From Lepidodermella squamata (Eukaryota; Animalia; Gastrotricha), in NCBI GenBank assembly GCA_047495785.1, contig JBLDXI010000029.1:124001-188000 (forward strand): a stretch of 64,000 nt of DNA. The letters run 5' to 3'. The translations under genes were made by a program, and so were the position numbers. The notes beneath the pieces are model-generated. The model did not search any database. It was not told where the DNA came from and was given only the letters and a program-made list of their open reading frames with translations. Positions within the stretch are counted from its first letter, which is position 1. Each line of letters begins with the position of its first letter. Below are positions 1 to 64,000 of this stretch, in pieces.

Positions 1-120
1 AACTGTGGGGGTGGGTGATTTCCATCTTTCGCCTGCCTTCGCCCTCCTCAAAACCGTTTTTACGGTATAGATGCTTAATCGAGAGGAGGACTAAATAAAA
101 CCATTATTATTATTATTATT

Positions 121-3100
121 ATGATATTTTTCAGACGCGCTAGACGACGATGATGACAACGACGGCATTTCTGATGCCGACGAAAAGAAGGATTCGGATG
201 GTGATGGCGTGCCAGGTAAGCGCACTTGGAACGGCTGGTTCGGGAGCGCGAGTTGCATCATTGTGTTTCTTTGTTCGCAGATTATCTCGACGACGATGAT
301 GATAACGATGGCATCCCAGATTCGCAAGACAAGGATGATGATGGCGATGGCATTCCGGACGACCAGGAAGACAGCGATGGCGACGGTGTGCCAGGTTAGT
401 TCCGGGCCGTGATGTGCAACTGCGCGTTGTGGGGAGGGCACCGTTGGGTATTGCGTTGCGAAAGGCTGAAATGTGCGGGGTTGCGAGCTTTCGAGCTTAG
501 CCCAGCTAGGTTCGGGGATTGTCGGTTGGGTTTCACTTCCGGGCTGGCATGCGTTTGGAATAGGTTGGCGGTAGTTCCCGGGTTGCGGTATTGAGGTTCG
601 CTGGGAATCTCGTGCGTGCATGGCGCAGGTGGCGCTGGGTTTCGAGCTTCGAACTCTTGTTGAGCTTCGAATTGACGCTTTCAATGATATTTTTCAGACG
701 CGCTAGACGACGATGATGACAACGACGGCATTTCTGATGCCGACGAAAAGAAGGATTCGGATGGTGATGGCGTGCCAGGTAAGCGCACTTGGAACGGCTG
801 GTTCGGGAGCGCGAGTTGCATCATTGTGTTTCTTTGTTCGCAGATTATCTCGACGACGATGATGATAACGATGGCATCCCAGATTCGCAAGACAACGATG
901 ATGATGGCGATGGCATTCCGGACGACCAGGAAGACAGCGATGGCGACGGTGTGCCAGGTTAGTTCCGGGCGGTGATGTGCAACTGCGCGTTGTGGGGAGG
1001 GCACCGTTGGGTATTGCGTTGCGAAAGGCTGAAATGTGCGCGGTTGTGAGCTTTCGAGCTTAGCCCAGCTAGGTTCGGGGATTGTCGGTTGGGTTTCACT
1101 TCCGGGCTGGCATGCGTTTGGAATAGGTTGGCGGTAGTTCCCGGGTTGCGGTATTGAGGTTCGCTGGGAATCTCGTGCGTGCATGGCGCAGGTGGCGCTG
1201 GGTTTCGAGCTTCGAATTGACGCTTTCAATGATATTTTTCAGACGCGCTAGACGACGATGATGACAACGACGGCATTTCTGATGCCGACGAAAAGAAGGA
1301 TTCGGATGGTGATGGCGTGCCAGGTAAGCGCACTTGGAACGGCTGGTTCGGGAGCGCGAGTTGCATCATTGTGTTTCTTTGTTCGCAGATTATCTCGACG
1401 ACGATGATGATAACGATGGCATCCCAGATTCGCAAGACAACGATGATGATGGCGATGGCATTCCGGACGACCAGGAAGACAGCGATGGCGACGGTGTGCC
1501 AGGTTAGTTCCGGGCCGTGATGTGCAACTGCGCGTTGTGGGGAGGGCACCGTTGGGTATTGCGTTGCGAAGGGCTGAAATGTGCGGGGTTGCGAGCTTTC
1601 GAGCTTAGCCCAGCTAGGTTCGGGGATTGTCGGTTGGGTTTCACTTCCGGGCTGGCATGCGTTTGGAATAGGTTGGCGGTAGTTCCCGGGTTGCGGGATT
1701 GAGGTTCGCTGGGAATCTCGTGCGTGCATGGCGCAGGTGGCGCTGGGTTTCGAGCTTCGAATTGACGCTTTCAATGATATTTTTCAGACGCGCTAGACGA
1801 CGATGATGACAACGACGGCATTTCTGATGCCGACGAAAAGAAGGATTCGGATGGTGATGGCGTGCCAGGTAAGCGCACTTGGAACGGCTGGTTCGGGAGC
1901 GCGAGTTGCATCATTGTGTTTCTTTGTTCGCAGATTATCTCGACGACGATGATGATAACGATGGCATCCCAGATTCGCAAGACAACGATGATGATGGCGA
2001 TGGCATTCCGGACGACCAGGAAGACAGCGATGGCGACGGTGTGCCAGGTTAGTTCCGGGCCGTGATGTGCAACTGCGCGTTGTGGGGAGGGCACCGTTGG
2101 GTATTGCGTTGCGAAAGGCTGAAATGTGCGGGGTTGCGAGCTTTCGAGCTTAGCCCAGCTAGGTTCGGGGATTGTCGGTTGGGTTTCACTTCCGGGCTGG
2201 CATGCGTTTGGAATAGGTTGGCGGTAGTTCCCGGGTTGCGGGATTGAGGTTCGCTGGGAATCTCGTGCGTGCATGGCGCAGGTGGCGCTGGGTTTCGAGC
2301 TTCGAATTGACGCTTTCAATGATATTTTTCAGACGCGCTAGACGACGATGATGACAACGACGGCATTTCTGATGCCGACGAAAAGAAGGATTCGGATGGT
2401 GATGGCGTGCCAGGTAAGCGCACTTGGAACGGCTGGTTCGGGAGCGCGAGTTGCATCATTGTGTTTCTTTGTTCGCAGATTATCTCGACGACGATGATGA
2501 TAACGATGGCATCCCAGATTCGCAAGACAACGATGATGATGGCGATGGCATTCCGGACGACCAGGAAGACAGCGATGGCGACGGTGTGCCAGGTTAGTTC
2601 CGGGCCGTGATGTGCAACTGCGCGTTGTGGGGAGGGCACCGTTGGGTATTGCGTTGCGAAGGGCTGAAATGTGCGGGGTTGCGAGCTTTCGAGCTTAGCC
2701 CAGCTAGGTTCGGGGATTGTCGGTTGGGTTTCACTTCCGGGCTGGCATGCGTTTGGAATAGGTTGGCGGTAGTTCCCGGGTTGCGGTATTGAGGTTCGCT
2801 GGGAATCTCGTGCGTGCATGGCGCAGGTGGCGCTGGGTTTCGAGCTTCGAATTCTTGTTGAGCTTCGAATTGACGCTTTCAATGATATTTTTCAGACGCG
2901 CTAGACGACGATGATGACAACGACGGCATTTCTGATGCCGACGAAAAGAAGGATTCGGATGGTGATGGCGTGCCAGGTAAGCGCACTTGGAACGGCTGGT
3001 TCGGGAGCGCGAGTTGCATCATTGTGTTTCTTTGTTCGCAGATTATCTCGACGACGATGATGATAACGATGGCATCCCAGATTCGCAAGACAACGATGAT

Positions 3101-3674
3101 GATGGCGATGGCATTCCGGACGACCAGGAAGACAGCGATGGCGACGGTGTGCCAGGTTAGTTCCGGGCGGTGATGTGCAACTGCGCGTTGTGGGGAGGGC
3201 ACCGTTGGGTATTGCGTTGCGAAAGGCTGAAATGTGCGGGGTTGCGAGCTTTCGAGCTTAGCCCAGCTAGGTTCGGGGATTGTCGGTTGGGTTTCACTTC
3301 CGGGCTGGCATGCGTTTGGAATAGGTTGGCGGTAGTTCCCGGGTTGCGGTATTGAGGTTCGCTGGGAATCTCGTGCGTGCATGGCGCAGGTGGCGCTGGG
3401 TTTCGAGCTTCGAATTCTTGTTGAGCTTCGAATTGACGCTTTCAATGATATTTTTCAGACGCGCTAGACGACGATGATGACAACGACGGCATTTCTGATG
3501 CCGACGAAAAGAAGGATTCGGATGGTGATGGCGTGCCAGGTAAGCGCACTTGGAACGGCTGGTTCGGGAGCGCGAGTTGCATCATTGTGTTTCTTTGTTC
3601 GCAGATTATCTCGACGACGATGATGATAACGATGGCATCCCAGATTCGCAAGACAACGATGATGATGGCGATGG
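121..3674 (+). repeat. Tandem array of ~6.4 units (545/563 bp); each unit = exon A (81 nt) + 65-nt intron + exon B (114 nt) + 285/303-nt intron
   Basis: Exon A starts at 135, 698, 1243, 1788, 2333, 2896, 3459 (periods 563,545,545,545,563,563). Units are near-identical; the length difference is an 18-bp indel between two GAGCTTCGAA direct repeats. Confidence 0.97.
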
Positions 3675-6600
3675 AAAATCTGACTTTGCTGGTGATACTG
3701 ATGGTGACGGCATCGCTGGTAAGTCTCTCTTCGGATTTTTCTCAACTTTTCTCCGATCCACGTACTTTGTTTCGCTGGGTTCTTTGAGGCATTTGTAGTG
3801 CAAGTGGTTGCAGCTAAAACATTGAAATACCTGTTCAAGGTTTTGCAGTTAAAATTTGCTGTGTGACGGTTAAGGGTGACGTTGCCGCGTTCACCTGTTA
3901 TCATACATGCTATCCAAGTTATTCCATTTATAATTGAATTCAAAGAAATATTCGGTCAGGATAATTCTAATAGGAGTCATCCACTTAGTCATGAACTTTC
4001 GCACGCATTTTCGTTTCAACGATTATTTTTTGTTTTCCAGATATTCATGATAATGATGACGATAACGACGGCGTTTTCGGTAATTACATTCCGCTTTTGA
4101 TGTTTCCTCTGTGCCTTTACCTCAGTTTTATTTATCTTTTATAATACTCGTTGAACCGAGCATATTATATATTTCTGATTTGTATTCAGATTCAGTTGAC
4201 CATGACGACGATAACGATGGCATTGCTGATTCTCAAGAACCCATCGATAGTGATTTTGACGGCATTCCCGGTATTTTGCCAGGCTATTTATATTTCACTA
4301 ACTGATAAAATATTCAATTTTTCAACAAGACTTCATCGACGACGATGATGATAACGATGGCATCCCAGGTAGGCTAATTAACGTAAGAGGAGATCATAAT
4401 TCAGCTGAAAATTCCACTCAGATTCCGAAGACGAAGACGACGACGGCGACGGCATTCCGGACGCTGACGAGCGCCTCGATTCGGATGGCGATGGCATCCC
4501 AGGTTTGAAATCGGGCTCAGTGCTTTGTTAGGCTTGCCGCTTCAACTTTAGTTACCGCTTTATAGACTACCTTGATCCAGATGACGATAATGACGGAATG
4601 CCAGGTATGTATGCGCTTTTTTAGTTCGCTTGATCATATCATCCTCTTCAGCCTCTGAACATTTAATATATCGCCCATATGCTTTCAGACTCGAATGACG
4701 TCGACGATGACGGTGACGGAGTTTCGGACAAGGATGAGGTCATCGGACCTGATTCGGATAACGACGGAATTCCAGGTATGAGAAAATTAATCAGTAACTG
4801 ATAAACATTTAGGCGTGGTTTTCGCTTTTATGATTAACGAGACCGATGATAAAACGGGGCGCTTCGCCATAAAATCTAGCTCACTCTACTCACATAAGCA
4901 CGCAAATATTGGTGCGCTGCTTTTTTGCGCGAGCGTGCGCGCACTGCTATAATATTGAATACGCGTTGATGCGAGCGAGCACTGAATGCGCGCGCCGGCC
5001 AACGCTAATCGAAACAGCGCGCTTCCAACTATATATGTATCCCTCTTACAGACGCCGCTGATCTGGACGCTGATGCCGACGGTATCCCGGATGAGCTCGA
5101 GATAGGTGTGTTTCCTATATTCACTATGCCGTATACTATTACTCAAAATTATTACTGCTGGCTCTACGAGAAAAAACGAGCCGAACTCAACCAGAGTGGC
5201 TCATGATAAAATATGACTGAAAGGCACTTGTGGTTGTCGGACCGCAGACAGTTATTCTGATGTTATTGGCGCCTAATCAATATCATAAGCAGTTGTTTAT
5301 TGTTGTTCTCGCTCTACTTCTATTTGTTCGCGGGGCAGATACCGACGGCGACGGTACGCCGGACTACCTCGACGAAGACGATGATGGCGACGGCGTGCCA
5401 GGTTTGAGCTTAAATATACCTTTCATTTCAGAAAATTGTAGCAATTTCTTATAATTTGAAGATTGGCAAGACAATGACGACGATGGCGACGGTATTCCGG
5501 ACGAGAAAGAAAAACTTGGAGGCCCCCCAGCAATCGATCTGATTGCTGATTCCGACGGCGATGGAATACCCGACGCCATGGTTACAAAAAACTTCGGGTT
5601 TGATTTTAAAAAATTTGAATTTTCGCGTTTTAAGGATGATGATGATGACAATGATGGAATTCCGGACTATTTGGATTTGGACGACAACAACAACGGCATT
5701 GTCGACCGGAGCGAAAAGAAACTGGCCGACTCTGATGGTGATGGCATCCCAGGTACGAAATACGCCGGCGCCAGAATTTCATGCTTATTTCGTGTCGTTT
5801 TGCCTGCCTAATTAGATAGTAGTTGTTTTTACATCGTTTAGTTCATGCTGTAATCATAGAGTTTAGAGTATTCAGATGAAATCACTTTTAGGAATTAGGA
5901 GATGCATGCAGTGTTGTTTGTTGTTCAATGGTTTTATTTGCTATATACGTCTAGATATCTTGGATGCGGATGATGACAATGATGGCATACCAGGTTAATA
6001 ATAATTCCTTTTTCGCTCACATTTTCCTCAACTGAGTTTTGCCAACTAAAAACTAAATCGCGGAATTTCGCGAGCTGAAATCCCGTCAGCTATTACTAAA
6101 ATCAATCAATGACAAATGCGAAAAGTGATTGCGAGGAAAACGAGGGTAAATTAACTCGAAGCCTATGCCAACGCCCGTCTTTTCCTTCACGTATCCTGGA
6201 AATTCCTTGAAATTAATTAGACAGCATCGTTAAGAACTTTTCTATTTAGCTAGCGCAACCTATACATAATAATATAAAAGCCCTCGAAGAACCGTTTAAA
6301 TGTGCACCGTTGCTGAATGCTACCTTCGTTAAAAGATTCCTCGCACGACAACACTCGAGATCGTATTTGAAATGTTGTGAATAGAGTCAAATTGGCACAG
6401 ATTCTCCCGCACATTGCACAGTTTAATTGCCTAGACATCGAGCAACATTTTATGCTCGGTAAATGGAATCAAAGCCGAAAATATAGTCTGGGTGCCTTTA
6501 TGCCTCGTCTCCGCGACAATAGCTGAATTTTTGAAACTCCAAGATCCGACGTTTTTAATTGGCAAAATTCAGAAATTTGGAAATTGCGTTGCTAATTGAT

Positions 6601-9600
6601 GTTTTTTGTATCATTTGCATCTTGCTCGCTGCAGACGAGCTGGACACAGATGATGACAACGATGGCATCCCGGATCACCTGGATGACGAAAGGAATGACG
6701 GCCACCAGCGAGCTCGTCTCAAGGATTCGGACGGGGATGGAATACCTGACTGGCTCGATCAGGACGATGATAATGACGGCATCAGGGATGACATCGATCC
6801 AGACGATCATACACCGGCACCACGCGGTCTGAAATTGGCCAATTTGAACCACGACCTCGACAATGATGGCTTCCCAGATGACCGTTAGATTGCTTTACAT
6901 GAGCTAAATCTGCAAGCATTATGAGCCCTTTTATTTCAGAGGATGACGATGACGATAACGACGGAATCATCGATAGCTACGATAGGGACAACAACGGCAA
7001 TGGAGTGCCTGATGATGTGAGACGGCAGTGTGCTGAATGAGTTTTCCTTTATTGAAAATTATTGATTTCGCAGATCGAACAGCGTGATTCCGATGGCGAC
7101 GGTGAGCCTGACGTCACGGACTTGGATGACGACAACGACGGCATCCCCGACTACCTGGATGAGGACTGTGACGGCGACGGCATTGAGGACCACTTGCGTG
7201 ACACTGATGGCGACGGCATTCCGGATTACTTGTGAGTGTTGCTACTTATAGGTCTCAATCGATTTTGATTGCGTTCTTTCAGGGATGCCGATGCAAATGG
7301 TGATGGTCGGAAGGACATGCTGAAAGACATCGACCGTGACGGCATTGTTGACGCTTTGGTAGGGAAATGGCTTATAGCGTTGCACGTCTTCGAATGACTG
7401 TGTCTCTTCCTATCTAAATTAGGATCCTGATGATGACAACGACGGAGTGCCAGATTACTTGGACTCGGATGCCAACGGCAACGGTATTCCTGATGTTATC
7501 GAAGTCAAAGATACAGATGGAGACGGTATCGCTGGTAAGTCCCGAGTTCGAAAAGTTAATTGAAATTTTTAAGAAGATTAGGAATTACGAGAAATGTTTC
7601 AAGCAAGGTTCTAAATGCTTGCTTCAAATGACTGATGAAACGCAGCATTAAGTGTAGATCACCGCTTTATTTGAAAAAAAACTCGATGAAGGGAAATAAG
7701 GTGCTGCCAACACTTTTCGGAATTTGTTTAAAAACAATCGGTGAAGTATGACAAAAATGTTATTCTCACACAGACTGGATCGACGATGATGACGATAACG
7801 ATGGCATCCCCGATTTCGAAGATGTCGACGCCAACGGCGACGGCATTGTCGATAAGTTGAAGGACGGCGACGGTGATGGTGTGCCTGATCTTTACGATAC
7901 CGATGCTGACAACTTCGGTGAGTGATCCATTGAGTGGTCATTGCGAGACGAATTGCTAATGTTTTGTACTCATGTCTCAGGCGGTTTTGATAAGCTGAAG
8001 GACTCGGATGGCGACGGCACCCCGGACTTTTTGGATGGAGATGATGGCATCCCAGATCGTCTGGATGACGACGATGACGGTGATGGCGTTGCCGATTCAA
8101 GTGAGTTTATTTGGCGCTTCCTATTCGTTTCAGAAGCTTTATGTCAATGATTAGGCGAGGATGCTAATGGAGACGGCCGGCCTGATTTGTTAGCTGCGAT
8201 TAACAAGGACATTTCTGAACTACCGTCTGCCATCAAGAACCGCGATACTGATTCAGATGGTGTGCCAGACTGGCTGGATGAGGACGATGACGGCGACGGC
8301 GTGCCGGACTCGTATGATTCCGATGTCGACGGAGACGGCCGGCCCGAGCGCATCTTCCGCGGCGGCGTCCTCATCGCGAAGCTAGGCGAATCGCGCGTTC
8401 TGCCTGGCGGTCTGCGTGACATTGACTTCGACGGCCTGCCAGATGCTTACGATGACGATGATGACAATGACGGCGTGCCGGATATCCATGACCTTGACCA
8501 GGACGGTAACGGCATCCTGGATGAGGTCGAGCGGCGTCAGCGCCCTCACACCGGCATCAATCGTACACAGGCTGGTTTGCCGCGCCAGAAGCAATACACG
8601 TTTGCGCAGCAAGATCGCGACTTTGATAACGACGGCATCCCAGGTACAAATATTTTTCAAATTAGTGGCTCTCGGCTAAAGACTACATTCAAAATTCTGG
8701 ACCACCTATGATTTATTCATAAAAATTGATTTTTCAGATTACCTGGATAACGATGATGATAACGATGGCATCATTGTAAGTTGACATTTCATCGGGTCTT
8801 TGGATTGAAATCATTTTGTTGCTCCTATAGGATCTTTTGGACGATGATGACGATAACAACGGCATCGTTGACCTGAGTGAGGACTGGGATGGCGACGGTT
8901 TGCCCAACTTCATGGACAAGGACATGGATAGCAATGGCTGGTTCGATTACTACCTTGACACTGACCAAGACAGCGTGCCTGACTACCTCGATTTCGATGA
9001 CGATGACGATGGCGTAAGTTCACAAGGCCATCATCACCTTGAAGAAGCCGACTCTATTTACTTTACAGATCCCTGACTACCTGGACCTCGATGGTAATGG
9101 GGATTATATTCCCGATATCTTGCAAGACCTTGATCGCGATGGAATCCCTGGTAAGCTCCAGCCACCTGATTTCCGGGTGTTTTGTGTTACATATATATTT
9201 GATTTAAGACCATCTCGACTTGGATGCTGACGGTAATCGTATCATGGACTCGAACGAGGACCATGACCATGACGGCATTCCCGACTACTGGGACAACGAC
9301 GACGACAACGACGGAATCCCAGATTACCTCGACCCGGATGATGACAACGATGGCGTGCTCGACGTGAATGAAGACGCGGACAACGACGGCGTGCCAGATT
9401 ACGTCGACTGGGAAATCAACGGATTCCGCTCGCCGCGTCACTACAGAGACACGGACCAGGACGGCCTGCCCGACTTGTTCGATGACGACGACGACAATGA
9501 CGGAATTCCGGACGCGAAGGACCCGGATGCGAATGGCGACAAGATTCTCGACCGCAACCAGGACGAAGACCAGGACGGTATTCCGGACTATGTCGACGAC

Positions 9601-10665
9601 GATGCGAACGGAGACCACGTTCCTGATTCATTTGAAATCGGTAATCCTGTTAGATTTCATCTCCACTTATTGTCTCATCTTTTTGTTTCAGATACTGACA
9701 GGGATGGTATCCCCAACTGGCTGGACCTCGACGACCTGGACGGAGATGGCCTGCGTGATTGGATCGACGAAGACGCTGATGGAAACGGCATCAACGATGC
9801 TGAAGAACGGTTTGCTGCCGCGGCCAAGTTGGCGCTTGAAATGGGCGAAATCGACTCGGACTGCGACGGCATTCCAGATTCGGAGGATGAAGATGACGAT
9901 AACGACGGCGTGCCTGATGCCAAGGACGACGACGATGATGGCGATGGCGTTCCGGACGAATTCGACAAGGGCGAGCAGAACAGTTTGTTCGCTGGATTGG
10001 TCGGAAAACGCGACGAAAGCCATCACGAAAGCCATCACGGTCATCACGATCACGGTCACGGTCACGGTCATGAAGAAAGCGATGAAGAGGAGTCACACGA
10101 TCATGACGAGCACAGTGAAGAGGACGAGTACGATCTGCTAGATGTGCTGCACGCGTGGATCAACGGCGAAGTCGATCCGAAGAACCTCGAATCTGCTGAA
10201 CCTGAGGCTGAGGAAGCTGAGGATGGTGGGGATGAGGAAAAGGGCGAGTGTGAAGGTGACGACTGCGAGGCGGCCGAATCAAAGTCGTTGTTGCAGGAGG
10301 CGTACGACAGCGTTTTAGGCCGGTTGAATGCGCTGCGGGAGCGTTTCGAGGTGCCGGAGGATGCGCCGAAACACCCGCACGAGCTGAAGCAGGAAATCGA
10401 CCTGCCTGAACTCATTTCCACTATAGGCTCGCGCCTGAAGCGTCAGTTTGTCAACTGGCGCGAGGGCAAGAAGATCTGCCGCGTGATAGCAGGCAGCCGG
10501 CCGCGAGCTCAAGCCGCAGCCAAGGTCACCAAGCCCAAGATCGGCCAAAAGCCGCCAGTGAAAGTCGTCCCGAAGCCCGCCCAACAGCAGCAACAACAAG
10601 CGAAGCCGGTAGTACAGCGACAACAACCAAAGCAGCATCAATTGAACAAGCAGATTAAGAATTGA
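135..10665 (+). CDS. Large Asp-rich, probably Ca2+-binding protein of thrombospondin type-3-like (DxDxDGxxD / DDDNDGIPD) repeats; about 38 exons; 5' end lies upstream of the window
   Basis: Exons bounded by AG/GT, mostly phase 1 (e.g. 135-215, 281-394, 4041-4079, 4190-4270, last exon ~9691-10665), splice in frame into repeats such as [14 protein letters not shown] and DSDGDGVPD. The C-terminus has His-rich, Glu-rich and K/Q/P-rich blocks; TGA at 10663-10665. Confidence 0.85.
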
Positions 10666-11851
10666 TAGACCTTTTAAATCATGTTAAATATAGAAAAAAA
10701 TGAACGCATAAAATGTGCAAAAAATGTGCAACGGTCACGAAAAAGTTTCTTATGTCACCTGCCTGTTTGTCCCGTGTTTTCTATACATATAATATGTTTC
10801 ACCTTTCGTCTTGCCTATAAATCTTTGTTGGTGTATGTTTTCGAAGCGAAAACGCGTGTGGACAGGCGCTGCGATAAGAACCTTCACTATTCATCTTCAC
10901 TTTCGTGTTATCATCATGTGCCGTCGTTTGCTGTGTCTGTCACTCACATCTTGTTGCTCGCAGTTCACATGGGCGTCTTCGTCGGGGAAATTTTTCTACC
11001 TATTTTCATGATAATGTTCCCGCTTTCACGACTCGCGCTGAAAAATTGTCGCTATTCATTTATTATATTGATATGGAAATACCTCATGCACCTTCTCCGA
11101 TACTCATAACGCGCATTTACTGCTATCACCACAACACACCAAAGAGACAATTTTTCAGCGGAAATTTTTCTGTTATTTCTCTCTCGCATCATCCATGACT
11201 GTGTTTGACGTTCAGCTATACTTTTACAACTATTTATGTGTCAAATTAACTATATTGTTATTGCACCGATATGTGTATTAGTTTCGACCGTGATCATTTG
11301 CAAATTACTATGAAATTATCATTGTTTGCTTATTGACTGCTGAGTGCGACCGTGCGATCGCACGGCTGCGATGCGCGCGGTAGCGGAAACCTGTGACAAA
11401 GTAAAAGAAACTGAAATGAAAAAACGATGTTTTTTGCCTCGAAACAACAAAGTTACAGTTAGGTAACTCGGCAACTTGGGCTGCGCACTAGCTTGAACAG
11501 GAGACATCGCAGAGAAAAGGCTGGCCGCAATGATTTATGATTTTATCGATTTATTTGTTTGCCGTGGTTGATCGACTTTACTCATTTTTCCAACTCAGGA
11601 TAACAAGCCTGCGGTTTCACACGGTGCAAGACATAGTAGGTAGGTATATTGGGTATCCTTTGCCGAAATAACAGTATGGATGGTCAAGCAATTTTCTATT
11701 TCGAAACCTGTTCGAAACCCTACACGCTTGGATACGCACTTCCAGGCCTCTGTTTTTTAGCGAATCTCGGTGGTTTCGGTTATCCTATTAGTGTCATGTT
11801 ACAGAATTTACTGGTTCTACTATCGATACGGGAAACAAAATCAGCTTTCAA

Positions 11852-12291
11852 CTGAAAATTCTTGACCTCGGAGCTAATCGACTCGAAGACCCTGGCGCTA
11901 TTCGCCTCACACAGAGCCCAACTAACAGCAACAACTGCCTGAAGTGCCTGATTGTGACATTCAACGACATCAAGGGCGAGGGGCTGTGCGCCCTCGCAAC
12001 TATGATGCAGACTAACTTCTCCATCGACGAGATATACATTTGTGGCAACATTTTCGACGACAAGTCAGCTCGCATGTTCGTGGAGCTGCTCGAAAACGGG
12101 CGGATAAGCTACAGCGAAATCGACATCCGGCCGTACGAAGTCGACGGCGTGGTCTACGTCGCCGAGCTCAACAACCGACAGGTACTACGGCGATGACGTG
12201 CCACAGGAGAATCAGGGCTTCGCGGGTTTCGCATGCAAAAATTCGCGGCGCCCCGCACGATGCGGGCGAGAAGCCGTCGAAAGCCCAGTAG
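11852..12291 (+). pseudogene. LRRC34: Orphan 3' fragment of LRRC34, probably a pseudogene
   Basis: Reads LKILDLGANRLEDPGAIRL...NDIKGEGLCALA...IYICGNIFDD...DIRPYEVDGVVYVAELNN, matching the LRRC34 C-terminus as I recall it. The homologous tail (YYGDDVPQENQGFA) continues only in another frame after ~12182. No upstream LRR exons are visible. Confidence 0.72.
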
Positions 12292-13497
12292 TAGTAGTAG
12301 TCTGCTGAAAACAAACATGAATCATCTCTTTGATTTTAATTACGGATAATTAGAACTGTCTATTTTTCTGATTCATGATTTGCGAAAAAATAAAGCTTTA
12401 CAATTGATAGTCTGGCTTTGACGAGTTTTTCTGGAATGCATAAATGATGACAGCGGAAATTTGCGGCTAATCGAGTGCATTATAGGGATGTGGGCGTCAG
12501 GTACGCTCGCAAAAACAAGCGGCCGGATATGTAATTTCACTGAAGAAATTTTTCAGCGAAATTACTCTCGGAAAAGTAGCCCATATGCGTATCGAATCGA
12601 GCTGATTGAGTAGCCGTGCCCGGAAAACAGCCACTCGACGCAGCATCGCAATATTTTCTCATGACTCATATAACGCAATTTTCATCATCATCATCATCAT
12701 CACCGTTCTGTGCGTCATTTCGATCGCTTTCGGCGACCACTGCTACTGCTACTGTTGCCGAATTTCGCCTCGCATTGTTCGACAATTGACCCGCCCGCAC
12801 ATACATATATGCAGGCAAGCAACAACAGCAGTGTGTTTGTGACTTTAAATGCGCAGCAAATTTTTGGGGAGCGCGGCAAAATGCAATTTTGTGCCAGAGC
12901 CAGTATCACCCTGGGGACGCCCTCGCTCGCGTGCGTGAATTTTTTCCAATTAAACATTCTTAGCGTAAACACGCTTTTTGACACTTGATTGTTTACGCCT
13001 CGCGATCACGCGGCCCGTTCTCGCTTAATCGAAACTTCACACCACCTCAACGAGTGGGCCAAACAAAGGCGATTGTCACATTTCACCGCCGCGATCATTA
13101 ATTTTCAAAGTTTACTAATTTCGCATCAACATTTTCTATTCCCATTGATATCAACGACGCAATTATACATGACTGCTAATAGCATATTAAAGCTGCACCT
13201 ATTTCCTAACGATATAGGTGAGCAATATCGAGGCAATATCGATTTCGATTATTTATAATTAATATTTCAAGCTATTAATAATTCTTTAATCGCTGAAGGA
13301 AAACCATAACTGAGGATTTTCTCGCGACTCTATATGACAGGAAAAATTGGGTCACAAAATAATTGCAAGTCGGAGCCTCAGGGCTAGGGACCCTGAAGTT
13401 TCTGGAACTGAGAGATTGTCGGTTGGTACGAATCAGGGTTCATGAGTTTTGACTGTCTCATTTCTATAACTTTTAGGGGTTAAATTAAACCATAAGA

Positions 13498-14684
13498 ATG
13501 CTGACCTCTCATCGAATTTTGTTTGCATCGTGCCTTCTCGCCGTCGCCAGCGCCGTGCCGTCGTCGATCGAAGCCGAGCTGTCGGACGACAACGGCGACG
13601 ACTGCGTGGTGCACCAAGAGCCGTGCCTCGGCGCCGACGGCCAGCTCGACTCGTGCACGTACCTGCACTGCGACGGCGACGACGCGAATGCCGAGGCCGT
13701 GATCGCGAAACGCGCGACCGGCTTCATGCGCGTCGGCAAGCGAACCGTCTCCGACAACTCGGGCATCGATGCAGCGGCCGATGACAGCAACAGCAACGAC
13801 GACAGCAGCAGTGACAATGAGGTCGAGGCGGCCGACGACATGTCGGTGGACGCCTCGAAGCGCGCCACCGGGTTCATGCGCGTCGGCCGCCGGCGCCGGT
13901 CAGCTGCTGCCATGATTGTGCCAGCTTTCAAACGCAGGTAAGACCAAGTCATTTTTTGTCATTTCAGGCGACCAAAGAGAAAATGTTAAGGTTTACAAGA
14001 AAAACTAATCCACAGGCGATTCAGTGCATGCAATTTCGGCTTAAATTTTTACATTCAGGAAACTATTTTCAAAGTGCGGTTCGCCAGTTTTTTCTACAAT
14101 TATTCGATTTTTCAGATTTTTACATGATATCTTCGAAATTCCAATTTAATAATTTTTTGTACGAAATTTCATTCGAAACTTTACCTTGAGGACATGTGTT
14201 TAAGACAAATTTTCTCTTGATTTTGATCCATTAGGCGGGACAAAATTTGAACGCCCTCCCTCGTACACAATTGTTCGGAGCCGGGTTTCATTTTTTATTG
14301 CGAATTACCTACCAATTATTTAAAAATAAGTCGCACTCAACGCGGAATATAACGCCTCGTTTCCGCAACCGCGCCATTGAAAATTTCCCGAAACACCTGG
14401 CACCTGGAATACTACCTAATAAGTGCTTTAAGTTCAAAGCTAGTCAATACTTATATGCGAGACGTATTTGAATTTTAAGAAAAAAAACTGAACAATTTTG
14501 GCTTTTTTTACGGCGTAGCAACTTGATTAACTTTTTACTGATTTTGTTTTTGTTTTTCATGAACAGCAAATCGGTTGTGATGCTGATCGAGGATTCGGCC
14601 AACAATGGCAATAGCAACAAGCGCCAGTCGAGCACCCGGGCGTCGCGGGCCTCCGGCTTCATGCGGGTCGGCCGCCGGCGTTGA
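13498..14684 (+). CDS. FxRIamide-family neuropeptide precursor (ATGFMRVamide x2, ASGFMRVamide x1); exons 13498-13937 and 14567-14684
   Basis: Signal peptide MLTSHRILFASCLLAVASA; KR-ATGFMRV-GKR, KR-ATGFMRV-GRRRR and R-ASGFMRV-GRRR-stop; acidic spacers; a phase-2 GT-AG intron joins the exons in frame. Confidence 0.9.
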
Positions 14685-15639
14685 TTCTGCAATACGCAAT
14701 ATTGTATCGCCCATCTATAGTCTTCTTCTTCTTCTTCTGGAACGGGATCGCCGATCTCGTAGCTGCGAGTCTATACAATACTTAGACAATAATTAGCCGA
14801 CTCCTCTCCGATCCTCGCACCAATAATTTTGAAACTATTATATACCATAGTGTGACTTGTAAATTTGCCAATAAATTTTCTATAACATCGTCGACTGGCT
14901 CGCCGGTTTTTCACTCTTTTACACTAATTACTACTACGACTTAGCACCCTTTATGAATTCTTGATTCGAAAAATCATGAATAAATTCAAGATATCCAAGC
15001 TGCTATTGGACAACATTAATAACTTCGTTTGTTGTTGATCGTAGAAACCCGAGGCAGCCTTTGAAAGTATCGATATTTGAAGCTGGAATCTTCAGCCAAG
15101 CCTGGAATTAGGTTCCCGAAAACCTTTCATCTTAACGTCTACTTTACTTCATGCCAGAAACCTCTTCGAAAAGGACCTTATTATGGTAGGTGGAACCTTC
15201 GAAGCTAGGATGCTTGATCCAGCATTGACGCCAGTGTTGAAGTCGTGTAAGTTCAGCCCGCTAACTCGATTATAAAAAAAACCCAAAGATTCATCAGCTT
15301 TCATCAATCAGTTTAAAGAAATGCATTATTTTTCTCAATTTCTATTGTGTCCGGTAGAACAATCCGGTAAGTATCCGGCTTAATTAGCTGCTGCTGCTGG
15401 TTGCTGTTTGTCACATTCCTCAATTATGACTCGGGTGGGCGTCGTGTATTACGCGCTTGTTTTTTACGCAGTCTCAGTGTCACGCACCTGGCCGGCGATA
15501 ATAAAGCCGGCAGTTTACCACCACCATACCACTCCTGTACATAGGATAGTATTAGGATATAACTAAGAGTAAATGGCCGGTACCGTGCTCGCTATAATAC
15601 TTACATGTCATGTACCATCATAAGTATTTAACGAGGTAT

Positions 15640-16500
15640 ATACGTGGTGGTGGTGGTGGTACGTATATAGCTAAATAGAAGAAAAGGCGGAGTGTAGCTG
15701 CAATGCGGCTGCAGCGCGGCCTGCTAATAGGCCAATGGATGAGGTAGCCCGGCCGCGTTAAACACCGCCGACGGCTGCTGCTAGGCCTGCGATTCGATCA
15801 ACGCATCAGCCTCAGACGCGGTCTATTATGATTATCTGCTGCTCGTACACACATGCATACACACATAGTAGAGCAACGAGCGAGCGAGCGAGCAAGAGGG
15901 CGGGCGGGCGAGCGAGCGGGCGGCAGCGGCAGCGGCGGCGCGGGCATGGAACAGCTGCGCCTGCTTTTTTCAGCAGCAGCAGCATCGGCGCGGCGTGTAG
16001 CCGTTGAAGAAGAAGCGCTGCGCTGCTGCTGCTGCTGCTGCTATAAGACCAAGTCTTAGGCGTGCGTATAGGTGCGCGCACGCAACGCACAATCAGGTAC
16101 GCGCGATGATTGTGCGCAGCGAAAAAAGGCACGCCGCTAAATGGCAGGCAGGCAGGCAGGCAGGCAGCGAGCGCGCATCGCACCCATGATGATGATACCA
16201 CGGCTTGGTTGGTTCGCTCGTATGGCATGATCGCTGCTTACTAACTGCCTCGCTGCTAAGAATAGACCAACGTGTAGGTATGCTCGAATACAATGCTGCT
16301 GCTCATCGTGCCTATAATACTCGCTTGTATGTATGTATACATGCATATATGCTTGCATCTTGCTTGAGAGTGTAGCAGCAGCAGCAGCAGCAGCAGCAGC
16401 AGATGCATGGCCTGATTCGTGATTCCCGATGCATGTGTACGCTTGTACGCCCATGTCTCTACATGTGTGTACGTGTGTCTGTACGCGTGTGTGTTCATCC
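15640..16500. repeat. Microsatellite-rich region: (GGT)n, (GAGC)n, (CAG/CTG)n, (GGCA)n, GT-rich tracts; possibly the 5' regulatory/UTR region of the PTP gene
   Basis: Visible simple repeats, e.g. (CTG)n 16022-16042, (GGCA)n 16143-16166, (GCA)n 16375-16401. Confidence 0.7.
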
Positions 16501-17502
16501 AGCACCACTACTAGAGCACTTAACACGTATCGCGCCGCCTAATTATCGCCAATCACCGATACATCGAACTCGACTTGTCACACTTCCGCCACTTCATAGG
16601 TTATTCAGCCGGCAAAACGATGTTATTAATACGAGCACGAGTTTTTATTGTTCCGAAAAAATGCACCACCGTATCCTGGAATACATTTTCGCCGGAACGT
16701 TCGCAGTCCAATTTTCCGTTCTAGATTTCGATTTTCAGATTTTTTAGATATGCCGGAAATAACGCTGTAATTTTATTCAAAAGCTTGAAGAATAGCAGGA
16801 AGCAAGACCGCGGAATTACGAATCACCGCGATCATTTCATGATCATTTGCCGGTCTCGAATATCGTCTCATTATTTCATGAAATTTCCTGAAAACTTCGG
16901 AATAATTTGGGCTGCCCAGACGCGATTGTCTTTTTAGGATATGAGGAACCATGTCTCCAGTGAGTTTCTCTCTACACAAACTGACTCATTAGAACGGTAT
17001 GAGAGGTAAAGGTACCAATTTTGGCTAAGAGTTGTTGCATTTTTTCTCCAAGTTATTCCGCTTACAATGTTTGGAAATCTCAAGAACCCGACTAATTTTG
17101 GTGCCAATCGATAGTTTTCATTCGATTATGAATAAATAGGTGCATCAACAATTTTGTTGTTACGTTCGCAATCTCATCAAATGTACAATGATGCTGCTCT
17201 TGTTCCGCTTTTTCAGCTGAAAGATTGACCCAATTTATTTTGGTGGTATGATTCATCACCTGTAATTGCAAAAAATTACCGATATTTTTTCTTTTACTCA
17301 GTATTATTAGGTATTTAATATATATATAGATAACAATTACGCGAGCTTTCATTTTAAAGAAATCGAAAATTAGCAGAGTGTGTGTGTCGATGAGCGAGAC
17401 GCGCATCACCATCAGCAGCGTCACCACGAAGCCTCGGAGGCCGCACCGGACCGACTGAATCATCGATAACCAATCGCTTTATTACTTAACTCATTTATCG
17501 CA

Positions 17503-20500
17503 ATGGACGACCAGGCGGCGGAGACGCCGTCACCCCTGGAGCGGTGGGTGCGCCAGGTGACGCGGCGAGGTCCGACGACGGTGGCGGCGGGCGTGACGGC
17601 GCTGATGAACGTGACGACGCCGCCGGTGATTGGCGGCGGGGCGGCGGGCTTGACGAATTCGTCGGCGATGGGCAACGCGACGCAGCACCGGCACCACGAC
17701 TACGACTACGACGGGTCTTTCCTGCGCTGGACCATCATCTGCTCGACGATCCTCGGCATCGCGCTCGGCTTCGCCACCGTGCTCTACGTGCGCCAGGCCA
17801 CCAACTGGGACTACCGCGCCAAGATGCGCAAGCTCATCAAACAGCGCAAGAAAGAATGTACGTCGTCGACAATGAACGCACCCATAACTGCGTTTTTTAC
17901 CGGCAGATTATTCGCACCAAAATTATCTGAAAAATTAACGAAAAATCGGGTAGATGCAGAATGTTGGGTTTCGATCATCCAGTTTTGTCATTCGCTCGTT
18001 TTCCAAAATTTATTAGGAAACGTTTACCAGCTAGAGTAATTCCCTATTCTACGCGAATAGAATCTGGCTCATTATCGAACTTGGGATTCCGAAATTCATC
18101 AAGTTTTAAATATGGGATTCTTCCGATCCGCTTATTTTAAGATGTTAAATTCATAGTTTTTTAATGCTATTTGAGCCTAAATTTTGGTGACATTTTTTAT
18201 AATAATTAATTAGCTTTGAAACTGTTTTGAGAATCTTCTGAAAGTCCTTGGCAAGTTTAACGAGATTTCGGAGATTTTTTTGAGACTTGAGAAACAGATT
18301 ATTTCTGAAATGCTCAAAAAACCAAACGATGATACGGTTCCGAAGTGCGTTGAGAAACGTTCAGTAAAGAGGGTCCCAAATATGGTTCTAAAGTTGAACT
18401 ACCTCTAACCTCTAACTCGACTTACTTCAGGCAATAGGGTAATTCTAAACATCAGTACATAATTTTCGGAAGAACGTTTATTTTTGAAAATGCGAATTCA
18501 CACGATAAATCAATTACCTATCGATCGATAATCAATTTTCAGCATTATAGAGTGATTTTATGGTTTTATCGAATTCAGTTTTAGTCAACTTGAACACTTT
18601 TTTCAATTTTCTTTTTATTTTTAAATATTTTGTTATTCTCCTCGAATTAGATTTGGAAAATCGTAAAATCCGGCGAGTTCGCACGAAATGGCAGCCGCCA
18701 GATGAATTTTTAGAAGCGGCGTCGACGCGCCAGGAGCAGTTGGAAGCGCTGTCGCAGAAGATGAACCCGGTCGACGCGGCGGCGGTGACGAACAAGGGCC
18801 TGCTGTACGAGTACGAGAACCTGGGCCGGCGGCCGGCGGCCGGCACCACGCACTACACGAGCTTGAAGGCGTTCGAGCTCGCCGGCAAGAACTTCATCAA
18901 GGACTGCCTGCCCTTCGACCACAACCGCGTTAAGCTGCCGCTGGACCCGTCGGTGCCGTGTTCCGACTACATCAACGGCTCGTTCGTCGACGGGTACTCG
19001 CGGCCGAATTTCTACCTGGCCATTCAGGGCCCGTTCGAGGCGTCTATTGTCGACTTCTGGCGAGTCGTGTGGCTTCACAAGGTGAGATTTCCTCAATTTT
19101 CATAGCTTTTTCCTTTGTTTTGATTATTTGCTACCTAAAAAAATTCATATATCAGAATCTAGGAATTTTCCACGAAGATGATCGAAACTTAATTCTGTCG
19201 ATGTGAATAGTGATTTTCCCAGCGATTTTCTCCTATCAAGAGCTTGGAATAGGCCATTTAATTTACTTGTCCTCGATTTAGCCTGGTATTGACCTGGTAT
19301 TTCTTCTCATGAAAAATGCTCACGTCTTCACTCAAATCTCAAATGTTGCCAGAACTATTAAATTTAGCGCTGGAACCTCAAGTTTAGAGGTTCAAATATT
19401 TAGAACCTATATTTTCTCAAATCACCAGTGGCGAAAATGGATTCTTTAGGGGAAATTCGATAATTCTTATTCGATAGCTATTTGTTAAAATTTCCCACAA
19501 AATTTCCTTCCCTGATGAAGAAAATGTAACGATTTCTTATTTTTTATTCTAAAATTCGGTTAGAATTTTTAATGGTAATATTCGGAAATTACACCGAAAC
19601 ATCGAATTGACGGTTTTACCGGTTTTAAATGGACTCCGAAAATTTGGGTTTCAAATTGAACCCATTATTTCCTATTATTTAGCATAGGTTTGCTATCGTT
19701 TTTTTATTGGTATTCGCTTCAATCTCCTCGATTATTTGCTTATAAATGTTACGATTTTTAACATGTTATGATTTTGACGCTTTTTGCGATTTTCAGGTGC
19801 GTTGCATCGTGATGCTGTGCGAGCCGTTCGAATTTGCGGCGCGGCAGTGCTTCCGCTACTGGCCGGACAAGTCCATGTCGTACGACGACATCGACGTGCG
19901 CTGCGAGTACACGCACCGCACGCTCGACTTCACGTACCGCAAGTTCAGCGTGTCGCACGCCGCCTCGAACCAGACGCTCGACGTCATGCACTTCCAGTAC
20001 AAAAACTGGCCGCAGTTCGGCCAGCCCGACGTCTACACGTTCCTGCAGTTCGTCTACCTCGTCCGCCAGTACAACCCAGACCTCAAACAGGTAAATTTTT
20101 ACCAAATTATGCCAAATTCAGCTCAGCCAACAAAATCGAAGAAATTTTAAAATTTATAAGAATAACGAAAATTCTGAAAAATATAACTAGAAAATTTGAA
20201 AAATGGATTTCAAATATTCCACCACAAAAATTACATGAAAAATGGAAAAATTCGGAATTTCGCCTATTTTTGTGATCCTGAGGTTCGAAATGGTTGGGAC
20301 GCGTAACCGGGCATGGGTCCAGCGGAAAATAACCCGAATAATAAATATTCCGAATTGATTTTTCGTTTATTCTATTCTTTTTCATTTAGGTGGTTTGCCA
20401 CTCGAAGACGGGCTCGTGCCGCACGGGCCTGTTCATCGCGATCGACTACTGCATCGAGTCGATATTCACGGACAACATCGTGAACGTGCACGAGACGGTG

Positions 20501-23500
20501 CGGCGGCTGCGCCAGTGCCGCGCCGGCCTCGTCGGCACCATCGAGCAGTACCTGTTCATCTACGAGGCCGTGCGCGCCTTCCTGCTCTCCGGCATCACCG
20601 ACGTGCCCGTCAAGTACTTGTCGAAATTCGTCGCACTCATGGACGCGCCGATGAACGGCAAGCAGGAGACCGGCTTCGAGCAGCAGTTCCGCATCGTCGA
20701 CTCGCTGCGGCGCAATCTGTCGCAGAACGACTCGGCCACCGGCATCATGAGCGAAAATCGATGGGTCAGCCGTGATGCCACATGTTTACCACGTGAGCGC
20801 CTTCTAATATTTAAAAATTGGAAAATACAGAATTATTTAAAAAATGTGGATTGGTATTTGGAAATGTTTTTAATTTGATTTTTTTCCAGCTGACGAGTAC
20901 CGGGCACATCTGATAACGGGTCGTAAAGGCTGCCACGACTACATAAATGCCGTCATCGTTAACGTGAGTTTTCAATCCTATTTCAAAATTCGATTTTTCG
21001 CCGATTTATTGATCGATTTTAGCCATTTATCGATTATCGATTACCGATCAAGAAATTACTAAATTGTCATCCTTTCGACTGAATTTTGAATCTGTTTTTT
21101 ATTCTAATTTTTTTCTGAATTTTATAGAGTTATTTGAGGCCGAACGCGTTTATCGTGACGCAATGGCCGATGCTGACGACGATGAAAGATTTCTGGCGCA
21201 TGGTCTACGACTACGGCATCGTGTCGACGGTCGTGCTCAGCGACGTATCAACCGGCATTCGCTTTCCCAAGTTTTGGCCGGTGAAGCGCGGCAAGCGGCA
21301 ACTCTTCGACGTCGTCTCGGTCAATCTGGAGGCGAAGGAGAAGCGCATCTGGGGCACCGAGTACGCGTACACGATGCGCCAGTGGGAGGGCTTCGTCGAC
21401 ATGAAAGCTGTCCTCATGAAAGCAGGTTAGCAGATAATTCTAATTTTCGAAATGTTCCTGAATTATTTTACGATTTTGTCTAGGCGAATCTGGTGCGGCT
21501 GTGCCGAAGGGTGAAGGTCGCACTCAGGCGAAATGGCTGTCGAAGCTGTTCCTCGTGAACGGCTGGCGGCCGGGAGAACCCGAGGCCGACCGCGACGAGT
21601 CTCTCATCGATGTGCTGCTCGAAGTTGAGAAATGGCAGAAAGAAGCCGGTCCTGAGAAATTCATCGCCATTGTATCGGTCGATGGCGCTCAGCAATGCGG
21701 CGTTTTTATGACCCTTCACATGGCCCATCAGCAGATGGTCAACGATTTTAAGGTAAAAAACAGATACTTTCAGTTCGGCGATATTTTTCTTAATTTTAAA
21801 ACTCCGAGTTGGAAAAATTGAAAATTTCTTCATTTTTGGATTTTTTATATTTCAAATTTTCGATCAGGACTATATTTTTTACTGCTTTTTAGGTTGATAT
21901 TATGTCGTCTGTGCTGGCGATTCGGCGGAACCGGCCGCAGTTGGTGCCAACGCGGGCCGAGTACGAGTACTGCTGGCGGCTGGCGGCGGACCTGCACGCG
22001 AAACTGCGCGAAACCGGGTCGTTCAGCGTGCCCGACGTGCACCAGACGTCGATCCCGGGCCTGTGCGCGTCGCGCTGCTGGTTCTGCATGAACCGCGAGA
22101 AGCTGATGGCGGCGCCGACGCCGGCGTCCAACCACAAGCCGCTGGACAAGACGCGGTCGGGGGCGGCGGGCGGCGGCGGCATGCCGCAGGGCCAGTCGAG
22201 CCAGCCGAACTTGCAGGCGCGGCGGGCGACGCTGCACAAGCAGGAGACGTCCACCGACGTCGAGCAGGAGCAGATGTTCAACTACCTGAACAGCACCAAC
22301 CCCGCGTATATGGCGCAACAAGGTATGTACACGTAATTTTCTTTGAAGACACTTTGAAAACTCGATTATTCGAAATTCTAATGGACAATCGCACTTTCTT
22401 GAGATTAATTAGAAATATTAGTTTAGTAGGGATTTTTGAAGGTTTGCCAGTTGGTAGGCTGTACACCTTAAACTTGGGGTTCCAGCGCAAGGCTCCTGCG
22501 CTATATTTTCGTGAAACATGGGTTTCCAATTTTCAATATTCCATTGCCAGGCCCAATCGATAGATTCCTTTTTTGCGCTATTGGAGGTTATTTTACGAGT
22601 TCTATTTTAGCCTGCAGAGACGGAATCTATTTAAAGCATCGATTCGAAAAATCAGCGATTTTTCCGATATCAGAAGCTTACTTCGAAAATCACTCTAGAC
22701 ACTCTAACTAGGTTAGGAGGAAGTTAAAAATAGAAAATCCTGCGAAGAAAACCAGGGCAATTTAGACCCATTTCTTAGTTATTTTAAGTGATAAAAAAAT
22801 TGAGAACTTCAAGTTTGAAGTTTTTTGGTCATTTAGGCCCCGCAAAATTTTGGCATTTCTCATTTTTTCTTTGATTATCTTAGGTCAACAATTGGCGCCA
22901 CTCCCATCACCTGTGTTGTCTTCAGTAGCGGCTGGGGCGATGAGCGAGGACGAGCGGGCGCCGTTCTTAGTCCAGCCACCCGCGCCCATGGCGTCGCCCG
23001 TGCACCCGTCACCCGTGCACCCGTCACCCGTGCACCGGGGCTCGCTGCTGCTCACCGTCATCCCGCCGGCGTCGCCGATGCAGTCGGTCATCAGCAAGCG
23101 CACGTCGTTCACGTTCCAGGCGGGCGGCGGCGCCGGCGGCGACCCGACCCCCGCCGCTCCCGCACCCACGCCCTCGGACGCGTTCATCACCATCGAGACG
23201 GGGCCGCCGACGCCGCACCAGTCGCCGCGCAACACCGACGGTGGGCTGCACCTGATGATGCCGCCGCCGTCGCCCCGCCGCTCCGACTTCTCGTCCGGCG
23301 CCATCGACCAGCCTCCCTCGTCGCCCCCGCCGTCACCGATGGCGCGGCCGCCGTCGTTGCGCGGCCCGCCGCCGGAGGAGGACGACGAGGCGGCGGCGGG
23401 TGGGGCCGGCGACGGGCTGCTGATCGTCGAGGCGCGGGTCGAGCCACTTCCAGAAATTCCACAACGCGAGACGTCGCCGCAGCGCCCGCCGATGCTGAAG

Positions 23501-23563
23501 CAGGCGAGCCGGCAGCCGGCGTTCAGCCAGCGCTCCGAGGACGACGCCGTCTTCCGGCCGTGA
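17503..23563 (+). CDS. Receptor-type protein tyrosine phosphatase-like protein with tandem PTP domains, predicted pseudophosphatase; 9 exons
   Basis: Exons ~17503-17857, 18651-19081, 19797-20090, 20390-20792, 20890-20963, 21128-21425, 21484-21752, 21893-22322, 22884-23563. TM helix WTIICSTILGIALGFATVLYV; PTP motifs DHNRVKL, DYINGSFV, IQGP, DFWRVVW, IVML, HFQYKNWP; D2 motifs DYINAV, TQWP, DFWRMVYDY; Pro/Ser-rich tail. Confidence 0.88.
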
Positions 23564-24628
23564 CACCGCCACGCTTCAACGCATCCTCCACTTCACTTCA
23601 CTTCACTCTCATCACTTCACACACCTCGAACCGCAACAAACCCCGTGCCCAAATTATACGTATCTCATTACTCATCTCTCAATTAACCCACTAATTAAAA
23701 TGAATCATTAATTAATTAATTAGTGGGTTAATAATGTTTATTATTGTGTACAATAAAATGTTAATTTTTCGATTTGTACAGTGATTCCGATTTTTGTGCG
23801 TCTTGTTTCACTCATTCATTCTGATGATACGCGAAGAAGAGAACAATCGAATTTCACAGCACCTCCACGCCATCTTCACCAAAATGTAACTTATTACGTT
23901 ATTACTATTTAAGACACCGCCTTGAATGCTCCTGATGAAAAGGCTCATCCTCTGCTGATATTCTCATTTATTCATACGAGCCTATTTTCTGTAATAATAC
24001 TGATGATAATACTCGTGTAAATGTTGCTATCTCGCGCACCTGTCGGAATCTGTCGGATCAAAAAAACAATCACCGCGCCTTCGAATTGATTATTATTGTA
24101 TAAAAAATTGAAATTTCTATGTTATATTGATGTCTATCTGTCTGTCTGTCTGTCTGTCACTCACTCACTGTATGTCTCTGACGAAAAACAGCAGCTCGGA
24201 TAATGAGCTGTGGAAGAAGCCGAAAATCAAACAATAAAACACGACGAAAAGTTGTTAACACCTGTGCGTCTTTGTTTCTTTGTTTTGTCAAGGTGTTGCA
24301 AATGCGGATGGGCGGAATTAGGTCAGGTAATGGAAAATCTGTTGCGGTCAATCAAACATAAGGTATTATCGCGCTTGCCAAGTCCCCCCCATCGGCACCC
24401 TTTGACCAACCTATAACCCCCTTGAAACATGCTGTTATGAAGCTTACGAATTGTTGGGCGCAACTTTTGCGATAGCTTCCAATGTCTCTGGACTAATCCA
24501 CGCTCAAGTGGAGAAGGTCAAAGTGGACGCAAAGGGGTACTAAACTTTTCCGGAAATTTCATACTTATTTTTAGCCACTTCGTAGGCTAATTTTCTCGAA
24601 TTTAAAAGTAGGTCAGGAAGTAATACTA

Positions 24629-25448
24629 ATGCCGAAGTCCGTCGCCGATCGTCGGTTATCGATTTCGATATCGATTGCCGCATTGGGACTGCTGATATCA
24701 ATACCTATTTACATATCAGCCTTGCGGTGTTTTGAGTGTACCGGGACGCCGGATACGTGTGAGAATGTCAAGGTGCTGGTGACGTGTCACGAAAACCAGG
24801 ACTACTGCAAGACGTCGTACAACGCCCGGGTCAACTACCTGCGCCAGCACTGCGCCATCAACTGCAACGACGAACCAGCAACCAACTGGACGTGTAAGCA
24901 ACACAACTTGGATTCTCAACATCTTTCACAAAATTTAGCAAAATTTTATTCCATTCACACCAGATCAGGAACATAGCTTTTGGTTGAGGATTAAATTTCC
25001 GATTTGCTAGTGGTTTCATTTTTAGAATTCATTGTGTGACCACTTTTTGCTATGTGCATGACTTCTCCATACAAAAGCATTGGAGAAAAAAATTAGAACG
25101 CGCAAGTGGTCACACAATGTTTCCGAAAGCTAGGTACATTGTATGTCAAGGCAACAACGGAAAATTCGAAAATTTAAACTGGCATGGGGCAACAGCGAGC
25201 TATTTTAATTTTCGAACATTTTCACTAATTTTTTCAGCCACGAGATGAAATTCGAATGATTTCTTTTCGCAGACTGTTACAACCACAACTGCGGCAACTG
25301 TTACCGATCGCAGTGCAACCTGCACTGCCCGCGAGAAAGCGTCGAATTCGTTCTGGCCGGCCATGCAACCGATACGAGACACTCCTCGGCTTTGACTGCC
25401 GTTCTCCTTTCGATCTCGATGTCCTTAATTCAATTCCAAACTGAGTGA
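24629..25448 (+). CDS. Ly6/uPAR (three-finger) protein, probably GPI-anchored; exons 24629-24893 and 25273-25448
   Basis: Signal peptide then LRCFEC; 12 Cys, ending C-x4-CN-x2-C; hydrophobic C-terminus ALTAVLLSISMSLI; AATAAA at ~25512. Confidence 0.82.
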
Positions 25449-25735
25449 CTTCAAGCCTTGTGTTATTCTGCTTTGGATCCTAGCTTTGTTGAGATTTACC
25501 TTTTAAAACTGGAATAAAATCATTGCGATGTCTTTCGTCCCTCGAAACCCAGTCTTTTTGTTTTACAAAAATGTTGGAAACTCATGGTTTGAAAAATTCT
25601 TTTCGCTTTTATTAAAAAACAAGAAACACGGACAAATAAATCATGAGCACATGCGGACGAATCAATTTAAGGCATCGTTTATACTATTCATTGTTATTGC
25701 GTGGCGATGGAATGCAGATGAAAATAGCAGCTAAT

Positions 25736-26856
25736 TCAGGCCGATTCGGTGGCTCGGCTCATCTCCGCCTTGCCATCACCGCCGCCGCCGTTTTCCTGAT
25801 GGCCATTTTCGACATGTTGCTGCTGCTGTTGTTGCTGGTGGTGGTCATCGTTGTTGCTGCTGGTTGTTTTTTGCTGCTTTTTCGCCTGTTTCCCCGAGCT
25901 GTTGCCAGAGCTCGGCTTGTAAGTCGAAGCGGGCATGGGAGGAAATCGATTTCTGAAATTCAAAAATTCATAAATAAATGTTTAGAAATTTTAACAAAAA
26001 ACGGAATAATTTTTCTAAATTTTCAAATAAATCAAATTTTCATACAAAATAAAGAAATGAGATTGATTTTTTTAATAAATAATGTTGAAATTTTGCTGTG
26101 ATCCGAAAGAAATTAGCATACAAATGAGAAAATCGGGAAAAATGTCGGAGAAATGTTGGAAATTTCGGCTTACGGTGCGACGAGGAGAGCTTTCAAATCG
26201 CTGATTTCACTGAGCAGCCGGTCGTCGTGACCCAGCTGACCCGATGACGACTCGCCCGGCAGCAATCGGCCATTGGCCAGCACAGCCAGCGACTCGCCGA
26301 GGGCCTGCTGCCTCGCGACCACGTCATTCAGGGTGACTAGAACCACGTCCAGTTTCGCCAGCAATTGCTCGCTAGAAATCGACGCATCACCAGCCGCCGA
26401 CGCCTGTTGTTGCTGCTGCTGCTGCTGCCTCGCGTTATTCAAGTACGGGTTAGTTGAACTCGGACCGCGGGGCCGTTTACTCGTCCGCAGGCCGAGCACG
26501 TCTTCGATGTAGGGCAGCAACAGGCGTTTGAACAGATAACCGACTACAGCGACCCCGGACGCCACTTTGACGAGCCGCCATACGAAATTGACTAATCGAC
26601 TGATCAGGCTAGGCTGTGCGATTTCGATAACTGTCGATGACGATTGCTGCTGGGTTGAGAGTTGCTGCTGTTGCTGTTCGGCAGCGGCGACCAACGCGCG
26701 TTCGATCGTCGCCCGATCGATGCCCTTATCGATGAGGAATGTGATTTTGCGCTCATCTGGCAGGCCGTACACTTTCGGGTTGGTTAGAAATTTCACTGCC
26801 AAATCGAACTGCTGCCGCTGCTGTTCGTCGCCGCTCGAATTCGAATCGCTTTCCAT
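25736..26856 (-). CDS. PEX14: Peroxisomal membrane protein PEX14; exons 26856-26174 and 25952-25736
   Basis: N-terminal domain AVKFLTNPKV...RKITFLIDKGI...IERAL, hydrophobic segment, coiled coil, and EISDLKALL...NRFPP across the splice junction. Confidence 0.88.
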
Positions 26857-27770
26857 TTAGGAAAATTACAATTATAAAATCAACCTAAAATGTAGATAAT
26901 AGGCAATAATTAATAAGAAAAACATCAGTTTTACCAAGGATTCCAACGACCAAATAAAAAATGCCCAGGATTTCGAAAATTGCCAACTTCGATTATCAAC
27001 TTTGAGGCCGAAATTTTCAACTGACTGTTTGCCGACAACTGGACGTCCTCAAATTGTCCAGGCTTTGGACGATGGATCTTTTTAGATACCCGACTAACCC
27101 GACTTGACTAACCCGACAAGTATTTTTCGTAAATATTCATTCTTATCTTGAAGACATTTTGAGCATTTCTACCAATTTTCGAAAAATCTTCGTTTGCAAC
27201 TTCGAACAATGTCTAGCTGCAGCCGTTACACTGTAACCGTGAAAACATGGGCCAGGTTATCTCGAAATTAGGTCGTCTAAAAAGCCCCGCCGTAACAGGC
27301 GCGAATCGTTTCTGAGTTTACTATTTTCCTCAATTAAATCTTCATCATTTTAAATTTTCTAATAAATTCTGAATCTTGTTAAGCTGCTAAAATCTGTCAA
27401 AATACGACATATTTCCGTAAGTAAACGATTGAAACAAAAAAGGCATTGAAATGACAAGCTCCAATTTGTTGCTTTATTATCACGTGACTTTGTGGTTGTT
27501 TTCTTGTTCAAGTCCTCGGATCTTGTTGGTGTATCATAACAGCCGACTTCGTTTTAGAAGCAAAACAAAAAGCCACATTATTATTAGCAAAGATTTCTCC
27601 CACATTAGAACGTAGGTACGTATATAAGATAATAATCATAAATACAGCGCGAAAAAATATTATCGAAAAATGAAAATACGTATCATAGAGAGAGAGTCGA
27701 CGACGCCGCAACAACAAAAATAGAAGCCGAGAGGAGACGCGATTGAAAGGCAGGCACGCACGCCGACTGT

Positions 27771-30700
27771 TCACTTTGTGGACGAGTGCGGTTTCGTGAT
27801 TTCGATAAAGCCGTCCGCGTTGTCCTCCGATTGCTGGCCCGGATTGCTGAGTGCCCGCCTCGAAGACGAAGAGGGCATAGGCGGCAGGTACCACGACGAG
27901 TCCACCTTTTGCTTATCCTTGTCCTTGCTTCGAGACGATGAAGACGATTTGCGCTCCTCGCGATGGTTATGGTGATGCCTTCGGCCTTTGCCCGTAGTCG
28001 TCGCCGTCGTCGCCACCGCCTCGTGCGTGAGCAGGTCGTCGAGCTGGCTGCACTCGTTGTGGTGGTCGGCAAGGCGCGAACTCGACAGCTCGAACACGGC
28101 CGAGTACGAGCGCAGGATGGTGGCGAGCGAGCGCTCGAACTCGTCGAGCTCGCCGCTCGCGAACAGGAAGCCGAGCGCGAGCGACGGGTCGATGTTCGAG
28201 AACGAGGTTTTCTGCGGCGCGTCGCAGTGGTACGACCGCGTGTCGAACAGGTGCGGGTTCAGCTCCACGTCCACTGTCGGCTGCAAAATACATACAACAT
28301 TCAAAAGAGACTGAAAATTTTGAAAAATTTGGTGAATCAGAGATAATATTTTTGATGTTAACCTTGATCTCTATCTTCTTTATAAAATCTATAATAATCA
28401 AATTGATACTTCGATCTCAAGAAATATACAATTACTTAATTCAAATACTCGCGGCCATCCTCATCGCCTCATGTTTTGCCTTCCTAACGGATCCTATCGT
28501 AATGCTACCAAACCTATTTTTGAAAATTATTTTCTAAATCGTGTCTTGCCAATATGGAACAATCTTCCTGATTCTGTTTTCATTTCTTCGGATAATTTTA
28601 CTACCAAATTCAACTTTTTTAAATCCAAAATTACTAAACTCGACTTTTCCAAATACTGTCCGTCCTGTAACTGATATCTTTTTATACATTGTGATTTGTG
28701 AATAGTAAAACTGCATACTCTTATTGTCGCACAACTCGATTAACTTACACTACATATGTACTAATTGGTTCAAAGTTAGCGGCCTGCGTGCCCTTTTGAA
28801 ACCACGAATTTCTTTTTGTACCAAATTTTTATACGAAAGTATATTTTTCGAAATAAACATAATAATACGGAATGGCTATTCGTACATAGTAATAATACCC
28901 TCGGGCTTCGCTTCGCTACGCCCTCGGGCATTTTCAGCGGGCCGCAATCTCGTTTCTGCCCTCAACACCGTTAAGGAATCCTTAATTTCTGCATTGTTTT
29001 TTAGCCTCATCCATAGGAGAATATTGATTTATTGATTTGATTTATTGTGGACGCACAGCAAAGATTGGTTAGGTGCCCCCTCGAACCTGCGCACCTGGTA
29101 AAAATTAGCTCGCTGGACAATCACTTAATTCGCTGCGCGAAGGTTTGTGCTTTTTATAATAAAGAATTCATCTTTTTCTTATAGCAAGTCGGCGATCATA
29201 ATGTCGAAGTCTGCCCACACAATGTTGCGCACATCTGGAGAAGAGATCGAATGACGTTAGAGGAACATCTGAAGGCCTGCCATCGGGATTTAGCGGCGAT
29301 GCAAACGACAGTCCTCAATACTGTCCCTCTCCCGATAGCCGCTCCGGCTGCTAACGTTGACGCTGAAGACATTTGACATTTGCTGAAAATCCTGTCGGGC
29401 TGCAGATGCAAGCGAAAACAACATACATCTCTGGTGTTTTCCCTTGGTATTTAGGAGATCTCAAAATCGCACAGATCAAGAAATTATGCCTGGGAATTCG
29501 TCTTTGCGATCAACGAGGTTCTTCGGAAGGACTTATCCGCATAGGTACCAATGTGGTTCCAATCAGTGATGTTTTCGCTTCTACTACAACATCGAGTTCG
29601 AAGCTCGCCCCTCCCCCTACCGCATCGACTCCGTTGTTCGAAGACTCGTGTTCAAAAATATTGGCTATATCCAATATTATTACTAATAAACTGCTTCCCT
29701 CCGAAATTCGACATTTCCTACTTCAAACAGAAGATGAACGCTCTAGGCCCAAGTCTTTAAATATTACAAATTGTAATGTAGCCGAATATTCTAGGTGAAT
29801 AAAAAAAAATCCCATGGTTAATAGGGTGAATATAACAAATTTTTCCATAATAATTGGCAAAATACTACTCTCGGATGTTGCCTACAAGAATGCGAAAGTC
29901 ATATTTAGTTATCTTTTCCCCTCTTGGAATACGATCAATTTTTAAATTTCGAACCGGTGCACGTTTTTCTTATTCTTTTTAAAATGGAGTAAAACGTTGT
30001 CTTGGGTATTTTTCCTGGTCTATCTGACTTCACAGGCGTGTCCGGCAGGGTCCAATTGACGACCCATTTTTTGAAATTCCATGAAAAACTGACAGCACAA
30101 TAGCCTGGCTGGTGATTTCTAGGAATAGCTTACGGCAGCCAATTTTCTGATTCCTTCCTTAATTCGCTCGAAAATTCAGAATTTCAATTTTTTTTGCTTG
30201 GCTGAAAAAAATTCCGCCGTGAAAGGGTTAAAATTCATTGAAAACAGCAAATTATTAGACTATTTAAAATTGTCTTTTCTCCGCTCAAATTCAAGTTAGT
30301 CTATAAAGGGGGTCAAATTTCAAATTTCCGATTATAAATCAGCAAGAGATAATTCATTTACTGTTGGCTTTAGAAATATGTGACTCGTGTGACTGTGATA
30401 ATATAATAAGTACCTGGCAGTAGTGGGGGTCGAGGTAGATGAGACTCGAGCCCTGGAAGCCGACAAAGTAGAGCGAGTGCTTCGGCTTGCCGCCGATGAC
30501 GCCGAGCGAGAAGCGCAGCGACATGAACGCCTTGAGCGTCGGCTCGTACGCCGCGTCGAACTCGACCATGCCGAGGCGCACCGGCACGAGCACGAGCACG
30601 CCGTCGTGCGTCTGCGCCAGGTCGTGCAGGTCGCCGAGGAACAGCGTGCCATCCACCGCCACGTGCATGCCCAGCCGGCCAATCTCCGCGTTCGACCGCC

Positions 30701-32520
30701 CGGCGTCGTCCAGCGCCCGCCGCAGCACCACGCCGATCGACGACGGCCCGAACCAGTCGCCTAAAATTAACAAACATACAAAGATAATTGACCATGTTGA
30801 CTCAAATTTGAAAATTAAAGGGGTTGAAATCATTTTGAGCCATCGGATTTGGAACTCGTACTACGCTATTCCTTCTCACACTGATTTTTGTATTCGCGAC
30901 AAGTTTTGCTTTGAATGTGGAGAGCCAACTGATGGGTCTCTCTCCCTCTCTATCTCGAAACTTGATAGTATCTCCAAGATTACTAGTTATTTCGAATGAA
31001 TGAATGAGCTGTCGAGCATTTCGAATAAAAATTATAAAAAAACCGATGTAATTTTCAAGAAAAGCATTGCCTGCAAATGAAAATAAAGTGCATGTTGTGA
31101 ATGTTACCTGGTCGTTTGGAGAGGCAGGCCGAGCTGAGCTCTGTGAGGGCGTGTATGGAGAAGGGCGAGGCGTGGCGGTTGGGCGAGTCGGCGAACCACC
31201 GGATCACGTGCCGCTGCATCGCCACGAGTTCCGCCTGCGACACGGCGCCGCGCTGCCGCTGCCGCAGCGCGATGAACGCCTGCGCCAGCAGCATCTGCCC
31301 CGACCGGATCATGCAGCCCCAGCCGAGGTCCGACGTCACGGGGCCGCCACCGCTGCTGCTTGAAGAGTCCGCATTCGCTGACGACGACAATTGAGACGGC
31401 GATGAACTAGTTGTTGCTGTGGTTGATGACAGTTGAGTACCAGGCAGAGGGGCGAAGTTCTTGCGATACGTCACCCAGATTAGCGAGCGAAAGTCTGCTC
31501 GGAAGCGGTCGAAGGGCGAGCGCGCAAACTTGGCCGGGTGCGCGTACCCAGTCACGTCGTCCGAGCTCGCTTGTCTAATAACATTGAAACATAAATAAGA
31601 CTTCGACGAATTCGATGGCTAACAAAAAGTTTTCGACTGAAAACTTGAAAATTGATTTACATAAATTTTCATATCCGAAATGTTCTCAATTTCTCGAAAG
31701 CTGATCGACCCAACCCCAAAAAAGAATTACCCTAGAAATCCAAAATGCTACGCTAATTCTTGTCCTGAAGAAACCACCCTCACTGGAGTAACCAGAGCCA
31801 TTTCTAGATCTAAATCCTAGACCTCGGACCCCTTATCCGGCACTCAGAATTTTAATGAAAAAAAACGTTGTCTCACCTCTGAAGGGCGTAAGGCCGGCCT
31901 AGCAGCCAAATGGGTTGGTTGTCACTGATGGGCGACAGCAATTCGGCCGCTTTCACTTTGAAGCGCGCGTTGTTCCAGAGCAGCTTCAGCTTGTCACCCA
32001 GCGACGACTCGGCCGAAGTCGCCGAGTTATTTGGCGAAAATTCAGTATTATTGCCATTATTATTACTGCCGGCAATGAGCGATCGGCCCATGATTTCCCA
32101 ATCACTCGAGCCATTCTGCGGCGAATGCGACGCCTTCAGCCGCGTGCCGAACGACGACATTTCCGGCTGAATGACTACGGGCAGGCTTTCCACGGAGTCG
32201 AACGACTTGGCGGGGCGGACGGGCGGCGGCACGATGACGATCGATTGGCCCAGGTCAGAATTGTTTTGATTGGTCGAGTTGGGCAGGCTCGAGAAACACG
32301 CGTCCTCTAGCAGTAACGAGTGCGGCGATCCGAGGCCGTTCGATTGTAGGTTCGAGGAGGCGTTCGTGTCGTCGATTGCGAGTCGGAGGGGCCGGTCGAC
32401 GATTTCGAAGGGCGGCGACCTCGACAGCACGTCGACGCCGGCGGCTTCTTCGTCGTCGACGTAACTACTCGCCAGCTGTAACAAACCACTCATCGATAGT
32501 TCACTCGAAAAGGCGAGCAT
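27771..32520 (-). CDS. ATG4: Cysteine protease ATG4 (ATG4C/D-like); exons ~32520-31877, 31574-31108, 30760-30414, 28280-27771
   Basis: IWLLG, WVTYRKNF, catalytic SDLGWGCMIRSGQMLLAQA, GDWFGPS, IGGKPKHSLYFVG, YLDPHYCQ, SYHC, IDPSLALGF. KLKLLWNNARF resembles the C/D subfamily N-terminus. Confidence 0.93.
28360..28700 (+). mobile_element. 5'-truncated non-LTR retrotransposon (CR1/L2-like) ORF2 3' end, in ATG4 intron 3
   Basis: One frame reads DLYLLYKIYN...NTRGHPHRL...YFLNRVLPIWNNLP...FFKSKI, the motif series typical of the post-RT C-terminus of CR1-group LINEs. Confidence 0.78.
29047..29376 (+). CDS. GTSF1/Asterix-like tandem CHHC zinc-finger gene or pseudogene, nested antisense in ATG4 intron 3; exons 29047-29142 and 29185-29376
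   Basis: Exon 1: CPLEPAHLVKISSLDNHLIRCAK (C-x5-H-x9-H-x3-C). A 42-nt GT-AG intron. Exon 2: QVGDHNVEVCPHNVAHIWRRDRMTLEEHLKAC (C-x5-H-x11-H-x3-C). The apparent start is GTG rather than ATG. Confidence 0.75.
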
Positions 32521-33379
32521 TCATTTTATTAGTTATTTCAATAAAATACAACTTCTAGAAAATTCAAAAATAATATGAAATTTAAATGAAGTTTAAACAA
32601 CACCTAAGAGAATTCAGAATTTTGGGGATTTTCGCTTTCAGTTGGCCAAACTGAATCCAATTGAATAACTAACTATCGATGCCAATTTTATAGTTGAAGA
32701 TGCGTTTTTAGACTTACTTTCAAAATGTAAGCTTAATTTATAGGAAGTTGAAAATATTTCAAAATTCCAGCCATGTCCCAAGTGTCCGCTGTTTCTGAAA
32801 TTTTTAAACATTTAAATATTTTAGTTTCAATGGGAATACCAAAATTTAATCGCATTAGGTTGTCTTTGAGTGGAGCCACAGCATTTCGAAAAAAACTAAT
32901 CAATGAGGAGGGAATTTCGATTTTTTAAATTCGGTTTTATGGAATTATCTCTTCTGATTTGTTTCAGATTTTCGAAAAAGAGGCTCAAAATGTTAGATTT
33001 TATTTACATGAAATTGTTGCTTAGAATAAAGAAGTTGACATTCTGTTGCGTTCGTGATGTTCTTTACAGTATAATAATAATAATAATAAGTATAACGTAG
33101 ATAGAGATGTAGAGAGCAGCGCGCGCGCAGAAAAAAAGAAAGAGACAGAGACGGAATGTTGAAGACGCTCGCACAAATACGCATTATTATCACTTTTTCC
33201 ATTCATTCATCCATCCAATTTATTCATCACTCGGAAAAGGACACCGAAATACAGGTAGTAATAGTAGAAAGTGACGGCCAGTGATCTTGTTGTTGTTGTT
33301 GTTGTTGTTGAATAGAAAGCTCTTTTTAGAGAAGATGAAGACGACGAATACAACGGAGAACTTGATCAAGACGAAAGAG

Positions 33380-36295
33380 TTAAGCTGATCCCGTCTCAAT
33401 CGCCGTCACGCCGTTCGTCTTGGCATCTCGCAGGAATCGCACGATCACGGCGGTCATGTTGTCGCAGCCGGTGCCGTCGCCGGCCGTCGACGGCGCCAGG
33501 CACACGTCGAACAGCTCCGAACAGATCGCCGTCAGCGATAGGCCTAAAAACACAGAAAAATTCAATTTCCGCAATTAACTTCAATAATTTTCAAATTCTT
33601 CGCTCTTCTCGGAAAAATTAGAAAGTCAAAGGGATTCGACGCAAATTGTTCAGTAAAAGAATAAACTTGATTGAAATTCAAAATCGATTCGATAAGCCGA
33701 AATGGTCCACTCAAAGCTGAGCATTTGGCAAAAGAAATTAGCGCTTGTTTGATCATTATATGATAGCTTCAAACAATAGCACCAACTTTTTTAATTTGGA
33801 TTTAGAATCAGAACCTTTTTTCGTGAAAACAAAATAAACTGTAGCGAAGCGGAATTTTAAAACCTGCCACCAAACGCGAATTGGTTGACCTGGGTTCAAA
33901 CTGAAAATCGCATGGAATCTCAACGTAATTTCTCTGAAATCAATTGTGAAATTCCAGAAAATTCAATTATGAGTGATTGTATTTTCACTGGAATTCAGGA
34001 TTTGAACGGAGATTCCGCGAATTCTACGGACATTTATTCGATTATTCTTAAAAAAAATTACCTCTTGCGATGCGTTCTGCGACGAAAGCGCCGACCTCGT
34101 CGTTGGTCATCGAGTTCCAGATGCCGTCGCACGCCAGCACCATGAACTCGGCGCCGTTCAGGTCGGCGACCTTGACGTCAGGCCGCGCCGACACCATCTG
34201 CTCGTCGAGCGGCAGGCTCGTGTTCCGCTTGTACAGGTGGTCGCCGATGGCACGCGACAGGTTGAGGCCGCCCATGACGCGGCCGTCCGGCGTCACGCGC
34301 CCGCCCGCCTTCGAGATGCGCGCCAGTTCCGGCTCGTCGTCCGGCTTGTGGTCGAACGACATGGGCTCGACGCGGCCCTTCGCGTACAGGATGCATCGCG
34401 AGTCGCCCGCGTTCGCCACGATCAGCCGCTCGCCCGCCACCACCGCCACGATCGCAGTCGCGCCCGAACCAACGCCAGGTTGCCTAGACATTAGCATTAT
34501 ACATTATTAAAACAAGAAAATGAAATGCTTCGGAAAAAACAATTTCGGAACTTCATACAGCTGGATTTCTTATATGCTGCATTTTTAGCTTTTCCAACTC
34601 GCATTTCTCACGTAAAACACGTTGAAAATATAAAACGCTGTCTGGTGAGAGGATAGATACGCAACCTTGTAATGGCCATGAGGCTTCATCCACCTTATCA
34701 AGGCTATTTGAACATTAAATAAAACTGTATGGTACCTTTCGTCAGGCGGCGATAGGAATTCGAGATCTGGACCACCGCGGACTTTGATGGCACATGCTCC
34801 ACTGTCTTCGCCCTCCTCTTCTTCATTCTCACCCTCCTCGTCTTCATCTTCGTCTTCGACGATGCCTCGCTGGGCAAGGATCGATCGCCGAAGTAGAGCA
34901 CCACCCAACAGGCCGAGGGCCTTTTTCTTCATGCGAGCAGCGGCGCCTTCCTCGCTGTCGTCGCCACCCGCTTCATCGTCGTCGGAATCATCTTCACCAT
35001 TGAGCAATTCGTCTTCCATCATTTCTCTAAATGATTCAGCGTAAAAATAGGTCGCAATTTAGAATTTCAAGGCAACAAACTTGTAGATTCGGTCTTCGTC
35101 GTCCGTTGATTCTTCAGAATCTTCTTCCTCAGATTCGTCGTCATCATCATCAGATTCTTCCTCATCACTCGCTTCTTCCTCGCTAGCTTCATCCTCTTCC
35201 TCTTCGCCTTCAGCTGAGTGCTCTGAACCTCCTTCTTCATCTTCGACTTGTTCGTCCTTCTCGGCCTTATCGTCAACTTTCTCCGTGATTTCAACCTGTA
35301 AAAAAGCAGGAATAACTCAATTAAAGGAAAATATGTGAGCAATTTACGTTGTTTTCTGAAGCTTCATCTTTTTTCGATGCAGGATTAGCGTTGTTGAGCT
35401 TTTTCTTACAGTCTGACAACGGTCCATCGGGGCATTTACCATCGGCGTGTTCTTTCTTGTGATCACTCGCCCCATTTTCGTCCATCAACAGCCGCTTCTC
35501 TTCAGGTTCGGTCGCTGGTGAACCCAGCGAACCGTTCTGTTGCTGACTAGCTGTCGTTTCCGACTTCTCAGGTGTCGACTTTTCGCCATTTTCTGCCGCC
35601 GGCTTCTCAGGGCGGGTTGATTGTTTCTTGCTGTTCACCCAAGCGCGCTTACGCCCTGAGGTGGTCAATGGAGAGCTTGAGGAAGTTGAGGCACCTTCGG
35701 CAAGCTTTGACGACCCAGCACCTTCAAGTTTCTCTTTCTTCTTATGCAGGTAAGGAGAACCCTTTTTCGGCTTGACAATTCTCGCAATAAGATCTGCCAT
35801 CGACATTTGAGCCTCAGCTTTCAACGCCTCAGGATCGTCTCCCGACGCGTCACTGACCTCTGAATCGTCGTTGTCTTCTTCGTCTTCATCTTCATTGGCG
35901 CCGTTTTGTTGCTTGGAATGGCCATTCTTGCCACCTTCTGATTTCGAACGCTGATCCATTAACTCGGCGCGAACTTTGTCGTCGAGGAGAGCCTTATCGA
36001 GGGCGAGAAATGTTTCGACAAGCGCTTTCTCAATGTCACCCTTCTTGTACGCTTCAAGCTCTGTGAAATACGTGAGAAATTTATCGGCGCAAAAGCGAGA
36101 GATGTCCGAGCCGCCGTGACCGTCGAATACGCCGAAGACTGAGTAAGCGCCACAATCAACGTCGAGGTGACAACAGTGTGCGTCTTCTTGAGCCGTTCGC
36201 CAGCCTTGCATGCTAGAGGCACCGTATTCCAACGTAGAGGAAGCAGCATGCGCCGAGAATTTCTCGGTGGCTGGCTTGGCTAAGTAAACTCCCAT
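33380..36295 (-). CDS. PPM1G: Protein phosphatase 1G (PP2C-gamma); exons 36295-35348, 35295-35081, 35026-34736, 34483-34062, 33543-33380
   Basis: [27 protein letters not shown], long acidic insert, [41 protein letters not shown]. Confidence 0.95.
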
Positions 36296-37107
36296 AATAA
36301 TTCACCGGGCTAATAAAGAAGTAAAAATCTAGCAAAAGCCAAAACTCATGAGAATATATTTTCTAAACGCTCAATGCAAAATAGTCCGAGCCATCATCAT
36401 CATCATCATCATCCGGCGATCATCAAATAGTTTCACTGCATAAAAGACCAAAGCCAGATACAGAATCTACCTGAATTGCTATACGAACTTCGAACTCGGC
36501 AAGTCGCGACCTCAGCCAGCAAAAAAAAACTTCAGCTCAAGATGATTCTTGCGCGCCTTTTCGTTGCAAATAATTTTACAAGGTCGCTCTAAATTTCTAT
36601 TTTTACACAAGACAATGTAACAAAAAAATGAATTTTCGAATTTTTCAAAAATATTTTTGCCGCAGTGTATTTTCTTACAGCTTCATTTCAGCTTTCTTGG
36701 CAACCACGTGCCGGTTGAATGCAGGTCGATATAGCGAGTCTTGCTCATGGCGGGTTACATGTGCGTGTTTACCTTTGTGTCTCAGGTCTTGTTTACACTG
36801 CAGAAGACGCTAAGGTTTATGTCTGCTCGATATTTTACCTCTCGCAGTTACTGCTTTCCGATTAGTTAGCCGATCACTTTCTCTCATACTATTGTCGTGA
36901 TTTCTTTCCCAAACCTTGCGAACAGTTTGAATTATAGTTTTTCCATTTCCATGTTATACATGTTTGCAAGAAAACCGTTATATTATTACTCATTAAGCGG
37001 TTATTCTGCTCGTTTCTTACGCCTGTGTGACATATCACACTGTGATTACTCTTACATAGCATTTGGCATTTGTTCTCAATTGACGTTTGCGATCATTTTG
37101 ATAGAAA

Positions 37108-40100
37108 ATGGCAGGTAATTCGCTATCGTTACGGGCGATTATCAGGGAGTCTATACTTGGATTCCTCTTTTGGAACTTGTTCTGGAACCTCGCACCCTCA
37201 GTGTGGTTTTACCCACTCAACGAAATGGGTGTTACTGGCTACGAAAGTGCCGCTCTCGCCTGGTTCAGCCCGCTTCTTCTGGGCATCCCAGGGCTGCGAG
37301 CGCTGCTCAAATCGAGGCTAGGCCTGATTTTAGCTCGCCTAACAACCATTGCCTGTCTATTCGCTCATCGTTCGGACGGCGCGTTGCAAAAGCTGCTCAT
37401 CAGCTGTTTAGGGAACGGTTCTCTCTTCATTTCTACAACCGTGTCTCTGTGGTCCCTCAGCGTTCACGTGCGTCGTGCAACCTTCTGGGGCTTGATTCTC
37501 GGCTTTTTCGCAACTATCAGTGCTCGTGTTTGGTGTTACACGTTTCTACCAGCTTGGTTCACTGACGAAACCAATTTGATCTGCTTCGGTTTTGCCCTGC
37601 TTGCTACGCTAGATAAAATCATTTCTGGCGACGACTGGGCATTGACTAACACGACACCAGCTCAAGCCAAGGTCAAAACCAACTGGATTACGGCATCGGC
37701 TGGTCTTGCGAGCTTGTTATACGTAATCTACTGGCTGTTCAGCGAAATCTCGGTGGTGACGCGATGGGTGCTATCGACATATCCCACTCCAGGACCTCAG
37801 CCTTTGCCATTTGGGTGAGTCTTGATTGAGAATTGACGGTTATTATTACTCTGAATGATGAGCTGCACAGGGGTCTGAGAGTGATTTTATTCATTCATTG
37901 AAAGACAGGCATAAATGCTACGATAACACTGAAATTGTAGCCCAATAGCGGGCATCGATCTTATTATTCTACTGTTTTAGCTAATGTTTTCGATTTCAGA
38001 CTGCCAATTCTTGCAAGTTTGACGATTGGGCTATTCCTCGGCTTCAACTACAACTTAGCAACCAGTTTGCTATGGTGGTTGGTCGGAACTGGCTGTTTTG
38101 CCGGGGTCTACCTGCTTCCTAGCTGGTCTGGCTACGCATGCGGTGTTGGCCTCGCAATGTACGCCTCATCGTTGCTGATTTTCATGTTCGACGCCTTCAT
38201 CGCAAATGGCCAATCACCGCCGATTCGATCGATGACAGTGTTCTCATTCATATTTTTCGCCGAGCTTCTCTTCAACATTTTCACTGTTGCGTACAATTTC
38301 GTGTACGAATTCGGCGGAGCTTACGCCAGGGAACGGTCTGACATTTTGATTGGCGTACTGATGTTCTTCATTCTGGTTGCTATTCTGCGAAATCGCGGCT
38401 TGGTCAAGCAGAAGAGCGGCGTGCATCAAGCGTCGCTGCGAGACTGCGGTAAAGCCGCGAAGACGTTCCTGCTGCTCTTCGTGCTGGCCGGCGTGACTGG
38501 CGTTGCGTGGCGCATGTCGAAGGTGGAAATGCGGCCGGCGCCTCGGTCTCGCCCGGACACGCTGCGAGCCGCCGTGTTCACGTGCCACTTCGGCTTCGAC
38601 AACCGCGGCTGGTGGAACGCGCTGCGCATGATCGACTTCCTGAACAACACGGACGCCGACGTGATTGGCATCCTCGAGAGCGACACGTCGAAGCCGTTTT
38701 TGGGCAACAACGATTTGACAGCTGTCATAGGTAGGTCGCACTTACTTGAATCGAGAAAAAGATAAAAGTGATGTTGTTGTTGCTGTTGTCAGGCGAGAAA
38801 CTGGGCATGTATACGGACTTTGGGGCGTCGACGCGGGACCACTGCTGGGGCGTGAACCTGATCTCGCGGTTCCCGATCGTGTACTCGGAGCACCACCTGC
38901 TGCCGTCGCCGAACGGCGAGATCGCGCCGGCGATCCGCGCCGGGCTCGACGTGGGCGACGGGCGCATCGTCGACGTGGTGGTGACGCACATGGGCATCGA
39001 GGAGGACGACGGCGACCGGAAGCTGCAGGCGGCCGAGCTGGGCCGCATCCTCGCGCGGTCCGCCGACTCGGCCGTCTTCCTCGGCTACATCACGTCGAAG
39101 CCGTTCTCGCGCGACTACACGCAGCTGACGGTGACGGGGCGCATGACGGACGTGGACACGACGGACGGCGACCGCTGGTGCGAGTACATTCTGTACCGCG
39201 GCCTCGCGCGCCTCGGCTACGCGCGCGTCACGCACGGCCAGCTGTCGGACACGGAGTTGCAGATGGCGACGTTCAAGCTGCCCCAAGTTGGGGCGACCAA
39301 GGCGGACCTGACGGCGATGATCGGCGCCAACAAGGCTGTCGTCACCGACGGCAACAAGGTCGCGACGGGCATTCGCTTCCCTGAATGGTAAGTTCAATCA
39401 TGTACTACCGGTGGCTTTTTGCTGTTTTTGAAGATATTTGCGGCGACTCTTCCGCCACTATCGAGATTTTCAAATTGAAACTTTTCCCAGCAAGTTTTCC
39501 CTCTTTCCTAGTTTCAATATTGGGTCAAAAGGCATTGAGGGCGCAATTTTCTTGATAATGCCTTTCTAAAATCGACTATAAAAATGGATTTCATGGGCTT
39601 TGAGAATGTGATCTATTGTGAAGTACAAATACTTGGGGATGTGTAAAATTCCTAGAGAAGTACATTTCTAGTTAGTAAGTAAATATTTCAATTTTCAATT
39701 TGAAATTCCCAGCCAGAAAACGGAATTATATATTTGCATGGTGACCATTCAAAATGCAGAAAACTCATTTTATCCGACCAATGTCTTATTTCATCCGACA
39801 ACGAGATGTGACTAAAACCTGCCGATTTGCTGTTTCATATTTTGAAAAAATTACAGTAAAAAAGTGACCACTCGGGTCGCCATAACTCTTTCACCATAAA
39901 GTTATGCCGGTTCAGGGGCCAAAATAGGGTGCATAAAAGGGGTATGCCCCTACGGAAAAATCGAACTTGGGAAAATCGAGAAAAATCGATGCTTTTATGC
40001 CGGATGATTTTAGTCACATTTTTGGTTGTCGGATGAAAAAATCACACCCTCAAAATGGCCTTTTCTTGAAGAGGGTTCCAACTTTTTCCAACCTTGGTTC

Positions 40101-40313
40101 ATCCATCTTTGGTTTGCTAAATATACCCAAGGTTGAATTGCCGACGAAACTTTGAAACTTTCAACGATGCTACGTATGAGATTTCACCCGTTAACGTGTT
40201 GTTTTTTGCCGAATAGCTTTGGTGAATACGGCACCGGCCACCGCAGCTACCTGCACGAACACGTCTACCACATGTCGACGCCGAAATATTTCCTGCCGGT
40301 GACCAGCAACTAG
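37108..40313 (+). CDS. CWH43: PGAP2-interacting protein / CWH43 (GPI lipid remodelling); exons ~37108-37814, 38000-38730, 38793-39387, 40217-40313
   Basis: VWFYPLNEMGVTGYE, multiple TM helices, HFGFDN, ILESD, GNNDLT, LGMYTDFG, HHLLPSPNGEIAPAI, DRKLQA, DRWCEYI, LSDTELQ; C-terminal HVYHMSTPKYF. Confidence 0.92.
39789..40038. mobile_element. MITE-like element in the last CWH43 intron
   Basis: Imperfect ~30-bp inverted repeats TTTCATCCGACAACGAGATGTGACTAAAA ... TTTTAGTCACATTTTTGGTTGTCGGATGAAA; no evident coding capacity. Confidence 0.6.
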
Positions 40314-42659
40314 ACATCTGAACATGATAATGTCCAAGGATGTGTCTGTCCACTTTCTCAATTTCATACTCGCTCGCTCGCTCGCTCCCTATTGTAATAA
40401 GTTGATTGACATTTTATTCATTCCACCTGCGCGTGTCTTCCTCTGAAGTTAAACGTAATCCCGAACTCCTATCTACTCATTGCACGCCTAATGTTACGTT
40501 AGGTATTATTTATTCGACCAAGTCGAAGTGAAAAGCCACATACCTACATTTTATGTATCGTTTTTGTAAAAGCTGCCTGCTCTGGAGAAAAGAGACGAGG
40601 CGTTTCGTGTTGTGATGATGACGGAATTTATCCAAGAACTGAATCCAACTTGTGTGATGTCTGTTTTTCAATGTGGCAATCTCTCTCGTGTATAGTGATT
40701 ATTATTGTCGAATTAATATGGCTTTCTACATTATATATCTATGCGGTATTCGTTTACTCTTTTATTTATATTGATATGTATGTGAAAACTGCTGCTGCTA
40801 CGATAGAGTGACACGTTTCTCATGCCTTGTAAAGGACGCATTTACGACGAACCAGTTTTACCGAAAATAAACGAATTTTATGCCATTCCCTTTCACACGG
40901 CGACTGTTTGGGAAATCGAAGCCAACTCCGTAGTGGTTGACACCACACGAGAGCGTTCGGTGGCCTCTCATCATAGAGTCACCATTTCAGCGAAGAGTTG
41001 TAGCGAACCAGCAAAATCAGCGGCTCGAGGCTGGCTTTACCGAGTCGCGAAGAGTCGAACCGATTTCAATATTTCTTTCTGCCTTCTTTCATTTTAAGAT
41101 ACTTTGGAAGAAGAAATTAAGAATACAAAGATTGAGAGGGCTGAAGGGAGAGGGAAGAATAAGACAAGGAAGAGAGGAAGCGGAAGATTGCAATGCCTAT
41201 GCCGGATGAAAATAAACCGATGGCTAAGCAGGCAAACTACTTTCGACACGCTGCGTGAAAAGATTATTCCGAGTCGCTTGGTAGATTACTTGCAAGTTAT
41301 TATGATAGAAATAAGGCAAATAAAACGGCACTGCCTTGCGATTTGTTCATATTTAAGGTTCTTTTGAAGTCTTTTTGAACGATGCTCAATAATATTCCCC
41401 GTTATATATTCAGGGTCATTAGGAGACAAAGAATCATCGTTGAATCATACATATTAGGATTGACGTGCTTCTGCAGAGCAACACGAGGTACCAGAAAGTT
41501 TTAGTTTCCAAGTTCGTCAAGTTCATTCGTCATTTTCGGTTCGCTGTGAAGTACTTATGACCTCGAACCTTACAACAGTGCGAAGCTATGCTGTAAGATT
41601 CTACGATCTACGATGTAACACCTTTTTCGTTTGCATTTTCATAATGTACACAACTTGAGTTCACAAGTAGTTTTTTTCTGCTTCTCTGCATATTCATTTT
41701 TTCATTTTCTTACTTATTTTATTAAAAGAAACTGACCCAACCTCTAACCGACGTAAAATATAGCAGCCCGAGCTCAGTTTTCGATGATTAAGATATCAAA
41801 TCGAAGCTCTTAAGAAGATGTATTCAGTGGTGAAGTCGGCGTCTTCAAAGATAAAATAACTAGGTATTTTATCTGAAAATCCAACCACGAAACCAGTTTA
41901 TTTCCTGAATGGGAATTTCTTCGCATTAATCAAGTGTCATTCCTAATTTTGATCCATCGAGCGCATCCAAATATAAGCCTCAATTTGATATCATCTCAGC
42001 TGTAGGAAAAAGATCTTGCGTTGCTGTTTTACATCGGTTAGAAGTTTCTTTAAATAAGAAGAGTAAGAAAATAAAAAAAATGAATACGCAGAGAAGAAGA
42101 AAGAGACTACTGGTGAAATTTGTTTTGCACATTATGAAAATGCAAATGAAAAAAGGTGTAGTATAAAGCGCATGTTTTTCCGACATCGATCGTTGAATAT
42201 TATTTCATCAGGTGGCTATTGTTCAAAGAATTAGAACTACGCAGCAGATGTATGAAAGATCGCCAAAAACAGCGAGTATTTTAGCTTTTTTTCCTAATTT
42301 TCATCTCCTTTGACTAATTCTGGTCACTAGGTACGCTTTGCGGGAATTAACGTCAACACGCCCGGCGTATTCGGTAAACCGGAGTAAATTTTGTTTTATA
42401 ATTTTTACATCTTTTGATCGAAGGATTAATTGGAGGAAATTACAAAATAAAGATGGTGCTACGCTCTGTTAATTCTGGTCATACCTGCTACACTGAAAGC
42501 GTGTATAGGGCTCAATATAGATGCGATCATGCTTTCAAAAAATCATGCGTTTATGTTCTTGACCGGCAGTACATTGTTATATGTATTTGGTGTTTCCTTG
42601 AAGATCTAGATTCATAAGTAGTAATTTACCAGCAATAAATTAAAATCATCACAAGTCTA

Positions 42660-43649
42660 ATGGGTATCCTAAAGGTCGGCTACTGGCTTTCAGACGACAA
42701 GAAGGAGAAGTTCAATTTCAAGCAGTTCGTCAAGTTCTGCTCCCAGCGAGGCATCGCCTTGGTTAAAGTGCAACTCCGCGACGACATGTCACAAAACAAC
42801 GGTAAACCCGCATTTTCTCTATTTATTCACAAGCTGAATGATTTAGTCGTCGACGCAGACAAAGGCCATGTAGCTGCTGCCGATCGATTGTCGACATTCG
42901 AGCGGTGGATCTCCAATCACCCGGAAGTCGATGTCATCGATCCTCTTTGCTACACTCGTGTTCTTTTAAACCGGTTCTCTATGTCGAAAGCTATCGAAAA
43001 GACGTGTGCAAATCTTGATGAATCTATCTTCTTCATTCCTCCCTTTTGCGAGCTTTCGACCCGTTCGGATATTACGAGAGGATTGATTAGTCAAGCCGGG
43101 TTACACTTTCCGATTATATGCAAACCTATTATGGCCGAAAGTCATGAGATCGTCATAATAACTCACGTAGAAGGCTTGGAGTATGCGCCAGTTCCGTGTC
43201 TCGCTCAAACTTACATCAGCTATCACCAACTGTTGTATAAAATGTACATTTTGGGCGACAAACTCTACTGTATTGCACGGCCCTCCTTGCCTGATCCCAG
43301 TGCGCTAGTCAGCATGGGTCTGGTGCTGCGTTTCAACACTGCCACATTAAGCAAGATCCAACCCAGTGGCTGCGACTCGAATCGACAAAACCTTGTCTCT
43401 GCGTGCCAGCCGTCGGTCAAGTCGCTCCAAGTCCTAGCCACAGCGCTACGGAATGAGCTCAAATTGGAGTTGTTCGGTGCCGACGTGATGGTGGAAGCGG
43501 CAACCGGCCGCTTGGCATGCGTGGATGTTAACACGTTTCCCGGCTACAAAGGTGTGCCAGACATCTTTGGTGAACTGTGCTCGTTCCTGACGAGACGTGC
43601 GCGAGGTGAAATCTCGCCACAGAGTCAGATGCCAATATTCATTTCTTAA
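42660..43649 (+). CDS. ITPK1: Inositol-tetrakisphosphate 1-kinase, single coding exon
   Basis: 329 aa: KVGYWLS, FIHKLND, HPEVDVIDP, FPIICKP, PCLAQTYI, LYKMYILGD, RPSL, LFGADV, VDVNTFPGYKGVP. Confidence 0.9.
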   Translation: MGILKVGYWLSDDKKEKFNFKQFVKFCSQRGIALVKVQLRDDMSQNNGKPAFSLFIHKLNDLVVDADKGHVAAADRLSTFERWISNHPEVDVIDPLCYTRVLLNRFSMSKAIEKTCANLDESIFFIPPFCELSTRSDITRGLISQAGLHFPIICKPIMAESHEIVIITHVEGLEYAPVPCLAQTYISYHQLLYKMYILGDKLYCIARPSLPDPSALVSMGLVLRFNTATLSKIQPSGCDSNRQNLVSACQPSVKSLQVLATALRNELKLELFGADVMVEAATGRLACVDVNTFPGYKGVPDIFGELCSFLTRRARGEISPQSQMPIFIS

Positions 43650-45124
43650 TACCAATTAATACCTTTCGCAGGAACACGCCGCTAGACTTTGCCGATGGGG
43701 TTACTTTGACGCGCCTTATTATGGCTTTATTGACATGATGATGAAGCCCCCACGAATGGGATGCTGCTAGAAAACTGTTGGTTAGAAAACTCATAGACAA
43801 GGCTGTCCTAAATAATCGAACGTCAGTATTTACGGCTTCAATGTCTTCAACATGCTACCTTCAGCAATGCGAAAATCGTCCCGTTTGTGGCATTTCAAAG
43901 AGATCCCTCGTATAAGCCTGACGGTGTGCATTTCAGGTGGGCATTCAGTGCGGAACTGTTCAACAACTCTAATAAATGCTTAGGTATTTGTACTTAATAA
44001 ATCGTAAATTTTAGCGGCGATATTTGACGGATTTTCATTACAATTAAGGTCAGCATCCCAGAAAGGGCTCCACGCTATAAGTTACAATAACTTGAATTGG
44101 AATAGGCTGAAGCAGCCCATTTCTCTTTTATTCATAGTTCCTTTGAGAAAATTCAATTGTACTCCTATTCCGGCCTGAACATAGCCCAATCATCATCATA
44201 TTATCATATGATGATGATGATGATGTAGGCCAGCACGTCATAGCACCCGTGCGATTGGTCACGCGACTGGCAGACGTTTCAGCTGCCTTTAGCTTCAGCT
44301 TAGTTTCAGCTGAGTATGTATGCGAAGAAAACCGAGCAGCGAGCAGTTGACATGTTTTCTCACTACTATTGAGCAGCCATCAATTTCAAACTAAAAACCT
44401 AAAATCTTGATCATGCGTCTCTGAAGATCGCAGCCTTCGGCGATATCAAGATAACCATATATAATATCGTATATACCATTCACGATGCAAAGCGATCATG
44501 TGGGATCAGAAACTGAACATGCGCTATGCTTTGATCAGTTGCGCCTTGCGAGGTCTCACCAGTCTCACCGTCTCACCAGTGGAATATCATCGATATGAAA
44601 GACTTCTTGTAAGCCTGTATAAAGCGGGTGGACAGGACGCTTTGCGCCTGTTACGCAGTTTGTTTAACTGAAATGAATAATGAGGGGAGAGAATTCAACT
44701 CCAAAACAAAACAACATCTTTGCAAGGAATTTTTGATGAGAATAAACCAACTGAGACGACGCATCAGCCGCAGTTTCGCATTTTCTTTTTTTTGTCAAGT
44801 GCGAATTGTAACCTCTCTACTTCTGATTGGCCACAAGGTCCCCCTTGAACAGGGCACGACGCTAAAACATAGTTCAGCGCATTGTCTTCTTCCATTTTTC
44901 TGCTTCGGCATTGAAGTCTTTGAAGTTAATACCCCAGGTCATTTTTCTGAACGGAATCCCGCCACAATAAAACGATAAAAGCTGCAAAAACACGCATTTA
45001 TTGTCGCCAGTGATGAACTGGCGTATAAGACAAAAGCCAAAAGTCGAGTCGTATAGTAGAAAAACAAGCAAACAACACGCGCGGCATGCTTCAATAATTT
45101 ACACAGACACAGAGAGAGAAGTGA

Positions 45125-48100
45125 CTAGTGCGACTCGAGGATGCGCGCCCAGTCGATGGGGTTGTCGAAGACCTCGCGGCGCAGCCACTCGTCCGGCGAC
45201 ACGCCCGACGCCAGCGCGCCCGAAAAGTAGTCCGACGACACGGCGGCGAGGTCGGCCGACACGTTGGCGGCCGCCGACGCCGACCACACGGCGCAGTGGC
45301 ACTTGAAGTCGTCGGCGCACGTGTGCCGCACCACGTCCCCTGGGGCGACCGCCAGCACCCGCGCTCCGTTCGGCTGCACCGGCGGCATCAGCAACGACCA
45401 CGTCGCTGCGTCGTGCGGCCGCGGGGCGTCCACCGCACACGCCGTGTCTGCGGCCGGCGGCGGCACGTGGTAGCGGCGCGCGTGGAACTTGTCGATGAGG
45501 CCGCGCAGCAGCGACTCGGCGGCCTGGAAGTCGGGGCTGGCGGGGCCGACCGCGGCTGGTTTGCCGCCTGACGGGCCGTCGTTGTTGCTGTTGTTGCTGC
45601 TGTTGTCACGACCCCCCAACCCGGCCTGGTTCGACTGCGAGTCGTTGGCGCCGTACGCCCAGTCGTCGGTGAGGCGGTGGCGCACGCGCTCGTAGATGGC
45701 CGACACGGCGTGCATGTTCTGGCGGCGCCACTGCCGGCCCAGGAACCGCGACTGCAGCTTCAGCAGTTTGAGCGCGTACAGCTGTGCCAGCGGCTGTTTC
45801 AGGCGCAGAGTGCGCTTCAGCAGGCCGGCGCATCGCAGCGAGTGCAGCAGCGCAACGCGATGCGGCTTGCCTGAAACAGAACAAGAAAATGTATTTTTTC
45901 ACTCGCTTTGAATGAAGTCCTAGCGGTTCTCCTATTTTGATTCTTACATATTGATATTGCACTGGCCACAAGTTATACTCTTATTTTTCTGTAAGATATT
46001 CCCAATGCTCATCTTTCATGATGAAAGCTATCAAAATTCGAGAAAATTCTTGTGTTTTTAGTGCATTGGGTCGACTTGAGCTTCCGAAGCTTTGAAGATT
46101 TGATGGTCCATTTCCTCCTCATTTTAGCTCGAATTCCGAATTACTCGTAAATTCAAATCAAGTTGGGAATGGAAAAAAAAAGAAAAATGAATATCTAATG
46201 AAAGCGAATCTTTCAAAGAGAGGCACTGGAATCGAATTTCGCTTCTGATTTTAGATTTTCGCCGTATCTTCTTCAAAACCTCTATCTTGTTTCAAAAGTG
46301 GACAATTTCACTTTCGAGTTTTAGAATGATCTAAGAGGAAATGAACCTAAATATGTCTTATTATACCTAGAACTTTCGTTTCAGTCAGATACTCTAAATT
46401 CAGACTGAAACTACTGCACTCAACTATTCTGGTCGTTTTGCGATAGACGCCCGGAGACGTTAAGAATGAATCAAGCAGCCTACCTTTCACGAGTTTGTTG
46501 AGAACGCGGAGTAGGTTAACAGCCGTGTGGACGACGCGCCAGTTGAACGTCGGTTCAGTCGCCAGTTGCTGCAACTCGGCGTCGACGTCCGCAACATGCG
46601 GTGCCTCATCGCTGCCGCCATTCTTCGCCGCCATGAGGACACAGCGCGGGAACTCGGCGTCGGGCACGCAATTCGCCGCAGCCGCGAGGCCGCACAGGTT
46701 GTGCGAGAGCAGGCGCACGAGCAGCGGCAGGGCGTTGGCGAAGACGAGGTGCTGCGCGACGAGCTCGAAGTGCAGCACGTGCACGGCCTTGAAGTGTTTG
46801 AGGAGGGCGAGCAGCGAGCCGGCGAGCGCCTTCAGCACCACCTCGCGGTGCCGGCTCGTCTCGACGCCGTTGCGCAGCGACGCCGCCACCGTCGCCGCCG
46901 TCCCGCCCGTCAGCGACAACTGCACGCAGTCGCTCAGCACCGACAACGACCCGGCAGGTCTAACAATTGAAAAAAAACAGATTATTCAAGTCAGAGGCAC
47001 TGAATTTGCATCATAGATCAAGGCATTTTACTATATGACTTGGTGCTAACTTGGTCTCTCTTGATCTTGGTCTCTCAACTTCTAAATACCATAAAGTCTT
47101 AACGATCTTATTTAATGAATCAAAGGAATTATGAATTCGTGGGAAAAAAACAGATTGTTCGCGACTGTTCCTGAAGCTGATCTCTCGTCGTCAGCCGGCC
47201 CCTAAACCCTCACGGGTAAGGCTTACATATTACCATCACAGTTATACAGCCGAGGAGGACGAAAAATAAAACTTGTACATTTGGAATAAATGATACTAAA
47301 AATTCACTGCCATGTATTGATTATTTGTTGTTTAAAATCTTCTGGTCATCTCAGTGATGGAAGCGACGAGCTAATAGATAAACTGCACCAACTGTTCAAA
47401 GCTCGGACATTACGCTGATGAATGCCAGGCTCCTGAGGAAACCGCAGAGAAACTTCGAAGAGACCACGCCAACAGATTGGAAGCTGGCTCTTCCAATGGG
47501 TCGCTGCGGCCGTGGCCAAGTGGCATGATCTCAATCACTAGTGGCTCACCAGCCGGAGACTAGCTCGGCTGCACCTGCTTTTAAGGCTCCGAAAATTCGC
47601 GTCATCATTGACCTAGCGATGCTTCCTTAAATAAGACCAACTCATTGGTAGCCTTAGGCTCTCGAACTGCCGGAATGGCAGCGTTGAAATCTCGCGATCA
47701 ACTTCTTGTAAAGTGCTATTTCCAGCTAGTCGTAGTACCTAACCTGGTTTAAGATTCACGTGGTTGGTTTCACTTTAAACTAGCAAAATGTTTCCATTTT
47801 TTCTGATTTAAAAACACTCGGCACTACTAACGCACAAATTCGGGGACTCACCTTGCACTGGAGGCTGGAGGCGCAACACCGCCGGCAGCTGCCGACGCCG
47901 CCGCAGTGGCCGCCGAGGCGTAGGTGGCGGTGGGCGGCGGTGGCTCGGCCGCCAGCATCAGCTTCAGCACGGCGATGCAGTACTGCGGCAGCGAGGGCAG
48001 CAGCGCGCCGAACAGCCGCTCGGCCGGCTGCTGCTGCAGCGCCTCGGCCGCCACGCCCGTGTCGACGGGCCGGTGACTCAGCGGCGCCCGCGCGACCAGT

Positions 48101-50572
48101 TCTTCGTCCCGCAGCTGCGCCTCCGCCAGCGACGTGTACAGGTGCGCCTTCAGCACGCGCACCGCCTCGTGGATGGGCCGCGGCAGCCCGATCATCGAGT
48201 CGACGTCGCCCGGCGCCGAGAAGCGCACGAACTTCAGCCGCCGCTCGTTGACGAAACGCTCCAGTTCGGCCCGGCCGACCTTTGGCCGCCACGGGTGCGC
48301 CGGCTTCACGCGCCGCTCGCCGCCGTTCGACGAGCCGCCGCCGCCGCCTGCCGCGCTGTTGCCGGCTCGGCCGCGGGCGGGGCGCGGCTCCGAGTCGTTC
48401 GATTCGCCGCTGCTGTTCGCGTTCGCCAGAGCAAACGCAGCCCCCACCTGATTGACGATAAAAAAAACAAGAAAAATGATCAGATTTGCTGAAAATTGAT
48501 ACAAAATGCAATCAATACATGGGATATCCATAATAAACAAAAATTAAATGCATCCAGCTATCAACTTACAGTTTAAAAGTTGGACAGCTAACTGAATCAA
48601 AAAACTAATTCTCGAGGCAAAATCAAGTTTAGGGCTACAGGGAAAATTCTATGAACCCTCGGCAAGTACCACTTACAATCGGGCACAGTAGTTGATATCT
48701 CAATTTTTTGACACTCTCCAATCACTAATTTTGATAACTAAAAGAAGCCTAAAAGAAGCTTCTGGGAAACCCAATGCAGTGAGTATTGTCCATATTAGCG
48801 TTTACCACTCGTGACAAAATAATATGATGAATTTATATTCCAGCGAGCAGAATCTTTCAGCTTCTTTCAGCAGAAAATCGCAATACAAAGAAATTATCCG
48901 AGTTCGAGCAAAAAATACTTATTCAATGCCCCAGTTATTTTCGAAATATTAGGGAATTCCACCATCAGTTTCATAAATCGTATGTGAATAATTCTTAACA
49001 TTGATGGTTTCAAGTCTTACGAGACAATACCACAGGCTTCGAAATATTGAATGACAATTAGATTGATCGCAAAGAACGAAATATTGAAAATTAGGCAGTT
49101 CAATCTTTGAAAACCAGCATTCACGCAATAGTCAAATCAAACAATTTACTCGTTTCAGTCACGATCAACAGAGGTATGAAATAAGAACTCAAGGAGTAAA
49201 TGCACTCTAAAACTCAATTGAGACAATCGACATATCAACCGAAATTTTGACGGGGCGCTACTTCAGGCAAACCTGATCTGATTTATGCGATCCTCTTGAA
49301 TGCTTTGATTCCTAGTCAGCAATTCAACAAGTCAGTCCCCAACTACGTTTTCATGCCACTTCAAATTTTCTAATTCCACCAATTCCAACCAATCGGCTCA
49401 TTTAGGAAAATATTCTCAGTGAAGATACCCACCTGTGAGTCGGGTGGCGGCGGCGAACACGGCCGCATCGATCGGATGACATCGGGCGTGAATTCAGCCA
49501 CAGGCGGTAGGCCATACGCGGACCTCATCGCATTTTTCGCTTCATGGGCCTCCCGAGACGACCCAAGTGAACAAAGCAGTGTCTTCCATAACAAAAGTAC
49601 AACCTTTCGAATCGGGTAATGCGGCGCATCACCGTTACAAAATCGTGTTAACATGTCAAAAAGTGTCACAGCTAATAGCTCATCGACATGGGGAATGGTT
49701 TCGTCTAGAAAAAATCATTATATTCAAAACTTAAGAACGGACTTGAAAAAACTCACTGAGTTCGGCTCGAAGATTGGATTTCAGTGTTTCGTCATTTGAA
49801 AATCGGATAGATTCAAACATTGCGTATAGTGGGGTCATGACTAATCTCAAAGGTAGCGTATCGACCGGCCGAATGGTAAGGTTAGCCACAGCGGGTGTTG
49901 ATAGAACACTGCTGGCGACTTCAATGTGTTCAGGGAATCGGCCAACTTCCCGGTGAAGAGCTTCGATTATCGCAGGCAATGCCTCGTTTTTCAATAGCAA
50001 CACTGCGTTTTTCGTCATTACCGATGAGAGCTCGTCATTAGAGCTGACTTCTTTAAAATTGCCTAGAGCGATGTAGCTCAAACAACGGTAAACATCCATT
50101 CTTCGAGCGTCCGACGCAAGATCCAGCTGGTCGAGAAGTAAACGAATGTGTCGGCTTTTCCGCTCGTCACTCCACTTCAACCATTGAGAATCTTAAAAAG
50201 TTCAAGATTAAAATTGATTGTTAGAAGATACCTTAGCACAGAACATACCCTCAGCAGGAAGCTTCTCATAGTATGTACTTTCCATCTGCTGAAGATCCTC
50301 GCTTTCGTCAAAGCAAAACCATTCTGAAAGTTAAATAGCAAATGATTGTTAGACGATGTGACATCGGACTGCTTACCTGATATTTCATGAAAAAAATTAT
50401 CCGAGTCATCGTAAACAAAACCAGCGGGCTCAAAACACCAGAGACGTTCATCTTTGCCCCCTCCTACAGCTGGGGACGGACCGGTTTCTTTTGTTCGGTA
50501 TGTCACGTAACGCAGACCCCCAGATTTATCGGGTGGCAACAGCGATTCCGTGGGCAGCGGAATAGCATCCAT
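45125..50572 (-). CDS. STRIP: Striatin-interacting protein (STRIP1/2, FAM40); about 7 exons
   Basis: FVYDDSD...EISEW, HYPIRKVVLLLWK, PWRPKV, GLPRPIHEAVRVLK, LPQYCIAVLKLMLAA, RHREVVLKA, LLKHFK, LYALKLLKLQ, HRLTDDWAYG, WLRREVF. Confidence 0.93.
47378..47440 (+). mobile_element. Isolated gag-type CCHC zinc-knuckle relic in a STRIP intron
   Basis: INCTNCSKLGHYADECQAP (C-x2-C-x4-H-x4-C), immediately preceded by in-frame TAA TAG. Confidence 0.5.
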
Positions 50573-51859
50573 TTAATACCTAAAATTTGAATATTAAATC
50601 AAGGCTATAATTTGCTCTTCCTCTTTCAGGAAAGACGCATAGCTATCCAAAAATATGGGTCCCCTGATGGTTGGTACGTTGGAAACGGCGCACCCAGCAG
50701 TCGAGGTCTATTTTAAAAAGATGACGACCGGGGTTGCTCTTGCACTCCTAATCATCTCCGCAATTGAGAGGATTTCGTACGTCATTGGTTTTCGTACGCT
50801 GCATTTAAGTACCGCAGGGTTCACAAAGCGCATATGTTGGCATAGGCAAGCAAGGCAGGGAATGGCGATACACAACGCAGCTTATTTGGCACAAAATCGA
50901 CTGTAAGCTCGAAAACGACACGAAGCGAAAAAGACTTACCCAGGCTTAAAGTTTTCCTGCGGCAATTAATTTGATAAATAGACAAAATATCTATTTCAAA
51001 TACTAAAGCCCAATAATCGATATTTTAAATATTAATTTCTGTCAAAAACAATTCCGGCTTTCCCGCGCGCTATTTTCAAAAAAATTTCATTTTATTGTAG
51101 GTTAGGATAGGATTCCGCGTTCCCTCCCGCGGCGGCCCGGGTTAAAGTTCTTGGTTCTTGACTGTCAGGTGTCAGGCGCGTTAGCTTCGTGAACTTGCTT
51201 AAACAAAAGACTGACCACAGGGTGCACCTAGAAAAAATATGTTAGCGTTGGATTTGCATCTCTAGATTCATTGCATCGTGTATGAAACCTGTTTTTATTC
51301 CCGGCCTGGGCAAGGCCACCTTAGTTGTACGGAAACCTCGTGAAAGCGCAGTAAACGTGGTAAAATCGGAAGACGATTGCAGCTTCGACGGTAATAGTCT
51401 CAATCATGCTTCTTACATATACTCATTATTGACTTCCAGATATAGAGATCAGTGACGAAGGAGAAGCTATTAGTGCAAATCCTAGCAGCTGCGACGAGTC
51501 TACTAGGGGAAGTGGTATCGAGACAAGACTTCGGTGGGTAAGAACATGCTAATTTTCATTTACTTTGCATTTTCGTTTCCATTGCTGCTTATACTAACCC
51601 GGGGTTATGCAAATTTCACTGCTCGGCGAGATTTCGTCTTCATTGCTGCGCACTCTTGTTTTAGCTTTATGCACGAGCAATTTCGCAAGATAATCGCGAT
51701 AATCATCAAGGTGCGGACTATCAGAGAGCCTCGACTGTTCGCTCCCGGCATCATCAAGTTCTGTTAGGTCATAATTGTTTTCATATGGCGCCATATTGCA
51801 ATGCGAGCTTGTTTCATCGTTGGTGACTTCTGATTTGAGCAAATTCCCGTTTACAGATT

Positions 51860-52400
51860 CAAGAAGACCTCATGCTTCCCAGCTCCGAAGAACTATGTTC
51901 GCCGTTCTATAATATCTTCAATCGCTTCCTTGAGCCATCTAGCATGGATAGGCTTTAATATAGACAGACGATGATCAACATTGGCCTTGTGCAGCATGGC
52001 AAGTGCAGCAGTTAATTTAGAAGAGAAATATTGTATTTTGTATAGCACCTTCTGGTGCCAGGGTCCAATCAGAAACTGGCTCTAGCTTCGAACCGGCCTC
52101 GTCAATGTTAATCACCAGCACATAGTTTCAGCGACTGATTTCCGAAATTATTGTTTGATCTCTTCGGCATTGGGGACGTCAGCCTCCGTCGACTTAGTCG
52201 CTTTCCTCTCAACAAACTCAAAAGATTCATATTGAGATCTAGCGATCGATTTTGAAACATCGAATCCACCATCAAACTTCTAAGCCAGGCTGGACATTCT
52301 TATTCGGCGGTTGCCCGAAGGGCGCACTTGATTATTCGATTTTTTAGTGGGGCGCCCATTTTACTTGCGACTTCCACCCATTGCTTCAGTAATTGTATCA
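51860..52400 (-). mobile_element. Decayed, internally deleted pogo-like (DDE_1) transposase
   Basis: Fragments with stops and frameshifts: GGFDVSKSIARS...FVERKATK, LVINIDEAG, DWTLAPEG, then directly VDHRLSILKPIHARWL and IVLRSWEA*G. Confidence 0.72.
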
Positions 52401-53556
52401 TTTTGCAATCAAGCATGTTCACATATCATAGGGGCAAGTTACAAGTGAGTGGGGAGCGCTTTCTCCGAGGGGCGTTACCCTAAAACAGAAGGAGGGGCAA
52501 AGAGTTCAGCGAACGAGGCTAGTCAGTGCTAAAAGAACCAGGTCTAGAGCGGTTTTGATATGCCAATGTACTGGGCAGTTCACAGATGAGAACCTTGGAT
52601 TGCCCGAAATATTGATTGCCTGATCTTGATTGCCGAAAAGTCAATTTTGCGAAAATTTTGCACGCCTTGTGGTTTGGGCCCTCGCGAATTTTTTAAGCAT
52701 CGCGCAAATTTTCACGTATACAATATTCTCGAAATGAAGATTTCATGTTGTTCTTAATGAAAGTATTTACAAATTGGTCACCCGGTCGGCATTCTTCAGT
52801 GAGGTACGCGGGCTAGAAAATCAGGGCAAGGTCGTTTTTATTCGAAAGTTTCAGAAACGCGTGTTATCGATGATGACAACAGCCGGCTGTTTAGGGGGCA
52901 AGTCGAGGGCTTTTTGAACTCTGTCGCAATAAGGAGAAAGTTTCGGAAAGTGCGAACGACCAGGTCTAGTTCCTGCCAGGTGACTTTTTTGCCTGGCGGC
53001 TCGCTTGAGACAGGCAGAACGTTCTAATCGGGCGGCATTTCGCTGTTTCCTTCCTGCGATTAGTGTTCGGAGATGGCTCACTCTTACTTTTTGCCTTAAA
53101 ATTATTTTGCATTATTTGCTTTTCAACAGAAGAATTCGAAGAATGAAGAGAAATTGAGGTTAGATCATTAACATTAGTGTGAAATATTTACCAGTGTCAC
53201 GCGAAAAGAGCAAGGTGGCTGCAGATTGCCAATCGCAAGGCTTCAGTTGATTCCATGCCCAATTGTTTTTCCTGAAACATGAGGTCGATATCTTCGGGCT
53301 CCAGGAAATCCAAGGCTTCGGCTTTTTTACCGAGTCCGGCTGTATTGGATTCAATCAGTTTTGAATTGATTATTCTCAGGAACTCAGGAAAAGAGTCGTC
53401 AAAATTTAAAACCGAAAAATTATTAATTAAAAAAGAAAGCGAACAGAAAATTATTCTCGTGAACTATTCACAGATCACGAAAAGACTTCTATTTTAAAGT
53501 AACATATTATGCTTTAAAATGTGAGTCTAAAATGTTTTTATCCGACATTTTTCTAG

Positions 53557-54523
53557 CTCGAAACGTTAGAATACGTGGTTATCGACGGCGAAGAGTGGAT
53601 ATTCCTTCGGCAAATCACTCGACAACTAGTTGGCAGTGCCGTGTTCGATGAAGTGAAGGCGCTGCCTAGTCGCAAATTAACAGACGAAGAAGTGTCTGAC
53701 GTAGCCGAATCGAATGGCGTACCTGCTAAGAAAATGAAAGTCATGTCTATTCTCGTCAGGAAACGAGATTTGAAGCAATTGATCGAATCTAAGCCTCAAC
53801 TGAAAATAATGGCCAGAGTTCCAACTTTGGACCACGGCCAGGTTTGTTTTATTGTTTCGAAATTCATGGGTGAATCTACTTTATTTTCCCTAGTTGAAAT
53901 CGCTTCATTACATCAGGCTCAATAATGAGTGCTATTTCCTGGAGTTCGAGGTCGTGAAATTGCTGTCTTTGGCAACTCGATTTGAATTGCGGCGGAAATT
54001 CAAACAGCTGAAACCGTTCAATTTGACGGCAGAAGAAGTGTCACAAATTACAGCGCATCAAACAGGACTGTATCCCCTGCTAGAAGCTCATAGGAGCGTT
54101 GTAAATACAAAAAACGTTGCTCATGTAGTAAATTCTCTATTTCCTGAAATTGCTTTGTCCCCAGAGCCACCGAAACGTTCGATTGAAGAGTTGAAAAATG
54201 GAGTGAGCAAGTTGAAAAAACTGTGGATTAAAAAATCGACCTGGTTCTTATCTATGCAAGTCATGCGGCTGTTTGACGAACCTTCGTTGGAAAATTTGTT
54301 TGAATCGATGCCGAATTTGGAGAAAATGACACTTGATCCTTCAGATGTTGATACGTTGGCGACGAGATACCATTGCAAAAAAGATTTAGGCTTGAGCAAC
54401 ATCGTGATTTCATGCAAATCGCTCGAGAGTGAATTAGATAAAATGACCCCATCTGCATATGCCACTGAGCCAGATGGCGATGTAAAAACTGAGCCGTGTT
54501 GTTGTGACTGCAATTCGCGATGA
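53557..54523 (+). CDS. Uncharacterised protein of three tandem ~85-95 aa repeats resembling the SMARCB1/PHF10 N-terminal winged-helix (KilA-N/APSES-like) fold; exons 53557-53841 and 53894-54523; start unresolved
   Basis: In-frame phase-0 GT-AG intron; repeats YVVIDGEEWIFLRQI, YIRLNNECYFLEFEV, KLWIKKSTWFLSMQV, each followed by an L[TD]xxE/DV helix; AATAAA at ~54568. Confidence 0.6.
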
Positions 54524-56651
54524 ACGGTCAAATAATATTATTTTCTCATCTCAACTTTTCAAACTGCAATAAAATCAGGAATGACAGCGAAGTTGTGACC
54601 GAAAATTGGTTTTGCAGAGGGTAGAAAAATTCTCACTCTTGAACCTTTGACCGTTGAGTTTTCTATCCACATTTTTGAGGAAAGTTGCGCGGCGGTTGGT
54701 TGAGAACTAGAGAATAACGTATTTTCTTTTACATTTGATCGTTTAGCTGTTATAAATTCTGTTAATTTTGTCGGTCCTTCCTGCGCATGGATGGTCCGAA
54801 AACTGTCAAGGCATCGGCAAAGTGTCAGCTATCAGTAAACAACCATCAATTCCAGGCTGTGACGTCAAGCTTAAACTCGCTGATTTTTCAGGTAATTTGG
54901 GGAATATAACCGAGGATATCCAAGGTAAAATTTTACTACCTCATAATACCGGATCTATTTGTGTTATTCATTTCACCTTCATAGCCGTAACTGAGAATAA
55001 TAGGGACAAAAACAAAGTATAATCAAAACAATACAATAAGTAGAGAAATACATTGAACAAAAATTGATCAATGAGTTAATTTAGCGGCATTTTTTCCACG
55101 ATAATACTGATAAACAGCCTGGCGACATTCCTCGGCCGATTGTTGTGCCTCCAGAGGAAATTGATTCCATAAATCGGGCCATAGGTAACTCAGACTCAAC
55201 GTACCGCGCAGAGAATCGAAGATCGATCCGAACATCGGTTCGAAGTGACGCATTTTTAACCGGCTCGGTTCATTCAGCTGGAACATGGCCTGCATCGCCT
55301 GCATCGGCTGTTGAGACATTTCCATACGAAAGCTGCCAAATGGATTGCATGCTTCTGATGCACGCTGACCCAAGCGAGGCGTTGTGGAAGAGGGTCTTAC
55401 ACATCCTGGTACCAAACATTCTCACTGCCTGGTGTTAGCTAGAGGTTAGCGATAGTTCTGAGCACCCAATGTGCGCCCGTGTGCTGGGCCTTTGCAAGAT
55501 TCCGCCATCTGCGGTGGTGAGAAATACAAGCCGTCCTCTTGCGCAGGTTGTAGCAGCCAGGCGACGAGTTGCTTTAGTAACCAATGCAGTACATTACCGA
55601 TCGGGAGTCAACATTCTTCTCGATCTCCGCGATCACGAGCGCCGAGTCAATACCACCTTCGACGTTAGATGAGAATTCGCAAATTTATAGGCGCGAAATG
55701 GCAGTAACGCTCGTACACACGTCTCGGCTACGTCTGTCCTCCTTCGACCAGGATGGGGTCGCACCAGGACCTGGAGCTGGTTGAGTTGTCGTCGGTTGAT
55801 CGTTCGTATAGGAACGTGTTGAGAAAAACGCTTGCACCTTATTCAGACAGGGGGCGGGGCTGTCGCGACTAACCGAGTTGTTGTCGAACAAAACCTGCTT
55901 CAAAGCAGACCTGAAAAAGTATCCGAATTATGGGAAATCGAAAAGAGAATCATGTCAAACCTTACCTGACGAGAACGGAAGTGAGGACAAAGGATGTAGC
56001 TGCTTGATTGCTGAGGATGCGATCGATGAGTGTGATTTTGGTCTCGAAATCTCCGCGTTTTTAATCACGAAAAACCTGCTGTTGCAAGAGGAATAATGGC
56101 TCAAAACGTCGATGACAGACTCCATCTGTTTAGAGTTCTGCTTTGAAATCCCCCAAAATCTCGGAGGGGTAATTTTATCATGCTGATCAGAATTGGTAAT
56201 TCAGAATTTCGATATCACACTCTGATCTCCAGATAGTAATTCGATTTATTACCGTAATTTGAGTAATTTTTTTCCAATTGCAAGATTTGACCAAAATTTA
56301 AACAAAATTGTATGAAATTAAATTAAAAAAATTCGTAATTGGAATTGGCTAACCTTTTATTTTTAAGCACGAGATTCAGATCCGCTCTTTCATTCATTCG
56401 TTCAAGGCACGCGTTTCATTTACGTTTCATTCGTTTTTTTTATAAATTACGCAAATTTCGGTTATTTTGGTTAACCGCCGGATTTGGCCATGGCGGCCTG
56501 GCGCTCCGCAGTTAAAACCGGCCCGGCGGTTAACCACGAGCCGCCGGTTAAATTTCGGCCCGCGGCATCTGCAAAGCAGAATTACAAGCCCTAAATAGTA
56601 TAACAGCATGATTGAGCAGATTGGCATAACATCTAAATTCATCACTCTATT

Positions 56652-56905
56652 TATTAAGGTCTGCGCACAAACTCGTATGAAAAAATGTGTATGTGATTTG
56701 TAATAAGTTTTTTGCCGGGGTCGTATGTGTTGGCGAAAAAAAATCGCATACAGACCCGTTCACAAACTGATTTCTTTTCTCCCTGTATGTGATTTTTTTT
56801 CTGGCCGAAGAGGCCGCTGAAAAAAATGACCATCTTCGATGGGGCTCGAACCCCGTCCGCCCGTTGAACAGGCCGGTCAATAGCAACTGCACTATGTTGC
56901 CATCA
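56652..56905 (-). mobile_element. tRNA-headed SINE-like element, copy 1
   Basis: On the minus strand: A-box-like TAGTGCAGTTG and B-box GGTTCGAGCCC, followed by a body shared with copy 2. Confidence 0.55.
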
Positions 56906-57074
56906 TATTTATGTGTCGCTATAAAAAGCCTAATTATTGGTTGCTAATATCTATAAAAGCTATCCGCGTTTTCTGGGTCAAGTGCGGGCATGAATCATTA
57001 ATCTTCGACTTGTTTGTTGACGTTTTCATCAATGAATTTTTTGCCTTAAAGCCTAATTTATAGGTCACACATTA

Positions 57075-57312
57075 AGCTTGACGGCTTAGCCATGTCGATA
57101 TAATTATCGATGTGTGCGAAGTCGTCAAGGGTTCGATTCGACGTGCCGCCATCCCTTTTTTCAGTGGCCTCTCCGGCCAGAAACAAATCACATACAAGGA
57201 AAAAAGAAATCAGTTTGTGAACGGGGGCTGTATGCTTTTTGCTGTATGTGTATGTGTTTACTCGCATACGCATGAGAAAAAAAAAGAAACGAGTTTGTGG
57301 GAAGGCCTTTAT
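57075..57312 (+). mobile_element. tRNA-headed SINE-like element, copy 2 (inverted relative to copy 1)
   Basis: B-box GGTTCGATTC at ~57130; 57155-57236 is the near reverse complement of 56746-56827. Confidence 0.55.
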
Positions 57313-58452
57313 CACAGGTTGTCTGCAATCAGCTGTTCAGCGCCGAGCTCATGGGCGACTGATGGCGTAATCACGACAGCCAAACGGCGCATGGTACTAT
57401 CGTCGTGGTCGTGCACCTGCAGACTCACTGGCCAAAGTGGACTGCGAAGTGGTTCGCTACTGTCCTCACAGACTGGAATGCGACACCATGCGGCTGCTGC
57501 GGTTCGTTCGAGTCGTTTCTCGTGAAACTCCCGTTCCTCCAACTTGTCAATAGCATTCATAAGAAGAAATTGAAACTAGACTTTGGAATTTGTGTGGTCA
57601 CTTTGCTGTGATAGCAATATGGCGATCTCCTTATATAAAAAATAAAATGAGAATTGTAATGTGTTTGCCATTCGTAAAACTCACAAAAAGCAGAATAGCG
57701 TCATTTTATTTTCACAAAGCCGCTGTTTGGAAGCTTTTATGCATCATGACGGAGATAGAAAAAACATAAATTGGTACCATTCGACGCAGCAAGAGATTTC
57801 GGCGCACAAATATTCTCACAGAATACAGATCGGGAGTGAGTAATGCTGGCGGAGGGCGCAGGTAGCTGCTGCGAACTGCTGAGGTTTGTCGATAATTTAG
57901 GTACCAATGATGAAGCTGAAGCTCAATAGCTTGAAATTGTTCTCACTAGTGTGATAAATTTGTTTAAAATGGATTAATCTGGCATCTGACTTTCGTCGAC
58001 CTCTGGATTCCACGGCATTGAGTTACTTCCGACGCTGATCCTTGGAATTTGGAATGTAAAGGTTGTAATAAGACAGAGCCTCCAAATTCTTTGCGATCTT
58101 TTATTTCACTTTCCAACGTATATCCACGAGAAGCGCCGTTTCGTCGATTGCTTCTCAAACAATCAACATGAGACACCTGTAGCTCTATTACCATAAGTTA
58201 TAAACAAGTAAGAAAACGGTAATCTGATGAATCCATTATCAATGGCAATATGCTAAGTTAATTTCATCGATGCAAAATAACATTTCGTTTTAACAGCGTT
58301 AGACACTCGAACCTGAGGTAAAACAATACAACTAATATCTTATGCATACAAAACTTATGGGGCTCGTTCACGCCAAATTCATATAATTATATTATCATTA
58401 TTTTTGATTAGAAAGCAAGGTTTCGGACTGCTTGATGTCGACAACGCAGATT

Positions 58453-61400
58453 CTATACAGCCCTCGCGCGTTTCTCGTCGTGCAGTGAAGACCGGCCAGT
58501 ATTGCTACTGCTGTAGTTGATGACTTTGCGCGGGTGATTGCGATACCTAACTCTAGCTTTGAATTCAGCAACTTCGCGTCGAAGAGCATCCAATTCAGCA
58601 CGCAGAGACGCAATTGCCTCAAGAGTTTCTTCATGGTCGCACTTCTCAAGCCGCTGCCGTTTCTTCGGCTTCTGAGTGGTGGTCGTATTCACGATCGGTG
58701 GCTCATTTTCGTCAAGTTCAACCGTAAGCGAGTCGTCGAGATTCGGGTCTAAACGTAAGCTTCGAACTGGTGGCAGTTTCTTATTCTCGGTATTAGTTCG
58801 TAAAAACACCGATTTGCCTTCGAATTGAGGAATATTGTGACTTGCGAAGCCGAGAGTTGGCGAAACAGGGTTCAAGCGTCGTTGATTGTCGAGAATAGAC
58901 TGGAGGAGCTCTCGTTGCGGCGCTCCAACACAATGCCCGTCAGCGTAGCAGCAATCGCGCCAATACGCCAGATTGACTCCAGCATCAAGTTGACTGCACT
59001 TGACGTAGTCGCCAGTCGAAGGCGGTAGGGCGAAAACGTCCTCCTGAACATGGGTGATGTTATCCGAGGTGTCGCAGATAACGCGGGCCAAGCTCGATTT
59101 GCGGAGCTGGAAGAGTTGCAATTCCGTGAAAACTCCAGGCTTTTCGTACCAGAATCGATCGGCGTCTCGCAGCCGGCGGAATTGTTCGACCAGAATGCAG
59201 ATGAGGGTGGGCCCAACTACGGCACCTTCAGCTGGGTCTTCAGATACCAAGCCAGGAAATAAATCAATGTTAGCTGGATGACCGTAGAGCTGCTGCAGTG
59301 TTCGCAGAACTTGGTCGTTTCCAATATCACCCCGTAAATCGGCCCAGTTTGAAGCATCGCCAAAGCCGCACATCTTGCGATACGCAGTGTATCCCTAAAA
59401 TGGAAATGCCGAAATTTCACGTGAATTGAAGTAATAACCCAGGCGCTTACCTGAATAGCATGATCACGGCCGCGTTGGATGTTCAAACTGGCCAAGTCGA
59501 GAGCCAAATCATGAGCCAGGGCGAATAGCCGCTCTGTGAGCTCACTGTTCAGCGCGCTTCCGGGTTCGAAGTGTTTTGCAGGATGGGCGAACAGCCCACG
59601 AACAATCGCATCAACGCCACCATCATCATCTAACATGCGATATGGCGCGAAGAAGGCCTCGTGCAGTGGCAGATGGCCAGATTTCAACGGCTGTAAATTC
59701 TCGTCATAACGCGCTAGGAACGGCATGATCAAGGTGTGACCGAAGCGGAACGCAGCTGTGGCGAATTCGTTGAAAATATCCGGCTGGAGAGAGTCGTTGT
59801 AGCCGCGGTATTCGCCTAATTGGCGCATGCCGATTGGTCCGATAATTTTTGGCAGCCAGTGGTTGTACGTTATGTGCTGCATTTCAGCCCCGACTATTTT
59901 ACGCGCTTCCTGAAAAATGCGCTCAGGCTGCCAGTCAGCATTGAGTTCGCGAAGCTCGGACGCAATACGGTTGTGTTCTCGCACCCACAGAGTATGCATA
60001 GCTAAGTAAAGTGAATATTAGTCATTTTCGATAGGCCTTGCTAAGCTTCCGTACCTAATAAGCCGAGCTGCTCGTTAGCACGATGATCTCCAGCTAGGAA
60101 ACACGGGACATGCGCTCTGGTCGCATCCATCTGGCAGTCCATTTCACCATGAGGTGCGAACGGAAGCAAATACTGCTCTCCAAAGCGCGATTTCGGTCCA
60201 ACTCGCAGCAAATAACCGGTGTTGTGACGGTCACGCAGGTCGTTGAGTAGCTCATTTGTCGAGCCATAGACAGCTGAGGCATCGAGCCACGCCGTAAGCT
60301 GGTTGAACTGTTCGCGGGGATAGACGTAGTTGACGAGGAGACTGGTGGAACCGGTGCCGCAAGTTGAAGCAGAACGTGTGACACCAATGCAGCGATGGCG
60401 GCGAATGCGAGCGTCATCAGATGCCACGGCGATCGGAAAACATGGCGCTTCATTTATACACGTCTCATTGCACCTCATTCCTATGTTAGATAGTTAGGCA
60501 AGTCATTAGAAAGTTCGATTGAGCTGACTTTTTACATCTTTTCATAAATTAGGGGAAAATTTCTACTAGCATGTTACCTGACTATTCAATTCTATTAAAT
60601 TCTCCCAAGCTTACCCGATCCAAAAGCGACATTCGCAGCCGTTTGAGGCGTGAAAGTCAAGTCGTGGTCAATGAACTGTCCCCATTGCATCAGCATGTGC
60701 GTAAATTTTGCATGGCGCTGCGGTTTGTGCGCGGTCAGCACTCGAGTTGATACCAATCTTGCGGATGGAAGTTTGTACCCATTGTAAAGCTTGTCCGGGT
60801 TCCATCCACGAGGCTCTCCGAGGCCGTTTTCGTAAACGGCGCCCAGTAATCGTGCGAATGGCATATGAGACGCACCCCAAGTCGGGACTCGCAAATTATT
60901 GCAGGTGCCATCAGCTGAACGGTACTTGGAGTGGAAACAAGCATCTGAACAAGCAATGGCATGAGGCTGCCGATGAGGCAAACATCCCGATAGGTTGGCG
61001 ATAAGCCTAAAAATAGTCCTTCATTAATCTCTCGAAAGAATCACTTGAAGCCTTACCTTAAATGGGATTCACTAAGCAGATGAGTCCCCACAATTGGCGA
61101 GGTTCCATCGCCGGTAGGAGCGTAATTGAATCCACCTGTTGCCAGTTGATCTTCAATCAAGGCCAAAGAACGTTCGTAAATCTCAGATGCCTCGCTCAGG
61201 GCAATGCCTTGTTCGTCAGGTTGACGAAGAATAGCCTGAATGTCCTGAGGAGTGCGTGGTCGAGAGGTGTCCGCAAAATGCTTCTGAGTTGTCTCGCGAG
61301 CCTTTTCAACTTCATGGCGAGCTTTGTTCACTGCATCTACAACATCACTGTCCTTCAGTCCACCTCGGCTTACCTCTGAAACAAAGAATGTACAACTTGG

Positions 61401-62866
61401 CTGGAAATTCTAGGGAGTAACTCACCTATTTCGAAACTGCGATCAGTGTTGGGAGGATTTACGTGGGCTAAAGGCCTCCGCTCAACGAAAGCAGGTTTAG
61501 AGGGCCGATTCGCAGAAGCCCGAACAGAAACTCTCATGGTTGCGGAAACTTCATCGACATCATTGAAAGCCGTGCAAGTGTAAACCCCAGCGTCTGAAGA
61601 TTTCATGTCCCTGATCTCAAGCCGGCCTGTATCCGCCCCGATAGACACCCTAGGATCCTCACTTAGAGGCGTCGCATTGCTTTCATCTCTCAGCCAGTTT
61701 ACCAAGGGCGGTGGAGAGCCAGCGGCACGGCATTCAGCGACCAAAGTTGACCCAACTTCAACTTCCAAGTTTTCCGGGGGTGTTTCAGTTAGTTCAGGAG
61801 CTCGGCCGCTTGATAACGATAACCTCCAACGATATTCACCGATGACTTCGTTCAGCCGATTTCGAATCGAACATTCATAGACGCCAGCATCACTCGGGGA
61901 TACGCTCAGGATTCTCAGTACTCCGAAATCGTCAGAAAGTCGCCATGTTGATGGCAAAGATGACACTACGTCACCATCCTTCGCCCATTCTACCGAAGAG
62001 ACACCCTGGGCATCTCGCTCTGCCGCGCTGGTTGGGGCCCTGGCACAGTCAAACTCAGCCGCGCCGCCCTCCCCAGCCCAAACTTCGTCTGGAGGCCGGG
62101 GCACAATGAGAAGGGTTGAAGTTGCCGCAATGACTTGGCCACTCGTCGATGCGGCGACGCAAGTGTAATCACCCGCGTCCTGCGGTCTGACATTAGTGAT
62201 TGCGAGGACCCTGCCTGAGTCTAACAATTGGATTCGATCATTCGCTTCAACGGGTTGGTTGAACCGTGACCAGGTCTCCAGGATTTGAGTGATATCGGGT
62301 TGGCTGCCCTCGGATAGCTGAGCCTCGCAGACTAGCTCTACACTTGAACCGAGGTGGGCAGTTAGAGTTGGTGGTGGTTTTCTCGCAAAATGTAACGAAT
62401 TCCCTAGCAGCTCATCCGCCAACACCTTCAGGCGGGTTCCGTTGAGAAATCGACCATTAGGAAGGGGTCGGGTCAGACCACCCTGTCGGCCTGCTGTAGT
62501 CGGGGCTGTCGTGCCTTGGCTGCCCGCAGCGGCGAGTTTCACCAGCAAGCAGCGGTAAGAACCCGAATCAGCCGCCTGAGCGTGTCTAATCAGCAGAGTT
62601 CCGTTCGCGAACACCCTGTAATGAACGCCATCAGGTCGGATGAGCCTCGAATCTTTCGTCCAGATCAAGCGCGATCGGGAGGTGTTAGTCGGAGCCGCCA
62701 GCCGGCAGTCCATCCGAACCGGCTTGCCGAGGGCCTGCGTCATCGGGTGCATCACCTGGTGCTGAGATTCGTGAAGAGGCAATGGCTTTCGAGCCATCGA
62801 AGGTTCGCCGACCTCGGCCGCTACCATTAAGAACGGCACGGCCAAGGCGGACACAAGCCAATTCAT
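58453..62866 (-). CDS. PXDN: Peroxidasin-like heme peroxidase (signal peptide, 4 Ig domains, peroxidase domain, coiled coil); exons 62866-61426, 61375-61057, 61006-60615, 60480-60055, 60001-59451, 59394-58453
   Basis: Four Ig Cys pairs (YRC, YTC, YEC, YTC); LIANLSGC; [10 protein letters not shown]; QWGQFIDHD; [12 protein letters not shown]; REHNR; AFRFGH; LNIQRGRDH; DRFWYE. Confidence 0.92.
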
Positions 62867-64000
62867 GTCGAGCTATATAAGGATAAATTACGCGTTCCGA
62901 AAACGCGTTGTCCTAAAATACATAATTAGTGAATTGGTATAGAGCCTTGAGAGATTTTCGGCTTGGGAACTAAAAGGAGAGAAATGAGAAAAGCCTCAGT
63001 TAAATCTCGCCTATAAGGAGACGAATGCAGAAGTTTGTGCAAAGAAGTGAAAAGGAATCTGGCCCCGTTGGAAACGCATGCGTTTCGATAAGTAAGCAGC
63101 ATCCTTGCTACAACGAGATGAAAACTCGAAATGTGAATGACATTCTTGGGTCTAAAGGTGAGATTGAGAAATAAACTGAGCGTCGAAGTTTCAAAAATTG
63201 CAAATACAATGAAAGATTGAATTTTTCGTGAAAAACATGGGAGTAACAAACAGCAAACAGAATTGTTTGATTTGTTGAGGGTTGAACTAGTAAAAAACAA
63301 GGTAAAAATGCACAACTTGGGTTAAAAACCACGGGCCAGAGTGTTTGTTTCTGTATTTTACGCTGCGCAGATGTGTGTGTTATTATTTACGTGTTCGAAA
63401 GTGGCGCAGTAATAGTCGATGATCGCAGCCGGACGGCGAAACGGGCCGCGCGGCAGCAAACACAGGCGGGGAGGTCAATTAGCGTCTAATGACCGCAGAT
63501 GCGCGCGCGCCTATTTTTCGGGAAAAAATGATACATGTCATTAGGGTGTTTGCGGCTGCGGGCGGGGCAACAAATCGGCGGTGCCGGTAATTTGCTGCCG
63601 GCTCGGCCGCGCGCATACTCGTAATGATAACATAACTGCGGCGGTCAACTGTTGCGGCAGCGCAAACAGTCGGCACCACTGCACGCGTTTTTTCGCATAG
63701 GCAACAATAACACGGCGCGTGTTTATTTACGCGGCGATATAATGCCATTAACGGCACTTGCCCACAACAAGTCATCATCGCAGCCGCGCTACAGCCCTAA
63801 CCCGCCACTCTATACAAGCTATTACCGGCTATTTTTGCTATATAGTGGTACCTGGGCATAAGGGCGGCTTACTGCAATCCGACACTAATCGCGGGGCTGG
63901 GTCAAAAAACAAGAAAATCTCCTGCCACGACTACGCAGCAGAAAAGAAGCTCTTCGTAACCTTGCGAAGCTACACGTTATTGCAAAGGGCGGGCACAGGA

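Follow-up and report, generated by a model that had tools for sequence, protein, structure and literature searches.

The question raised by this locus of the gastrotrich Lepidodermella squamata is whether a very long series of DxDxDG repeats belongs to a thrombospondin, to some other characterised protein or to a gene of its own kind. In animals, repeats of this type (type 3 repeats) have been regarded as one element of a unit that defines thrombospondins, the others being EGF domains and a C-terminal lectin domain; in the thrombospondin superfamily, tandem EGF-like domains precede the repeats and an L-type lectin-like domain, TSP_C, follows them (PMC6526912). The window analysed here is a stretch of 64,000 nucleotides (contig JBLDXI010000029.1, positions 124,001 to 188,000, forward strand), for which a preliminary description had reported well over 1,000 residues of these repeats in about 38 short exons. 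Our splice model agrees closely: 39 exons with GT–AG borders lie between 135 and 10665 and encode about 1,723 amino acids. These are only the last exons of a gene that starts approximately 29.5 kb upstream of the window and occupies around 40 kb of the plus strand (G000:C29, about 94,537–134,665, equivalent to −29,463 to 10,665 of the window). The full model has 136 exons, with 135 spliceosomal introns, totalling 14,292 nt and 4,763 amino acids, and the neighbours of the gene on its contig of 3.9 Mb are ordinary animal genes.

The composition of the predicted protein is extreme. Aspartate makes up 41.8% of the model and, as described for its 3′ part, Cys is very rare, with only 5 in 4,763 residues (2 among the repeats, the other 3 in the tail). 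About 337 distinct DxDxDG loops of 12–13 residues follow one another with a period of 11–14 residues and the consensus D-x-D-(G/N)-D-G-(I/V)-P-D-x-x-(D/E), and 127 of the 136 exons start in phase 1. Genome-wide, all matches to the repeat are confined to this one locus, and the C-terminal tail is single copy. The exon chain is a prediction, save for two splice junctions that are supported by an orthologue, and the split at 8525/8610 is uncertain. The splice scoring was trained on Asp-rich exons; it divides the non-repetitive tail wrongly and makes exon 1 too short. The last exon was set at 9692–10665, and exon 1 was placed by manual reading (L004:537–638). We used the joined 4,763-residue model for counting only, and ran family scans, searches and folding exon by exon.

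Comparison with a second species (L021, L020) provides the main evidence that the gene is real. In the diverged 3′ exons, which are the part covered by this comparison, 193 of 215 residues of the repeat region are kept and 51% of the conserved codons differ between the two species; for conserved Asp codons, the differing fraction is 0.51 compared with 0.49 expected at saturation. Because the residues of the repeats are conserved while synonymous sites are saturated, we conclude that the gene is real and that it is under purifying selection. A Nei–Gojobori pS of more than 0.75 was discarded as an artefact of two-fold Asp codons, and the direct count of codon identity was used instead. A 42-residue block near the C-terminus is identical at 37 of 42 positions, with 18 synonymous and 5 non-synonymous codon differences. 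The orthologue lacks two of the predicted introns, which confirms the corresponding junctions. We favour, as the probable reading, one real, old and strongly constrained animal gene that encodes a chain of about 340 Cys-free loops and whose product is likely to be a secreted Ca2+-binding polyanion.

Most of the length of the predicted protein comes from a tandem array of 52 copies of a 563-bp two-exon unit (about 3,380 residues of the model), a copy number that, for a 29-kb array at 99.65% identity, is only as reliable as the assembly. That identity is the mean for 44 of the 52 units, which form a mosaic of 13 variants, and the array is either young or homogenised. Tandem Repeats Finder missed it, as the period of 563 bp exceeds the limit of 500 for the tool, and we used an exact-motif script. 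All 104 array exons have open frames and strong splice sites; 11 sites vary among the units, 2 of them exonic compared with about 4 expected by length. The window contains the tail of the array (1–3718), and the boundary is marked by the final unit, whose second exon is diverged over the 3′ half. Since every exon of the array is in phase 1, changes in copy number or exon skipping can alter the length of the product with the frame intact; a form without the array is likewise in frame (about 1,383 amino acids, 31% Asp). The array is split once by a young, 5′-truncated LINE-like insertion of about 2.64 kb (from L002:7485), which lies within an array intron, ends at its 3′ side a few bases 5′ of the acceptor tract and raises the spacing of units from 563 to 3,202 bp. 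Searched against the genome, the insertion gives at least 48 matches, many of them 97–99% identical and with differing 5′ truncations. Being in sense orientation, the element could truncate transcripts. Features within the window are collected in Table 1; the introns of the diverged exons span 51–641 bp, and these exons carry about 77 loops with unique linkers.

Table 1. Features of the repeat gene within the window (positions are those of the window)
Feature	Position	Strand	Basis or remark
LINE-like insertion, 3′ end with (ATT)n tail	1–120	+	Unit consensus stops at position 556 of the unit and is taken up again at 121
Last 7 of 52 two-exon units (four of 563 bp, three of 545 bp)	121–3718	+	Exact-motif mapping
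Array exon A, 81 nt, phase 1 at both ends, 2 loops	135–215	+	Acceptor tttttcag, donor gtaagc
Further copies of exon A (starts)	698, 1243, 1788, 2333, 2896, 3459	+	
Array exon B, 114 nt, phase 1 at both ends, 3 loops	281–394	+	Acceptor gttcgcag, donor gttagt
Further copies of exon B (starts)	844, 1389, 1934, 2479, 3042, 3605	+	
24 diverged repeat exons, 34–432 nt, mostly phase 1	4041–9640	+	Splice model
Diverged exons 1–12 (starts)	4041, 4196, 4330, 4422, 4566, 4689, 5052, 5339, 5462, 5635, 5955, 6635	+	
Diverged exons 13–24 (starts)	6940, 7074, 7283, 7423, 7774, 7981, 8155, 8610, 8738, 8831, 9069, 9209	+	
Predicted intron	8776–8830	+	Missing from orthologous L021 DNA
Second predicted intron	9014–9068	+	Missing from orthologue; joined peptide contiguous in L021
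Last exon: final loops, then non-repetitive C-terminal module	9692–10665	+	
His-rich cluster (H, G, E, D, S)	10018–10077	+	Found in orthologue too
Conserved block (DEYDL...HAW.NGE.DPK), short predicted helix	10123–10191	+	
Two Cys close together, acidic stretch	10243–10269	+	Similar pair in orthologue
42-residue near-invariant block, predicted amphipathic helix, one conserved Cys	10381–10506	+	
Basic Lys/Pro/Gln-rich C-terminal tail	10507–10662	+	

The repeat type itself is known (Pfam TSP_3 and TSP3_bac) and is abundant in bacterial surface proteins. TSP_3 scores 30–31 bits on 7074–7229 (7062–7232) and 24.9 bits on 9211–9639, and its cut-off is passed by one exon; TSP3_bac scores 25.1 bits on exon A (cut-off of 25), 21.5 on exon B and 19–21.5 on other exons, so that a number of exons do not reach the Pfam thresholds. 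Other weak Pfam matches are all to families with calcium loops (EF-hand, FG-GAP and the anthrax PA calcium domain). EF-hand_5 reaches 14.8 bits against a cut-off of 25.9, with the loop alone matching, and an EF-hand helix–loop–helix was rejected because loops spaced every 11–14 residues leave no room for flanking helices. In the PDB, the only sequence matches are thrombospondin-2 and COMP, in both cases in their type 3 repeats. An exhaustive HMMER search gave 3,612 matches, led by T9SS and OmpA proteins with TSP_3/TSP3_bac repeats (E down to 4.5e-168, 40–50% identity), whereas animal thrombospondins matched only at E of about 1e-3. The ESM Atlas gave only leads below 0.85, to archaeal and bacterial TSP3 clusters, and a six-frame genome search with PF02412 and PF05735 gave no match, equally so in control genomes, and was not taken as a sign that these domains are absent.

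Neither the last exon, nor the downstream open reading frames, nor any other exon tested has a Pfam match to TSP_C, in line with the initial description of a repeat protein without this domain. The last exon ends in a stop codon at 10663–10665, and the open reading frames 3′ of it have no Pfam match. No exon tested matches EGF in Pfam, and the 5 Cys of the model are fewer than the 6 needed for one EGF domain. The disulfide-forming Cys pairs of type 3 repeats are absent, with only 2 Cys in the repeat region, and the upstream DNA contains repeat exons only, with no EGF-coding exons, before minus-strand zinc-finger genes. An identity as thrombospondin or COMP was rejected on these three grounds (no paired Cys, no EGF domain, no TSP_C domain), and at the sequence level the proposal of a stand-alone, Cys-free array of calcium loops held. 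The 5′ exons, which the preliminary description had proposed to recover, added more repeats and a hydrophobic N-terminus, with no match to any characterised protein. Pfam likewise gave no match to OmpA or T9SS CHU_C modules on the exons tested, nor to calsequestrin, thioredoxin or HRC at E up to 1.

The non-repetitive C-terminal module is, as far as sequence searches reach, the lineage-restricted part of the protein. Rich in His, it combines three predicted helices and about three Cys with a basic tail; the last 60 residues have a computed pI of about 12. It has one relative among billions of proteins, P0049 (Logan run SRR21279729), which has in common the His cluster, the DEYDL...HAW block, the 42-residue Cys block and the basic tail. 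Word searches gave no other protein, the PDB gave no match, and the best 150 of the 3,612 HMMER matches include no further protein with the module. AlphaFold2 on a two-sequence alignment of the module gave a pLDDT of 49, with three helices as a weak hint. The suggestion that the gene represents an undescribed family is supported only in part: the module has a single relative, but the repeats are of a known type and have stand-alone eukaryotic relatives.

At the N-terminus, the best candidate for exon 1 has an ATG, a 16-residue hydrophobic core and a phase 0 junction to exon 2. It is acidic before the core and has four Lys within nine residues after it, and could suit a cleaved signal peptide or, equally, a reverse signal anchor; in the latter case the polyanion would be cytosolic. 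Spliced-leader trans-splicing may be involved, and the true start of the transcript may not be that of the model. Secretion of the predicted protein is likely. The Cys are clustered in the tail and conserved, which we counted toward the secretory route.

Thrombospondins and COMP (PF02412; 1UX6, 1YO8/2RHP, 3FBY) have the same DxDxDGxxDxxD loop, including DDDNDG(I/V)PD, and the gastrotrich protein differs from them in having no paired Cys, EGF, TSP_C lectin or coiled-coil. A thrombospondin subunit has about 13 type 3 loops; here, around 340 loops recur every 11–14 residues without the Cys-containing spacers of thrombospondin. Bacterial TSP3-repeat surface proteins (PF18884) are likewise Cys-free, with tightly packed loops and very long arrays, but contain 13–20% Asp compared with 42%, whereas the gastrotrich gene is eukaryotic, with 135 introns, no OmpA, CHU_C or other bacterial module, and its own C-terminal module. 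Stand-alone repeat proteins that appear similar by sequence are present in other eukaryotic assemblies: P0087 (GCA_051168835.1), P0105, P0110, P0070 and P0006 are arrays of the same loops with 55–60% repeat identity. They are shorter (458–1,907 amino acids, about 22–24% Asp), differ in non-repeat parts and exon structure, and lack the gastrotrich C-terminal module. P0087 is a spliced animal gene, P0087 and P0105 have signal-peptide-like starts, and in P0105 the loops are flanked on either side by a thioredoxin-like domain, with weak matches of these domains to the ER proteins ERdj5 and ERp44. The tail of P0087 gave a weak compositional match of basic Lys/Pro/Gln segments (E of 0.008 in one comparison), which we did not accept as homology.

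Other acidic proteins offer looser parallels. Aspein/Asprich, dentin phosphophoryn, calsequestrin and HRC have in common with the gastrotrich protein an extreme acidity and a presumed high-capacity, low-affinity binding of calcium, and HRC also has a His-rich cluster beside acidic repeats. These polyanions use poly-Asp, phospho-Ser or acidic surfaces, unlike the ordered loops with invariant Gly and Pro found here, and the exons tested show no sequence or Pfam relation to them. For the array, the closest parallel is human LPA, in which kringle IV-2 is a frame-preserving two-exon unit of about 5.5 kb in tens of near-identical tandem copies. In both genes a tandem two-exon unit sets protein length by its copy number; the unit is 563 bp and encodes calcium loops here, compared with about 5.5 kb encoding kringles in LPA. 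The locus is a clear case of such a frame-neutral exon-unit array.

Calcium binding by the loops is predicted from motif similarity only. By analogy with the crystal structures of thrombospondin and COMP, each loop would bind about one Ca2+ through Asp 1, 3, 5, 9 and 12; the chain would be extended and polyanionic when free of calcium and would become a compact, calcium-filled wire once loaded, and one molecule could hold some hundreds of Ca2+. More weakly, we infer that the protein may enter the secretory pathway and act outside the cell or in a lumen, that its role may be that of a high-capacity, low-affinity calcium binder or a calcium-set matrix, and that the C-terminal module, with its His cluster, helices, approximately three Cys and basic tail, may serve assembly or anchoring. 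A bolder reading, which we hold only tentatively, is that there is an unrecognised animal class of stand-alone mega-polyanions, each with hundreds of Cys-free loops, whose length is tuned in this lineage by a copy-variable unit and which assemble through the module into a calcium-set extracellular material; this would be the densest calcium binder yet described from an animal. If true, candidate materials include a gel, an adhesive or release agent, an egg coat or a calcium reservoir. The loop is used alone, without disulfides, about 340 times, with residues nearly constant despite saturated silent sites. The protein offers a natural test of whether type 3 loops can fold and bind calcium when no cysteines staple them, and, in an animal group that has been little sampled, it is a candidate for a calcium material outside the cell or in a lumen.

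Among the alternatives, the one that deserves most attention, with a modest probability, is that only the diverged exons contribute to the functional product, a protein of about 1,400 residues, and that the array is a recent and possibly miscounted expansion whose exons are mostly or always skipped. Skipping would keep the frame, and units that are 99.65% identical carry no independent evidence of selection; the exonic share of variable sites (2 of 11), the LINE within one array intron and the derivation of the second-species conservation from the diverged 3′ exons only also suit this reading. Against it, every array exon has kept an open frame and strong splice sites, the mosaic of 13 variants and the internal 545/563-bp variant indicate an array that was resolved and not collapsed or inflated, and the array loops are of the same kind as those of the conserved exons. 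Should the RNA turn out to lack the array, there would still be a conserved loop protein of about 1,400 residues, uncharacterised and less striking. Gain of the repeat array from bacteria by horizontal transfer, followed by the acquisition of introns and expansion, is very improbable. By far the strongest matches are bacterial, but the likeness is limited to a short, compositionally extreme motif that is repeated many times, so that scores add up without implying descent. There is no bacterial flanking domain, and the many spliceosomal introns, the ordinary animal neighbours, an age sufficient for synonymous saturation between two species and the presence of the same loops in the spliced animal gene P0087 all argue against transfer.

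Two further readings concern where the protein acts. It would be fairly unlikely for it to be a luminal calcium store of the ER/SR or another organelle, with a function like that of calsequestrin or the histidine-rich calcium-binding protein (HRC), rather than a matrix component. The combination of extreme acidity with a His-rich cluster, and the thioredoxin-like context of the loops in P0105, are in keeping with such a store, but a KDEL-type retrieval signal was not found at the C-terminus of the model sequence, the exons tested have no Pfam match to calsequestrin, thioredoxin or HRC, and a size of 0.5 MDa with a basic tail is better suited to a matrix or secretion product. An intracellular polyanion, soluble or anchored on the cytosolic face of a membrane (by a reverse anchor or through a downstream start) and acting as a scaffold or cation buffer, is unlikely. 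No basic residue precedes the hydrophobic segment and four Lys follow it within nine residues, a charge difference that favours a cytosolic C-terminal side; moreover, exon 1 is a candidate only, and trans-splicing may define another 5′ end. However, such loops are known from extracellular and cell-surface proteins, which work at millimolar calcium, the Cys of the tail are conserved and relatives have classical signal peptides, all of which speak against this reading. Beyond the outermost repeat exons, the DNA 5′ of the gene carries zinc-finger genes on the minus strand, and the neighbours include an ITPK1-like protein whose best relative is only 52% identical.

Between positions 135 and 10665 on the forward strand, each Asp-rich open segment of the window contains DxDxDG motifs and is flanked by AG and GT; the repeat exons noticed in a preliminary description of this DNA are real. 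A splice model based on dynamic programming, with codon log-odds and simple splice-site scores, gives 39 exons and approximately 1,723 codons within the window, in line with the 38 or so exons and well over 1,000 residues first counted. The reading frame closes with a stop codon at 10663–10665, directly followed by AT-rich sequence. The window corresponds to G000:C29:124001–188000 in a genome of 121 Mb and 151 contigs, and we examined the 50 kb upstream of it for further exons. The 5′ exons whose recovery the preliminary description had proposed were obtained, with repeat exons running back to −28,830 (negative positions are upstream of the window start). Beyond that point, the 50 kb contains no more repeat exons, solely C2H2 zinc-finger genes on the minus strand and remnants of transposons, which places the 5′ end of the gene at about −29,500. 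The zinc-finger genes form a cluster with poly-Gln tracts directly upstream of the giant gene (L005, C29:84001–94000, minus strand).

The best candidate for exon 1 (L004:537–638, in an upstream stretch of the same contig) opens with an ATG, after which come a hydrophobic core of 16 residues and a GT donor in phase 0; it joins the acceptor at L004:1170/1171 in frame. The full predicted model comprises 136 exons, 127 of which start in phase 1, with a coding sequence of 14,292 nt and a product of 4,763 amino acids (507 kDa, net charge near −1,970). The predicted product is 41.8% Asp, 11.8% Gly and 6.1% Pro, and contains 5 Cys. The joined model was used for counts alone; homology searches and folding were carried out exon by exon.

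An exhaustive HMMER search found two short proteins from a single Logan assembly (SRR21279729): P0097, which is 86% identical to part of the exon at 9209–9640, and P0049, which corresponds to the C-terminal module. The contigs that encode them, L021 and L020, represent the orthologous DNA in another species. Amino acids are identical at 193 of 215 aligned repeat codons, and the codons differ at 98 of those 193; conserved Asp residues use the other codon in the orthologue in 38 of 75 cases (0.51, versus 0.49 expected under independent codon choice). Silent sites are therefore saturated, and the protein sequence has been held. The non-motif linkers are also held between the species; selection acts on the specific sequence and not merely on acidity, and the gene is real and under strong constraint. 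L021 lacks the introns predicted at 8776–8830 and 9014–9068 and reads straight across the predicted junctions, thus confirming two splice junctions. Intron turnover in the repeat gene is high, with two introns found in the window alone and four in the orthologue alone (L021 and L020 together), all at loop boundaries.

The model contains an array in which a unit of two exons occurs 52 times, accounting for 3,380 of the 4,763 predicted residues. Exons A and B, together with two introns (65 and 303 bp), make up a 563-bp unit; 45 units lie upstream of the window in perfect register and 7 more at 121–3718, three of these last being 545 bp in length. Mean identity among the 44 full units is 99.65%, with only 11 variable sites, and the 13 unit variants occur in mosaic order with no higher-order period, which is the look of a resolved array, not a collapsed one. 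The copy number of 52 depends on the assembly. All array exons are frame-neutral, and an array-free form of 1,383 amino acids is therefore possible. Antisense ORFs of 182–197 amino acids extend across every unit (91–3445 on the minus strand of the window, and all units upstream); these are Asp codons read backwards as runs of Ile and Val, and are almost certainly not genes.

The array is interrupted once, by a 2.64-kb LINE-like insertion in an intron, a few bases upstream of the acceptor tract. By eye, the insertion consists of the end of an endonuclease domain and then reverse-transcriptase remnants, with (ATT)n at its end. The genome contains at least 48 matches to it, many of them 97–99% identical and with varied 5′ truncations, as expected of a young LINE; its sequence thus suggests recent retrotransposition.

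Features of the repeat gene; L002 is a stretch of the same contig upstream of the window
Feature	Position	Strand	Size	Content
LINE-like element	L002:7485–10000 and window 1–120	sense	2.64 kb	5′-truncated, (ATT)n tail
C-terminal module	window, about 9990–10662			
Array exon A			81 nt	2 loops
Array exon B			114 nt	3 loops

After removal of overlapping matches, the product has approximately 337 loops at a spacing of 11–14 residues (mode 13). Their consensus is D1 (100%), D3 (99%), G/N4, D5 (96%), G6 (100%), I/V7, P8 (63%), D9 (81%) and D/E12 (93%). Single exons reach the Pfam cut-off of 25 bits for two of the profiles named in the preliminary description, TSP_3 with 30–31 bits and TSP3_bac with 25.1 bits. 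The scores of other exons lie between 14 and 25 bits, and the remaining weak matches are all to families with calcium loops, namely EF-hand, FG-GAP and the anthrax PA calcium domain. Sequence matches in the PDB are confined to type 3 repeats, those of thrombospondin-2 and of COMP. An HMMER search with the last exon in 1.84 billion representative proteins gave 3,612 matches, of which 167 had E values below 1e-30. The highest-ranking matches are proteins of 1,000–7,800 residues, and those that were checked are bacterial T9SS (CHU_C) or OmpA-anchored proteins with TSP_3/TSP3_bac repeats.

Several relatives are eukaryote-like. The gene for P0087 has 16 exons and lies on a chromosome of 88.6 Mb (NCBI assembly GCA_051168835.1); the start of the protein resembles a signal peptide. 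In P0105 (458 amino acids, UniParc UPI0006985C84), Cys-free loops lie between two thioredoxin-like domains with weak matches to ERdj5 and ERp44; P0105 is possibly a calcium protein of the ER lumen with a different architecture. P0006 is a 1,907-residue single ORF (L022:10001–15724; ENA ERZ28675667 ctg711, a 4.3-Mb contig) with 63 loops in triple-loop groups separated by Glu-rich linkers, a pattern that it has in common with two further relatives, P0070 and P0110. Within the present genome, all 59 repeat matches fall in the locus of the giant gene.

The C-terminal module is single copy in the genome and has no relative in Pfam or the PDB, in keeping with the earlier view that the protein is distinct from characterised ones such as thrombospondin or COMP. 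Its only relative is P0049; word searches over proteins of 138–849 amino acids returned no other, nor did the best 150 of the 3,612 HMMER matches include another match to the tail. The two are 54% identical overall, and both contain a cluster of His residues, a DEYDL...HAW block, two Cys in close proximity and a Lys/Pro/Gln tail (computed pI ~12). A 42-residue block common to both species has 37 identities and a conserved Cys, with 18 synonymous versus 5 non-synonymous codon changes. AlphaFold2 predicted three helices and nothing more, and not confidently (pLDDT 49).

The thrombospondin superfamily is defined by type 3 repeats, EGF domains, a lectin domain and Cys pairs (PMC6526912). Here the EGF domains, lectin domain and Cys pairs (three of the four features) are absent, which bears out the initial report of very few Cys and no lectin-like C-terminal domain. 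By analogy, the gene product would work much as thrombospondin type 3 repeats and bacterial TSP3 arrays do. The bacterial proteins have anchoring modules and prokaryotic gene structure, and the giant gene has neither. Recent horizontal transfer of the repeat gene finds no support, as only the repeated motif shows similarity and the gene itself is of old origin with many introns. The proposal of an undescribed family holds in part. The calcium loop itself is known; the novelty lies in the scale and Asp content of the protein, its stand-alone architecture in an animal, the array of exon units and a C-terminal module restricted to the lineage.

The established structures of thrombospondin and COMP are the basis for expecting the loops to bind Ca2+. 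By comparison with them, each loop would bind approximately one Ca2+ through Asp 1, 3, 5, 9 and 12, giving several hundred ions per molecule, and calcium would turn an extended polyanion into a compact wire. A secretory route is more tentatively indicated by the hydrophobic N terminus, the conserved Cys of the tail, the signal-peptide-like starts of P0087 and P0105, and the fact that characterised proteins with such loops are all extracellular. The hydrophobic segment of exon 1 also fits a reverse signal anchor, with which the charge flanks of the candidate exon are compatible. Candidate roles include a calcium reservoir, a calcium-set gel, an agent of adhesion or release, a material of the egg or cuticle, and mineral control. 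The combination of a basic tail on a polyanion with a His cluster would suit self-assembly or anchoring.

Downstream of the gene, an ORF of 147 amino acids (13498–13941, forward strand) without a Pfam match has a signal-peptide-like start and two short ...GFMRVG copies flanked by dibasic sites. Its sequence resembles that of a precursor for an amidated neuropeptide, RFamide-like but ending in Val.

Follow-up and report, generated by a model that had tools for sequence, protein, structure and literature searches.

Introduction

GTSF1 proteins are small cofactors that enable PIWI proteins to cleave transposon RNA, and many animals have several GTSF1 paralogues, the roles of which are unclear. 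In mouse GTSF1, residues R26, R29, K36, and K39 of the first CHHC zinc finger are the RNA-binding positions, and W98, W107, and W112 mediate PIWI binding (PMC9385479). For the mouse paralogues GTSF1L and GTSF2, contact with PIWI is reported to be made by a zinc finger and not by the tail (reviewed in PMC9539491), and nematode GTSF-1 is reported to work with RRF-3 and not with PIWI. Accessory GTSFs are often dispensable and fast-evolving, with partner specificity that resides outside of the fingers (PMC9385479, PMC9539491, PMC9808576).

We describe a locus with these fingers in a 64,000-nucleotide stretch of genomic DNA from Lepidodermella squamata, a gastrotrich (contig JBLDXI010000029.1, positions 124,001 to 188,000; ‘the window’, in which all positions below are counted). 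Like GTSF1/Asterix (mouse 6x46; 9nhb/9nhc, the SIWI-piRNA-target-GTSF1-Maelstrom complex), the window copy has two tandem N-terminal CHHC fingers with a linker of 11 residues between them, and the first finger is canonically spaced. Three of the four positions that bind RNA in the mouse protein are occupied by basic residues here. However, the middle spacer of finger 2 has 11 residues instead of the nine in GTSF1/Asterix, and the window copy has neither an AUG nor the PIWI-binding aromatic region.

Results

Two CHHC fingers in two exons

The initial annotation of the window, made by a model from the letters and a list of open reading frames, had proposed a gene with two CHHC fingers split by a 42-nt intron that is missed by that list; this architecture was borne out, position by position, and such a list would indeed miss the gene, as its two pieces have only 45 and 41 amino acids. 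Exon 1 (29047–29142, plus strand; 32 codons) has the translation VDAQQRLVRCPLEPAHLVKISSLDNHLIRCAK and contains finger 1 (29074–29136), whose spacing, read directly, is CX5HX9HX3C. Intron 1 (29143–29184; 42 nt, GT..AG, phase 0) is at a position common to all of the paralogues described below, and its retention produces an in-frame TAG. Exon 2 (29185–29376) encodes the linker, finger 2 (CPHNVAHIWRRDRMTLEEHLKAC; 29212–29280), a 31-residue tail, and a TGA stop (29374–29376). Finger 2 reads CX5HX11HX3C, that is, with the two-residue insertion that had been noticed, and the linker has the same length (11 residues) in this genome's canonical GTSF1.

The first codon is GTG (29047–29049), as had also been noted; it is ATG in all four paralogues, and in the paralogue alignment their Met is opposite the Val of the window copy. 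A stop is located in frame two codons 5′ of the GTG, and once the exons are spliced no in-frame ATG occurs before one inside finger 2. Several features count against a pseudogene: all eight zinc ligands are retained, the 95 codons have neither a stop nor a frameshift, the GT..AG of the intron is intact, the GTG has a favorable context, with A at −3 and G at +4, and the alternative to a GTG start that had been offered, a candidate CAG acceptor (29056–29058), could take a 5′ exon. The searches, folds, and alignments that follow were run exon by exon; the codon analysis pooled the alignment columns of both exons.

Membership in the GTSF1 family

The initial annotation had named the unit GTSF1-like, and the comparisons uphold this identity. 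Finger 1/exon 1 matches the Pfam family zf-U11-48K (PF05253) with 30.4 bits (cut-off, 21.1), and 29048–29369 is matched by a DNA profile built from three paralogues of this genome (nhmmer, E 1e-19); because of these two matches, the unit is not a chance occurrence. Among solved structures, GTSF1 is the best match for both exons: exon 1 matches mouse GTSF1 (6x46, E 8e-5) and then GTSF1 in 9nhb, and the family profile of exon 2 matches the second finger of 6x46 (E 3e-6); in this comparison of PDB sequences, the match of the profile to U11-48K is ∼1000-fold weaker than that to GTSF1. At the four RNA-binding positions of the mouse protein, exon 1 has K, S, R, and K, so three are basic. Exon 2 alone has no Pfam match, and the second fingers of the intact paralogues are likewise under the Pfam cut-off (14.8–17.8 bits). 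The AF2 model of exon 2 is of moderate confidence (pLDDT 64.5); a Foldseek search with it retrieved CHHC proteins in six of six rows, none of them significant, with U11-48K chains among the weak rows. Taken together, sequence comparisons provide good support for assigning the unit to the GTSF1 family, with tandem CHHC fingers and an intron between them.

Exon 2, whether taken from the window copy or from one intact paralogue, found nothing in word searches, a look-up in the ESM Atlas gave sub-threshold zf-TRAF-like leads only, and an exhaustive search of 1.84 billion representatives, a library that lacks close relatives of this animal, found no orthologue but only four repetitive unrelated proteins. 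The last result says little, because ITPK1, a conserved gene that is also in the window, finds nothing closer than 52% identity either.

Paralogues in the same genome

The assembly contains seven CHHC sites above the cut-off. Three intact three-exon paralogues (L001, L002, and L004) and one canonical GTSF1 are present in it. In the three intact paralogues, the start and the intron are placed as in the window copy, and the second finger is likewise enlarged. The lineage-specific loci (G000:C42:3370287, C31:1142061, and C31:1105582) have the same start, a phase-0 intron two codons past finger 1, and, like the window copy, a second finger with an ‘HIW’ motif and an enlarged loop. DNA-level homology to the paralogues spans 29043–29370 of the window, and with exon 2 of L004 as the query tblastn finds 29185–29370 (E 5e-11). 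The 5′ part of the intron is also common to the window copy and the C42 paralogue, and the first ∼33 nt of intron 1 are conserved with two other family loci (z = 6.9 for L004 and 5.4 for L006, vs shuffles). The intron of the window copy is 11–20 nt shorter than those of the paralogues. The window copy differs from the paralogues in several other respects. They begin with ATG and have a finger-2 spacer of 12 residues, whereas it begins with GTG and has a spacer of 11; at positions conserved in the family, its finger 2 has undergone changes (F to H, PG to DR, and CPSR to CHRD); they have an EEDWG(S/A)GPA..(E/D)IQ(I/L)GR tail, of which it keeps only the part up to ..EED; and they continue through a GTAAG donor into an E/K-rich third exon (..L.AF/WK.R..), neither of which it has.

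The closest relative of the window copy is L011, which also lacks the Trp motif; no finger 1 was found within 12 kb of it. On the basis of nhmmer matches to ATG4 exons, we considered the L011 locus as a duplicate of ATG4 together with its nested gene, but the open reading frames there are those of an alpha/beta-hydrolase gene and the matches are GC-rich noise. A further candidate, L018, is a chance match.

The host intron

The unit is nested antisense in an intron of ATG4, as had been claimed: exons that match the Peptidase_C54 profile (positions 104–228 and 224–267) flank it on both sides on the minus strand, and the splice sites of the host intron (28281–30413) can be read directly (GT at 30413–30412, AG at 28282–28281). 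The claim that it is surrounded by transposon relics likewise holds, as interspersed repeats are found on both sides: a young repeat at 28358–28867 (98% identical copies on two other contigs), a short repeat at 28894–29005 (94–98% identity, >15 copies) that ends ∼40 bp 5′ of the GTG, and repeats at 29680–29809 (∼90% identity, >10 copies) and 29829–30231 (82–89% identity, >20 copies). No Rfam families were found in 28000–30600.

Age and selection

Synonymous sites are saturated between the window copy and all of its paralogues (pS 0.69–0.86). Compared with L011, there are 13.5 synonymous differences in 18 sites and 11.5 non-synonymous differences in 75 (pS 0.75, pN 0.15). On the branch that leads to the window copy, omega is 0.05–0.15 and omega = 1 is rejected (2dlnL 13.8, 74 codons); the terminal branch for finger 2 is 0.14 for the window copy vs 0.73 for L011; and, of the frames of the unit, only the proposed one has a coding-like codon-usage score (0.15–0.20 bits per codon). 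Read from these substitutions, the window copy has been under long-term purifying selection. The neutral pattern of a pseudogene (dN/dS near 1) is not seen; if the locus is a pseudogene, its function can only have been lost late.

The initial annotation had suggested, as one possibility, a recently disabled copy made at the DNA level. The DNA-level origin stands, because the unit retains the 42-nt intron at the conserved position of the family and the 5′ half of this intron can be aligned with L004 and L006, that is, the copy was not retroposed. The copy also looks disabled (vide infra), but it is not a recent one, given the synonymous saturation and the rejection of omega = 1; it seems, instead, to be an old gene that was disabled recently.

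The lost tail and third exon

Homology to the paralogues, which can be aligned among themselves over their full length (1483–2057), is confined in the window to 29043–29370 (nhmmer) and ends just 5′ of the TGG of their EEDW motif. This motif aligns with ..DEDW107 of the mouse protein. The frame of the window copy ends one residue before the Trp, its 31-residue tail contains no W, F, or Y, and the PIWI-binding aromatic residues of the central/C-terminal region of GTSF1 are missing. The TGA spans the junction of a tandem duplication of GACATTT (29368–29374 and 29375–29381), in agreement with the initial annotation; however, the duplication is not the cause of the truncation, as with one copy a stop still occurs one codon later (..EDIC*).

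A segment downstream (29454–29496, plus strand) appears to be what is left, in decayed form, of the ancestral exon 2 at its 3′ end: it aligns with the exon end ..EIQIGRSNYA and the donor GTAAGA of L004, the closest paralogue for it, and is in the frame of the gene, behind two stops and with GG in place of the donor GT. In a local alignment with the L004 tail the score is 14 (null, 8.7 ± 1.3), which is reached by two of 1000 dinucleotide shuffles; this one alignment provides p ∼0.002, or ∼0.006 after three tries, and the best alignment for L001 is at the same site but is not significant. No remnant of exon 3 was found. Two candidates identified by eye, a lost tail at 29382–29420 (‘AENPVGLQMQAK’) and an ‘exon 3’ at 29690–29760 (‘FDISYFKQKM’; within an interspersed repeat), were not supported when Smith–Waterman scores were compared with those of shuffles.

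The initial annotation had also pointed to a 141-codon frame that continues past the stop. The frame exists (29373–29798, plus strand), but it is in frame +2 relative to the gene and is not its continuation, and a split caused by the 7-bp duplication is not supported. It has no Pfam or family match, its codon-usage score is ∼0 (vs 0.15–0.20 for the real exons), and its last ∼40 codons are inside an interspersed repeat; a frame this long occurs in 1.6% of shuffles of the intron. On these properties we reject it as coding sequence; most likely, it is a chance frame.

Discussion

We consider it fairly probable, although by no means secure, that the locus is an unprocessed pseudogene, in early decay, of an old lineage-specific member of the GTSF1-like family. 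Over most of its history, it would have encoded a working protein similar to those of the three intact paralogues, with two N-terminal CHHC fingers, an acidic EEDW tail, and a third exon. Now, GTG stands in place of the ATG, the frame stops before the equivalent of the PIWI-binding Trp, the end of exon 2 is stranded with a dead donor, and exon 3 has been lost; young transposon copies have inserted ∼40 bp 5′ of the unit. These lesions would abolish both production and function of the protein, and we infer that they are recent because the fingers, the splice sites of intron 1, and the coding-like codon usage are still intact.

The same intact features would be expected of a live gene, and the other possibility in the initial annotation, a minimal nested paralogue of ∼95 amino acids, is a credible though less probable explanation. 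Such a protein would consist of the pair of CHHC fingers followed by a short acidic tail, and its translation would begin at the GUG or in an unseen upstream exon that is joined to the CAG at 29058. The 95-codon frame, the CHHC ligands, and the splice sites that it needs are intact; its codon usage is coding-like; and the purifying selection and the short terminal branch of finger 2 are as expected if function was retained. Except for the start codon, all of the lesions fall in ∼130 nt of the tail and spare the fingers, a pattern that also fits a functional tail-less protein, past or present, and the closest relative, L011, lacks the Trp motif as well. Loss of the tail need not abolish function, given that PIWI binding by GTSF1L and GTSF2 is finger-mediated. 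A protein of this type possibly binds RNA via its putative RNA-binding finger 1, in which three of the four mouse positions are basic (PMC9385479), and has no Trp-mediated contact with PIWI; it might act through zinc-finger contacts, through competition with the full-length paralogues, or, as is reported for nematode GTSF-1, in a role that does not involve PIWI. Against a live paralogue are the missing ATG (which makes initiation at a non-AUG codon, or on a 5′ exon as yet unseen, necessary), an ancestral tail that was once present and is now decayed, the loss of exon 3, the young repeats 40 bp 5′, the shortened intron, and the changes in finger 2 at family-conserved positions; no orthologue was found among the 1.84 billion representatives, in a library without close relatives of this animal. 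A bolder form of the same idea is more doubtful still, namely, a live GTSF that lacks both AUG and tail, begins with GUG or in a transposon-derived 5′ exon, and has kept RNA binding by finger 1 and shed the Trp-mediated contact with PIWI, so that it would compete with the full-length paralogues, modulate them, or act independently of PIWI. The unusually well conserved 5′ stretch of its intron, shared with two family loci despite the synonymous saturation, could control its splicing.

Alternatively, the locus might act as RNA, for example, as an antisense regulator of ATG4 or a source of piRNAs or other small RNAs, with the protein frame irrelevant. Its antisense position among young repeats and the conserved 33-nt element at the 5′ end of the intron are compatible with such a role; however, the substitution pattern is protein-like and the region 28000–30600 has no Rfam match, so we regard this as quite improbable. 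A recent DNA-level duplicate of an intact parent, dead on arrival because only the part between the start codon and the EED position was duplicated, would explain why homology sets in only a few bases from the start codon, its sharp end at 29370, and the repeats around the unit, but it is the least probable of these explanations: synonymous saturation against every family member in the genome, the closest included, leaves no recent parent (no paralogue in the assembly is >90% identical at the DNA level), the amino acids kept despite this saturation imply selection on the copy after duplication, and the remnant of the end of exon 2 lies 3′ of the break.

Comparison with described systems

In this animal, which belongs to a poorly sampled group, GTSF genes whose second finger is enlarged have undergone an expansion of their own, next to a single canonical gene and numerous Argonaute/PIWI loci (at least 10 loci with a Piwi domain), and at least one member of the expansion appears to be in transition from function to decay. 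A dead window copy would be an ordinary example of birth and death and mainly an annotation note, in that no gene should be called here unless RNA evidence supports it. A live one would be a natural separation-of-function variant, a GTSF with RNA-binding fingers and without a PIWI-binding tail, with which the two activities could be studied apart.

Extra members beside one canonical gene, as found here, are also known from mouse (GTSF1L and GTSF2), Drosophila (CG14036, CG32625, and CG34283/Tpp), and Bombyx (Gtsf1-like); those accessory genes are intact and expressed, and to our knowledge no description of them reports that a start codon and a tail are both missing. The CHHC fingers of U11-48K and TRM13 belong to the same Pfam family (PF05253) and have the same small fold as those of the window copy; however, these proteins contain a single CHHC finger in a large protein, whereas the window copy has a tandem pair at the N-terminal end of a very small frame.

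Structure and family assignment of the CHHC unit

The GTSF1-like unit on the forward strand begins with exon 1 (29047-29142), which translates to VDAQQRLVRCPLEPAHLVKISSLDNHLIRCAK; this is followed by a 42-nt GT..AG intron 1 (29143-29184), whose retention brings an in-frame TAG into the translation, and by exon 2 (29185-29376), which translates to QVGDHNVEVCPHNVAHIWRRDRMTLEEHLKACHRDLAAMQTTVLNTVPLPIAAPAANVDAEDI and a stop. The spacing of finger 1 is C-X5-H-X9-H-X3-C and that of finger 2 is C-X5-H-X11-H-X3-C; the TGA stop straddles the junction of a tandem GACATTT duplication (29368-29381). The initial annotation had described the exons, the 42-nt intron and its TAG, both spacings, the 7-mer duplication and a 141-codon open frame, and it was right in all of these details.

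The 141-codon frame (29373-29798, forward strand, frame +2 relative to the gene) was rejected as coding: it has no family match, it scores about 0 on codon usage (the two CHHC exons and the known exons in the window score 0.15-0.20), and it terminates within an interspersed repeat (29680-29809). Shuffles of the ATG4 intron contain an open frame this long in 1.6% of cases; the frame is unusual, not compelling, and we treat it as chance.

All family searches were performed exon by exon rather than with the two exons joined into a spliced model. Exon 1 passes the Pfam zf-U11-48K cut-off (30.4 vs 21.1 bits), the HMM check that had been proposed; across all solved structures it best matches mouse GTSF1 (6x46) and a GTSF1 chain of PIWI complexes (9nhb). 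Searched alone, exon 2 has no match in Pfam or in the PDB; the Pfam blank is a family trait, because the enlarged finger 2 of the intact paralogues is likewise below the cut-off (14.8-17.8 bits). The family exon-2 profile (A1) matches mouse GTSF1 ZnF2 with an E-value of 3e-6, and U11-48K far more weakly; AlphaFold, given the A1 alignment, models exon 2 with moderate confidence (pLDDT 64.5) and a beta-beta-alpha unit across the finger, and all six Foldseek matches of this model are CHHC proteins, with non-significant E-values. We regard membership in the GTSF1 family as settled.

An exhaustive protein search gave no orthologue of the window copy, a result of little weight with a query of 63 residues and such thin sampling of the lineage: among 5.8 billion proteins, the closest match of the conserved ITPK1 ORF in the window is only 52% identical.

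Relatives in the genome

The genome searched for relatives is a 121.2-Mb, 151-contig assembly. The proposed search for paralogues was productive: it located canonical GTSF1 (C42:2796364-2796589, both fingers X9) and three intact GTSF1-like paralogues, that is, L004 (G000:C42:3370269-3370850; site C42:3370287), L001 (C31:~1141500-1142150; site C31:1142061) and L002 (C31:~1105000-1105680; site C31:1105582), the last two of which sit 36 kb apart on one contig. The intact paralogues have three exons and about 150 codons, and are mutually alignable at the DNA level across the entire coding region. All three share the N-terminus M-x-P-x-x-(E/Q)-L-(V/L)-x-C-P, a phase-0 intron two codons past finger 1, and a finger 2 of the form CPF..SH(I/V)WLK.PG.SV..H...C with an X12 spacer; downstream are CPSR, a variable stretch, the conserved block EEDWG(S/A)GPA.E.P.(E/D)IQ(I/L)GR, a phase-2 second donor (GTAAG) and an E- and K-rich exon 3 (..L.AF/WK.R..).

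The nearest relative of the window copy is an orphan exon resembling finger 2, L011 (G000:C15:59137-59250, minus strand), which is 64% identical in amino acids and has the same X11 spacer; Val replaces its first Cys, and no finger 1 was found within 12 kb. L011, too, is antisense in an intron, in its case within an alpha/beta-hydrolase gene. Almost every difference between it and the window copy is synonymous, an odd pattern in a fragment. A further relic, L006 (G000:C46:1487385-1487462, minus strand), has an ATG and an intact finger 1, a GA in place of the intron donor, and a finger 2 without the last His and Cys.

Intron 1 opens with a stretch of ~33 nt that three family loci (window 29143-29175; oriented 1579-1611 in both L004 and L006) share at about 85-90% identity, with the consensus GTTTG.GCTT..TTT.TAAT..AGA.T.CATCTT and, in two copies, an internal AATAAA. 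This element is kept despite saturated synonymous sites in the flanking exons; a genome-wide search for the motif found no occurrence beyond the three loci.

The CHHC-model scan of the genome gave only GTSF-like sites above the cut-off; in place of a clear U11-48K or TRM13 finger there were just two weak sites (C42:2870468 and C7:1786463). Divergence, a missed candidate or loss of the minor-spliceosome protein might explain this.

The host intron and its surroundings

Three ATG4 (Peptidase_C54) ORFs on the minus strand (31055-31555, 30354-30833 and 27771-28304) cover consecutive profile positions (2-106, 104-228 and 224-267). The splice sites between the last two (GT at 30413-30412, AG at 28282-28281) define an intron spanning 30413-28281 on the minus strand, so that the CHHC unit is nested in it on the opposite strand. 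Interspersed repeats fill most of the 2.1 kb of this intron, leaving only ~29006-29679 unique. Two repeats are very young, one at 28358-28867 (copies 98% identical on contigs 68 and 43) and one of ~100 bp from 28894 to about 29005 (94-98% identity, >15 copies), which suggests recently active mobile elements; two others occupy 29680-29809 and 29829-30231. Six neighboring genes are ordinary: a Pex14 N-terminal domain gene (26170-26856, minus), PP2C (35321-36295, minus), PGAP2IP (37108-38765, plus), single-exon ITPK1 (42660-43649, plus), an animal haem peroxidase (58453-59999, minus) and an Ig-domain protein (61370-62866, minus).

A missing start codon and a probably lost tail

The window copy has GTG where the paralogues have ATG, and an in-frame stop lies two codons before it; the next in-frame ATG falls within finger 2. 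Its DNA homology to the three-paralogue profile is confined to 29043-29370 (E 1e-19): it begins at the start position, reaches ..EED and breaks off exactly before the TGG of EEDW. Profile alignment places this EEDW on mouse ..DEDW107; mouse GTSF1 binds PIWI via W98, W107 and W112, mutation of which cuts affinity >60-fold (PMC9385479). The 31-residue tail of the window copy contains zero aromatic residues.

The 3' end of L004 exon 2 (..GGAGATCCAAATCGGCCGAAGCAATTACGCCTA followed by GTAA) aligns to 29454-29496 with a score met by just 2 of 1000 dinucleotide shuffles; the best alignment of L001 is at the same place, alone not significant. In this remnant the donor GT is now GG; the remnant is in frame with the gene but is preceded by two stops (TGA at 29374, TAG near 29452). 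The ancestor of the window copy probably once had the tail; the Trp block and exon 3 have left no alignable sequence at this locus. The 7-bp duplication was rejected as the cause of truncation: the one-copy version also ends ..EDIC-stop, so the duplication is merely part of a scrambled stretch.

Age and selection

On 74 ungapped codons, with the alignment columns of both exons pooled, the window copy differs from each paralogue at a proportion of 0.69-0.86 of synonymous sites (saturated), with 36-43% amino-acid identity; against L011 (31 codons), 13.5/18 synonymous and 11.5/75 non-synonymous sites differ. With synonymous sites saturated and amino acids conserved, the window copy is therefore not a recent duplicate. 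In a four-taxon codon model omega on its branch is 0.05-0.15, and omega=1 is rejected (2dlnL = 13.8); the point estimates are unstable under saturation, the asymmetry is robust. For most of its existence, then, the copy was maintained as a protein. The 95 codons and both splice sites, all unharmed, argue that any neutral phase would have been short; the non-synonymous distance to L011, 0.17 in total, sets its ceiling.

Pseudogene or live paralogue

On balance, we lean toward the window copy being a pseudogene. Decay would have cost it the only usable ATG, as well as the conserved Trp tail, the second donor and exon 3; it may also have shortened intron 1, now 11-20 nt shorter than the paralogues' introns, and altered finger 2 at positions conserved in the family. 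The very young repeats, which begin some 40 bp 5' of the coding start, would be a fitting context.

A live, tail-less paralogue is a possible, more tentative reading. It must accommodate those losses and the nearby repeats, but the two-finger frame is intact with coding-like codon usage, the lesions spare the fingers, and the terminal branch in finger 2 is short; the GTG is in good start context, or a possible acceptor at 29058 could be used, and mouse GTSF1L and GTSF2 offer a precedent, touching PIWI by finger, not tail (PMC9539491). That the locus acts at the RNA level is quite improbable. Least credible is a recent, dead-on-arrival partial copy, contradicted by the synonymous saturation.

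The GTSF and PIWI sets

At least 10 loci in the genome carry a Piwi domain (C9:1700840-1779836, C9:2188465-2241560, C25:1040633-1049657, C41, C55, C56); several occur in clusters and some are interrupted by internal stops, which points to an Argonaute/PIWI set that is expanded and turning over and would parallel the growth of the GTSF family. A conventional ping-pong piRNA pathway in Lepidodermella squamata and seven PIWI-like proteins in gastrotrichs have been reported (PMC6468455). Of some interest are the enlarged finger 2 of this private family, the orphan finger-2 exon L011 and the conserved 33-nt intron element. The window copy itself extends a known family to a new phylum, as a new and probably dying member; the multiplicity of GTSF paralogues is well known: Drosophila has four, mouse three and silkworm two.
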